DNA of 64,000 nucleotides, taken from assembly GCF_018350175.1 (NCBI RefSeq), contig NC_058368.1:48858001-48922000 (forward strand). Reading direction: 5' to 3'. The translations under genes and the position numbers were made by a program. Source of the DNA: Felis catus (Eukaryota). The notes below the pieces were generated by a model, which was given only the letters and a program-made list of their open reading frames with translations, ran no database searches and was not told the DNA's origin. Shown here one piece after another: positions 1 through 64,000 of the stretch (its first letter is position 1; every line of letters begins with the position of its first letter).

Positions 1-267
1 TTCTAAGATGAGACACTTTACTTCCCTAAGCAAATTTATGACCAACAGATAGTAAAAAAGTAAAAAGAAAAATAGTAGGATCACTTTGTATGTTTATATC
101 ACAGAGAATAAACACTTGTGAAGCAGAAAACCTCTTAAGAAAAAAGAATTGATGAATTGCATTTATAACAATAGTTGAATTTTTATTGCAAAAGAAAGTT
201 GCTTTCTCAATAATGAACACCACTTCCTGAAATATCTTTAAAAATTCATATCAAATTTTTTACCAAC

Positions 268-670
268 TATATTAGTTAAGGATGTGTTAGACTGCTAACC
301 ATAGGGCCCTAGAAAAGAGTGGCATAAAAAAGCAGGGTTAATTTTTCTCTAATGTGAAAGAAATCTGGAGATAGACAGCCAAGTATGATATGCATGGTAT
401 CATTCAGGATCCAGGCTCCTTCCAATTTTCTTTCAGAATATATGCTGTCTTCCACATTATTGCAAGATGGCTCTTGCCCCCATGAGCATGGCAACTAGCC
501 TCCAGCCAGGAAGAAGAGTGAAGGGCAAGGGGCAAAGAACTCGGAGTTAGTTCCTCTAAAAGAGCTTTTCTCGAATAACCTCCAAGCAATTTCATCAGTA
601 TCTTATTGGCTACAACTATGCTCCTTGACCAGCTCTAGCTGCAAAGGAGTCTGGACATGTAGTTTATATA
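268..670 (-). mobile_element. Old MaLR (MLT1-type) LTR relic
   Basis: Resembles MLT1 by eye (tatattagttaagg start, caagatggct, tcttattggc...tctagctgcaaaggagtctgg); boundaries approximate. Confidence 0.55.
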
Positions 671-3019
671 TGTATTTATTTTTTCTTGCTTATATTGTCA
701 ACACGAAGAAAAATCAGAGTCATAAAGAAAATTAGTGTATTGTTTTCTTTAACTTCTACTTATAATTATTGTCATTAAACAAATTCCTATCTAATCTACA
801 ACTTATTTTACTACCAATTTAACTGCTGATTTATAGATGGATCCCTAATTTAGTAAGTATTCATATAATGGCTAAATGTTCATATAGGATAATGTTCAGA
901 CTTGTTTTGTGTTTCTTTGGTGAAAATTCCTGCCATTGGCCACTCTTTTGGACTGTCACTGAAGAGTAAGGTTAAAAAATTTGGGAGGACACTATAACAT
1001 ATCTTAAAAATAATTGGATGGATTGAGAACCGACAGTATTAAACTTCAATGTTTTAAGTTGTACACATGATAGTTGCCATATTAAAGTATCTGAGAAAGG
1101 AATAGGTCTATGCATAAGGGCCTGAAGGTACGATTGTGGAGAATCAGTATGAAATTATGGAAAGGAGATGATAAAACTGATGTAGGATGGGATGTAGCAG
1201 AACCCTGTGGGTCATTTAGAGAATCTGGGAGTACAGAGCTGGAAGAAACAAGAATGGATTCTTCTTCCAATTGGGAGGGAAGTATTTAGAATATTTTGAA
1301 AAATTCAATCATAAATATTTAGAATGAGCTGTGTGTCTAAAAGGGAGAGTGAGTGACCCAAGGAATATTGTCAGATTGAAGTTCACAGAATTTGAGCAAA
1401 ATTTTCCTGAAGCCAAGACAAGGGGTTGATTTGTAGACAGAAAAGATCTAGATATGCCAGGTACCTGGATTTCTGAGCAAGATAAACCAGGTTGTGGCCA
1501 AGGAATAAAAGTAAAAGTGAATTTTTAAAAAAGATAGTAAACGCTAGGACTTAGGGAAGAGCTACATCTTGCTTTAAAATAAAGTAAACTGCGTCAGATG
1601 AGCCTAGGAAACCATGAATGCAGACTTCCTTTCCCCTTTGGAAGGGTGTGCTTTACTTGCATTCTTTCAAATAGTGTTCGTTTTAGTTTTTTCTTTTCTG
1701 CCTGGAAATATCTAAAGATAAACATAATCACTAGGTAGTCATTACAGAATTCCTTACTTTGTGGCATACAGCTGTGATGCAACTAGAGAAATTATGTCAG
1801 ATTTTGTTTGTTTGAAAAATGAGACAATGTGAAGCTTATTAAATATGAACATATGATTCTTTAAGGTGTAAATAATACAGTAACATCCCTTCTACCCTCC
1901 ATAAAAGCAATTTATATTTTTTTCTCCTTAGGCTCATTTTTTCCTTGGTAAACGTATCTGTACTGCCTTGAAAAATGATTAGAATTGACTTAATGTTAAT
2001 CTATTCCTGTAACATAGTTTTGATATCCAGCTTTTTCCTTGAGCATGTACAGATCTTTTTGTCCCCCATATTTGTGAAATTTCCTCTTTACATCAGATCT
2101 TTGCAATGGCTGTGTTCAATTCTGTTATATTCTAATAGAATTGTATCTGATATTTGCTAAAATCTGAATGATTGGTGCTCAATAAAAACAGTATAATAAC
2201 AATAATAATCCTAAATGATTTATGTGAATTAGAAAACATACTCCCACTGTAACTGAAAAGCAAACTTGGAATATCTTTGGCCTTTCATAGGATTGATAAA
2301 TTATCTTCAGACTTGCAGTTTTATGGGAAAAGTGAAGATCACCCAAAGGATTTCAAATATCATAGGGATTATGTAATGCGTGGCAGCTGGTGGGTTGAAG
2401 ACAGAGTATCCCACCCTAATGCTTACTAAGACACTGATTTCGTTTGGGTAATAAGGGGTATTTCTAAGTATTATCTCAATGAGATAAGGTGACGTTACCC
2501 TAGGTTGAATCCATAGCACATGAAGCACAATGAACTGATCAAACAGTAAAGTATCAGTAAAAATAGAAGGCTGAGCATGAACTTAAACAATGTGCATCTT
2601 GGAGGCATGCACCAACAATCATCTTACTTTGACAAAAATCTCTTCTGTGGTAAAGTCCTCCAGGGAATGTGATTATACCACTTCCTTCTTTTCTCAGTAC
2701 CAATGTTTACAAATCTTCTTGTAAGAAAATACTTTTTTATATTTAACCTAAATCCCTATGTGGAAGCTTAAGCCCACTACTTCCTCTTCCAGTTTTAGTG
2801 AAGATGTAATACAGCTGCAGCTTCCAGATGGTTCTTTAAAAAAAAAAAAAAAAAAGACCTAAGGCTTATTTACATATAATCAGCTCAGCTATCCCCTTTC
2901 TCTAGCCCCATCAACAAGAAAAAAAGATTGCATTGCCTCCTCTTACATTCCTATTCCCTCTAAGGTTGCACATTACCATTTTATTTTATCTTTGTAGTTA
3001 AATCTTTCCACCTGTCCCT

Positions 3020-4460
3020 AATTATTTCCTTATGACCAATTTCCAGAAGTGAAATTCCTGGGTCAAAAGGTAAGCATATTTTCAATATTTTTTTGATTTA
3101 TATTGCCAACTGACTCTTGAGATAGATGTTTATTTATGCATCTACTGGCTGTGCAGCAAACAAAACGTTTCTTCTCACTGTTGCCAATGTGTATTATCAC
3201 TCTTTTTATCTTTGCCAATTGGTGACTCGTTATTTTAGTTTTCGCTTCTTTTCTTACAATGAGGTTAAGCTTTTGTTTTTTCATATTTGCTGGTAATTTG
3301 TTTTTATGTGTGTGTAAGAATTCTGTTTTCTATTCCTTTGCCTGTTTCAATATTGGCATTTCTCGTTTGTAATAAGTTTTTCTAGGAAAGACAATAACCT
3401 TTCTTTGCATGTTACCCATATAGTTCTTCCACTTTTTGCTTGCTATTTTATTCTACTTGTCAAATTTGGAAGAAGCAGATGTTTAAAATTTTTAATGTAG
3501 CAAAACTGATAAATCAGTAATTTGTGAGGCTTGTGAAGGAGTCTGTTCATACCCGCAAGATTATATAAATATTCACTTATATTTTCTTTCTTAGAACTCT
3601 TATAATTTCAGAGAAGTAAGGGAAGGCATCACAGAGAAGGTGACATCTGAGCAAAGATCTGACAGAGTTAAAGAGGGGGCCATATGCATATTTTGGGGAG
3701 AAACATTCCAGGCAAAGAGAACCACAAATGCAAGAATCTTGTAATTGGAACTTTTGTGTATGGTTTGAGGGCCAGCAACGAGGCCAGTGTGTTTGAGGTA
3801 GAATGACTGAAGGGGTAGAAAACACTGGCCATGTTGCATAGGGCTTTCAAGCTCACCATAAATCCTTTATTCTGAGAGAAATGGGAACATTGCGGGAGGA
3901 GGGTTTAATCGCAGAAGTCACGTGACCTGAGCTTCATTCTAACAGGATTCCTCTTTATTCTTTAATAGTTCAATCAGTTGATTCAAATTATTTATCGAAT
4001 CTTTTTTCCCGGATGGAGAGGTTATTCTTTTTGATATAATTTATATAAATTATTAAATTGTTAAGGATGCTTAGCGTTAATATAAATTAATCTAATGTGG
4101 AACTTTCATTTTGTTTGCTTTAATCTCTTGACTTTCTCTTGCATAAATAAAACACTGTTTTAATTGTTGTACATTAAAGTACATTTAAAGTCTGATTGAG
4201 CAGATTCCTTTTTATTACTGTTTTCTCAAATTTTTCTTGCCTGTTTTTGGTCATTTTTTTTCTATATATAAACTTTAATGTTATAATCAAGTTACTAAAA
4301 TTCATTGGCTTTGGATGTGTGAATAAACTGCCTGGATTATTTTTGAGCAAGAATTGAAATCTGTGCAATACTGTCTTTCAGTAATTTAAGCTTCATTTAA
4401 AACTTTTTCATCAGGTTTTGTAATTTATCACATCCAGGTCTTGTACATTTCTTGTTCTCT
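3020..4460 (-). mobile_element. Ancient degraded L1 (L1M-type) 3' region, interrupted by an L2 fragment
   Basis: Motifs such as ccagaagtgaaattcctgggtcaaaagg and T-rich decayed ORF2-like sequence at 4180-4440; no intact ORF. Confidence 0.55.
3610..3950 (-). mobile_element. L2 LINE fragment
   Basis: ggaaggcatcacagagaaggtgacatctgagcaaagatct...aacattccaggcaaagagaa, typical antisense L2 3' region. Confidence 0.65.
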
Positions 4461-4481
4461 CTTAAGTTTGTTCTATAGTTT

Positions 4482-4696
4482 AAAAAATTTTTTTTCACCG
4501 TTTATTTATTTTTGAGACAGAGAGAGAGCATGAACAGGGGAGGGGCAGAGAGAGAGGGAGACACAGAATCTGAAACAGGCTCCAGGCTCTGAGGGGTCAG
4601 CACAGAGCCCGACGCGGGGCTCAAACTCACGGGCCGTGAGATCATGACCTGAGCCGAAGTCAGAGGCTCAACCGACCAAGCCACCCAGGTGCCCCG
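4482..4696 (-). mobile_element. Can-SINE (feliform SINEC)
   Basis: Full body with (CT)n and A tail on - strand; perfect 17-bp TSD agtttgttctatagttt at 4465-4481 and 4697-4713. Confidence 0.97.
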
Positions 4697-4844
4697 AGTT
4701 TGTTCTATAGTTTTAAGACACACTGATGTTTACGTTAACCTAATTTCAGTATTATAAAAAATAGTGTTTTCTTAAGGAACTATTACATGGATGACTTCTG
4801 TTTTCTTGCACTTTGTTCTCAAAGACATCTTGGTACTGGGAAGA

Positions 4845-5035
4845 AGGCAAGCTCTTTGATTTTGAACAGGTCTGGATTTGAATCTTGATTCTGCCACATA
4901 TATAGCCTTGAAAAGTTTACTTTATTTGATTGAGTCTGTTTCCTCAATGGTATCATGATAATAATCCCTGATAGGGCTTATATGGAGATTAAATGAGGTA
5001 AGTGAACATAGGATATAACAGTCATTCAGTACATT
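4845..5035 (+). mobile_element. MIR SINE relic
   Basis: tctggatttgaatcttgattctgccac...tgtttcctca...gagattaaatgag core. Confidence 0.6.
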
Positions 5036-5298
5036 TTTATTTTTTGACTTTTCTAGTGATTCATATTTTCCTCCTAACCTTGCAGTTCATATTTAATCTT
5101 CACAGGGCAGATAAGATACACCATGAAAGGTAGATGGCGTTTCTATCTGCTGCTTGAAGGGCTGCCTCTCCAGAGCCTCCACACTTCATTTTTCCCTCTA
5201 CTTTCTTAGTCTTATATGAACTAGTTCTACCTAAATCATTTTAAACATTAGTAAATAATATCCTGTGAAATTATCTTTTGTGACAGAAGGCAGCTTCT

Positions 5299-5524
5299 TT
5301 TTTATTCTTTAAAGTTTTTTTAATGTTTATTTCTTTTTTGAGAGAGAGACAGAGTATGAGTGGGGAGGAGCAGAGAGAGAGGGAGACACAGAATCCGAAG
5401 CAGGCTCCGGGCTCTGAGCTGTCAGCACAGAGCCCGACACGGGGCTCGAACCCACGAAGTGAACTGTGAGGTCATGGCCTGAGCTGAAGTCGGACGCTCA
5501 ACCGATGGAGCCACCCAGGCACCC
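5299..5524 (-). mobile_element. Can-SINE
   Basis: Full body; TSD tgacagaaggca(g/a)cttct at 5281-5298 and 5525-5542. Confidence 0.97.
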
Positions 5525-6268
5525 TGACAGAAGGCAACTTCTAAAACGTGGCATTCCAATGGTCTCTGTCATGTCACTTCACTAAAATAACTTTCTATTG
5601 CCAACAACTGAGAGAACGATCAGGGACATCTCCGAGATAGATTTTACTACCATGAAATGACAACCTTGTCTTTCTCATATTTTCTGAAGTAGCATCCATA
5701 TCGGAAAGACACAAGAGCTGACCATTTGAATGGATAAAAAAGGGATATGACAGAATTAGGGAATTTGAGGTATCAACTATCTATACAGAGTAGATAACTA
5801 TCCATTTTCTTTAACCCAGTTGGCTTGACACATCCAAACCTATCTTTCAGCCTATTCTATTTAGTTCTCCTCCAGCTGGCTTTTTCTCCATAGTTGAGCC
5901 TAGTCTTTTCCTCTCATGATTTTACCTTTAAATCCCGTTCTCAGGGTGAGCTAATTCTCTTTTGCTTGCAAAGTTGATGATTGGAGAAGCAAAGTCCTTT
6001 TTATGTCTGGAAAATAAATCTGCTCTATACACTTCAGGTAGACACTGCCCTCTTCATTAGATTTGACCCCTGATTTGGCAGCATCCCATGGATGATGCCT
6101 ATAGCCATGCCCTTGATTGGCCTCTGGTGTGTTTCCCAGTCTACTCTCCTTGAATAATCTTCATGTTTTCTGTTTCAGGGCCTGCCAGAGGCCTAATGGC
6201 TCAGCCTCTCCAATCTCATTGCGGTTCTTCTCTTGCTCTCTGTTCTCGTGTACTATGAAATGAGTATA

Positions 6269-6480
6269 GGGGCACCTGGGTGGCTCAGTCGGTTAGTCAA
6301 GCGTCCGACTCTTGGTTTTGGCTCAGGTCATGATCTCATGGTTTTGTGAGTTTGAGCCCCATGTTGGGCTCTGTGCTGGCAGAGGGGGACTTGCCTGGGA
6401 TTCTCTCTCTGCTCCCCACCCCCACTTGCACTGTCTTTGCCTCTCTTCAAATAAATAAACTTAAAAAAAATTTTTTTAAA
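6269..6480 (+). mobile_element. Can-SINE
   Basis: ggggcacctgggtggctcagtcggtt head, caggtcatgatctc, aaataaataaac plus A tail. Confidence 0.95.
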
Positions 6481-7795
6481 GGATTATACATACTTCACAT
6501 TGCCATCTATAGTATGGTCATTTCTTTCGTTTCTGGAGGCTAACTACATCTTTTCATCACTACACTATTTTCCCTGCTATTATACTTTTCCCCAGTTCTG
6601 TTGGTCTAGATTCGTACCTAGTGGACTGATATAAATCTGACTTGGCCCATGTCATATATGATCATGTCAGTGAAGTCTCCTTGATCTATCCAAAATGATG
6701 TGGCTCCTCTCTCATTCACATTCTTGTAATTCTTTTTACTTCTTCCCAGGTAGTTGTGGTATTCTCCCTTGTATTATCTGGCAAGTACTTAGTGCTAACT
6801 ATGTACCAGTTATGATACTAGGTACTGAGAGTGCAAAAATGAACACGACAAGAGTATACCATTAGGAATACCAAAGTGGGCAGAGAGGCATATAAAATAT
6901 TATATTGCAACAAAAATATTATCTTGAAACAAATATAGCTCAGGGGATGTAATTATAAAACAGCTGTGATTGTTTCCCAGAGCTCCTTAAAATGCGCTTT
7001 GTAGGGCTAGTCCTTCCTCTTCTCCTGGATGAAAACCAAACTATAACTTAGGATTCTATCTTAAGGCATAAAACCTTCTCTTAATGTAGTAATTATAATG
7101 TCCTATCCCAAGAAATGTCACCACCAACCCTCTACCTCCTCTTATTTAATGGAAAATGGAATTTCTTTCCTCTTTTGGGTCTGGTGGGAGAGAAAAGTAG
7201 GAGAGATAGGTTGGGGCAAGCTGTTCCTTCCACTGCTTTGTTACCATTGTGGGCTATGTAGTGCTGCTCTTTGGTCCTGATGAATGCTTAATATTAGCAC
7301 TTTCTTTTACAGGTGCTCTTGTGGGTTCTTTGGAGCCCTTCCACTCCTCCAACTTCCCAACTTTACCAGTATTCCTTCCCTTGCCTCACTCAATAGTTGA
7401 GGACTTCTGTGCTTGTTTGGGCTGGTTATGTCCTATTCACTGGTGACAACTGCCAGTTTCTCTTTGTTCCTATTTTGGGTAACTTTCTAGGCCAGGACCC
7501 TAGATGATCCCACATAATTATTCTTTCACTCATTTGGCCACATCTGTTCCAATGGAAGCTTTCATTCATTCATTTCTTATTCCCTCTCTTCCATCCCCCT
7601 AGCCTCACTCCAGTAAATATTGGGTTTACGTACTGATCTCAGTTCAACAACAACTGCTTCATTTCTTCCACAAAGAACCTTCCAGCCCACCTCTTGCACT
7701 TTACATTCCCAAGCAAGACTCAGGTGCTGGTCCCCAGTAGTATAGGACATGTATTGAATCCTTCCACTTGTCCCTTTAAAACTCTGTCTTTTTCA

Positions 7796-7879
7796 GGGTG
7801 CCTGAGTGACTCAGTTGGTTGAGCATCTGACTCTTTTTTTTTTTTATGTTTAATTTTGGTAGGGAGGGAGGGAGGGAGG

Positions 7880-7916
<37 letters not shown>

Positions 7917-8250
7917 TGTGAGCAGGGGAGGGGCAGAGAGAGGGAGACACAGAATCTAAGGCAGGCTCCAGGCTCTGAGCTGTCAGCACAGAGCCTGACA
8001 TGGGGCTCAAACCCACGGACCATGAGATCATGACCTGAGCTGCAGTTGGACGCTTAACCAACTAAGCCACTCAGGCGCCCCTCATCTGACTCTTGATTTT
8101 GGCGCAGGTCATGATCCCAGGGTGGTGGGATCAAGCCCCTCATCGAGCCCCATGTCGAGCCCTGTGCTGAGTATGGGCTTAAGATTCTCTCTCTCCTCCT
8201 CTACCCCCACCCAAAACAAAACAAAACAAATCAAAACAAAACAAAACCCT
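7796..8250 (+). mobile_element. Older Can-SINE split by a second SINE
   Basis: Head at 7796-7835 resumes at 8083; (CAAAA)n tail; flanked by aactctgtctt on both sides. Confidence 0.88.
7836..8082 (-). mobile_element. Can-SINE nested antisense in another SINE
   Basis: Full body; TSD catctgactctt at 7824-7835 and 8083-8094. Confidence 0.95.
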
Positions 8251-11200
8251 CAACTCTGTCTTCTTACTTGAGATAGAAAGTGAGAACCACAGTCTCCCCC
8301 TATAGCTTTCTCCAAAAATCTTTTCCATATCCACTATCACTTTTCTGAGCTCTTCCTAAATTTTTAAAGGTACACTGTCACCTCAGGGTCACAACACTTA
8401 TTTTCTGCCATTCTAATTTTTCAAATCTTGCTTTGAAATATAGTATCTGTAGTTTTCATACTTCTGCTAAAACAGAGATAGGGAATCTCATTTTAATTCC
8501 CAACTACATAATTATATTATTATTAAGGAGGAATGCTTATTCCTTGGTCCTTCTTATTTCCATGGTCAGGAGATGACTTTAGCTGCTTTCTCCAGGAAAG
8601 GGCAGTCCATCTTTTCCCCCTGCCGCCCAAGGAGCTCTGGTGGTGTCAACACTGATTGGTGAAACTGGAGACAGCCCATACCATTTGCTATGCTGGTGGT
8701 GAGGTTACCCGGCCTGAACAGTTCTATACTTACTCTTCTTCCTGGACATATCTGTCCTTGACATCCCTGGGAAAGAGTCTCTGCCATCACAGCACTGGGA
8801 TTTTAAATCACGATGGGAGGTAGGAAGTCTCACTATACTCCTTAAGTTAGTTGATACTAGAACAGCTTTGGTGCTTAGGCTCTTGGCTAGAACTCTGGAT
8901 AGAAGATATGTTAACCAACATCCTGAACCTAACTCTTCACATTGGGAAAGTATGACCTACTTTTTGGTGGGTAAGAAAAATATTTTTTCTAAACAGTAAT
9001 TCAGTATCTCTCACAACAGTTTGAAAGAAATAGAAATTTTGTTGAGATTTTCTTTAGTCATAAGTGCTTTTTGAGGAAAATAATCAAAATGTTGAACAAG
9101 CACGGAGATGGCAACATCAGGTCTGTAACCAATGAATAAAAGGGTGGATGACATTATAGTCTGATAGTTTAGCTGTAATGAAAACACGTAGCATAGGGAA
9201 ATACCTTAGGGGCTGTTATATACTAGGCTCAATAGAGTAAGAGCATAGAGTACATAATGGGCTTTGTCAAGCATTGTTAAGCTTGTTTGGTCTCAGATTT
9301 TAAGGACCCTTAAATTCCATGTTAAGAAGCTTGGACTTATTCTCCTGGGCAGAGAAAATGCAAGGCTTGGGCCAATATATGGGAACAGATGAAAGTCTCT
9401 GAAAGCTGAGTGATGGACAAGGATATTATTTTAAGTCCAGAACACCAGACATGTTGGATGTCATTGGTGTGGACAATGGGATAAGGAATGGATTTTAGCA
9501 GGAATGTTTCTTGCTACCATCCACTGTGGATACCTCTGGGGTTGAGAGTGGGGCTATAAACCTTCTTTTTAAATTTATCCTGCATGGCTGGTAAGAATAT
9601 TAGCAATTGTTACCATTTATTAAATGCCTACTGTATGTCATATAAATAATTACCGATCCTCACAATGCTGTATGTCATTCTCATGTTTCCTTCCTTTCTT
9701 CCTTTACAGTGAAGAAAGTTGTCCAAGTTTCCAAAGCACGATGTCAGCCTGGTATATCTAGTGTCCTTTTTGGTTGGAGACTCTGATTCCCAACTTCGTC
9801 TCTGCTACCCCCCCCCCCCCCCCCCCGCCCCAGTACTGAAGTCTCTGAAATAAGTGAAAATAGGCTCACTAACTTAAATCTGTTCCTGACAAAAGCTGTG
9901 GTCAGGGAAGTGAGCTTGCATTACCTGATTGACTCTTTAAGTACTACAAAAATACACCTGGGAAGTTTACAAGTCTGTATTCGGATTGTATCGCATGCTA
10001 GTGAAAACTGACACTGCAGGCCTGGTGGGAAAGGCTGATGAAAGAGACATGATGGAGAAGCTGATCTGGGGATCAAAACATGATATCTGGTCACATTATC
10101 TAGTTTTCTGCAAGTTGTTGATAGAAAGTGCCTTAGTACATGGGGTGAGGGGTGAGGCTTAACAGTGGAAGAGCCTTTGGTTTGTAGTCCGTTGTGAGAA
10201 TCATAGAAAACCCTGTTCTGTGGACACTCATCGCCACTCTTTTCCCTAGCAGACTTTTGAAAACAGATCTAATTGTGTGTAGAAACCCACGTTCACACTT
10301 TCTGGCCAAATACTGTACCATAAAAAACTGAGAACATAGGGGAAAATAAATTCAACTGCAGACCAACTTTCTCTGAAGTCACAATCGGAGAGACACTGCT
10401 TCTTAGAAGTCTCGTTCTTCCTCCAACGACTGACAGCGACGTAAAATCTATCTGTGATCCATTAGTAACTGGTCATTATCCTTCTCCTCGACTTCTACCT
10501 CCCACATTCTGGTATGTCCCTATTTCACTGTATTTTATTGTTCTGCCCATGTCTTTCTTTTTTTCTTTTTTAACTTTCTCCATTTTAGGAATGATTTTTA
10601 AAGCTTTCTTCTCTGTTTTTTGAAAAGTGTCATCTCAAGAAGCCTGCATAGTTTCTCACACTTCAGAAGTTATCCTGGTAGAAATGTTAAATGCTGGGGA
10701 TGCTATTTGTCCTCCATTCTGTGATGCTAAAGTACTTTTGCAACGACTGTCATCAGAGGAAAAGGTGGCCCCTCTTTCTCTCAAAACCTTGAGACAGTAA
10801 GAATTAAGACATAAGAGATGTTGAAGTATTTTGGCATGACAAGCAGAGATGAAAGGCATTTAGAAGTTGGACTTGAATATACTTATTAGTCAAAGAAAAT
10901 CAGATCTTATCTTAAAGAATAAAGTAAGTGCTAGGTTATTTATTTTGTTGTAAAATACATTAAATTGATTTTAATTGAATACAATTTCTAAACACATTTA
11001 CAAAATTAGCTAGAATCTAAGTTTAGAAGCAGATGAGTGTTTTCTTCTGTCAAGGTAATGGAACGAGGCTATAAGAGGAATAGTGTCAAAATATGTACAA
11101 ACTCAATGGCCCCCATAAATCAATTTTTGATCTACGTCCTTGGTCGTAAGGCAGTCTCCATTTTAGAAGATTGTTGCAATCTTCTTGGTGGGTATAGAAA

Positions 11201-12308
11201 ATATTTTTCCTGTACAGTAATTCAATATATCTCACAAAAATTTGAAATAAATGGAAACTTTGTTGACATTTTCTTCAGACAGACGTAAAATTGTTCCTCC
11301 TAAACATTGCTAGCTTCTGCAACCGAGAGATTTCCTTAAAAATTCTTGTCAGCAAGCGTTCCTTTCTGCCTTCACAAACAATGTCCTTTTCATGCACGTA
11401 CTACCAGAAGCACAGCTCAGCCACTGAACACCTGGGACCATCTCAAAGTTCAGCCCAGCCAACCTTAGTCAGCTCAGTCAATTACTGGAGGAGATTGGCG
11501 GAGGTGGGGTGGTACCTGCCATTTGACCACAGTCCTGGCAAGCATGACTCAGTTTCTAATGGCAACAAGCTCAAAGCTCCTCTGTGGGGAAGCTTTATAA
11601 TTAAATGTTAAAATAAAAGTGCTTTTCTAGGAAGGAACAAATTTCTTTCCCAAATCCTAACTTAATATGGGTTTTCAGAGCTCATAGCTTAGTAGAAAAT
11701 TCAGCCTTCAGATTCTGCACATTTAAGCAGGTAGTATGTGATTAAGAAGCTGCCATGGTGGCAAGTCTTCTAAATCCAGTGCTTTTGTTTGCCACATGTA
11801 TGGTTTATGAACGTGGGCAATTGGATGTCTGTATTCTCTCCATGTTAATACAATACATTATCATTAGCATTTGCGCGAATTCACCCTGCAAGGATGGGTA
11901 CGGAGAGGGTGAAGTATGCCGATGGTCTGAGTTTCCCTAGGGCTATAGGGTGATGATGTTAAGATCCTTGTGCACCAACCTGGCCTCGGTGTGATGGAGG
12001 TGTCTCTCCTGGGATGCAGTGTGATGGAAATTCAGATCTATGGGTGACTGCACAACAGCATGAACCAACGGATAGAAATGAACCAGACAGCCAAAAATGA
12101 ATGGAAAAGGTAATGACAAAAGTATGATTCTCAGAAAGTGAGGACCTTCATTATGGTTTCAGTTCCATTCTTGAACATTGTGTGACTTGGGACAAGGCGT
12201 TTAACTTCTCTGGTTCCCAGTTTCTCTGTTGAGCATGTTTGCACAATATGATTCACATGGTATTTTATAATTCTAACATCCTAGTGTTCTGTTATCTCTA
12301 CCACTAAT

Positions 12309-12540
12309 TTTTTTTAAAGATTCTTAAAAAATATTTTTTAACATTTATTTATTTTTGAGAGACAGGAGAGAGAACACAAGTGGAGGAGGGGTAGAGAGTG
12401 AGGGAGACATAGAATCTGAAGCAGACTCCAGGCTCTGAGCTGTTAGCAGAGAGCCTGATGTGGGGCTTGAACCCACGAACTGTGATATCATGACCTGAGC
12501 TGAAGTTGGACGCTTAACCAACAGAGCTACCGAGGTGCCC
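12309..12540 (-). mobile_element. Can-SINE
   Basis: Full body; TSD ctctaccactaat at 12296-12308 and 12541-12553. Confidence 0.96.
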
Positions 12541-13194
12541 CTCTACCACTAATGTTATTATTTTAATATGTTCATAGATTGTATTATAGCAAAACACAAA
12601 TGTGTCTTGATTTTTGATGATACATGATAATGATTTAGTAAGATTAGTTAAAAAGTGGCCAAACAGAATGACTTACAATTCACAAAGTTCTCCTCCCTTG
12701 AAAACTAACAATATGCACATATGTTCCCAACCTACCCAGCTGGAGATACCAGAGGAAATGTAGACTACAACCTGTACGGAAAAACCTGTTCTTGTAAATC
12801 AGCTAAGCTGGTTACAGAGTGTCTTCCAAAAATTCAAGACTATGTTGTTATAATACTTAGTATATACTTTCAATGGTTGCTTCATGAATATTCTAATATA
12901 AACCAGATGCTTTCCTTTGATTAATAAAACTACTAGGAAAACATTATTGGCATAATCCAAAACTTATGTGAAAGCCTCATTGCTATTACCCACTGAGCCA
13001 TAATTTGGAAAAGAGAAAAAAGTAAAAATGCATATAAATCCAATGGAATAACCCAAGAGTTTTGCATTAATAAATCACAGAAATCAATTCATCCAGACAA
13101 GACGTAAACTAAAGATTCATACTGTGTTTGCATGTGGACCACTCCTTCACAGGTGTTTTGAGTTTTTGCTAATTAATAAGAGAACATATGTTAA

Positions 13195-13355
13195 TGGTAG
13201 ACTGAGCACTGGGCTGAAAGTCAGGGGAATTTGGATTTTATTTTGGATTCTCCCATTTTTTACTCCATGACTCTATTCTCAAACCCCGTGCCACTGTTTC
13301 CACATCTGTTACAATAGGGATAACAATATTCACTTGACCAATGTGAGATTAAATC
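13195..13355 (+). mobile_element. MIR SINE relic
   Basis: gagcactgggctgaaagtcagg...ctgtttccacatctgt...gtgagattaaat. Confidence 0.55.
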
Positions 13356-16300
13356 ATGGACTTTAAAAGAACGAAAGCCCATGAATTTCCAGAAAAAAAT
13401 ACAGGATTATTGTTATTTTACTAGGACTGAAGCTTTTGGTAAAAGTATCATCTATAAGCGTCTATACAAGTCCTGTAAGTTTCTCAGAGCCCTTGAAAAG
13501 TTCCAGGTCTGCCTATGATCTTGCAGTGGGTGGACTCACCCTTGATGCCCTCGGGCCATCCAGCTGCCCTGTGCCTTTTAGTCCCACAGTGAGGCTGAAT
13601 GCCAGGTGCAAAGTCTGGGGTGGGCAAATCCTTAAAACAGACTCAGAAACAAACTGTCTTAGAAGGACAAGTGAGAGTGTTGTTATTCCAAATGTAACCT
13701 TCAGGCACTGTTGAATAAGACCCGAGATGATTCCTGTAGAACACAGGACTCCCAGAGGGTGAGTAAATTGGCCCACCCTATTAAGGTGATCCCTTTGAGA
13801 GAGTGAGAGCTTCATCCTCACCTTCGAGGCGAATGAACGAGCCCACAATCTTTCTTCTCCATTTATGGAACAGGAGTGTCAGAGGCCAAGGCTCTGCCTC
13901 TTTTGGCTGTGCTCAAGTTGCTTCTGATTCATCCTTCCCTGACAAGGAGAGAGAGCGGTCCCATGGCTGCAAGCCTGGTAGGTATTGGCGGCTCTCGAGG
14001 CCAGGGGAGTGCCTTTGAATGAGAATATTATTGAAGGGAGAACATGTGGAAGGAGGCTCTGCCCTGCACCTTTTTCTTGGCTCTCAAACATTCTATCCCA
14101 TGAGAGGTATAGGCTTCATAGTGAGTGTAGCCATTGTCATAGAATTAGGATACTTCCACTCCAACAACTCAAACCCTTCTTGAACGTAAAAATATGTTTG
14201 TTTTCACCCACTGTGAATAAGACCTTTTAGGTAAGCAAGAACTCCCTGAAATGCAAAGTCATATATTCATTCCATCGTCATGGTATGAGATCAGGGGTTT
14301 ATGAAAATTCCTCTCAACTCATCAAATTTCTCTATCTTTGGAGGATGACAAGTTACTGCATATATCAGTCTTCATGGGGTTCATGGTTTTTCTTGTGGAC
14401 ATGTGAAATCCCTTGGCACACTTTTGTAAGATCATATGCGTGAAGCCGGCTCTACCTGGTGTTTTTCACACCATGGAGAATTTGGCTTTTTGTTAACTGC
14501 ATCTACTGTCTTAAAGCTCTTTGTAGACTCTTTTCTAAGTGATATTAATAGTCATGGTAGTCCTTTATTAATAATGTATAATAACAATAGCTCTCATTAA
14601 AAAAACACCAGTTAAGTGATAAGAGAAAGGGTTAGATTGTGATTAGGAAATGGGTCTGTGGACATCAATACTACTAAAGTCATTTATTCTTTCCCTCATA
14701 AAGCAGAAACAAATATAATGACTAAGATCTTCGCGAAATCCTGTCACAGTCACAAAATTGCAGGCTGGTGCTTTCATTTGTGGGAGTTTCCTTGGTGGTG
14801 TTGTGTGATGGGGCATCCCCAGGAGAAAAAAAACAAAGGATTATTTGCATGATGTCCCTGAGTTCCCTGTGGACTTCCTTCATTCCTCCCAGGCGGGAGT
14901 CCCATCAGTAGCAAAAATGTGAGCAGAGATGCTGGGCTCTTGTCCTGATTTTATTATGTAATGCCGTGTGCCTAAATGCCAGCATCCCTGGCTCCATTTT
15001 TCTTATCTGTGAGATGGGAAGGATTATATCTATCTATCAGAAATTTCATTTCGTTTGCAAGGTAAAAAAAACTGCACTCAGTGATGCTTTCTAAAGTGCT
15101 CTGAAAGATCACACCTCTGCTTCTGGCTGGTCTCCCACCTTATGGCCCCCACACCATTTCAGATCCCCAGAGTGCTTAAGCTGCATTCAGTGCACATACC
15201 TGCTCAGCGCCTCCCAGACCTCTACTCCCTGTCCTTCTTTCTACCTTCCCAAGGATAAGTCAATCAAGATAAATGTTCTTAACGAATACATCACAAGCTG
15301 TTGAGTGTTGTTAAAGGGTCATGTTACTTCTTCCTTTCTCTCTTCTTTCCTTTCTTTTCCTTCTTCCCTTCCTTCTAAGTGGGTGTATCACACCAAAATG
15401 CATGTGAGGTTAAGAGACACAGCATAAAGTACAGATATGTTAAAACTATAAAATAAAACAAGCTAAGAAGCCATTATTTGAATAATGTAAGATGGATGGA
15501 GGAGAAATTATTCAAGAAAATCCAAGCTAGGGAAGCTCCTGAAATTTCATGATGAAGTTTAATATTGAGCTTCCAGGCAGACAAGGCAAAGAGGAAAACA
15601 GAAAAAAAAAAAAATTTAAGGGAGACAAATTTTCCAACTCCTAATTCTTAGAAAAATGATCATCTGCAAATTCCTAGGTGCCTAAATAAGAAAGTGGATA
15701 ATGTCTTCAATTCAGGCTTTTGTTGTTATTGTTGTTAAAGCAGAGGTAGTCCACATACTCTTTTGTTAACAAAAATATTAACCGCTGATGAAATACAAGC
15801 TGACTTCATTCATACAGAGACTCCTGGGGCATTTGCATTTTTAGAGTAGGCTCTGATTTTATTTAACTCTGAAGTTACTTACAAAATCAACATCTGTGGT
15901 GTTAGACATGGAAGCTGGTTTTGTAAGTGGGAATCTCTACCGTAATAATCGCTTTCTGCACTCACTCTGGCTTTGCATTGTATGTTTTCCCCATAGTGTT
16001 GGATTCAGGGTGCCTGTGAGAGTTTTATGTCCATGTCTGGTTTTTGGAATGGGGACTCAGAAATGGAGATAGAGCCTTGGAGAAAATGGCCCAGAAATCA
16101 TTTACACCAAGCTGTAGCTATCATTTTCACTTCCCTTGGAAGGAGAACTCCTTGGAATTATTTCACATATAACCTCTCAAAAATATTTTAAAGTAAGCTT
16201 CATTAATCATTACTTGGCCATTTCCTAGGCCTTGTCCCCAAAGGTCTGGTGAGCTTTAAATCCCTAGTGACACCTGCTGGGCAGACCTCCGCTCACTGTG

Positions 16301-17039
16301 GCGGGCTTTCCATCAGCCCGCCTCTTCTTTAACATGCAAAGCTGCAGGCCTCGGGGTAGGGGCTGGCTGCAGCCTCTTCAGCTCAAAGCCAGCCTGCTCA
16401 TTTCTCATGCAGGTGACCTCTGCCAGAAAAACTCTGCACCACAGTCTCCCCGATGGTCTCTCGGGGATTGATTTCCACCCTGCCCAGCCCCAGGAAACAA
16501 ACGGGTGATCTAGCAAAGTTGGAGGGAGAGAGACAGGGGCAGTGAGAGAGAGAAAAGACATCCAACAGCATCCGCCCCCACTCCCAGCCCCAAGTTACTC
16601 TAAGCTGCTTCTTTGTCTGAAAACTCCAAGGTGAAAGATGCTACTTGAGCCGTATGTTTTGTTCAAGCACAAACCAAATTATGCTATACTTGCTTATATC
16701 TGAACATATTGGTTTATCTTACATAGAGTTTAATTGATGCAAACTTGAACTTCAGTATGTTAGAATTTCAGAGAAAACACCATCCCTGTGATTTAGAGTG
16801 CTGTGTTTTCCCTTTGAACAAAGCAAAGAGGAGCAAGGCAATTACACCTCAGCCTCTGTTTATTTCGTCCATATTCAACAGCCATTACAAAAACAGTGTT
16901 TAGCCTCTTGTAGTATTACCTCTTATGTCCTTTACTGTCCAACTGCAAAATTTCTTTCAGAGTCAACATCTGCATCCTTGGACAGATCAACTAGTGTGTA
17001 AAGTCCATGTTAGCTGATCAAGCATGGCTTTGTTTGCAC

Positions 17040-17411
17040 TTACTCACTGCGCATCCAGCGCTGCGTAAGTGGTTTTGCATATTAACTAAGTGCACAGTAA
17101 CCTTCCTTTACCTCCTCAGAGCTCCACCCCCTCCCACCCAGCCTCCTCGGGAAATCAGCGCTGTTACTCTCCGCGGAGGAAGCTGCCAAGAGGTTGCCAT
17201 GGCAACTGTTCTGCTTTCAGCAGCTACTTTTCTGGTTTAAGGGGGGGGGGGCGGTGGAGAAAAGAAAAAAAAAAAAAAACCTGAGGAGAACTAGGCAGCT
17301 TTTTGATCAGAGTTCAGATAAAGAGGGTCACAGTAATTTGCCGGCAGCGCCTAAAATAACCCGATGGGTTAGAGAGCTCCAGCAAGAGAAGCAAACCCAC
17401 AAACTAAAAAG
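17040..17411 (+). promoter_or_regulatory. Candidate promoter and non-coding first exon of an unidentified gene
   Basis: Non-repetitive and locally CpG-enriched; perfect palindromic X-box GTTGCCATGGCAAC at 17193-17206; strong donor AAG|gtaagg with GT at 17412-17413. Confidence 0.55.
17193..17206. promoter_or_regulatory. RFX X-box motif
   Basis: Exact 14-bp palindrome GTTGCCATGGCAAC, the canonical RFX site. Confidence 0.8.
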
Positions 17412-18519
17412 GTAAGGGCAGTGGAAGGGCAATAATGAAATTATTTGGTAGTGGTCTTAGGCTGAAGCATTTCAAATTGGTATCAGTCCATCTCATCTAG
17501 GATGCTGTTTTATGAATCTTTTCATTTTTGTCCAGAGTCAAACAAAGATGATGAGTTTTATGAGATTATAAACAGCGAGGGGGTAAAACAGCACCAGAAT
17601 GGGAATCTCACATCTGAAAGTCATTTTCTAGAACTTCATTCAGCATAGGAACAATGCAGCATTCAGCATAATGAGCTGAAAGTGCTCAGTGCGCCAGGTC
17701 AAGTCGGCAACCTCTGAGCTCCTCTCCAAGAGAGGTTTGCCAAGGTAGGCCACAGAACAGTCTCCTTTCAAAGGAAGGGCTGGGCTTCAGCAGGGAAAAT
17801 TGCAACAAGTCCAAATATGGAAAGCTGGGCAAGCCAGACTGGTTGGTGGGTTCCCGGGACATGCAGAGAGCTGTGTTAAAAGCTCCAGACACCTGATTCC
17901 TGGGATTTCGGCAGCTGTCCATGAAAGAGCTGAGCAGTTGGGTGATTCCTGGCAGAAGGCCTGCAGGTCTTGGGCAGGGCCAGGTGGTGAGGGTGGCATG
18001 GGCCTGGGCAGCCTGTGCCTCATCTTCCCTGCCTCTGTTCTGCTCATCACCCCGGTGCACGCCTGCTCCCCGCCTGCCAGGGAGCTTCCCAGGGCTTCTC
18101 TGCAGTCCACCTCCTCCTGCATTATTTATTCACCAGTGATGAAAACCTACTGCCCTAACCTTCCTCACACAAGCTGCTATTTTCTGAATCTGTATAGTTT
18201 TGTTCAGAACCCAGTAACAGCACAACACCCGGATAAATTTAAAAGAATTGTAAGGTATGCAAAACAAATCCAGAGAGACCAAATGGAGAAAGTAACATGT
18301 AGTGTCATTCTGGTGACCTTGTCATTAACGTTTGATGACAAGAATGAATATTCGTAGTGGAGTAGCGAGGCAAGCACTAAGATCTCAGAGGTTAACACCT
18401 CTTTAAGGACATATAATGGTAGTGCAGCAAGGAGTCCTGAGTTCGGAGCAAAGACACAAGCTCTTTGCATGCAACAGCTTGTTTCTGACCTGAAATATAG
18501 CCATTTCTGCCTAACCCCA

Positions 18520-18874
18520 TGATATGGTCTGAATTTTTGCATCCCCCCCCCGCCTCCCCACTCATATGTTGAAATCCTGACCCCCAAAGATGATGATATT
18601 AGCAGGTGGGGTCTTTGGGAGGGAATTAAGTCATGAGGGTGGAGCCCTAATAATTAGGATTAGTGCCCTTATAAAAGATACCCTACAGAGCTCCCTAGCT
18701 CCTTCCACCATGTGAGGGTACAAGAAGAAATCTGTACCTGAACAGGATGCTCACCTCGCCCTGGTCTCAGACTTCTAGCCTTCCAGAAGTGTGCAAAATA
18801 AATTTTTGTTGTTTATAAGCCACTCAGTGTGTGGCATTTTGTTATAGGAGCCAAAAGAGACTAAGGCTAAGACA
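18520..18874 (+). mobile_element. MaLR solo LTR (MLT1A/B-like)
   Basis: TG...CA termini, 5-bp TSD cccca at 18515-18519 and 18875-18879; catatgttgaaatcctgacccc and aataaatttttgttgtttataagccac motifs. Confidence 0.92.
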
Positions 18875-19929
18875 CCCCATATTGTGGCAGAGATAATAGG
18901 TTGATTGTCAACTTTCTTTAGACTTTTGCCATATATATATATGCCATATATATAATATAATATAATATTATATGCCTGACAAGTAGAGGCATTTTGAAAT
19001 AGGAAGAGGTGAAAAGGGAAGGGAATAAAATATAAACAGCGGAAACAAGAAATGACTAAAGCCAATTTCTCTAAAGCAGGATTCAAAATTTTACATGGTT
19101 TATATCCTGAATGATCTTTGCAGATGACAAGAAAGTGCCACTGAAGTGGGAAGGCATAAAATAACATAAGGCCGAAGGCCCTAAGCATTTTATTTAAGCA
19201 AAGTTGTGCAAAGTGCTAGAAGGCACGCTAGCAGGGGAACAGAGACATGAGCTGGCCCTCTCCACTGGAGCTCTCTTAAGTTAAAGCAAAGTGCTAAGAG
19301 TGAAAAAGGAGTCGGCTCTCCTGAGTATCATTGATGTAGCTGGAGGCCCTATATTATGTAACAGTAACAGGATAGAGAATGACAGTTCCTCACAGACTAC
19401 AGTAAATGTGATTAAATTATCTCATCAGCTTTATACTCCTGAGTATTTGTACAATGCCAGAAAACCATCCGTTCATCTGACCTGTCTGCTAGACCCTTAG
19501 CACAGGCTAGAGGTGTTAGTGTTCACAGAAATCCGTCCCTCAGATGGCTGATTGGAGGGACACCAAGTCTGATCCATGCAGCAACTGAGTCCAAGAATGA
19601 GGCATGGAGAAATAATACGGGGGTGGTGGAGGGTGGAATAAAAGCAAAGAGAAAATTCAGAAATTTGTTTTAACTCTGCAACAGCTTCTATTCCATTCCT
19701 TTTTCACTGACCTGATCTAATTCAAGCAGCGATTATCCCTGTGAAACACTGCCACAGCTGAATTTATTTTTATTTTGCCTGCTCAAAGGCAATGTAAAGA
19801 GAATTTGAGAGCACATCACCTTCAGGGAAAAGACTGCAGAGCATTACTCACCACCTTCCTCCTCCCCTCTGCATGAAAAGGTTAATTTGAATAAGGCTGC
19901 TGCTTCCACAAATAGAACTGTAACCAGCA

Positions 19930-20045
19930 CAAAGCGGAACCGCCAATGAGAATGTTTTTCAGTGACGTCATACTCATACCTGCTCCTTATTATTTGCTGA
20001 GTTGTGACAATGTGTTCCTTGAATCTCACGTTTTATTGGTTAAGA
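19930..20045. promoter_or_regulatory. Candidate enhancer (CCAAT plus full CRE)
   Basis: CCAAT at 19943-19947, TGACGTCA at 19963-19970 and an ATTGG near 20035, in unique sequence. Confidence 0.3.
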
Positions 20046-21479
20046 GCCCTGTCATTCTGAGTGCTTCTGGAGAGTTTTAGACACTGCAGTTTCTTTACAA
20101 GCCCAGAATTTTTCAGCCTCTGCAGTTCAACAAACTGTTGGAGAATATAGAGTATTTTAAACACTGTTATCCTGAAAATGAATAATAATTTTAAAAAGCC
20201 TGTGATAATTTATAACTGACCTACATGTCCTTTGATATTTGGGTCCATTTGCAGTGTAACAGCAGCATAAGAAAAGTCTGACTTTTGTTAAAAAAAACAA
20301 AAACAAAAACAAAAACCACCACCTGAGCAGAACTTTTGTTAAAGTGTTCATACAAAGATCAGGCTAAGCTTAATATTCGCATCAATAGTGTAATGGAAAA
20401 CAAAATTATTCCATTTATTCTACAACAACTTATTGCCCCATTGAGCAGAACTTTCTTAAGAAGAACTGGCTCCAAAATGTACCAGTTTGTAAGACAGAAG
20501 GCATTAGAGGAAAGAAAAGCTACCTAGTTTATTTTTGTGCTAAGTGAGTTTTATGTTTTAAATTAGGTTTTCATGTCATTAAAATGTGCGCCTCAGATCT
20601 CCCAGATTCCAGAGCTTTCCTGAGGAAACTCCTACAAACAGATTTGAAAACTATCCTACCTTATTGGAAGATGACAGATAAATCAGTTGTGTGTGAGTTA
20701 GGAATTTTTCAACCAACTGAAGAATTCTCAGAGACAGTGTGGTCAGCAGGAGATACAAGTGTGGTTGGGAGGCCAGAACTAAATGTTGGTGTTCTAATCG
20801 AAGGTGGCAAGTGGGCAAAGCCAGGTCCTCTGAGACTTGGAGAACAGAATCAAGCCATCCATGCTCAGTTGGTGAAGCCGAGTGTGTAGATGGAGAGAAA
20901 CAGCCAGGTTTTAACAAGCAGTGAGAGGCTCGAAAGGGTTCTTATGTGGGTGAATGGGATGAAAAAGGATGGGTATGTATGGAACAGACCTCTTTGAGGG
21001 ACACATGTCTTGCGAGGTAATTTTAGAAAAGCAGGTGCACAAATTAGCAAAGACGATGTAAATTGGGAAGAAGTAGAAAGTACCAAATATTTTGAACATC
21101 CGTATCCCAAATTCAGTAGCTAATACGAAGTATTTTTGAAATGCAAATGTCTTCGCAGCTGTGTGGCGTGGCTTATTGTCCGCTCAGTTTGATGAGGGGT
21201 TAACTAGATGTTGTAAAAATTTGATTATTTTATACCTTAAATTCTTATATGAAATTGTTGTGAAACTTCGAACATTCAGTGACAATCTTATTGTGTCAAG
21301 AACATGAAAATATGACCTAAAATAACATTTGATTGTGGTGAAGACTGGAGAATAAAATTCTATCCTTGTATTAAAAGGACCTAGAGCCGTATCAATATAC
21401 GTGAACTTCAACAATATCTCCACCAATAAACTGCATGTAAATTTTGATTCCAGAGATCTATCGTAACATTATGATAAGT

Positions 21480-21710
21480 ATAATAGCCTCTGATGTCGGA
21501 CAGACCTGGGTTCAAACCCCAGCTCCAACAATTAGTAGCTGTGCAACCTTGGTCATTAATCTAAGGTTGATTAATGGTCATTAATCTAGGTTCATTTATC
21601 TAAGTCTCAGTCTTCTTGAGGGATAATGATGATAGCCACGTACAGGATTATTGTGAGGATTAGCCTGAGTAATGTATATATTTTATTAGTATAGTGCCTG
21701 TTTCAGTAAA
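21480..21710 (+). mobile_element. MIR SINE
   Basis: acagacctgggttcaaaccccagctcc...tagctgtgcaaccttgg...ttgtgaggatt. Confidence 0.75.
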
Positions 21711-21739
21711 TTAAAGATTTGTTTGTTTATTGTGTTAAC

Positions 21740-22222
21740 TTTAAGGTGACTCTCAAGGTCCTTCGAAGACCTACGTGGTCCGGCACCAGGCTGGCCATTT
21801 CCTTTCACTCTTCCTCATTCTCCCTCTGCTCCTACAGTGTTGACCTTGCTACTTCCCAGATATGCCTAATGGGCTTCTGCCCCCAAAGCCTTTGCCTTTG
21901 CAGGCTCTCTTTCCTGGAACTCTTCTCCTCCCATGTCTAACCTCTTGACTCAGATCTCATATTAGGTATCACCTCCCAGGAGAAATCTGACTTAATACCA
22001 TATCGAAAATGGCATCTCTATGGCTCTTTCCTAGGACACCAAACTGTTTCTCCATTGCTATGTATCACTACTGGATGCTACTTAATGATTGTATTTTTTA
22101 TTTTTTCATTATCTCACTTGAATGTCAGGTCCATGTGAACAGTGGCTTTGTTCCCCTCTGTGCCCTGGAGCCTAGAACAGTGCCTGGACATAGCAGGTTC
22201 GCAGAACTCTTTGTTAATGAAC
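21740..22222 (+). mobile_element. L2 3' end
   Basis: Ends with gcctagaacagtgcctggacatagcagg...ttgttaatgaa, the L2 terminus. Confidence 0.65.
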
Positions 22223-23435
22223 AATGATAATGATGAAAACAGCACAGGGAACCATAAGTTCTTCAGGACACTGCCATCACAGGAATATGACTGTTCTGAC
22301 CAGAGAGGGGATCTGAACACCACTGCCTCGTACCACAATCTAAGATGTATACAAACTTTTCCTACTGAGCCAAGAAGCATTTCAATTTTCCTATCACATA
22401 TAAAAGATCAAATTATAAGACAATGAGAATATATAGTCCCCGTGTTCTTTATGCAAAGGATGCCAATGCTCATTAGGGTAGATGAGGTTGAGAGGAATCT
22501 GGTACAAATCACTGGACCAATGGTCTAGAAGAGATTGAGGGCAAATCCCAGGTGGAGGGTTTTAGCTGGTGCAGTTTTTCTGAGGTCTATCATTGTTTTT
22601 CCCCTACAGACTCCTACAAACCTACTTGTGTTGGCTCTGATTCTCATGAATTGTTGGGTACAATCTTGGGACTTTGGATCAATAGTAATTAGAGAGCAGA
22701 ATAGTAAATTCAGGACAGTGTTCAAGACATTACACACCCACGCACACATTAATACACATATGTATTCAATGAACCAACTGAACATTCAGAAAATATTTTA
22801 AGATCTTTCTGTTATGTCCCCTTCTCAGGCAATCATGATGATAAAATAGACTCCCTTTTGGATTTCTATATTCCTGGTAGCTGAAGGACATTATGAGACA
22901 GCATAGAGCTTATGCAAGCATTAGCCCTGCTGACATTCCAAATGAGCAGATCAAATGCTACCTAATCATTCGGTTACAGCTTGGATTTGGGAGTCTTTTA
23001 TAAAGTACTGAATTTGAAGGAGCATCTGCCTTTTACATCTTGGCTATGTCAACACCTGTTGCTGTTTCTTCTAGAAACTTCTTAACATAATAAAAGTAAT
23101 ATGGAATAAAATATTGCTAACCAGAATGCTTTTTGAAAGATTATAGATTATAAAAATTATAGATTATAGAAAATTGCCTGTCTTCTCTGACACCTTCTTC
23201 TCTACTACTCTCAATTTAATTTTCCTACATTAGGTTTTTCTTTAATCTGGAGATTTCATGAAAGTGCAGATTATTTCAGAATGTCCTGAGTGGGGCATAA
23301 TGCCAAATGCCAAATGTCTCTTTGGCATTTCCTGGGTGAATCTATGGGCTGGTCTTGGACCATGCCTGATAGCACAGGTTTAGATGATATAATGCTATGT
23401 GTTTGGTTCTGGGCTTCCAAATTAGCATAACAATT

Positions 23436-23437
23436 TT

Positions 23438-23491
<54 letters not shown>

Positions 23492-23688
23492 TTTTTTTAT
23501 TTTTGAGACAGGGAGAGACAGAGCATGAACAGGGGAGGGTCAGAGAGAGGGAGACCCAGAATCTGAAACAGTCTCCAGGCTCTGAGCTGTCAGCACAGAG
23601 CCCGACGCGGGGTTCGAACTCACGGACCACGAGATGATGACCTGAGCCGAGGTCGGCCGCTTAACCGACTGAGCCACCCAGGCGCCCC
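23436..23688 (-). mobile_element. Young Can-SINE with (TTTA)n tail
   Basis: CpG-rich body; flanked by tagcataa(a)caatt on both sides. Confidence 0.97.
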
Positions 23689-24049
23689 TAGCATAAACAA
23701 TTCTAATGAAGTAGCCCACTCTTCTCCCTCACATACATTCTATCATGTCTGGGTTCAGAGATTTTATTCGGAGGTATATTCACATCCAATTGGTACCCAA
23801 TTGGACTGGTACCCAGTCTCTCTAAGAACTGTTTCTCTCTCCACCTGCACTGGGCTGGCTCGCTGGGTCCTTCCTCATCTTTCTCCCTCAAAAATCCAAT
23901 AACCTCTAATTTATCTCCCAATCCCCAGACTTAGCTCCCTCTAGCCCATCATTTTATATTCTGTCACCATACTTTTCCTTTCAAAAATTTTTTTTGATGA
24001 AGTTACTTCCTTGATTGAAGACCCCTGCTGGTTCCCCTTGCTTAAAATA

Positions 24050-24250
24050 GAGGTTGGCATGGGCTCTCGTCATCTGACAACCTGGGCTGGAATCCAAGTT
24101 CCTTCAATTTCTTTTTATGTAACTTTGGGCAACTTGCTTAACTTCTGAGAGCCAAACTTTCCTCATCTGCACAACAGAGATAATACTACTTATCAGCAAA
24201 GGTGTAGATAAAGCACCTGGTACGATGCCAGCCATAATAAATGTTTAATA
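24050..24250 (+). mobile_element. MIR SINE
   Basis: gtaactttgggcaacttgcttaacttctgag...tttcctcatctg. Confidence 0.65.
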
Positions 24251-24789
24251 ACTTAATTACTTTTTTCTCCCTTTTCCTTCCAGTCTGCCCAATTCTGGCT
24301 TCTCCAACCTCTTATATGGAAACTCTTGAACCTTATTCTTCCTGTCTTCCCTCCCTAAAGCCACACATGGACATCTAGCCTCACTGGACATCTCATTTCC
24401 TGATACATCTGCTGAAAGATCCTTCTTGTTCTCCTCCACCAGGCAAATTCCCTTGGTCTTTCAGGGCACAAATCCTCTGCTTTCTTCCCTAAAAGACCAA
24501 GCCACACTTGGACAGAATTTGCCACTCCCTTCTTGTCTTCCTACAGCGCTGTGATCATACCTCTTTCATAATACACTTGCTGTGATGTGCTGCTACAATT
24601 TGTACCATGGCTCAGGACTGTCTTATTTCCTGATCCTTTGTGACCAGAGCATTTGTTGAATAAAGGAATAGAATCCATGTGGTAAGTAGCTTAAAGAAAT
24701 GGATGCTTGAATATTATATTCTAGAAACTATATATAGAGAAAAATTATTCAGAAAGTTTTCCTAGACCAAAATAATAGCTTAGAGTAAT

Positions 24790-25030
24790 AATCCCCATTT
24801 TCTGATACATTTTACTATTTTCAAGGCCCTGTTTTAGATGCTTTACATACACTCTCTCATTAGATTCCCTTGACGATCCTTTGTTGTAGGTGCTGTATCA
24901 CCCATTTCACAGATGGAGAAAATGACATTCAGTAAAGTTAAACTGTCTCTCATGGTTACACAATTCATAACTGTTAGAGTAGCAATTTGAACCTGTGTCT
25001 TTCTGACTCCAAAGTTCATTTTCTATATAG
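24790..25030 (-). mobile_element. MIR SINE
   Basis: cccatttcacagatggagaaa...atttgaacctgtgtctttctgactccaaag. Confidence 0.7.
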
Positions 25031-25329
25031 TACTATCTCACGCAATCTGCTGCCATAGCCTGGTTTCAACTTCTTATATAGATTAAAAGAACAGCTAGAG
25101 ATCTTTTTTGGAGAAGAATGTGTGATGCAGATAAAGACACTCTCTGTGAGACTCACATATTAAAGTGGTTTGCAGATAGTAGTTATTAGGTAGATAAAAC
25201 ATATCTCAGAACTCTCAAATCCTAAAATCTGGATACCATGTAAATCCTTTCCATTTTACTTATTATTTGTTTGGAAGAAGCCATTACGTCATGTTGTTCC
25301 TGAGGGAAGACTACTTTAATGATGCTTTT

Positions 25330-25530
25330 TTTAAAAGTTTATTTTAATTTATTTTTTAAAGAGAGATAGAGCTAGTGGGGGAGAGCTAGAGAAAGAGGGA
25401 GACAGAATCCCAAGCAGGCGTCAAGCTGTCAGCGCAGAGCCCAATGTGGGGCTTGAACTCAAAAACCATGAGATCATGACCTGAGCCAAAAACAATAGAC
25501 GCTCAACTGACTAAGCCACTCAGCCGCCTT
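25330..25530 (-). mobile_element. Can-SINE
   Basis: Body plus TSD tttaatgatgctttt at 25315-25329 and 25532-25546. Confidence 0.93.
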
Positions 25531-25974
25531 ATTTAATGATGCTTTTCTGACTTTCAGAGATATTTTTCATCTTCACCACACAGTATTTTCATGAGCAGTC
25601 CTTACACAGATAATTTCCTTAACTAAGTCATGTCGAAGAGTTCATTCCCCAGCCTGTTGTCTCAAAGAAATCAAGCTAAAAACTAAGGCAAATCATGGAA
25701 AGTACTGTGTGTTATCTGGCCCTGGCAACTGCTATTTGTAACAGACCCTCCAGGTATTTCCAGTGGGGGAAATCTTGTCTACAAGAGCCTACTTAAAAGG
25801 AATAATCATAAAGATAATTGCATCTGCAATTAATGACGAATTTCTAACTTGATGAGCAATTGTGATCCCAAATATGTTCAAAGCCTCTTGGGGAAGCAAC
25901 TACAAACTATTAGAAAAGTTCTCGTGGTGTCGGGCGGGGGGTGGAGGGGCTCTAGGATTATACAGTGAAACATT

Positions 25975-26037
25975 CTCTATCTATCATCTATCTATCTATC
26001 TACCTATTTATCTATCATGTATCTACCTATCATCTAT
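25975..26037. repeat. Imperfect (TCTA)n microsatellite
   Basis: tctatctatcatctatctatctatctacc... Confidence 0.85.
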
Positions 26038-26181
26038 TTTCCTGACCTCTTGGAAACCCTCTCAAATCCAGAGTCCATAGAGTCTATAATGTTTCTGAAT
26101 CTGTTGAACGTATCTAGAGGTGGAATACACCAGAATATTTGGAAACAAGAAATTGATACCTAGGAATATCTAATGCTGAGA

Positions 26182-26370
26182 CAGGGTTTCCCAAAGTGTA
26201 TTCTCTAGAATATTAGTTCTATGGACTATTAAGAGATATCAGGTGAGAAAATAAAATGTTTTAAGGCCAAATTTACAGAGAAACACTGAGTCTAAAAATA
26301 GCCAACAGGTTTCTTTGCTGCTGGACTTCTCAGAATCTTTAATATGTCAATGTGTGTTATATCTCTCTTG
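26182..26370. mobile_element. hAT-Charlie-type DNA transposon relic (MER103-like)
   Basis: cagggtttcccaaagtgt start and ggacttctcagaatctttaatatg motif. Confidence 0.5.
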
Positions 26371-26598
26371 GGATAATGTAGTTTCTGTCTTTGCAGTTTG
26401 TTTTGTTCAGGTCAGGGTATCTCAAAAATAGTGATCAGCAGAACAAACCCTGTGGAGCTGTTGGTAAGTGCTTTTCCCCCCTGGTTTTGGACATATTTTG
26501 TCTGGCTATGGGCTAACATCCTACTCACTGGTGTGGCACTATCGTAGCAACTCTGTGAAGACATGATGTCTAGAGAGTAGTTAGAAAGTAGTCCTACA

Positions 26599-27275
26599 AT
26601 TGAGTATTTACCCAAAGAAAATGAAAACACTAACTTGAAAAGATATCTGCACCCCTATGTTTACTGCAGCATTATTTGCAATAGGCTAGACATGGAAGCA
26701 ACCTGAGTGTCCATCAACAGATGAATGGATAAGGAAAACGTGGTACACACACACACAGACACACACACAGACACACACACACATACACACACACATACAC
26801 ACACAGAGGAACGTTATGTAGCCATTAAAAGCACGAGATCATGCCATTTGGCACAACATGGATGGACTAGAGGGTATTATGCTAAGTGAAATAAGTCAGA
26901 CAGAGAAAGACAAATACCATATGGTTCTAGTCACAAGTGAAACCTAAGAAAATACTACAAATGAATAAAGAAACAAAAAGCAGAACCAGACCTATAAATA
27001 CAGGAAACAAATGGATGATTGCCGGAGGAGATTGGGCAAAATGAATGAAGGGGAATGGGAGATACAGGCTTCTAGTTATGGAATGAATAAAGTCCCAGGG
27101 ATAAAAAGCACAGAATAGGGAATATAGTCAATGATATTGTAATAGCATCCTATGGTGACAGATGGTAGCCACACTTGTGGTGAACGTAACATCATGTATA
27201 AACTTATTAAATCACAAAGCTGTATACCTGAAACTAATGTAACATTATGTGTCAACTATACTTAAAAAAATTTCA
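26599..27275 (+). mobile_element. 5'-truncated carnivore L1 (ORF2 end plus 3'UTR)
   Basis: gatatctgcacccctatgttt...gctaagtgaaataagtcagacagagaaagac; TSD aaag(t/g)agtcctaca at 26585-26598 and 27276-27289; internal (CA)n. Confidence 0.93.
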
Positions 27276-28014
27276 AAAGGAGTCCTACATAAATATACAA
27301 AGAAGCAAAGATAAGAAACTTTGGTAACACCCACGATATGGAGGGATTTCTATGATGATAAAGACTGTATATTTAAGAATCAAAGGAATCCAATATAGTA
27401 TCATAAACCCATTTTAAGTTGAGTGAATTCATTCGGAGAAGCTTGAAATTTCAACATTTCTCCACAGTATTGCTAAGAATACTGTTAAATTTCAACTAAT
27501 GTTAAATTATCACAGGTAATAATAACACATTGATGGAAGTGGGACAATTTAAATTTTGGGTAATCAAATATTTCAGAAGTCAGGTTATCAAGATCTCTAG
27601 GTCACTTTCTCCTTCGATTTTGAATTTTTTTATCTGGAAATCATAACCTAAAAGTACCTTACATTGTGGGCAAAAGTAATGAAATTAAGTATATTCTACT
27701 ATTGCAGTAGCAGAGTCACTGTATAAGATTCTCAACCCAAAGTTAACACGAAACCCTAGTTTCATCATAATACTGATACACATTGCTTTCCCACTATAGA
27801 TACCTGAGAGTTGGTTGTTGTCAAAGTACTTTTTCAGTTTTATTTTTCTAGGGCATTTGCCTGAAAGATGCTGGGAATAATAAAGCATGTGACCAAGAGG
27901 AGATAAGGATATGAGTTTGGGATACAGACGTAGACTACACATAGATGTAGACTGAGTTCATCTACTCTTTCCGCTTTTGGTGAGGGAAATTTATCTTCAT
28001 TAAAGATGCCCTTC

Positions 28015-28158
28015 TGAAAAATTAACAACTTAGTTCCTCAGTTACATTAGCCAGGTTTCAAATACTCAATAGCCATATGTGTGTGGTTAGTGGGTACTGC
28101 AATGGACAGTGGAGATATAAAACATTTCCATCGTTGCAGAAAATCCTATTGGACAGCA
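28015..28158. mobile_element. MER3-like hAT DNA transposon relic
   Basis: tagccaggtttcaaatactcaatagcca...aacatttccatcgttgcagaaaatcctattggacagca. Confidence 0.75.
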
Positions 28159-29104
28159 ATGTTTATGTTCAGATTTCAGATCCACACTGGAGTTAGGAAC
28201 AGGGAAAAAGAAGAGAAGCTAACATGGCAGGATTTCATCAGCACGTGGTGGTTTGTGAAATTACAGAAGATGGAAAAATGGAAAAGATGTAATGTCCTAA
28301 ATTCTTTTAAAGTTTAGTGCTCTGTAAAGAAAGAGTTTTATGCACAAGAGTAAAATTCCATAAAAGATGTAGAAACACAGAAAAAAACAGGTTAACTTTT
28401 AGCTCTGTATTTAACATACTTCTGCTTCTCAACTTATTATTATTGAGGAAGGGAACAAGCCAGCTTGTTTCCAGGCACGTCTTTTACAGGACTCGTTGAA
28501 ACCAGGGACTCCTTTGCTCAAACTGTTTCATGAGAATCTAATTCCATAAGAGCTCTTGGGCCACTGCATTTGTCCAAAGATTACCCATAGTAGTGGGTAA
28601 GGGTAGGACCGTGGCAAATAGATATTAGAAAAGTTTTTAAAATTAATTGAAATTTCATAGTTTCTGGGGCTCCAGGGACACGACAAAAATGGGGAAAACG
28701 TTATGAATGAAGAGAAGGTGTAGAGAGCTTTCTGTGCTGGAGCCAAATGAAACACACATTGAAACCAATCAAGGAAATAATTGTATAAGAGGTCACGGGA
28801 AAAACCAGTGAGCACTACTATTTTAGTTTTTAAGCCAGAGCTGAAGAGAGAAGGCAGTATGTAAGATAATGAAAGAATGGAAGAAGGTTATATTTGAAAG
28901 AGTGTCACTAATATTCATGTATCATTTTCAACATGAAGAAACTCTGAATTTTTATTTTTATGTTAAATATGTCCAATGTTAAATGCATCTAATTACCAGT
29001 TCAGTGATAAAAGATTCAGGAACAAAGATAATTTTTCTGTGAAGACACAAAAAGAAAGAGGTCTTAGAGATATGGAATTATGTTTGGATTTAAACATCAG
29101 AAGT

Positions 29105-29705
29105 TCATTAATTCTTCATCCATTTATTCAACAAATATTTGCTGAGCCCCCCTTTTTTTGTGATGGGCATTGCTGTAGATGCTGAGGAACAAACCTAAGT
29201 TCATCCCCTAATGGAGCTTGCCTTCCAGTGAGGGAAGGCAGACAATAAACAAATCAACAAATATACAGAGTGTCAGATGTTTGTAAGTGCTCTGGAAGAG
29301 GTAAAGAGGGCTAGAAGGGATCAAAGATATTGGAGGTAGCAGGTACCTGTGAGTGATAGTGGAGGCTGCTATTTTATATAATGTGGTCAGGGAAGGTCTC
29401 ACTGAAACCGTGGGATTTGAGCGGACATCCAAAGGAGACACAGGAGCCAGCAGGCACCCATCTAGAGGAACACTGTTTCAGGCACAGGAATTCAGGACGG
29501 TTCTGAAGTTGACCTACTGTCTAATAAACAGTAAGGAGTTTGGTGTGGCTGAACTTGAGTGAATGAGGTAAGATGGGAGAAGTTCCGGAAGGAGCAGAGT
29601 GCAGAACCTTGGCCTTTGCAAAGGTAATGGGCTTTCTCTGAAAGAGACAGGCAGCCACTGCAAGGGTCTGAGCAGAAGGGCAATGTGACTGGGCTCATGC
29701 TTTGC
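29105..29705 (-). mobile_element. L2 3' region
   Basis: ttcatccatttattcaacaaatatttgctgag start; gtggtcagggaaggtctcactga. Confidence 0.8.
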
Positions 29706-30389
29706 TGGTGATTTTCTGTCCTTGTCTCCCATGTATGCCTTTCACAGCACCTTTTATTTGCTTGCCACATAAATTGCAGTGGATATGTACAATTATGTCA
29801 GTATTATGGGATTCATTTCTACCAAATTTGGGCCACATTTAATTAATGGTAGAATTTTCCATTGCATTTTTACAATAACATACACGTGTCTTAGGTTACA
29901 CAGCAAATATCAGCAAAAGAAAATTGAATTTAGGTTTCTTTACATCTCTGAATACTGCCCTCCTCTTGTTTTTTTGTATTTTTTTTTTTAAATTGAACTC
30001 TAAGTTTTAGGTGCCTGTAAGATATTTTTGAAAGAAAATTCCATGGACAGTTTTGGTATAAAGTGTTCAACATGTGCACGCCATGGAAAGAATTCAAAGC
30101 AGGGTGAGTAGAACTTAGAAACTGTTTTGTAGTGTTCCTATTTTCTACTTGTTAATTTTTTTTTTTTTTAATTTTAAGGTTCAAGGAACTTTGGGCCAAG
30201 GGCGGGTCCAAGCAGCCACCACAACCCCAAGCTTCTGTTTCTGTTCCTCAGCTCCAACAGTTCAAGGAGGTGAAAGAAAGACAAAATAAGAAAAAAAAGA
30301 AGAGAGGCTAGTTCAGAAAGAGGTAGAGAAATGCTGGGAAGTTCTCTCTTCTTTTTTTCCCAAACTGGGAAGTATAAAGCAGACTTCCT

Positions 30390-30597
30390 GGGTGCCTGGG
30401 TGGCTCAGTCAGTTAAGCTCCTGACTCTTGGTTTCAACTCAGGTCATAATCTCAGGGTTTCATGACTTTGAGCCCTGCATCAGGCTCTGCACTGTTAGTG
30501 CAGAACCCTGTGGGATTCTCTTTCTCCCTCTCTCTGCACCTCCCCCACTTGCAGGGTCTCTGTCTCTCTCAAAATAAATTAACCTTAAAAAAAAAAA
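30390..30597 (+). mobile_element. Can-SINE
   Basis: Perfect 14-bp TSD aaagcagacttcct at 30376-30389 and 30598-30611. Confidence 0.96.
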
Positions 30598-31247
30598 AAA
30601 GCAGACTTCCTTCATGTAAAAAATATTTCTAGTGGAAAAAAGTGGTTATAGCAAGAGGAAATCACATTTAGTTCCATAAGAAGACCTAGTTGGGTATCTT
30701 TTTGAAGTGGAAGCAATTTCAGATAATTGAATGGATAAAATTATACAGAAGAATATTAAAAAATATTCTTACAGAATGAGAGGGCAATTTTGAAGAGCAA
30801 GGCAATGAAAATAAACAAATGGTATCATCCTTGATAATAAAGAAATGTTCATTTAATCAAATTGCCTTGCTTTTCCTGACTAGTAGATGTACCTTCATTT
30901 ATTTGAGATGCTGTTCTCGGTTGCTGGTGTATGACTTTGGGTCTACACAGTAGCCAGTGTTTAATTCATGGTGGCATGAACAGAAGTGGGGGTTTCAAAG
31001 ATGACCTCTAGGGTTTGAAGGTCAAAGGAACTATTTAGAAACAGAGATGTACAATTAATGTGTAAGAGGGAGGGCAGGGATGGGTATATGGACTTGTTTC
31101 TTCATTTCTCTTTAAGATTATTTCTGGGCTGGTTTCATTTCAGAGGCAGGCATCATCTTGCCTTGCTTCCTAACTATGTCACTGAGAATTTTAAGAGTGT
31201 GTGGTTTTAGGTGTTTAACTCAGTTCAGAAGATATCTGATATAGTTT

Positions 31248-31274
31248 AGAAAAAAAATTTTATTTATTTATTTT

Positions 31275-31320
<46 letters not shown>

Positions 31321-31452
31321 AGAATATCCCAAGCAGGCTCCATGTTGCCAGTGCAGAGCCTGATACAGAGCTCGAACTTACAAATGGTGAGATCATGACC
31401 TGAGCCAAGATCCAATCAGTCGCTCAACTGACTAAGCCACCCAGGGATTCCC
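31248..31452 (-). mobile_element. Can-SINE with expanded (GA)n
   Basis: gagatcatgacctgagcc...actaagccacccagg; flanked by ctgatat(ct)agttt. Confidence 0.93.
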
Positions 31453-32895
31453 TGATATCTAGTTTTTAATACAAAATTCATCCTTGCAGTTTGAAATTCA
31501 TTTTTGTTTGCCATCTAATAATAATATTGAAGAAAGATGAGCTGAAAAGATTTTAATAGTCCATTCAATAAAGGAAAGCAGTTTCCAGAATTAGCTCTGG
31601 AAACTGGATTTAGGAAGGTGAAGAGTTAGGTCTGGGATTTGGGGATGGGACTGAGAAAACCAAGTAGGCTTTGAGCCATGGTAGGCTGTCACTGGACTTG
31701 TCCACACAGTTGCCCTTACAGGACTGACATTGACAAAGGGGGAACTTCCTGGGACATCTTTCAACTAAGGACAGTGATTAAACAAATGTTCTCCTGAGGA
31801 GAAAATTTCTATCACATTTTGATATGTCCAAGATTCAATATTGCATTTCCAGGTGCCTAGCTTCTTAAACAACATTTTCAAAGACAGTTAGATCTGCTGC
31901 CTTAAAAAAAAAAAACAAAAAACAAAAAACCAACCACTTTCAGGTTCACGTATCTTTTATATTTTGTAGAATTCTACATAGAGGAACAGCACATCTAGAA
32001 CAGTATTTTAATATAGCCCTTAACTGGCCATCTTAACTACAACAGATCTCTGATTATTTTTGCAGCTAACAATGCAAACCCAGAAAAATCCCTACATGGA
32101 AATCCTAGTCCTCCTGATCACCAGCGCTTAACACTGTACAATGAAGGCCACCCAAAATAAATCAGTGCCATAATTTCCATGATGACAGTCCCCAATACAG
32201 CATTTTGTTATTGTTTCCTTCAAATCACTAGGATTCTTCCCATGTGCTGTCATGTCTCTAGATAACAGCCTCATGGAGATTAAATGTGAGTTTAAATGAA
32301 CTTTTACATGCCTCTATATTTTCTTCTTGGATTTTATTATTTTTAGAGGCAAGTGATGAAAGGTTATTCCCTGCAAGATTTAGCCAGTTAAACGTGCAGC
32401 ATAAAAACCTGAAGCCCTGCAGTCAGACACATAAAGAGCAGAGGGGAAAATGGGAAAATGTTCCACTGGGGCTGCAGCTTTTTAGAGTATGCAGGAATGA
32501 TGTCATTTGTTTTTACAAAACCCAGTTTAAAGTTGTTCCTGCCTTTCAAGAACTGCAGCAGAGTGCATCTGTGGAGACTTCCTGCATACCATAATTCAGG
32601 ACGTTAGAGTATATGCTGCATCAAAATCCAACCAATCACAGGGTGTAGTCTTGCCCTCCCTGGTTTTCCTCTGCTCCCCCTACCTGAAGCAAGTGTGTGC
32701 TGCCCGAGTCAGGTCCTCTGCTCAGCACCCTGCAGCTCTGTTACAACCTCAGAGGCATCACTCCATGCCTCGAGTGGTTTAAAGGAGAACAATACCAAAA
32801 TAAAAACTTCCGGTTTCACACGTGCATTCATTTCATTGACAAATAACCTCTGAGCAAAGGTCTATCTGTGAAGTATGTTTTGGTTTCGTGTTGTT

Positions 32896-33117
32896 TAAAA
32901 AAAATTTTTTTTAATGTTTATTTATCTTTGAGAGAGAGAAAGAGACAGAGTGCCAATGGGGGAGGAGCTGAGAGAGAGGGAGACACAGAATCCAAGGCAG
33001 GCTCCAGGCTCTGAGCTGTCAACACAGAGCTGGACGTGGGGCTCTAACTCACAAGCCATAAGATCATGACCTGAGCCACAGTCAGACGCTTAACAGACTG
33101 AGCCACGTAAGCGCCCC
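32896..33117 (-). mobile_element. Can-SINE
   Basis: Full body ending gcgcccc on the + strand. Confidence 0.95.
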
Positions 33118-33504
33118 TTGTTTGCTCTAAATTAAATGTTGGCCATTTGCATTTGCAAGCCCTGGTGCAGTACTGGAACCGTCACAAGAGGTAAGGAAAC
33201 AAATCCTGGGCTCTTGGACTCTCAGTGGCAGAAGCAAGACCTTCAAATTCAATACTAACAGTTGCCTTTTCACAAAGCAGACTCCATTCCTGTGTATACA
33301 TTCACACGTGATGATTGGAAAATCAGCTGTGAAGGAGATACAGCATTTTTCAAGCTATATTCAAGGAACAGAAAGAGATTATGGTATGAAGTTGACTTAC
33401 ACACACAGTGGTTAAGACACAGAGTGAGAAAGAGAAGTACTAGTTTAGTGAGTGTATCACCTCGTTTGTCCTCCGTATGTGTGTAGAGCATATTGACAAC
33501 AATG

Positions 33505-33890
33505 GTATCTGTGTGGGGGTTCTTTGGTTGTGAGCAGCAGAAACAGAAGTCTGGCTAATTTAAACCAAAAAGATGTTTATTGGAAACTCACAGAATGAAA
33601 GGAAGGCTGAAGAGCTGACCCAGAAATGACAGGGGCTGTTATGGGGGTCTCTGTAGCAGGAACTGCTTATGGGGATTGCCAGTGCCCTGCTCCTCTACAG
33701 AATGATGTCCAAGCTTCCTCTCCTCTCCTCTCATCATTCTGCCTAAGGGACAAAGTTCCAGGGGATACTGTCCTGTTGGCTCATTGGTCACATGCACATC
33801 CCTTGGCCTGTGAGGACCTTGGCTTGGCTGACACACAGGGACACCTCACAAAGGGACTGGAGAAACTGCCAAAGGAGGTGGGGGCACTAT
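33505..33890 (-). mobile_element. Old MaLR (MLT1-type) LTR relic
   Basis: ttctttggttgtgagcagcagaaac...ctggctaatttaaacc; tcattggtcacatgcacatccc. Confidence 0.5.
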
Positions 33891-34029
33891 TTCTATAAGG
33901 GGGAATGGACACTGTTTGCTCTTCCCTATCATCATGACCACTGCCTTGGGTCAGAGCCTCAGAATTTCTTGCCTGGCTTAACAAGCCTCCTTTACCTCAT
34001 CTTTAAAATCTTTTAATGGTTCATTATTT

Positions 34030-34141
34030 GTAAGTGAAAAATCAGGAACTTTTGAAAATGAAAACAGATGCTATTGATAGTTACATCAATAAGAGGCATA
34101 AACTGGGACCATCTTTATCAAACTGGATATGTGGCCATCCT
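34030..34141. mobile_element. hAT-Blackjack (MER81/MER94-like) fragment
   Basis: aaactgggacc...aaactggatatgtggccatcct terminus. Confidence 0.45.
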
Positions 34142-37100
34142 CCTTTCATCACAAACTTCTACTTCTCTGTGCTTGATGAATAACTACACTATTCGTTAAG
34201 ACTTAACAACTCAAGGAACACTGAGAACTCTTCAAGGATAGAAACTTTATTTTTCTAGGTTGCCAGAATCTTATTTTCTGGGCTACTAGACTTTGTGAAC
34301 CTATAAATCCTGTAGGCTGGCTTTCAGTTAGATGTAACCTTCTGATTTCAGGAAAGCTGGAATTGGGCTGTAACCTTCTGACCTTGTGCATACACAGAGA
34401 TCTACCCTGGATTGTCTTTTCCAAGGTCTGCTCTGTCCATGGGATAAATCACAAGGGTGTGTTATTGGTCCCATTTGTGCTCAGGCCATGTCCCGAGATC
34501 CTTCCTTAAGCAATATCTTCCTCGTAAAACAGACTTTCAAAACATTCCTGAATTTTTCTGCATAGTTGCATCACAGAGTAAGGATCAAAGAGGTTTCCTA
34601 GATCAAGCAGAACCCCAAGCGGATTCCATCTAGGCCTCTCCGAAGGCCTGGCTGACAGACTAATGAGTTGTGCTTTAATCCACACGGATGCCCTTTCTGC
34701 TTCCAGCTGGGTGCTGTGAGAATTGGGAACCCAAGCCTAATGAGCTACAATGTGCTACACCAAAGCTCTGTGACAAAGGCCTAGGCTTTCAGGGCAGACC
34801 AGTGCCCCAAACCCAAATACATCCTGTACCAGATTTCCCACGTCGTCTCTCCTGTTGTTCGTATCATTCTCCACCTTATCCATACTGTTTCCCTTTTTTT
34901 GGAAATGTTTTATCTTTCTATCAGTCATTCTAGAGCACCACTCATTCATTCTTTCAGTTCTGGAGCAGGACTTTTACCCTTTCTTGGAGCCCTGTTGGCT
35001 CCTTGTGCAGAAAACAAAGCATGGGATGCGATTGAAATATGAGATTTTATCTAAGTGCCAAATGTGATAACAAATACTGCACCAGAGCAATGTTATGGAA
35101 AATTGTGGTTAAAAGTGAAAATGAGCAATGTTTATATTATGCTGACGGATACGGTTTTTTATTTCTATAAGCTTTACTTCATAATATTCAATAATTTGAG
35201 AGAAAAATGAATGAACTGTGGAACAAAAGAGAGGAACGTAATTCTATGCAAGGGGTGAACATCTATTAGCCATTTAGGAAGCCTGGTAGAGAGACGACCT
35301 CACTCTTTGAAAGTAACATAAATGAAAATGCAGTGGAAAGTGATGTATAATCGAGAAACTCAGCTGAGGGCAGTGCAGAGTAGCTCCTAAACTAGAAAGT
35401 TGAAAAGTTCTTGGTAAAAGAATACATGCATCAGTGCCTATCAGACATCAAGTTCTACTAAAGAAGAAAAAAAAATATTTTTCCTATTAGAAATTCTATA
35501 ACACTTCGCATTTTCTGTTGTTCCTGAAAATCATTGTTTCCACACTCTTACTTGAGCTGTTCTGAGAGCCTGTCTATATGATCAGAGGTAGGGTGAAAGA
35601 AAACTGATCGTCTGCATAATTCAATCAGTGTCATTGGTAACACGTTTTTAAACTCCTCCCCTCCCAGTGGCCTCCTCCCCCTGACTATTTTCCCCAGTAG
35701 CATTCTTGATTTTTTTAAAAAAATCTTGAGTTATATGGCTAATTGTTTTCTGTAACTCATGTTGCTTGAGCAGAGCTGGACTGATTCAGTAAGAGTTCCT
35801 TAAAAATATCCACATCTGCAGAGGATATCATGGAGAAAAAAGAGAGATACATATCCATTGGTTGTGCTGGTTACCTAGCTCAAATTTTTAACATATTCAA
35901 AATTTTAAAATGGTGCTTACATACAAAAGCATCTGCACATTCATGTATTAGAACTAGCTTATTCATTCATATTTAATTTCTTCTCTATTTAACTTCATAT
36001 AACTATAAGGCCACTAGAGATCATCAAATGTTTAGGGTTTTTTTTTTCCTTTATAATTTTTTGGACTTAATTAAAAATAGAAAACAAATAGTATGCTGTC
36101 TCTCTCTCTCTCTGTCTTTTAGGGTTTAACCTCTGTGAGGGCAGGATCTATATATATTCTGTACTTACAATAAACATTGAAACTTTGTTCCCTGCTTACA
36201 GTTCAGTGGGGCTCACTTAATAAGTCAAATTCAGTGTTAAATCCTTAAAAAGAAATCTTCCCATCTCCCTGAAAATGTCTTTCTAGTAAAACTTGTTTGC
36301 TAAATAACTAGAACTCCCTTAACAAATAAAACATAACCCTGATTGTTGCTCTTTCCCTCTGAGGTGATGATAAATTGCTGAGGAATAAAAGCCTTCATAC
36401 TAATAACAGAGGAAAGTTAGATCTCATCATTTTGTTTACCAGCTGTCTTTACAATTCTATAATAACCCTAGCCCACATTAAAAAAAAATTGCTCAGAGAT
36501 AGTAAACTAGATGAGAAACAAATGATCTCTGCTGAAATTAATTTAAGCAGGGGAACAGCCTGGAAAGAAAGATTTGATCCAGAAACTTACCTATATCTCA
36601 GGCATGATATCCGGTGACCACATACTCGGTGCTGAAACACAACTCAGGAGCATTACATCATCATGACAAACTTTCATTGGCTGAAGAAACCCCAAGGATA
36701 AGACAGGATTTTAAGGTGCTGTGTGAAAACTCCTGTTGGTTCCTTATCAAGCTATTGCCAAAATACTGAAAGACAGACTTTTCTGCACTAATACTGCCAT
36801 GGCTGAACTTACAAAACATCGTTAACCATTTCTTAAGCATGTTCATCTCCCCTTTAGTCAGTAGTTTTATATTTAACTCTAACCTGTTGGGAGACTTTTT
36901 TTTTTTTTCTTAAAAAATTTTTTTTTTAAATCTTTGTTTTTATTTAGCTTGTTTTTGTTGAAGGTGCACAGTATCACTCTGCGACTGGCTCCTATTTCCC
37001 CTGTTACTCTTCAGGCCACCTTTCCTATTTTTAAACTATATTTGAATCAATAAATCCAGTTTCCTCTCTATTATTTATTCAGTCTTTATTCTCTGTAGGC

Positions 37101-39057
37101 AAAGAAGGCCAGCACCCACAGATTCAAGAAAGCATAAGTATATTTATTTATTGTGAGCAATTTAATTGAACTAGTGCACAAAGCCCTTACTTCCTCATTA
37201 TTCACTTTCATTGTTAGTTGTTTTTTTTTTTTCCTGTTGAACTCTATGAGTTATTTATGTAGTGCTCATTACCATGGTGATTTACAGACCTAAACCATGT
37301 GCGAGATTTCAGTGACTGAGTGAAAGCGAGGGAGCAATGGTCAGAGTCCCCGCACCACTTCTGTGTCCAACCTGCTGCCTGGGGTGACTTCTGACGGAGG
37401 GGCAAGTCCTCTCTTTGTAAAAAGGGGAACAATTTTAACAATTAGATTGGTCATTCAGGAAATGACAATATCATATTACTCGTACGTGTCAACCCCTCTC
37501 TCTCTCTCTCTCTGTCTTTGTCTGTTTGCTCATCTGTGTCCCTCTTTTTATCTCTTTCTCTTAAATTTTGGAGTGCAGAGAAGGACCAGGATGATGACAG
37601 GATGACTGAATCAGTGTCTTCTCGAGTCTCTTGCCTGCTCTCTCTTAAAAACTTGGCTCCTAAGATAGGCAAATACACATGTAAACTAATACCCTATAAA
37701 ATTCCCAAAGCTGGGAACTGAGAAATATGTTACTAGAGCTTGTCTGGCCTGCTCAGCTCGATTGTGAATATCTTCCCTGCCCCCCTCAGACTTTGTCCAC
37801 AGCCACATGACTTGGAGGTGGCCAATCTATCAGTTGCAAGAGGAGTGGCTGCAGAGAATCTGATCTGCAGACAGATCCTTTTACTCCTATTCCTCAGACT
37901 CCAGTCTGGCAAGAACAACTAATGATCATTTTTCCACTATGTAGAGTAATACTAAACATTCGAGGCCCTAGATTAGAGTTCTGAGATGTTTAGGAACATT
38001 TCTAACAGCGATCAGAAGGAGAGAGAGAAAAGAGAACTCTTTCTAATTTTGTCTCTGCTAAGAAGAAGGCAGAGGAGTACCAGTCAAGGGCTCTCATCAT
38101 TGTAGCTAGGAGCAATACATTAAAACGAATCATGTTCCTTGCCCTCAAGATGTTTCATACCAGTAGGGGGACAACATTAATCCACAATTACTGCTGAAGT
38201 CTGATAAAAATATGATAGGTAGATATACATTGGTGGGTGTCTAAATGAGACTGGAAGATTCTAGAAGAGGCAGTTGAGTTGAATTTTGAAGTAGGACTTA
38301 GTTATCTGAAAAGAGAAAGTAAAGAATTCCATTAACAAAGCAGAATGGAAAGGAAAAGAAGAATGGATAGCATGGCTTGTTTGAGTGACAACAAATAACC
38401 TTTGGTTTATGGAAGAAAAGAGCAGTGTGGAGAATAAGACTACATCAGTAGATATCAAATCATGGAGGGTTTTGCGAGCTAAGCTAAGGGATATGGACTT
38501 TAACTTGAGAGGCACTGCAGGTCATTGAGGAACTATAATCAGATTTGCAACTACACTGTATTAGTCTAGTGGTAGTATGGAATAGGTGGGGATGGAACAG
38601 AACCAGGAATATGAGTTAGCTTGCATATCAGTTGCAGGGAACAGATGCACTTTCAAAGGGCTCAACTGAAGAGAGATTACCAAAGGACTATTTACAGGGT
38701 ATAGACAGGGTTAAGGGAATCAACAAAGGATGGTAAAGCACCCAGGGAATCACAACAGCAGGAAGCTGTTACCACCCTATGCCTATTACCAGAGAATGAC
38801 TCCAATGGGAAGCCAGAGAGAAGGAAAGCTGGAAGTTGCAGTAATTATAGGTCGGTCTCTTGGGGCATAGAGATGGGTAAAGAAACATAGAGAAAGTATC
38901 TTGAAGTGGGAGAATGATGGGAAATAAAAAGTAACTAGTGAGGCTGCCTAGCATAGAAGTTCAGGACAGAAACCATCAAGACCTCAACTAAGGTCATGGA
39001 GCTGGAGAAAGTAAACAGATACGAGAAGTTTTAAGAAGACTGACTCAATAGTACTGG

Positions 39058-39105
39058 TGAGTGTGTGTGGGGGGGGGGGTGGGGGGCGGGAAGAAGGAAG
39101 GGTGG

Positions 39106-39173
<68 letters not shown>

Positions 39174-39178
39174 CAGAG
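39058..39178. repeat. Compound (GT)n / poly-G / (GA)n simple repeat
   Basis: Directly visible. Confidence 0.9.
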
Positions 39179-39628
39179 AATATGGAAACTTCTAGGTAGG
39201 ACAATTTGTGGATTGTTTTTTAGTCCTGACAAATGGGTGAACAGTTGTTTGTTCATTGGTGAAAAAGACTTTATAGATATATGCTAGTTGCAGTCTAAGA
39301 AAAGTTGTATTTGCATGCTTCTGGGATCTCTAGATAGAAATGTCTAGAGCTGAGAAGGGAAAGCAAGATCAAAGATGGGCTGGCACACTGGCATGACATG
39401 GGCATGTTGAAACCCAGGCTGTGGATGAGGTCACCCACCCAATAAGAACATGCATAATGTACAGAGAGGGGAGGTGATGTGTAAGCCTGGGGACACTGAC
39501 ATTTAAGGGGCAGCTGTAGTAGAGGAACCCAGGAAGGAAAATAGGAAAAAATGTTGAGACAGGAGAAAAATAAAACACAGAGAAGAGCAGTGTTACAAAC
39601 TATGGGGAAGAGAAGAGCTTCAAGAAGT

Positions 39629-39786
39629 GGGATACCTGGGTGGCTCAGTCAGTTAAATGTCTGGACTGGCAGTGCACAGCCTGCTTGGGATTCTCCCTCT
39701 CCCTCTCTTTCTGCTCCTCCCTTGCTTGTGTGCTCTCCCTCTCTCTATCTCAAAATAAATAAATAAACCCAAAAATTAAAAAAAAA
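39629..39786 (+). mobile_element. Internally deleted Can-SINE
   Basis: Head jumps from agttaaatgtctg to gactggcagtgcacagcctgcttgggattc, lacking the caggtcatgatctc segment; flanked by aagaagtg. Confidence 0.9.
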
Positions 39787-39912
39787 GAAGTGTTTTGGAG
39801 GACAATTCAGGAAAGAAGTCTAGTGAGCTAAGGATAGTACAAATACCCATTGGTCTGAATGTAATATGGAGGTCATTGGTAATGCTGGGAAGAAGAAGTT
39901 TAGTACATGAAT

Positions 39913-40238
39913 TTGAAAACTGCCCACGGACCAGATTTGGCCTGCCACCTGTTTGTGTATGGTTGATAACTTAAGAATGTCTTTGTATTTTTAAATGGTT
40001 GAAAAAAATCAAAAGTATAATAATACTTTGCCATCCATAAGCGTTATATTACATTCAAATTTAAGTGTCCATAAGAAGTTTTATTGGAATGCATCTAATA
40101 TAATCTGTTTATGTATTGTCTGTGTTGGTTTTCACGCTGTAACAGCAAAGCTGAGTAGTTGCAACACAAACCGTATGGCCTGCAAAACCAAAAACATTTG
40201 CCATCTGGGCCTTTGCAGAAAAAGTTTGCTGACCCCTG
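39913..40238. mobile_element. MER58(B)-like hAT-Charlie DNA transposon
   Basis: ggcctgccacctgtttgtgta...gctgagtagttgcaac...ctttgcagaaaaagtttgctgacccctg terminus. Confidence 0.85.
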
Positions 40239-41146
40239 TTTAGCGGGAGGGTAGTGCTGAGGCCCAGTTATGGTGGAAGGTGTAATGGATACGTGATGAG
40301 AAATCAAAGAGCTCAAGCACAGCAGTCCTCTGCAGAACCTGGCTATGAAGGAAAGAATTAGAATGGTTGTTGGAAACAGTGGCAGGGTTGAGGTTTTCGT
40401 TGTTGTCGTTTATTTTGCTTGTTTTATTAATGGGAGATAAAAATCCCTGGTTGGGACAGGGTAAGATCAAGATATTTTAAAAGTTTGCAAGAAAGAAGAG
40501 GGAATAACTGAAAAACAGATCCTCTAGCACATGGGAATGAATGGAAAAGTTTGCCCCTTCAGAGGTGATGGGGAAGGCAAATCTGGAAGCCCTGTGCTTC
40601 TCAGCGAAGCTGGAAGCGGAGTCATTTGCTGAAGCCTGAAGAGAGTGATAACACTTGGGGAGTTTGAAGGAGGAAGTGAAATGTTTGAGATTGAGGAAAA
40701 TGGGAAAGGAAATTGAACAGAAACATAGGCAGCATGAATCTGTGGTGATACCAAATTAAACTTGTTGAGTTTCCTCAGCCAGAATAGGTGTTGGAATAGG
40801 TGTCTGAGTGGAGAAATGAAACAGTTCTATCAATTGAGGTTTGGGGTCTTGTAAGGCAAGTGCGGCAGGGGTAATCAGTTGAGGCTAACAGTAAGAGGTT
40901 TTCAGAAGGGAGGGGTCAGAGGTTCCTCCCTTATTTTCTGCTAGCATGTGTTGTCACCTGGTGGATGCACAAGCTTTGTACTGATTGGGCCTGTCTCGAG
41001 AGGGACTCGTGTGAGAAGAAAATCAACCTTCCGGGACTGGAGTTCCATTCATCTTATAGAGTAGGGTAGTGGGACTGAAAAAGTAGGAATCTGGAAGGAT
41101 TGGTGGTGAAAAAGAAAAAAGAGTCTGGACTTTCTGGTTGTCCTAG

Positions 41147-41538
41147 TGCATTAGTCTGCCTGGGCTGCCCTAGTAAAATACCAGAGTGGCTTAAACAACA
41201 GAAGTGTATTTTCTCATAATTGTGGAAGCTGGAAGTTCAAGATCGAGATGCTGCTGGCAGGATTGGTTTCTCCTAAGGTCTGCTTGCTTGGCTTTCAGGT
41301 GGCTGCCTTCTCTGTGTCCCCACATGGCCCTTCTTTTGTCTCCTCACATCCCTTGGTGTCTCTTTCTCTTCTTCTAAGGACATCGGTCCTACTGAATTAG
41401 GGCTTCGCTCTTATGAACTCATTTAACCTTAATTACCTCCTTAAAGGCCCCGTCTTCAAATACACCCACACTGGGCATGAAAGCCTCAACATATAAATTT
41501 GGTGGGGAGGGGTGGGGAACACAATTTGGCTGCTAATA
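41147..41538 (-). mobile_element. MaLR solo LTR (MLT1-type)
   Basis: tgcattagtctgcctgggctgcc...ggcttaaacaacagaa...ctcatttaaccttaattacctc; 5-bp TSD cctag at 41142-41146 and 41539-41543. Confidence 0.92.
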
Positions 41539-41852
41539 CCTAGGCACAGTGTGGTTTAGGACAGTGAGTTGCTGAGATAAAGAGTGAGTGAAGATGATCA
41601 GAATTGAGGCAACCTTCCAAAAACTATTACTCTCACAATACTGTGACCCTACATTTTCTGATTAGTTTTTTTGAGTTATCATGTTTCAGTGGGGTTTTGA
41701 CTAAATTTGCAAAGTAAGGCTATTAGAATAATAATAACCACCAGTGATGATAATTAAATATAATTACTGTATTTATTTATAAAACATGCAATATTTATCT
41801 ACGAAACTTAGAGATCGCTAAAACATTTCACCTTAAAAAAAAACATCCAACT

Positions 41853-42062
41853 GGGGACGCCTGGGTGGCTCAGTCGGTTGGGCGTCCAACTTTGGTTCGG
41901 GTCATGATCTCATGGTTTGTGGATTCAACCCCCTCATCGGGTTCTGTGCTGACACCTCAGGGCCTGGAACCTGCTTCAGATTCTGTGTCTCCCTCTCTCT
42001 CTCTGCCCCTACCCTGCTCGTGCTCTGTCTCACTCTCAAAAATAAATAAATTAAAAGAAAAA
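41853..42062 (+). mobile_element. Can-SINE
   Basis: Full body; imperfect TSD aaaaca(a)t(gt)ccaac. Confidence 0.95.
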
Positions 42063-42088
42063 AACAATGTCCAACATTTTAGGTCAAG

Positions 42089-42197
42089 TTGGCTTTCAGA
42101 TGATTGCTTTCTCTGTGTCCCCACATGGCCTTTCTTTTGTCTACTCACATCCCTTGGTGTCTCTTTCTCTTCTTCTAAGGACATCGGTCCTACTGAA
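42089..42197 (+). repeat. 109-bp direct copy of 41288-41396 (LTR-internal segment)
   Basis: Ungapped alignment by eye, 6 mismatches in 109 bp. Confidence 0.93.
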
Positions 42198-44206
42198 AGA
42201 AAAAAGTCTCTCTTTCTGTGTATGTATGTATGCATGTATGTATGTGTGTGTGTGTTTGTGTATCCACATAGCTACCACACTTTTTTTTTTGCCTCTGAAG
42301 AAGCTCATTTGAAAGTAAATGTAATTGACATGAATATTCACGTGGAACAATCTGTTTTTTACACGGAATAGCAAACATTTTATATGTAATAATCCAATTC
42401 TGCAAATGGTCAGTGACATGCTTAGTTTGTGTTTTTATGTATTTATATGGCACCTATTTTCATTGCTGATAAATGCCAGAGAAACCTAATCAGGAATTAC
42501 TTTTAGTGTCATTTCTCTAAAGAGGAAAGTGAGGCTTCAGAACAGTATATAATTAGCCAAAGATTAGCAAGACGCTGGCAGGAGAGTTTAGCCACCACTT
42601 TTGGCTACCTGTTTCATTGGCACATATTTAATTATTTCTTTCTATAAGTAAATGATTTTTTTAAGGTTGATTCATTAGACACATCTTCCCTAAGAAGCAC
42701 AAAACTTATTTTAAAGTAAAGAAGGTAAGGTACTGTCTAGTGAATCAACTTGTTAGCCTTCATCTCAGAAATAGGGCAAGGAATACCACCCAAATCCATG
42801 GTTCCAGGTCTTATGAACTAGAGCCTAGACTTTGGGAATGTCCCTTCACTGCTCAGGCTCAACAGCTCATGAGGCTCAGAGATGTTTGGTACAATCTCTT
42901 CTGTCTAAACTCCTATGTGTCAATAACCTTTGTTTTCCAAGAATTCTAAAGATGTCCAAAGAGGCAATTCTGATACAGTTATAGTCCTTGATTCTGGGAG
43001 ATACCACCAAGGATACAACATGGTATATAATTTGCTGGAAAAACTGAATCCTGAAGACTGTTTTTTATACAAGTGTGTCTGCATATGTCAAAAGGCATTG
43101 TGCAAAGTCTTACAAGTAGATTAATTGTATTTGATTTAATTCATACATATCCAAGATGAGATAGCAGTGGAATACATTGATTAATCAGATATAATCAGTA
43201 TCAAAATTAGAAACCATTGGATTAAGAGCTGTTACAAATAGATTAAAATGATCAATCTTTAAAAATCATTTAGTGAGGAAAAACTGAGGTTATAGAAGCT
43301 TTGCCTGTGTAAAAATTGAAGGGATAAATTTAGTTATAAAAATATAAAAAGAGGTCTGAAATGTAACAAATGCCTTGAAACAGTAAACAAATAAAACTGA
43401 TGGTTCTATCACTAGATTCTATCTCAAAGATAGAGTAACGTGATGTGAAAATAAGGTTCTCCAAAAATTCTTGAACTATATTCTAGGCAACATAACATGA
43501 TTATGAAAATCCTAAAACACTTGCAAGACATTCGTAACCAGTATTTCTTGGCTCCAACTATAACAGATATTGAGCAGTTTAAAGATAAGCTCTGAGGCAT
43601 GCCATTTATGGCAATTTCTAAGTATAAACTTTCTCATTAGGCCAAGAATGTACATGCTTGAAGAGCCTGGAAAGAAACAGATTGGAGAAAAGAATAAAAT
43701 AGAAAAGACTGTATCAACACGAGAACGTATCTGGATTACCAAGATTCTATTTAATGGATACACAAAACAAGGTAAATTTAAAAAGTGATGGCAGAGAACT
43801 GGGAGCTCTATCCAATTGCATTTAAAATTTGAATCTGGAACGAGAATAAAGAAACAACCTTAGAACTGAAAGTTAATCAATTAAAAACCTAACCTAAATA
43901 TTTTCCCCATTGCTATAATTTTTTTTTTAAATTGAAAAGGAAAATGATTTTCTAAACATTACGAATTTATTTCCTTTTTTCTGGATACTGAGTCTGCTAA
44001 TCTTACTTCCATTTTATCTTCTGAATGAAGTTTCTAACCTAGCAGAGAACAGTCAAACTAATTGTTTAGCCACACCCATTGCTTTCATACACATGTATGC
44101 ATATATAAATGCGGGGGTGCTTACCTGCCTTGCCCACTACACTTCATTACCCTCTGTCCTAGAGCAAACGTGGTTTCTTTAAAGTTTAAAAATATTATTA
44201 CTACAG

Positions 44207-45883
44207 AATCTACGGATTTAATGCAATCCCCATCAAACTACCAATAATTTTTTTTTCACAGAACTAGAATAAATAATCCTAAAATTTGTATGAAGCCATA
44301 AAAGACCATGAATAGCCAAAAAAATTTTGAGAAAGAGCAAAGCTAGTTATCACAATTCCAGATTTTGAGATATACTACAAAGCTGTAGCAATCAAAACAG
44401 TCAGGTACTGGCACAAAAAAACAGACTTATAGATCAATGAAACAGAGTTAGAGAGCCCAGAAATAAACCCGCACGTACATGGTCAATTAATCTACAACAA
44501 AGAAGGAAACAATGTACAATGGGGAAAAGACAGTCTCTTCAACAAATGGTATTGGGAAAACTGGACAGCTACAAACAAAGTAATAAAACTGAACCACTTT
44601 CTTATGCCATACATGAAAATAAACTCAAAATAGATTAAAGACCTGAATGTGAGACTGAAAACCATAACACTCCTAAAAGAAAACATAGGTAGTAATCTTT
44701 TGGACTCAGGCTTTAGCAAAATATTTATGGATATGTCTCCAGAAAGGCAAGGGAAACATAAGCAAATTATATGGATTATACCAAAATAAAAAGCTTTTGC
44801 ACAGCAAAGAAACCATCATCCAAACTAAAGGCAACCTACTGAATGAGAGAAAATATTTGCAAATGATATATCTCATAAAGGGTTAATGTCCAAAATAAAT
44901 AAAGAACTTGTACAACTCAACACCAAAAAGCCTCAAATAGTCTGATTAAAACATAGGCAGAGGATCTGAATAGACATTTTTTCAAGGAAGACATACAGAT
45001 GGCCAACAGACACATGAAAAGATGCTCAATATCACTCACCATCAGGAAAATACAAATCTAAACCGCCAATAAGATATCACATCAGTCAGAACGGCTAGTA
45101 TCAAAAATACAAGAAATCACATGTGTTGGTGAAGAAGTGGAGAAAAGAGAACATTTATGCACTGCTGGTAGGAATGTGAATTGGTGCCATCACTGTGGAA
45201 AACTGTGGGGAGTTTCCTCAAAAAATTAAAAATAGAAACACCACACAATCCACTTATTTCACTATTGGGTATTTAACCCAAAGAGAACAAAAGCACTAAT
45301 TTGAAAAGATACATGCACCCTATATGTTTTCTTGCAGCATGATTTACAATAGCCAATATTATAAATCAACATAAGATATGGAAACAACAGAAGTGTCCAT
45401 TGACAGATAAATGGATAAAGAATATGTAGTATATACATACAATGGAATATTATTCCGCCATAAAAAATCAAGATCTTTTCATTCGTGACAACGCGATGAA
45501 CCAGAGGGTATTAAGTTTAATCAGATAAGTCAGACAGAGAAAGACAAATACCATATGGTTTCACTTATATGTGAAATCTGAAAAACAAAACAAGCAAACA
45601 GACACAGAATCATAAATATATGGAACAAACTGGTAGTTGCCAGGGGGATAGATGAAATAGGTAAAAAGGTTTGAGAGGTACAAACCTCTAGTTATAAAAC
45701 AATAAGTCTTGGAGATGAAAGTACAGCATAGGGAATATAGCAAATAATATTGTAATAATGTTGTGTGGTGACAGGTGGTTGTGGTGAGCACTGCATAATG
45801 TATAGACTTGTGAATCACTATGCTGTATACCTGGGGCTAATATAACATTGTATGTCAACTATACTTCAATAAAAATTTAAAAA
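44207..45883 (+). mobile_element. 5'-truncated degenerate carnivore L1 (ORF2 3' third plus 3'UTR)
   Basis: Starts atctacggatttaatgcaatccccatcaaa; homologous to the 57.9-59.3 kb ORF2 but with stops and frameshifts; ends caataaaaa. Confidence 0.95.
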
Positions 45884-47107
45884 TCTATTTATTATTACAT
45901 TTTAACAAATTAGCTAAAACTTAATCTTAGAAGGCTCCAGGTGCTTTAGAATGAATTGGGAAATTACTTGGGGGAAAATAGGAGGTTCCTTACTGAATTC
46001 AGGGAGCCTGGATCTTAAAACACTTTGTGGTTTATTTCCAAATATTACCTTCTTCAATTTCTCCAGAAATCTCCCTTCACCTTGAACTCAGATGCCTGAT
46101 TGTTGAATCTTTCTAGGATCATGTAATGCATAAAGCTGTTGGTCTATACTAGATGTTATTCAAACTTACTCAAGAGGTTTTAGACTCTAAAACAGTGCTT
46201 AAATTTGTTCTGCGCGTCTGCCTTGGCATTCGTGTTCTGTAGGGGAAGTCTTATGATTCCTAATTTTAGGGTGACAAGTTCAAAGCAGGCATTCTTTATG
46301 GACTAAATCCAGCTTTCCCAGGAAGGTTTATCTGTCTCCCCATCCGTGCTGTACAATATACCAGTTGTACCTCTCTGATATGGTTTCCTATAAAGCATTT
46401 TATTTTCAGTCGTGGACTCAATGGGCATTACAGAAGCAAGCATCTTCTGAGGCTGGAATTCCAGTAGCAGCAGGGATGCAGGTGAAATTGAGATTTGTCC
46501 TTACCTAGGGATTATCTCTCATTGGTGACTAATGGAAACTTTTTGTCAAAGAGAAATCAAGGTATTACTTATAGGTTGCAGTTCGTTTATCCAGTGCAGC
46601 TATATTCGGAGAGTTCATTTCTAGTGTTCATTTCTTTTGTCAGGAAGGAATTTCTGTCATTTATTTGAGAATGTAGTGCTTTCCTTACCCACCACACATC
46701 AACTAAACACCACATCTTCCCTTACACAGCATCCATCAAACAACAGTAGTCAAGGAAAGAGAGAGAGGAGGGGAAAAAAAAGAAACCTCCCACATAACTG
46801 GCAGTCTGCTTAGCAAAAGCTCAGGCTGCATTAGACAGTTGTATTAGAAGTCACGGTTAGAAACACAGGCAGGAAGGGTAGTGCTTACACTGTTTTTCCC
46901 TATTAATTACTAGGAGTAATATATAATTTTAAACTGTATATTTTAATAATATGGCTCAGCTTATTTATCAAACATAACAAAGGGACCTCTTGCTGTACAT
47001 ATTATGAATAATTACATTAAAGCAACGCTTCACCTGGAAGAAACCATGGCATATACATGATCTCAGAATTTACCAGAAGGCATGCTACCTCATTTTCTTA
47101 ATAATTC

Positions 47108-47108
47108 C

Positions 47109-47154
<46 letters not shown>
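47108..47154. repeat. (TTTA)n microsatellite
   Basis: About 11 perfect units. Confidence 0.92.
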
Positions 47155-47156
<2 letters not shown>

Positions 47157-49372
47157 AAGCACCAATGAACAAAGTAATCTCACATGTTGGCTAATTAAGT
47201 GAGGTACAGATTAGATTTATGACATTTAGAAACCTGTACAATTATGACTTTATAATTACTGACTATAGGGAGTGCACTGAGTCCTATGAGAGCCAAAGCA
47301 ATAAACTAGAAAGAGTTTGTTTTCCTGCTAGAAGTATATTCTGTAGTTCTCTTTCTGGTAATTGCAATGACACACTGGCTGCAACATTCAACTAGTCATA
47401 TTCGACTTTATTATCCTAAAGGCCATTTTACTAGACATACTATATGCTAAGATTAATTTTATATTTGATTCAGTATTCTAGATGTGTATGTGGATGGTAA
47501 TACAGATACTAGACTTTCATCTGATTCCTATTATATCCTGCATAGCTTTAAACCACAATGCAAAGCACTGGTTTCTCGTTGTTAATTTAGTTCTTTAAGA
47601 CTGACTAAGGTTCTGCAGTAGTTGCTTTGATGTTGGTGATGCAGAATAATGCTTTTGACTTCAGACAAAAGGTACATCTATTTGGAATATATTTAGTTTG
47701 TGTTTTTATGTATTTATACGGCATCTCATGCTAAAGATGAGAAGGATTGTATGTCAAGTCATGAAAGATAATCGAATTATCATAATATTTTAACTGAATC
47801 ATTATAATTTAATTATTAAACATAATTTAATTATTATAAAAATTTAATAATATAATATCCACAATAATATTTACTTAGTAGGGTCAGAGTTATCTGAAAG
47901 AAAACCATCTGTATGGAAAAGACATATATTCACAGGATCCATAATATATTAACTTGTATTTTACCTGGGTTAGAATACCTGGGAGAAAAGAGGAAAATGA
48001 GCATTTATTGAAAACCTACTATGATCTAGATATCACATTGGGTGTTGAATGTGCTTTTTGGTGCAGTTAATGCTCTCCTCAACACTGGTAGGTAAAAAGG
48101 AAATGCAACTTGATCATGGTCAAGGAGACAGGATTTAATCAGTTCTGTTTTACAAAAGCTGCATGGTAATGCTTCTCCATTTAAATACACCAAAAGCCAC
48201 TTTAAAGATCATTAAATTGGCTAAAAGCTATAAGAAAAATGAATGTTCCTCTTTTTATGGCATATTTTTGAATATTTCCAGTAGTAATGATTAGAAGCTG
48301 AATACAGCTAAATGGTTGAACGTATATAATTTGCTTCTTCTTACAGACCATGTTTTATCTCATGATTTCCTAAACTAATTACAATACTAGATTTATCTAT
48401 TAATTTCCAAAAGAAGGTAAATACAGTTATGGTGAGAGTATATAAATACCAACTTACTTGGCCCTAGCAGAGCTTGTCCACAATACACAAAGCATTTAAT
48501 ACTCACTACCAACTCATTCTTCAAGCACTGACTCTCCTGACTGCTTTGGAGCTCTCTATCTGATCCCTTGGACATCTCAGGGTCTTCTTTCCTCCCAAGT
48601 TCACTAGGAACTTGACCCGCTTTTTTTCTAATGTTTCATTTCCAATCATCTCTTTCCAGTTTTATAATTTCACAATTAACTCATTAGAGCCACAACTCTG
48701 GATTTATTTTAGTGTTTGTTGATGAGTGTCTATATTTTTACTTGCATTATTGCTTCATATAGTGAATGATTCATTTGTTCAACACACAACAATTGTGTGC
48801 TAATTATGTGTAAGGCTCTAATCTGGATGTTCTAAAAGACATAAAGATGATTGTTAATTTATGCCGAATTCAAGACAGTTAGCTACTATCTGATGGGCAA
48901 GATAAGCATAGGGAGAACAAACTATAACTCAGATAAGAATTAGATTAAACTAGTGGAGACTAGAGAAGATAAACCTTCCCTACAGATATACTATTGTGTC
49001 TTGAGATAAATAAAAAGTAAAAATCCTAGGTTTTTAGCACCTGAGTAAATAGGGACGAAGTGATATGTTGTAATGTTTGATCATGCAATACTAAAAACAA
49101 AACAAACCCACAAAACAAGGCTATATGTGTCTGTTTAATTCCCTACCCTGACTTCTAACTTCTTAGGTTGTAAGGGCCTTGTGGGAAGAGACTGTTAATC
49201 ATCTGGGTTTTTCTATAGTTTTACTAGGCTGTGTCTAGATTATAAACATGACACGTAACTCCACTTTTCTTTTCTATGCAGAAGAGGCCTTCAACTGATC
49301 CTGAGGTTCTCAAAGGAGCCAGCAATACATACATTCTATATTATTATTCTCACTTAAGATCACGTAGTTTGA

Positions 49373-50030
49373 CAAAAATGAACTACTGGGACCTCATCAA
49401 AATAAAAAGCTTCTGCACAGCGAAGGAAACAATCAGTAAAACTAAAAGGCAACCGACAGAATGGGAGAAGATATTTGCAAATGACATATCAGATAAAGGG
49501 TTAGTATCCAAAATCTATAAAGAATTTATCAAACTCAACACCCAAAAACCAAACAGTCCAGTGAAGAAATGGGTAAAAAACACGAATAGACACTTCTCCA
49601 AGGAAGACATCCAGATGGCCAATCGACACATGAAAAAATGCTCCACGTCACTCATCATCAGGGAAATACAAATCAAAACCACAATGAGATACCACCTTAC
49701 ACCTGTCAGAATGGCTAACATTCACAACTCAGGCAACAACAGATGTTGGCGAGGATGCGGAGAAAGAGGATCTCTTTTGCACTGTTGGTGGGAATGCAAG
49801 CTGATGCAGCCACTCTGGAAAACAGTATGGAGGTTCCTCAAAAAACTAAAAATAGAACTACCCTATGACTAAGCAAATGCACTACTATGCATTTATCCAT
49901 GGGATACAGTTGTGCTGTTTCAAAGGGACACATGCACCCCCATGTTTATAGCAGCACTATCAACAATAGCCAAAGTATGGAAAGAGCCCAAATGTCCATC
50001 GATGGATGAATGGATAATGAAGATGGGGTG

Positions 50031-50084
<54 letters not shown>

Positions 50085-50422
50085 GGAGTATTACTAGGCA
50101 ATCAAAAAGAATGAAATCTCGCCATTTGCAACTACATGGCTGGAACTGAAGGGTATTATGCTAAGTGAAGAAAGACTTCACTCATATGAGGACTTTAAGA
50201 GACAAAACAGATGAACATAAGGGAAGAGAAACAAAAATAGTATAAATACAGGGTGCGGGACAAACCAGAAGAGGCTCATAGATATGGAGAACAAACTGAG
50301 GGTTACTGGAGGGGTTGTGGGAGGGAGGGATGAGCTAAATGGGTAAGGGGAATTAAGGAATCTACTCCTGAAATCATTGTTTCACTATATGCTAACTAAT
50401 TTGGATGTAAATTAAAAAAAAA
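49373..50422 (+). mobile_element. 5'-truncated feliform L1 (ORF2 C-terminus plus 3'UTR)
   Basis: ORF track gives [17 protein letters not shown]...[18 protein letters not shown] then a premature stop; TSD aagat(c/t)a(c/t)gtagtttga at 49356-49372 and 50423-50439. Confidence 0.97.
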
Positions 50423-50713
50423 AAGATTATGTAGTTTGAAACTAATATGATTCCCCCTGCCCCTAAAACTGTCACTTGCATGAGGATTATATTCAGTTAG
50501 GTTAATGAAATACAACATACATAAAACATGACATAGCTTTAGGAGATAACATTTGAATGTAATTTTTGTAATTTATTACAATCGGTAGGATGAATATAGT
50601 GTTAACCTCATTTTGGGTGATAAATTTAGATAACTTGAATACAGATTAGGTCTTTAAATTTTCTTCCCTTTCTATATATTGCCAAAAACATACATAAATT
50701 CCATACATTTTTG

Positions 50714-50937
50714 TGTCAGTTGGGTTAGACTAGGTCATGTTGTGGTAATAAACACTCCTGAGATCTTATTGACCACAAAGGTTTATTTCTTATTTTAATC
50801 TTTTGCCCATCAGGAGTTGACTGGAGACCTTGGCTCATTTATCCTTACTCCAGGGCCCAGGCTGATGGAGTTGACCTCATTCTGAAGGTTGCTGTTTGCC
50901 AACGCAGGTGGAAAGAGACTGTGGTAAATTCTGCACT
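50714..50937 (-). mobile_element. Old MLT1-type LTR relic, host of the following L1; probably resumes after ~52575
   Basis: tgtcagttgggttagactaggtcatgttgtggtaataaac, caaaggtttatttctt, ccagggcccaggctgatggag. Confidence 0.55.
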
Positions 50938-52331
50938 CTTTTTTTTAAATTGAGACATAATTAACATATAATATTTTATTAGTTTCAGGTGTACAACATG
51001 ATTCAATATATGCATATATTGCAAATGATCACCACAGTAAATGCAGTTAACATTCATCACCACACATGGTTACAACTTTTTTTATAATGAAAACCTTTTC
51101 TTTTTTGAGACAGAGACTGTGCACAAGAGTATGTGAGTGGGGGAGGGGCAAAGGGAGAGGGAGAGAGAGAATTTTAAGCAGGATCCATGCCCATATAGAG
51201 CCTGATGCAGAGCTCAGTCTCATAACCATGAGATCATAACCTGAGCTGAAATTAAGAGTCGGATACTTCATTGACTGAACCACCCAGACACCCCAAGATT
51301 TCACCTTTTTGATGGATGAGTAATATTCCACTGTGTATATGCACCACATCTTCTTTATCCATTCATCAGTTGATGGACATTTGGGCTCTTTCCATAATTT
51401 GGCTATTGTTTATAGTTCTACTATACATGTGGGGATGCATGTGCCCTTTTGAAACAGTATTTTTGTATCCTTTGGACAAATACCTAGTAGTGCAATTGCT
51501 GGGATTTAGGGTAGTTGTATTTTCAACTTTTTGAGGAACTTCCATACTATTTTCCAGAGTGTCTGCACCAGTTTGCATCCCTACCGACGGTGTAAGAGGA
51601 TTCCCGTTTCTCCACATCCTTGCCAACATCTGTTTTTTTTAAGTTGTTAATTTTAGTCATTCTGACAGGCGTGAAGTGGCATATCATTGTGGTTTTGATT
51701 TGTATTTCTCTGATGATGAGTGATGTTGAGCATTTTTTCATGTGTCTGTTAGCCATTTGTACATCTTCTTTGGAGAAATGTCTGCTGATGTCTTCTGCCC
51801 AATTATTAACTGGATTATTTACTTTTTGCCTGTTGAGTTTGGTAAGTTCTTTACAGATTTTGGATACCAGCCTTTTATCTGATATGTCATTTGCAAATAT
51901 CTTCTTCCATTCTGTAGGTTGCCTTTTAGTTTTGTTGATTTTTTTTTTTACTGTGCAGAAGATTTATATCTTGATGAAGTCCCAATAGTTCATTTTTGCT
52001 TTTGTTTCCCTTGCCTCTGAGACATGTCTATTAAGAAGTTGCTGTGGCTGAGATCAAAGAAGTTGCTGACTATGTTCTCTAGGATTTGGATGGTTTCCTG
52101 TCTCACATTTAGGTCTTTTACCCATTTTGAATTTATTTTTGTGTATGGTGTAAGAAAGTGGTCCAGTTTCATTTTTCTGCATGTTGCTGTCCAGTGTCCC
52201 CAATATGATTTGTTGAAGACACTTTTTCCATTGGATATTCTTTCCTGCTTTGTTGAAGCTAATCTTAATTGTAGGTCCATTTCTGGATTCTCTATTCTGT
52301 TCCATTGACCTGTGTGTCTGTTTTTGTGCCA
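50938..52331 (-). mobile_element. 5'-truncated L1 (ORF2 3' part and 3' terminus) with a SINE inside
   Basis: Frameshifted ORF2 peptides ([35 protein letters not shown]) and an L1 3' end at 50940-51090. Confidence 0.93.
51096..51294 (-). mobile_element. Can-SINE within L1
   Basis: gagatcataacctgagctgaaattaagagtcgga...cacccagacacccc. Confidence 0.92.
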
Positions 52332-52353
52332 GTGAATTCTATATTAACTCTTC

Positions 52354-52574
52354 TTTTTAAAAATTTTTTAGTGTTCATTTTATTTTTGAGAGAGAGAGAC
52401 AGAGTGTGTGCAGGTGAGGGGCAGAGAAAGAGAGGGAGACACAGAATCTGAAGCAGGCTCCAGGCTCTGAGCTCTTAGCACAGAGTCTGATGCAGGGCTC
52501 AAACCCACAAACTGTGAGATCATGACCTGAGCAAAGTCAGACACGCTTCAATGACTGAGCCACCCAGGTGCCCC
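52354..52574 (-). mobile_element. Can-SINE
   Basis: Full body; degenerate TSD tatattaactctt / tgtactaaccctt. Confidence 0.95.
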
Positions 52575-53409
52575 TGTACTAACCCTTAAAGGTTCCCAGA
52601 GGTAACACAGAGCACTCCTAGAACAGGACATATGGGGAAGTGGTAAGCTGAATTCTATCATGTACTCTGAAGGAGAACCACAAGTATTTGGTGAATAGCA
52701 CTAATGATTACCAGAATCATAATTTTAGTTCCTCAAAATAGTAAAAACTGATAAAGCAAATCTAGTATGTAAATCAGCATGTCAATGTGGAAAGCTATCC
52801 AGGTAGGCAAACAGCATCATTAAGAGTTTTCTCAGCTCCCCTTTGCAGCAAACCTCCTCAAGAGTTAGCTACACTCACTCTCTTTGATTGGTCCCTTCTC
52901 ATTTCTCAGCAACCCATTCTAATCCTATTATTTTCTTTTTATTCACTCTGTTGGAACCACAGTGGCCTCCCTTCTCTCTCTCCCTCTCTCTTTTTTTTTA
53001 ACCTCTGTGAACATGTTGGGCACAATTCCCTCTTAGGACTCCCCTTTGTCCTGACACCTGATTTATCTGTAGATAAATCCGTTGCTTTACATGGAGGCTG
53101 AGGGTCTCTCTGAAAACAACCCAGTCTGTCAGTCTGGGCTCTTATGTTCGGACATATGCAATTTTGACTGATAAGTAGGGTTAAACCTGGTAGAAGCAGA
53201 ACTGCAGGGGAAAAAAATGGAGACATCTAAAAGTAAAATGACGAAGTTATTAAATAGAATAAGCTGGAATGAACAACAAAGCCTGAGTGCTGGAGAGAAG
53301 AGGTGTTTTGGGTATTACAAGGCAGCTGATTGGGAAGTTCATTCCAATCCAGCCACTGTGATGTATATGTGTGTCCTGAGAGAAAGGTGTACGTGTCTGT
53401 GTGTGCATG

Positions 53410-53724
53410 TGCATAAATAAAGGCTGTGGCGTGGTGGCTGGAGCAGCCATGCTATGGAAATTTTGCAATGGTCCAGGACTAGTGCTCCAGTTCATGGACC
53501 CTAGGTCCTGTTGGCACCTGGGTGACAGTATTGGAAATGAGAGGAAAGTTATGGTCTCAGAGGAACAGCTATGGGAACTCTTGCGTCTGGGCCTGCAGAG
53601 CCCCTGCTCAGCTAGCAGTGGGAGGGAGGGAAGAAGCAGCATTGCTAACCACGGTGACGTTGTGATGTTTAAGAAATATATTTCAAGAGGACCCCATCTG
53701 AGAACACGGCGTGGACAGCTGAGG
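53410..53724 (+). other. Candidate alternative 5' exon
   Basis: Unique and CpG-enriched; TATA-like cataaataaa at 53412-53421; donor GAGG|gtaagt with GT at 53725-53726. Confidence 0.35.
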
Positions 53725-54297
53725 GTAAGTGAGACGTGCAGCTCTGGAGTGGCGTGGCAGTACCGTCCTCGTGCACAGTAGAGTTGCGGCTCATCTGGTA
53801 GTAGTGCTGTCAGGACGCAACACGGTCGCCCCTTCCTTAAGAACCTGGGGGTATTTTGTCACCCTTCCTGAGGCTTCACCGTTTTGTGATCAGCCCCTTG
53901 GCACCCGGCTGCCACACTATCTCATCTGAGATCCTTAACTGTTGGTGAGGCTCCTGCCACGTGAGGAACCATCTCCACTCTCCTGCCTTACCCATGCCCT
54001 TGTCACTGCAAAGCGAATTCTCCTTTCCTTTGGAATCACTCCCCATGCATCTACTTTGCACTTAAAAACATAAGCCTTGTTTTCATTCAGCAAACCTTTT
54101 AAGGCCCCCATGAGAAGCCCAGTGACCCAAATCATTCTGTTCTGTCCGTTTTGGGGAATGCATGCGTGGTATTGCCACTTTGGGTACTAAAGATGGAGAT
54201 TGTCTTCAAATGGAGCCAATATTATGATAGACAGTTTGATAATGTGATACAGATACAGAGTGAGAACTGTGGAAATATCACAAAAATTGGGTGTTAG

Positions 54298-54470
54298 GCG
54301 TGCCTGGGTGGCTCAGTCAGTTAGGCATCTGACTTTGGCTTGGGTCATGATCTCACAGTTTGTGAGCTTGAGCCCTGCACTAACAGTGTGGAGCCAGCCT
54401 GGGATTCCCTCTCTCCCTCTCTCTTTCCCTTCCCCACTTGTGCTTTCTCTCTCTTTCAAAATAAATAAAT
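54298..54470 (+). mobile_element. Can-SINE
   Basis: Perfect 16-bp TSD aaaaattgggtgttag at 54282-54297 and 54471-54486. Confidence 0.96.
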
Positions 54471-55648
54471 AAAAATTGGGTGTTAGACTTAAAATAAACA
54501 CAGGTTTTGTGGTCAACTCACTAAACCACAATATCTTGAATTGCTTGCTTTGTAGCAATCTGCACAAAGTAAACCATCCCAGATATAGTTTTTAAAACAG
54601 TATATGAGATAGCCTTCACTTTACTTGATGCGACTGCCTAGATTCTTCCTCCCTCTCATCTCCTCCTTTCCCTTCCTTCTCTTCCTTCCTTCTCTTTACT
54701 TTCCCTCTTCTCTTCATTTCTTTCCAAACTTCTGACCCTGGAATTCCAGGAGACAAACTTTCTTGGACTTTTTCTTTTAATACCTGTAAGCTTGTATGGT
54801 GGTTTAAAATACCTCTTAGTCTTTTGAATGATTTTGCTTTTTCCTTGAAGGGCTTCTGTTCTCGTCCTTCTTATTCTCTGTTGATCTTTGAGACTTCACA
54901 TATGATCTCATTCATTTGTAGTTGTTTTACACTTGCCCAATGAAGTGCTCTTTTGGTCTAAAAATGGTGCATTTTGCACTTTTTAAGTCACATTTAGGGA
55001 CCCAAGAATATATTGTAATGAATATTTCACGTTAAAAGTTCTGGTTCAATAGAAATAACTGCAAAAGTGATGCCAGAGTCTTTCAAGTTCTGGCCAAGAC
55101 TATTGTTTTACAGTGAGGAGAGAGCTCTCCATTCTAGGGAATGTAAAGTATTGGTCTATTACATCTGAAGTTCAGTGTGTCCACTGAGAATCTTAGATAC
55201 TCCATCTCTCTAGCTTATTCCCGTGTTTATACTCATTTAGACACCATTAAAGAATAAATGTGATTCTACTTTTAGGACAAAGGCAATCAGCTTGATCTCA
55301 CACTTGATTTTACATGACCATTAGATCAGGTGGAGCAAAACCAAGTGTAATCAAATTCATAGTTCTCAGTACATGGGCCCTTGTGAATCTTTAATGAGAC
55401 CCACCCAAAGGCAAACATACCTTGAGCATTGTTTGAAATACACAATGTAGAATAAAATTATACAGATGTACATCTCATTAAGTCATAAAATCCTGATTTA
55501 GCAAGCTCTGTGAAAAGTTGGCTACTCATAAAAGATCAAATGAAAGTTAGATATTTATAGTTTTGATCCTTGACATGAGTGTCCAGTTTAGGGAAACAAG
55601 TCAATCTATGGATTAATTCATTTATTTGTTCTGCAAACACTAAGGCAC

Positions 55649-56158
55649 TATATTAGTTTTGTATTACTGCTGTAACAAATTGCCACAAACTTAGTCACTG
55701 AAAATAATATAAATATATGATCTTATAGTACTGTATGTGAGAAGTTTGACACAGGTCACCCTGAACTAAAATGAAGGTGTTGGCAATACTAAATTCCTTT
55801 CTGGAGACTCTAGGGGAGATTCGATTTCATTGCCTTTTCCAGCTTCTTGAAGCTGCTACATTCTTTGGCTCATGACCCTCCTTCCCCCATATTCAGAGCC
55901 AGAAATGTTGCATCTCTTTTTAATCTTTCTCTTATCTTCATATTTTTCCCTCTGATGAAAGCCTGAAAAAGTTCTCCACTTTTAAGGTTCAGGTGATTAA
56001 TTGGGTCCACCCGGATAATCTAGGACAGTCACCCCATCTCAAGGTCTATACCCTTAATCACATCTGCAAAGTCTCTTTTACTGTGTAAGGTAACATACTG
56101 ACAGGTTCTGGGGACTAGGGTGTGGACAACTTTGGGGACCATCATTCTACCTACCATA
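55649..56158 (-). mobile_element. MaLR solo LTR (MLT1C/D-like)
   Basis: tattagttttgtattactgctgtaacaaattgccacaaacttag...cttaatcacatctgcaaagtc...cattctacctaccata. Confidence 0.9.
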
Positions 56159-56374
56159 GCTACTATGTTTCCCTTTTCAGGGCACTAGTCATATAAAGCA
56201 AAAAACAAAAAAAAACAAAAAACAAAAACAAAAACAAAACCACAATGGTCTTATTTCCTGGAGCTTTTGTTATTAGAGGATGAATAGTAGGCCAAGATCT
56301 GGATGCCTCTGTGAAAAAATAGGTAGCAATCATTTAGGTAACATACCCATCATTGGGCCAGGTTAAATTAAGCA

Positions 56375-56610
56375 GTGTGAAAAAGACCATGGTTTGAGAG
56401 GCAGGGCACATCTGGGTTCCAATTCTCAGCCAATTGCTTAACTGAGAAAAAAAAGAAACTGGAATCTGCCTAATCTTGCTGAGCCCAGTTTCTTTAACTA
56501 TAAATAGGGGGAAATATCACCCATCAAGCAGGACTGTTATTGAGGATTAAATGAAATTGCATATGCAAACGCACAGTGCATAGGCATGGAGTGAATGCTC
56601 AAAAAAATAT
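56375..56610 (+). mobile_element. MIR SINE
   Basis: tctgggttccaattctcagc...ctgagcccagtttc...gaggattaaatga. Confidence 0.65.
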
Positions 56611-57656
56611 CATTTCTCTTCCTTAAAAAAGGTGTCATTCTATGAAATTTGGAAACATGATTCCAAGGTCAAACAACAGGACTGTTTTCAGTTGGTATTA
56701 TTTAGAGGCATGAAGAAAATCTCCCTGACTCTAATTTATCTTTTATCACATTTCCTGAAACTTAAGAACTAGAAATATATTCTTTTGGCTTATGGTTCAC
56801 TTTCTAAGTGTGCTCATTAAATATAGAGTTGTTATCAAGAAGGATAAAACATGAAGCTGTTATAAGTAATTGTCACTGTAATGTGAATTTGTCAAAGGAG
56901 GCTGATTAAAGCTGATTAAGTTAGGGGTCATTTTGTTGTGAGCAAAACAGAGAAGAGAAAATAAGCTTATGTGATAGTTCAACTCTTAAGAAGGGCAGAC
57001 CTGATTAAAGTGCCAAAGTTGGTAGCATTTGGACTTCTCTTTTGTGGAGAGGGAACTTAATGGAGGAAGAAACTGAGAAGGAAAACCAGGGAGATTTGAG
57101 TTCACATTTCCCCACTGCTCTCGGTATCTAAAGATGTCCCTGCTGGCTTGATTCATTAGACATCATCTATTTAGGGGACACTAAATGATACTGAGAGATA
57201 ATCTTAGTTGTATTATAGTATTGAGCACAAACTCATTCTTCTATTCAAGGATAATACTTCCACTGAGTGGATATTGAGTTTGAAAGTATCATCCCTATGG
57301 GGTTTGGAGCCAGGCAGATTTCTGAAAGTTTATTTCTTGGGGTGAGGGGAAGGAGACCATGCCAGATTCAGGCATGACTTCCCTCTCTGTGAAGATGGAA
57401 GCTAAGTAAGCAGAGGAACAGAACAACCTGACTGGTTCCTGGGGAGAGGGGACATTAGGGAACCAGGTGGTACCACAAGGGTCCATTAAGGGAGACAGAC
57501 ATGAGGATGTGAGTCCAGAAGACTGGATTAAGACCCCAGGAGATTAGTTCTCAGGATGGGACAGGCAGGTTGCTTGTATCATGACAGAGGACAAAGTTAA
57601 ACACAGACATTAGAGTTTCATTTCAATTAGTGATGGGAAGGCTGAGTTAAATTTCT

Positions 57657-59511
57657 TTTTTTTTATATATATGAAATTTATTGACAAATTGGTTTCCATA
57701 TAACACCCAGTGCTCATCCCAAAAGGTGCCCTCCTCAATACCCATCACCCACCCTCTCCTCCCTCCCACCCCCCATCAACCCTCAGTTTGTTCTCAGTTT
57801 TTAACAGTCTCTTATGCTTTGGCTCTCTCCCACTCTAACCTCTTTTTTTTTTTTTTTCCTTCCCCTCCCCCATGGGTTCCTGTTAAGTTTCTCAGGATCC
57901 ACATAAGAGTGAAACCATATGGTATCTGTCTTTCTCTGTATGGCTTATTTCACTTAGCATCACACTCTCCAGTTCCATCCACGTTGCTACAAAAGGCCAT
58001 ATTTCATTTTTTCTCATTGCCACGTAATATTCCATTGTGTATATAAACCACAATTTCTTTATCCATTCATCAGTTGATGGACATTTAGGCTCTTTCCATA
58101 ATTTGGCTATTGTTGAGAGTGCTGCTATGAACATTGGAGTACAAGTGGCCCTATGCATCAGTACTCCTGTATCCCTTGGATAAATTCCTAGCAGTGCTAT
58201 TGCTGGGTCATAGGGTAGGTCTATTTTTAATTTTCTGAGGAACCTCCACACTGCTTTCCAGAGCGGCTGCACCAATTTGCATTCCCACCAACAGTGCAAG
58301 AGGGTTCCCGTTTCTCCACATCCTCTCCAGCATCTAGAGTCTCCTGATTTGTTCATTTTGGCCACTCTGACTGGCGTGAGGTGATACCTGAGTGTGGTTT
58401 TGATTTGTATTTCCCTGATAAGGAGCGACGCTGAACATCTTTTCATGTGCCTGTTGGCCATCCGGATGTCTTCTTTAGAGAAGTGTCTATTCATGTTTTC
58501 TGCCCATTTCTTCACTGGGTTATTTGTTTTTCGGGTGTGGAGTTTGGGGAGCTCTTTATAGGTTTTGGATACTAGCCCTTTGTCCGATATGTCATTTGCG
58601 AATATCTTTTCCCATTCCGTTGATTGCCTTTTAGTTTTGTTGGTTGTTTCCTTTGCTATGCAGAAGCTTTTTATCTTCATAAGGTCCCAGTAATTCACTT
58701 TTGCGTTTAATTCCCTTGCCTTTGGGGATGTGTCGAGTAAGAGATTGCTACGGCTGAGGTCAGAGAGGTCTTTTCCTGCTTTCTCCTCTAAGGTTTTGAT
58801 GGTTTCCTGTCTCACATTTAGGTCCTTTATCCATTTGGAGTTTATTTTTGTGAATGGTGTGAGAAAGTGGTCTAGTTTCAACCTTCTGCATGTTGCTGTC
58901 CAGTTCTCCCAGCACCATTTGTTAAAGAGACTGTCTTTTTTCCATTGGATGTTCTTTCCTGCTTTGTCAAAGATGAGTTGGCCATACGTTTGTGGGTCTA
59001 GTTCTGGGGTTTCTATTCTATTCCATTGGTCTAAGTGTCTGTTTTTGTGCCAATACCATGCTGTCTTGATGATGACAGCTTTGTAGTAGAGGCTAAAGTC
59101 TGGGATTGTGATGCCTCCTGCTTTGGTCTTCTTCTTCAAAATTACATTGGCTATTCGGGGCCTTTTGTGGTTCCATATGAATTTTAGGATTGCTTGTTCT
59201 AGTTTCGAGAAGAATGCTGGTGCAATTTTGATTGGGATTGCATTGAATGTGTAGATAGCTTTGGGTAGTATAGATAGCTTTGGTAGTATCTGCCCCGGCT
59301 CCCTCCCGCCAGTCCGTGGAGCGCGCACCATCTCGCCGCCCTTCCTACCCTCTTCTGTGGGCCTCTCGTCTGTGTTTGGCTCCGGCGACTCCGTTCTGCT
59401 AATCCTCTGGTGGTTTTCTGGGTTATTTAGGCAGGTGTAGGTGGAATCTAAGTGATCAGCAGGACATGCGGTGAGCCCAGCGTCCTCCTAAGCCGCCATC
59501 TTGCAAACCTC
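57657..59511 (-). mobile_element. Young felid L1 with intact 5' and 3' termini but a large internal deletion
   Basis: Perfect 15-bp TSD ctgagttaaatttct at 57642-57656 and 59512-59526; AATAAA and a short A tail; 5'UTR (59290-59511) homologous to the L1 start at ~62080-62296; YY1 site gccgccatcttg at 59492-59503. Confidence 0.97.
57892..59331 (-). CDS. Chimeric L1 ORF: 14 aa from the 5'UTR, a 6-aa linker and the 459-aa ORF2p C-terminal region with CCHC knuckle; expression unknown
   Basis: 479-aa uninterrupted [38 protein letters not shown]...[18 protein letters not shown]...[21 protein letters not shown]; no EN domain or FADD RT motif. Confidence 0.6.
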
Positions 59512-59789
59512 CTGAGTTAAATTTCTAAGACTGAGATCCATGTTTGATAATGGTTCCTATATTATTGGAAGATACACATTTCACAAAGGAAGACAGTGAG
59601 CAAGGTAACACAAAAGACTTGTGGTTGCATGAGGACTGTGGGCAAATGAACGAGTTTACATTAGTTACAGGAACAGGTTTGGAAAGTTGTCACCGGCGGG
59701 TGGGGATACAGGCTACGACATACATTAGAGAATAAATGCTAAAAGAAGTTCCCATGGAGAGGAACTATTTTGGGAAAGAGGCAGCATGA

Positions 59790-59975
59790 AAGAAAGCTAA
59801 GTGTGGAGGCTCTAGGTTAATGCCCAAGGGCTCCAGGGCTCTCAGCTCCTCACCTGCAATATGGACATAAAAATGATATCTTATAGGTTTGTGATGAAAT
59901 CAAAATGAGATAATGCCTGTGAAGCACTTCATGTAGTGACTGACATAGTAAATAAACACTCAATACAGTTTAGGA
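59790..59975 (+). mobile_element. MIR SINE relic
   Basis: ctcagctcctcacctgcaatatgg...ataggtttgtgatgaaatcaaaatgagataatg. Confidence 0.6.
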
Positions 59976-60223
59976 ACTACCATTTATTTTAATGATTCTG
60001 AGCCACAGAGCTATTTCTCTATTTCCTCTAGGGGCTGAGACCTGGGATTGCTGAGTATTGGTATTCAGACCTTCCATTATCTGAGGGGAGTACAGAGGGG
60101 AGCTTACACCCTCTCTTTCCCCTATTGACTTTCTCCTATTGGGGATTAAAATTTAAGTTGGAGTATGGCAGTTTGCATGGATAGTCCTTCCTTCTAAATA
60201 TTATCATAGGGAGGCATCTTCTT

Positions 60224-60259
60224 CTTCTTCTTCTTTTTTTAGGTTAACTTTATTAATTT

Positions 60260-60304
<45 letters not shown>

Positions 60305-60441
60305 ACGGGAGGGGCAGAGAGAGGGAGGCAGAGAATCCCAAGTAGGCTCCAGGCTGCCAGTGCAGAGCCCGTCCCTGAGATCATGACCTGAACTAAAATC
60401 AAGAGTGAGATGCTTAACCAACTGAACCACCCAGGCGCCCC
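60224..60441 (-). mobile_element. Can-SINE (short internal deletion)
   Basis: Body; TSD gaggcatcttctt at 60211-60223 and 60445-60457. Confidence 0.95.
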
Positions 60442-61359
60442 TGAGAGGCATCTTCTTTCTTGCTCCATCATGAAATTAACATCATAAATCCAATAATTAC
60501 TCCCATCGAGTACTTGAGGGGCACATGCGTGTTAGGTGCTCACCGACACTCAACACTCAGAGGAAATAGTGTAAACAAAAGTTGACATGCTCTAAAAGAG
60601 TCTGCAATTGAGAAATACTCTAGGAAATGATAACCCCTAAAGTTTGTGACATATACTCCAGATATTTTAATAAATATTGTTAAGATATCCAGCTTATTTT
60701 CTTTCTAATATTATCATGGAGTCCATTTTCATATCAAATTTTCATAGAGCAGCATACTGTTTCTATCAAGAATAATGACAAATTCCATATCACTTTCATT
60801 CACATGTTTGTCTCTATATATAATCACTATTAAAATCACAGGCTTGAGTGGAAAAAAGAAAAAAATATGAATGGCAAATCATACAGAGAAATCAAATTGG
60901 TTCAGCACATAAAATATTCCATTTTCAAATGCCTTGCAATATAAATGAAATAGATTGAGTAGTGCTATTTTCGAGGCTGTCCCCTATTCAGCATTTATGA
61001 TGAACTCTCTTGAAATAAGAGAGAACATTCAGTCTTTACTGAAGTGTTCCTGGTATTTCTTAAGTAGATGACTTTCAGGGACTTTATATAAGAAATAAAT
61101 ACCAAAGAAATCTATGTCCAGACTATTTTCATGATTAGGTAAATCCTAAATCTTGAAGAATTTAGAGTCTTGATTTTTTTTAAAGTGTTAAGAGGCTGTA
61201 GGTTATTAGTAAATTTCTCTTTGGGAGAAGTTCAGCATTTTGCACATTTAAATAAATATTTTACATGCAAAGAAACTCCATCTGCCATTTCTGGTCCTAT
61301 GTATATATTTGAATCCACTAAATCTATTAAGAAGTGGATACATATTTATTGCATACTTG

Positions 61360-61720
61360 CTATATAACCAGTACTGTGACAGGTGCTATGAAATTTAAGA
61401 TATAAATCAATTATAGATTATAATCTTTATCCTATAGGAGCTTTGATTAATGTTAGGAAAGCATACATGGTAGAGTATATATAATAAAATCTTGCCTGGT
61501 GGAGGTCAAACTATAAGAGCAATAGAGTTAAGAAGTGAAGAGGTCACTGTGATTCATAGTACTCCAGGAAGACTTCCTGAAGGAGGTTGCACTTAAGCTG
61601 AAAAAGAGTGTCACATGGGGGACAGTGGTATTCTAGACCTGAGAGAGGCTAACAGGGGTTTGAATGTGACACCAATGAAAGAGAGTGAGAAGAGAGGCCT
61701 GGCCATGAGGTAACAGGAGG
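61360..61720 (-). mobile_element. L2 relic
   Basis: ccaggaagacttcctgaaggaggttgcacttaagctgaa. Confidence 0.5.
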
Positions 61721-62424
61721 AAACAGTGGGTCTGTAGGATAAAACCAGTGTATGGAGGGCCTAGAAGTATAAGTTGAAAAGCAATAAGCAGCAGGGTGTG
61801 TTCCACTGGCCTGGCCTATGTGGTCATCTAAAACAGATACCACTGAGCTTCGTCCTGGGGAGAGCTCAGTGGCTACTGGTATTGAGGGTCGTGTGCAGCT
61901 GTGGGTCTACCTGTCGGTGGGATTACCAGTCCTGCTGGGTGGGACTCGTGACGTCATAAAACATGAAGGTAGCTGAATCCAGGCCAGAACTAACATTTGC
62001 TCAAGACTGGGTCCCAAAAGGTCTTCACAGCATCTTCGTCAGTAGATTCCATCTCAAGAAACTACTTTCGGAGTGACCAGGAGGAAGATGGGGGTGTAGG
62101 AGGACGCTGGGCTCACCTCGTCCTGCTGATCACTTAGATTCCACCCACACCTGCCTACATAACCCAGAAAACCGCCAGAAGACGAACAGAACGGACTCTC
62201 CAGAGCTAAGTGTGGACAAGAGGCCCACGGAAGAGGGTAGGAAGGGCAGAGAGGCAGTGTGTGCTAACACGGACTGGCAGGAGGGAGCTAGGGCAGTGGA
62301 GGAGCAGCCCGCCCAGCAAGGCAGAGCCCCTGAAGTCTGGCTTGCAAAAGTGGAGGGGCCGGACAACGTGAGTTCTGACAGCCAGTGGGACTTAACATCT
62401 GGAATGTTAAAAGTCAACAGATCT

Positions 62425-62591
62425 GGGGTGCCTGGGTGGCTCAGTCAGTTAAGCATCTGACTTCAGCTCAGGTCATGATCTCACAGCTTGTGAGTTCAAG
62501 TCCCAATTTGGGCTCTGTGCTGACAGCTTGGAGCCTGGAGCCTGCTTCAGATTCTGTGTCTCCCTCTCTCTCTGCCCCTCCCCTGCTCACA

Positions 62592-62633
<42 letters not shown>

Positions 62634-62672
62634 AAAAAAAAATATTAAAAAATTTTTTTTAAAAATTAAAAA
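62425..62672 (+). mobile_element. Can-SINE inserted in the L1 5'UTR
   Basis: Full body; TSD aaaagtcaac(a/t)g(a/c)tct on both sides. Confidence 0.95.
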
Positions 62673-63274
62673 AAAAGTCAACTGCTCTACTCTGGGAGAG
62701 TGTGGAAGGCAAGAGGACGCTGGGAGGGAGAGTTGTTGAGCCCCGGAAGACAGAGCTCATCTTGGTGGGAAACAAAGGCACTGGCAAGTGCCCTTTCCCT
62801 CTCCCATCCCCCAGCCAAAATTCCAAAGGGAACCAGTTCCCATCACCAAACTTGCTTGCAGCGCGCAAACACCCAATGCTGTGCTTCTGTGGATCCATCC
62901 CTCCGACGGCCTGCCTCCCTCCCGGTGCTGCAGGGCCCCTCCCACAGGGGACCACCTACAACAAAGCCTGCCCCTCCTGCCCCTGTGCACCTTGTGGATC
63001 CACCCCGGCTAATACACCCTTGGCCAGATCCCATCAAAGCAGCACCACAAGCCTGGCAGTGTGCAAGTAGCCCAGACAGGGGCCACACCACTCCACAGTG
63101 AGTCTTGCCCCTGGGAGAGGGGAAGATAAGGTACACACCAGTCTGACTGTGGCCCCAGCAGTGGGCTGGGGGCAGACATCGGGTCTGACTGCGGCCCCAC
63201 CCACCAACACAAGTTACTCCGGACAGCACAAGGAAAGTGCTCCGCAGTTTGTAGCTACTGCAGGAACTACCAAC

Positions 63275-64000
63275 ATGACGAAACAGAAGAATTCTCCTCA
63301 AAAGAAACTCTAGGAAGTAGCAACAGCTAATGAACTGATCAAAAACGATTTACACAATATAACAGAACAAGAATTTAGTATAATAGTCATAAAATTAATC
63401 GCTGGGCTTGAAAAAAGCATAGAGAACAACAAAGAATCTATTGCTATGGAGATCAAGGGACTAAGAAATAGTCATGAGGAACTAAAAAATGCTATAAATG
63501 AGGTGCAAAATAAAACGGAGGCGGCCATAGCATGGATTGAAGATGCAAAGCAGAGAATAGATGAATTTGAAGATAAAATTATGGAAAAAGAGGAAGCTGA
63601 GGAAAGAGAGATAAAAAAATCCAGGAGTACCAGGGAGAATTAGAGAACTAAGTGATGCAATCAAACGGAACAATATCCGTATCATAGGAATTCCAGAAGA
63701 GGAAGAGAGAGAGAAAGGGGCTGAAGGTGTACTTGAACAAATCATAGCTGAGAACTGCCCCGATCTGGGGAAGGAAAAAGGCGTTGAATCCAAGAGGCAC
63801 AGAGAAGTCCCTTCAGACGTAACTTGAATCAATCTTCTGCACAATATATCATAGTGAAACTGGCAAAATACAAGGATAAAGAGAAAATTCTGAAAGCAGC
63901 TAGGGATAAACAGGCTCTAACTTACAGAGGCAGACACATAAGAATAGTGGCAGACCTATCTACTGAAACTTGGCAGGCCAGAAAGGAATGGCAGGAAATC
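63275..64000 (+). pseudogene. Disrupted L1 ORF1p
   Basis: MTKQKNSPQKKL* with a stop at 63311-63313; coiled-coil-like MEIKGLRNSHEELKNAINEVQNK; frameshift near 63620; then NNIRIIGIPEEEEREKG and IIVKLAKYKDKEKILKAARDK ORF1 motifs. Confidence 0.9.

Follow-up and report, generated by a model that had tools for sequence, protein, structure and literature searches.

The 64-kb stretch of Felis catus DNA that we analysed (the window, from here on) carries, on its minus strand at 59511-57657, a 1,855-bp L1 that has kept both of its ends and lost its middle. Its features are collected in Table 1. The 15-bp repeats that bracket the element are identical, and this 15-mer occurs just twice in the whole window. 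The target, TTTCT/AA, resembles the L1 endonuclease motif as given in excerpts of PMC5860796 and, together with the 15-bp duplication, the AATAAA signal and the A tail, makes up the signature of TPRT. Twin priming does not fit, because head and tail lie in the same orientation and the 5' segment is uninverted. An earlier note on this DNA had reported most of this anatomy: a 1855-bp element between perfect 15-bp duplications, an intact 5' end with a 222-nt head and a YY1 motif, a polyadenylation signal and tail, and a stop-free frame of 479 amino acids starting at 59331. We found the same. The head measures 222-223 nt, its 5' end is of a type common to 41 of 128 relatives, and the motif core at 59502 is one that we take to be YY1-type.

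Table 1. Features of the internally deleted L1, in window coordinates
Feature	Position	Strand	Remark
TSD, 5' copy, 15 bp	59512..59526	-	target 5'-TTTCT/AA-3' on nicked strand
TSD, 3' copy, 15 bp	57642..57656	-	identical to 5' copy
5' UTR head	59289..59511	-	first 223 nt (24%) of 927-nt UTR; true 5' end
YY1-type core (presumed name)	59502	-	within UTR head
Upstream 3-codon frame	59488..59499	-	AUG inside YY1-type motif, strong context
Second upstream 3-codon frame	starts 59467	-	created by CpG decay
Fusion-ORF start ATG	59329..59331	-	two substitutions relative to family sequence
Fusion ORF, 479 codons	57892..59331	-	14 UTR + 6 insert + 459 ORF2 codons
18-nt templated junction insert	59272..59289	-	copy of 19 nt at ORF2 restart
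ORF2 3' third, 459 codons, residues 816-1274	57892..59271	-	alignment to sibling and human ORF2p
CCHC motif, C-x3-C-x7-H-x4-C, intact	58279..58332	-	within ORF2 part
3' UTR	57657..57891	-	AATAAA at 57682-57677, short A tail

Our yardstick for what is missing was a set of siblings, taken as the best 39 matches to the head and the best 20 matches to the tail in the genome. We kept the 54 of these 59 that had both ends and passed our filters; L108, L129, L141, L148 and L150 were excluded, as was L131, a neighbour in the window. The siblings, about 5,927 bp in length, represent a young felid L1 subfamily of 5.93 kb. Measured against these 54 full-length copies, the deleted one lacks a median of 4,092 bp between its breakpoints: nucleotides 224-927 of the UTR, the whole of ORF1 (nt 928-1821 in the sibling) and ORF2 codons 1-815. 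The original estimate of about 4 kb was sound, as was the view that the rest of the UTR, ORF1, the endonuclease and the RT core are absent; what remains of ORF2 begins at residue 816 of the 1,274-aa intact sibling protein, after the FADD at 699. The comparator used at that time, an L1 at 62070 and beyond, had identified the absent regions correctly and was the wrong parent type. It belongs to an older subfamily, 81-89% identical to the reference sibling, which rules it out as the parent type.

That neighbour, L131, is a full-length L1 on the plus strand that fills the window from 62070 to 64000 and reaches some 4.3 kb past its end; a SINE-like insert interrupts its 5'UTR at about 62426-62674. 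Older L1 ORF2 fragments, 67-84% identical to the young family, lie at 44208-45584, 49373-50328 and 51320-52331.

Head and tail of the deleted copy come from a single sub-lineage. They are 96-97% and 97-99% identical, respectively, to the same full-length loci and their diagnostic sites agree, which rules out a chimera of two subfamilies. The copy departs from the sibling majority at 7 positions in the head and 14 in the tail, about 1.1%, and so is young. Its relatives abound: a 25-nt word from the head has 2,040 exact matches in the genome. The young family also has at least two types of 5' end, the L151-type (41 of 128 relatives) and the L092-type (16 of 128), which track variants in the tail; this suggests separate source lineages.

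The head does not run straight into ORF2. Between the two, at 59289-59272, sits a direct but imperfect 18-nt copy of the 19 nt found at the restart (59271 onward), with one base of a C run dropped and a single nucleotide of homology at each end. The head had previously been described as fused in frame to ORF2; the frame stands, the clean join does not. A GT is lacking within 3 nt of the head's end, as is an AG in the 3 nt ahead of the restart, which rules out splicing, and the longest word common to the two breakpoint regions is 4 nt, which rules out recombination between internal repeats. The SpIREs described in the accessible part of PMC5860796 resemble the cat locus in keeping both ends and a TSD around an internal deletion and in being dead ends. 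They are joined precisely at GT...AG; the cat locus has no GT-AG, its junction is imprecise and holds the 18-nt insert, and it does not recur (one locus, against 74 for the GT-AG junction to which we return below).

A closer parallel comes from worms. Polymerase-theta inserts in Caenorhabditis elegans, as presented in excerpts of PMC5068794, are derived from the flank, are mostly shorter than 25 bp, are primed by one base at both ends and often contain a mismatch or slip. The cat insert is likewise a short copy of its flank in direct orientation, primed by a single nucleotide at both ends and copied with an error. The junction is thus likely to be of the scar type described for polymerase-theta end joining, a type from which the enzyme itself cannot be read. 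The worm data come from mutagenised animals.

Our preferred reading, to which we give a probability of roughly 0.58, is that a single L1 was inserted at full length, lost its 4.1-kb middle at a break through polymerase-theta-type end joining and is now, in all likelihood, an inert dead end. Target-primed insertion of a full-length RNA would have created the 15-bp TSD. A break, during integration or afterwards, followed by resection, would then have removed everything from UTR position 224 to ORF2 codon 815. The head end may have used one base of the far end as its priming site and been extended by about 18 nt, slipping on the way; once released, it would have re-primed by one base to make the final join, which would be in frame by chance, with a point mutation making the ATG. 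The source RNA was probably full-length, because L1 proteins act by preference on the RNA that encodes them (PMC5860796, in excerpt), and a deleted RNA would have lacked the coding capacity for both. Completed full-length insertions have discrete TSDs of 12-18 bp in the accessible part of PMC11702581, and a true 5' end with a 15-bp TSD fits such an insertion. Two points count against end joining: at 4.1 kb the deletion exceeds all eight deletions found in relatives, and the frequency of such deletions does not rise with divergence. Nor is the 18-nt insert unique to polymerase theta, because ORF2p jumps templates in vitro (PMC10830420, in excerpt).

This last property is what makes the main rival possible, though we lean away from it. 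The deletion would have occurred during insertion: ORF2p would have stalled near nt 4,317, slipped back, recopied about 18 nt, jumped to nt 223, on either the same RNA or a sister molecule, and run on to the 5' end, leaving an equally single, dead copy. In keeping with such a course, same-orientation template switches are described among de novo insertions in PMC11702581, and the restart, 1.6 kb from the 3' end, is close to the 1.51 kb that the excerpted text of 10.1101/2024.08.27.596794 gives as the median length of poly(dT)-primed extension in inverted insertions. The template-switch chimeras in the accessible part of 10.1101/2025.02.02.635956 involve other RNAs, unlike the cat locus. Two jumps would be needed, however, each on one base of homology; the de novo classes in the part of 10.1101/2024.08.27.596794 that we could consult include no element that is non-inverted, both-ended and deleted by several kilobases; and the error and priming pattern of the insert matches POLQ (PMC5068794). 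Under either of these two mechanisms the outcome is the same, and jointly they make it very probable, judging by the features of the locus, that this L1 stands alone, is likely inert, has a large deletion and owes its frame to accident.

Some of the weighing between them depends on how often relatives lose their middles. Our sample began with the 100 head matches that stood first among the 2,040, every one on contig C1; from it we left out four, the deleted locus itself and three full-length copies already in the sibling set. Of the 96 examined, 71 gave one continuous full-length alignment, and another, likewise full-length, had an older head. Inserts of about 200-250 bp interrupt nine copies, and in five the 3' side is broken or rearranged. 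Two have a 5'UTR deletion in common, and the remaining eight (8%, interval 4-16%) carry one-off internal deletions with both ends kept. These eight deletions range from 0.1 to 2.7 kb and have differing breakpoints. To call the retention of both ends around a missing middle uncommon, as the earlier note did, was therefore an overstatement, even if no sampled deletion is as large as the one studied here. Seven of the one-off deleted copies were tested for TSDs, which were plausible in five, doubtful in one and absent in one; our first TSD finder was weak, recovering the repeats of 47 of the 71 full-length controls, and the search was redone for nine deleted copies only. In six 5'-intact copies (L108, L129, L216, L239, L221 and L240) the 3' part is absent or displaced within the fetched stretch.

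Two of the eight one-offs have junction inserts, in oriented coordinates L207 (2.5-kb deletion, 3257-3290) and L204 (1.7 kb, 3176-3185). The insert in L207 is an 18-nt repeat of its own restart site, the same design as at the deleted locus. When the one-offs are split by divergence, 4 of 54 young and 3 of 39 older copies carry them (Mann-Whitney p=0.53, with L194 unscored, low power and a coarse proxy for age). Accumulation after insertion predicts a rise with divergence, so the flat frequency leans toward deletion at the time of insertion. Internal deletion is presented as an expected, ordinary part of L1 decay in excerpts of PMC5872511 and PMC13192797. Like the single decayed copies described there, the cat locus has kept its ends and TSDs, lost its middle and gathered substitutions that look neutral; it differs from them in a deletion larger than those of the eight relatives and in a chance ATG that opens a 479-codon frame. 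The deleted locus is real and it is ordinary: one more dead L1. Its value is modest and lies in a clean junction scar which, alongside L207 and L204, suggests that flank-templated inserts recur as a mark of large deletions in young mammalian L1s.

What of the reading frame? It is the only ATG ORF of at least 100 codons between 55000 and 64000, and it matches residues 812-1274 of human ORF2p (E=2e-205). It encodes a pre-wrist stretch (late thumb), the wrist (ORF2p 863-1061 in the accessible part of PMC10830420) and the C-terminal domain with its CCHC, but neither an endonuclease nor an RT catalytic motif. Neither the 479-aa ORF nor any of 10 longer frames from other parts of the window was assigned to a family by Pfam, and hence no host gene was identified among the frames tested. 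The frame had been taken to start at an ATG of the UTR; the position is right, but the ATG is not the family's. It was built from two substitutions, a G>A seen in none of the 54 siblings, and so unique to the deleted copy among 55, and a CpG decay seen in five of the 54. Genome-wide, the ATG motif turns up at one other locus only, an older L1 whose UTR is undeleted.

It is tempting to imagine that the locus is expressed and that its EN-less, RT-less ORF2 fragment of 479 amino acids has been retained as a damper on L1, an idea we regard as highly unlikely. The frame does stay open across the 18-nt insert, the new ATG lies in a favourable context, with G at both -3 and +4, and the CCHC is intact. 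According to excerpts of PMC10830420, template RNA is contacted by the wrist, and retrotransposition depends on the wrist and the C-terminal domain; ORF2p fragments can act in trans according to PMC4889948, although the accessible part of that paper contains no mention of 'dominant negative'. Against this, two short upstream AUG frames of three codons each precede the start. Over the 459 ORF2 codons the frame is also open in 32 of 54 siblings (18 of 37 when those picked for tail similarity are set aside), and a copy with 12 substitutions has a chance of about 0.54 of having escaped a stop, so that an open frame is unremarkable at the copy's age. The changes within the ORF, three silent to nine missense, look as they would under neutrality, with an expected silent share of 0.20-0.26 (p=1.0, where n=12 gives little power and weak selection is possible); the siblings pooled have 246 silent to 331 missense, inherited changes included. 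CpG decay affects 6 of 20 sites in the head, more than in any other of the 55 copies, and none of the 17 in the tail, a skew in the damper's favour that may be chance (Fisher p=0.022) and that has counterparts in some siblings (4:0 twice, 3:0 three times). Heavy decay in the head also points to a methylated promoter. In a survey of sequencing runs for 59230-60200, 14 DNA or unlabelled runs (six studies, one organism) hold 0.87-0.90 of the sampled words and six RNA rows hold 0.08-0.60, figures that concern mostly flank and say nothing on the junction or on expression.

With a private ATG, substitutions that look neutral and a frame open in most siblings, the functional protein that had been suggested finds no support, and the long frame is likely a by-product of the deletion. 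In its boldest form the idea would be a newborn cat-lineage gene, in which an L1 promoter stub drives a 479-aa wrist and C-terminal fragment that would bind L1 RNA and act as a dominant-negative brake on retrotransposition. We would bet heavily against it. Were the fragment expressed and inhibitory, a piece of L1 ORF2 would have been turned against its own parent, a restriction factor at birth.

The earlier note had left two branches: a one-off deletion, or a non-autonomous derivative, mobilised in trans, of which this locus would be one copy. It had proposed a BLAST search with the junction to separate them. Run on the cat's own genome, a 141-nt junction query aligned end to end with its own locus only, among the best 40 of 1,013 candidates. 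The exact 21-nt junction pattern has one genome match, and a CpG-tolerant pattern with two mismatches has three, against three in the control, the other two being without L1 similarity. As a positive control, the same kind of search with a recurrent junction in the same L1 family returned 74 matches against none in the control. By BLAST (best 40 of 1,013), exact pattern and degenerate pattern, then, we found no second locus sharing the junction in this genome. Since the junction is single-copy, there is no mobile family in the cat's own genome, and the one-off branch gains support.

The other branch, a trans-mobilised, internally deleted L1 that would be HAL1-like, or SIDE-like in reverse, is largely refuted and most improbable. 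The retained 5' end, polyadenylation signal, tail and TSDs are what such an element would have, and families with internal deletions are known, among them HAL1 (PMC13756887) and R2 derivatives (PMC3414825). Set against this are the single copy of the junction, where the recurrent one has 74, and the 24% of the UTR that is left. Moreover, 37 of the best 39 head matches have a young tail, and all 37 are full-length. HAL1 does share with the cat locus the condition of an L1 derivative without the catalytic parts of ORF2, but it keeps ORF1 and is multi-copy, whereas here ORF1 lies inside the deletion and no copies share the junction with distinct TSDs in the cat's own genome.

An assembly error, in which separate parts of one full-length L1 or of two L1s had been put together, would be conceivable in a young repeat of such high copy number and with a junction read from assembled sequence, yet it is very improbable, given that the TSDs match, that homology at the breakpoints is one base with a longest common word of 4 nt, that a collapse would not make a faulty 18-nt duplicate and that head and tail haplotypes come from the same sub-lineage.

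The recurrent junction that served as our control is more interesting than the deleted L1 itself. Two of the sampled copies, L164 (G000:C1:28919044) and L246 (G000:C1:103449107), lack the same stretch of about 428 nt from their 5'UTR, bounded on one side by a GT donor (after nt 163) and on the other by an AG acceptor (nt 592) that follows a pyrimidine run. Their TSDs differ and so do their ages, at 99-100% and 88-93% identity to the reference sibling. The 74-locus GT-AG deletion is likely a felid SpIRE class. A limited literature search found no study of felid SpIREs, which is weak evidence on novelty. If the class is splice-derived, SpIREs would reach beyond primates to felids. Some of the 74 matches are clustered, five of them at G000:C37:43478817-43862855 and two at C46:187650-337563, and these are perhaps segmental duplicates and not separate insertions.
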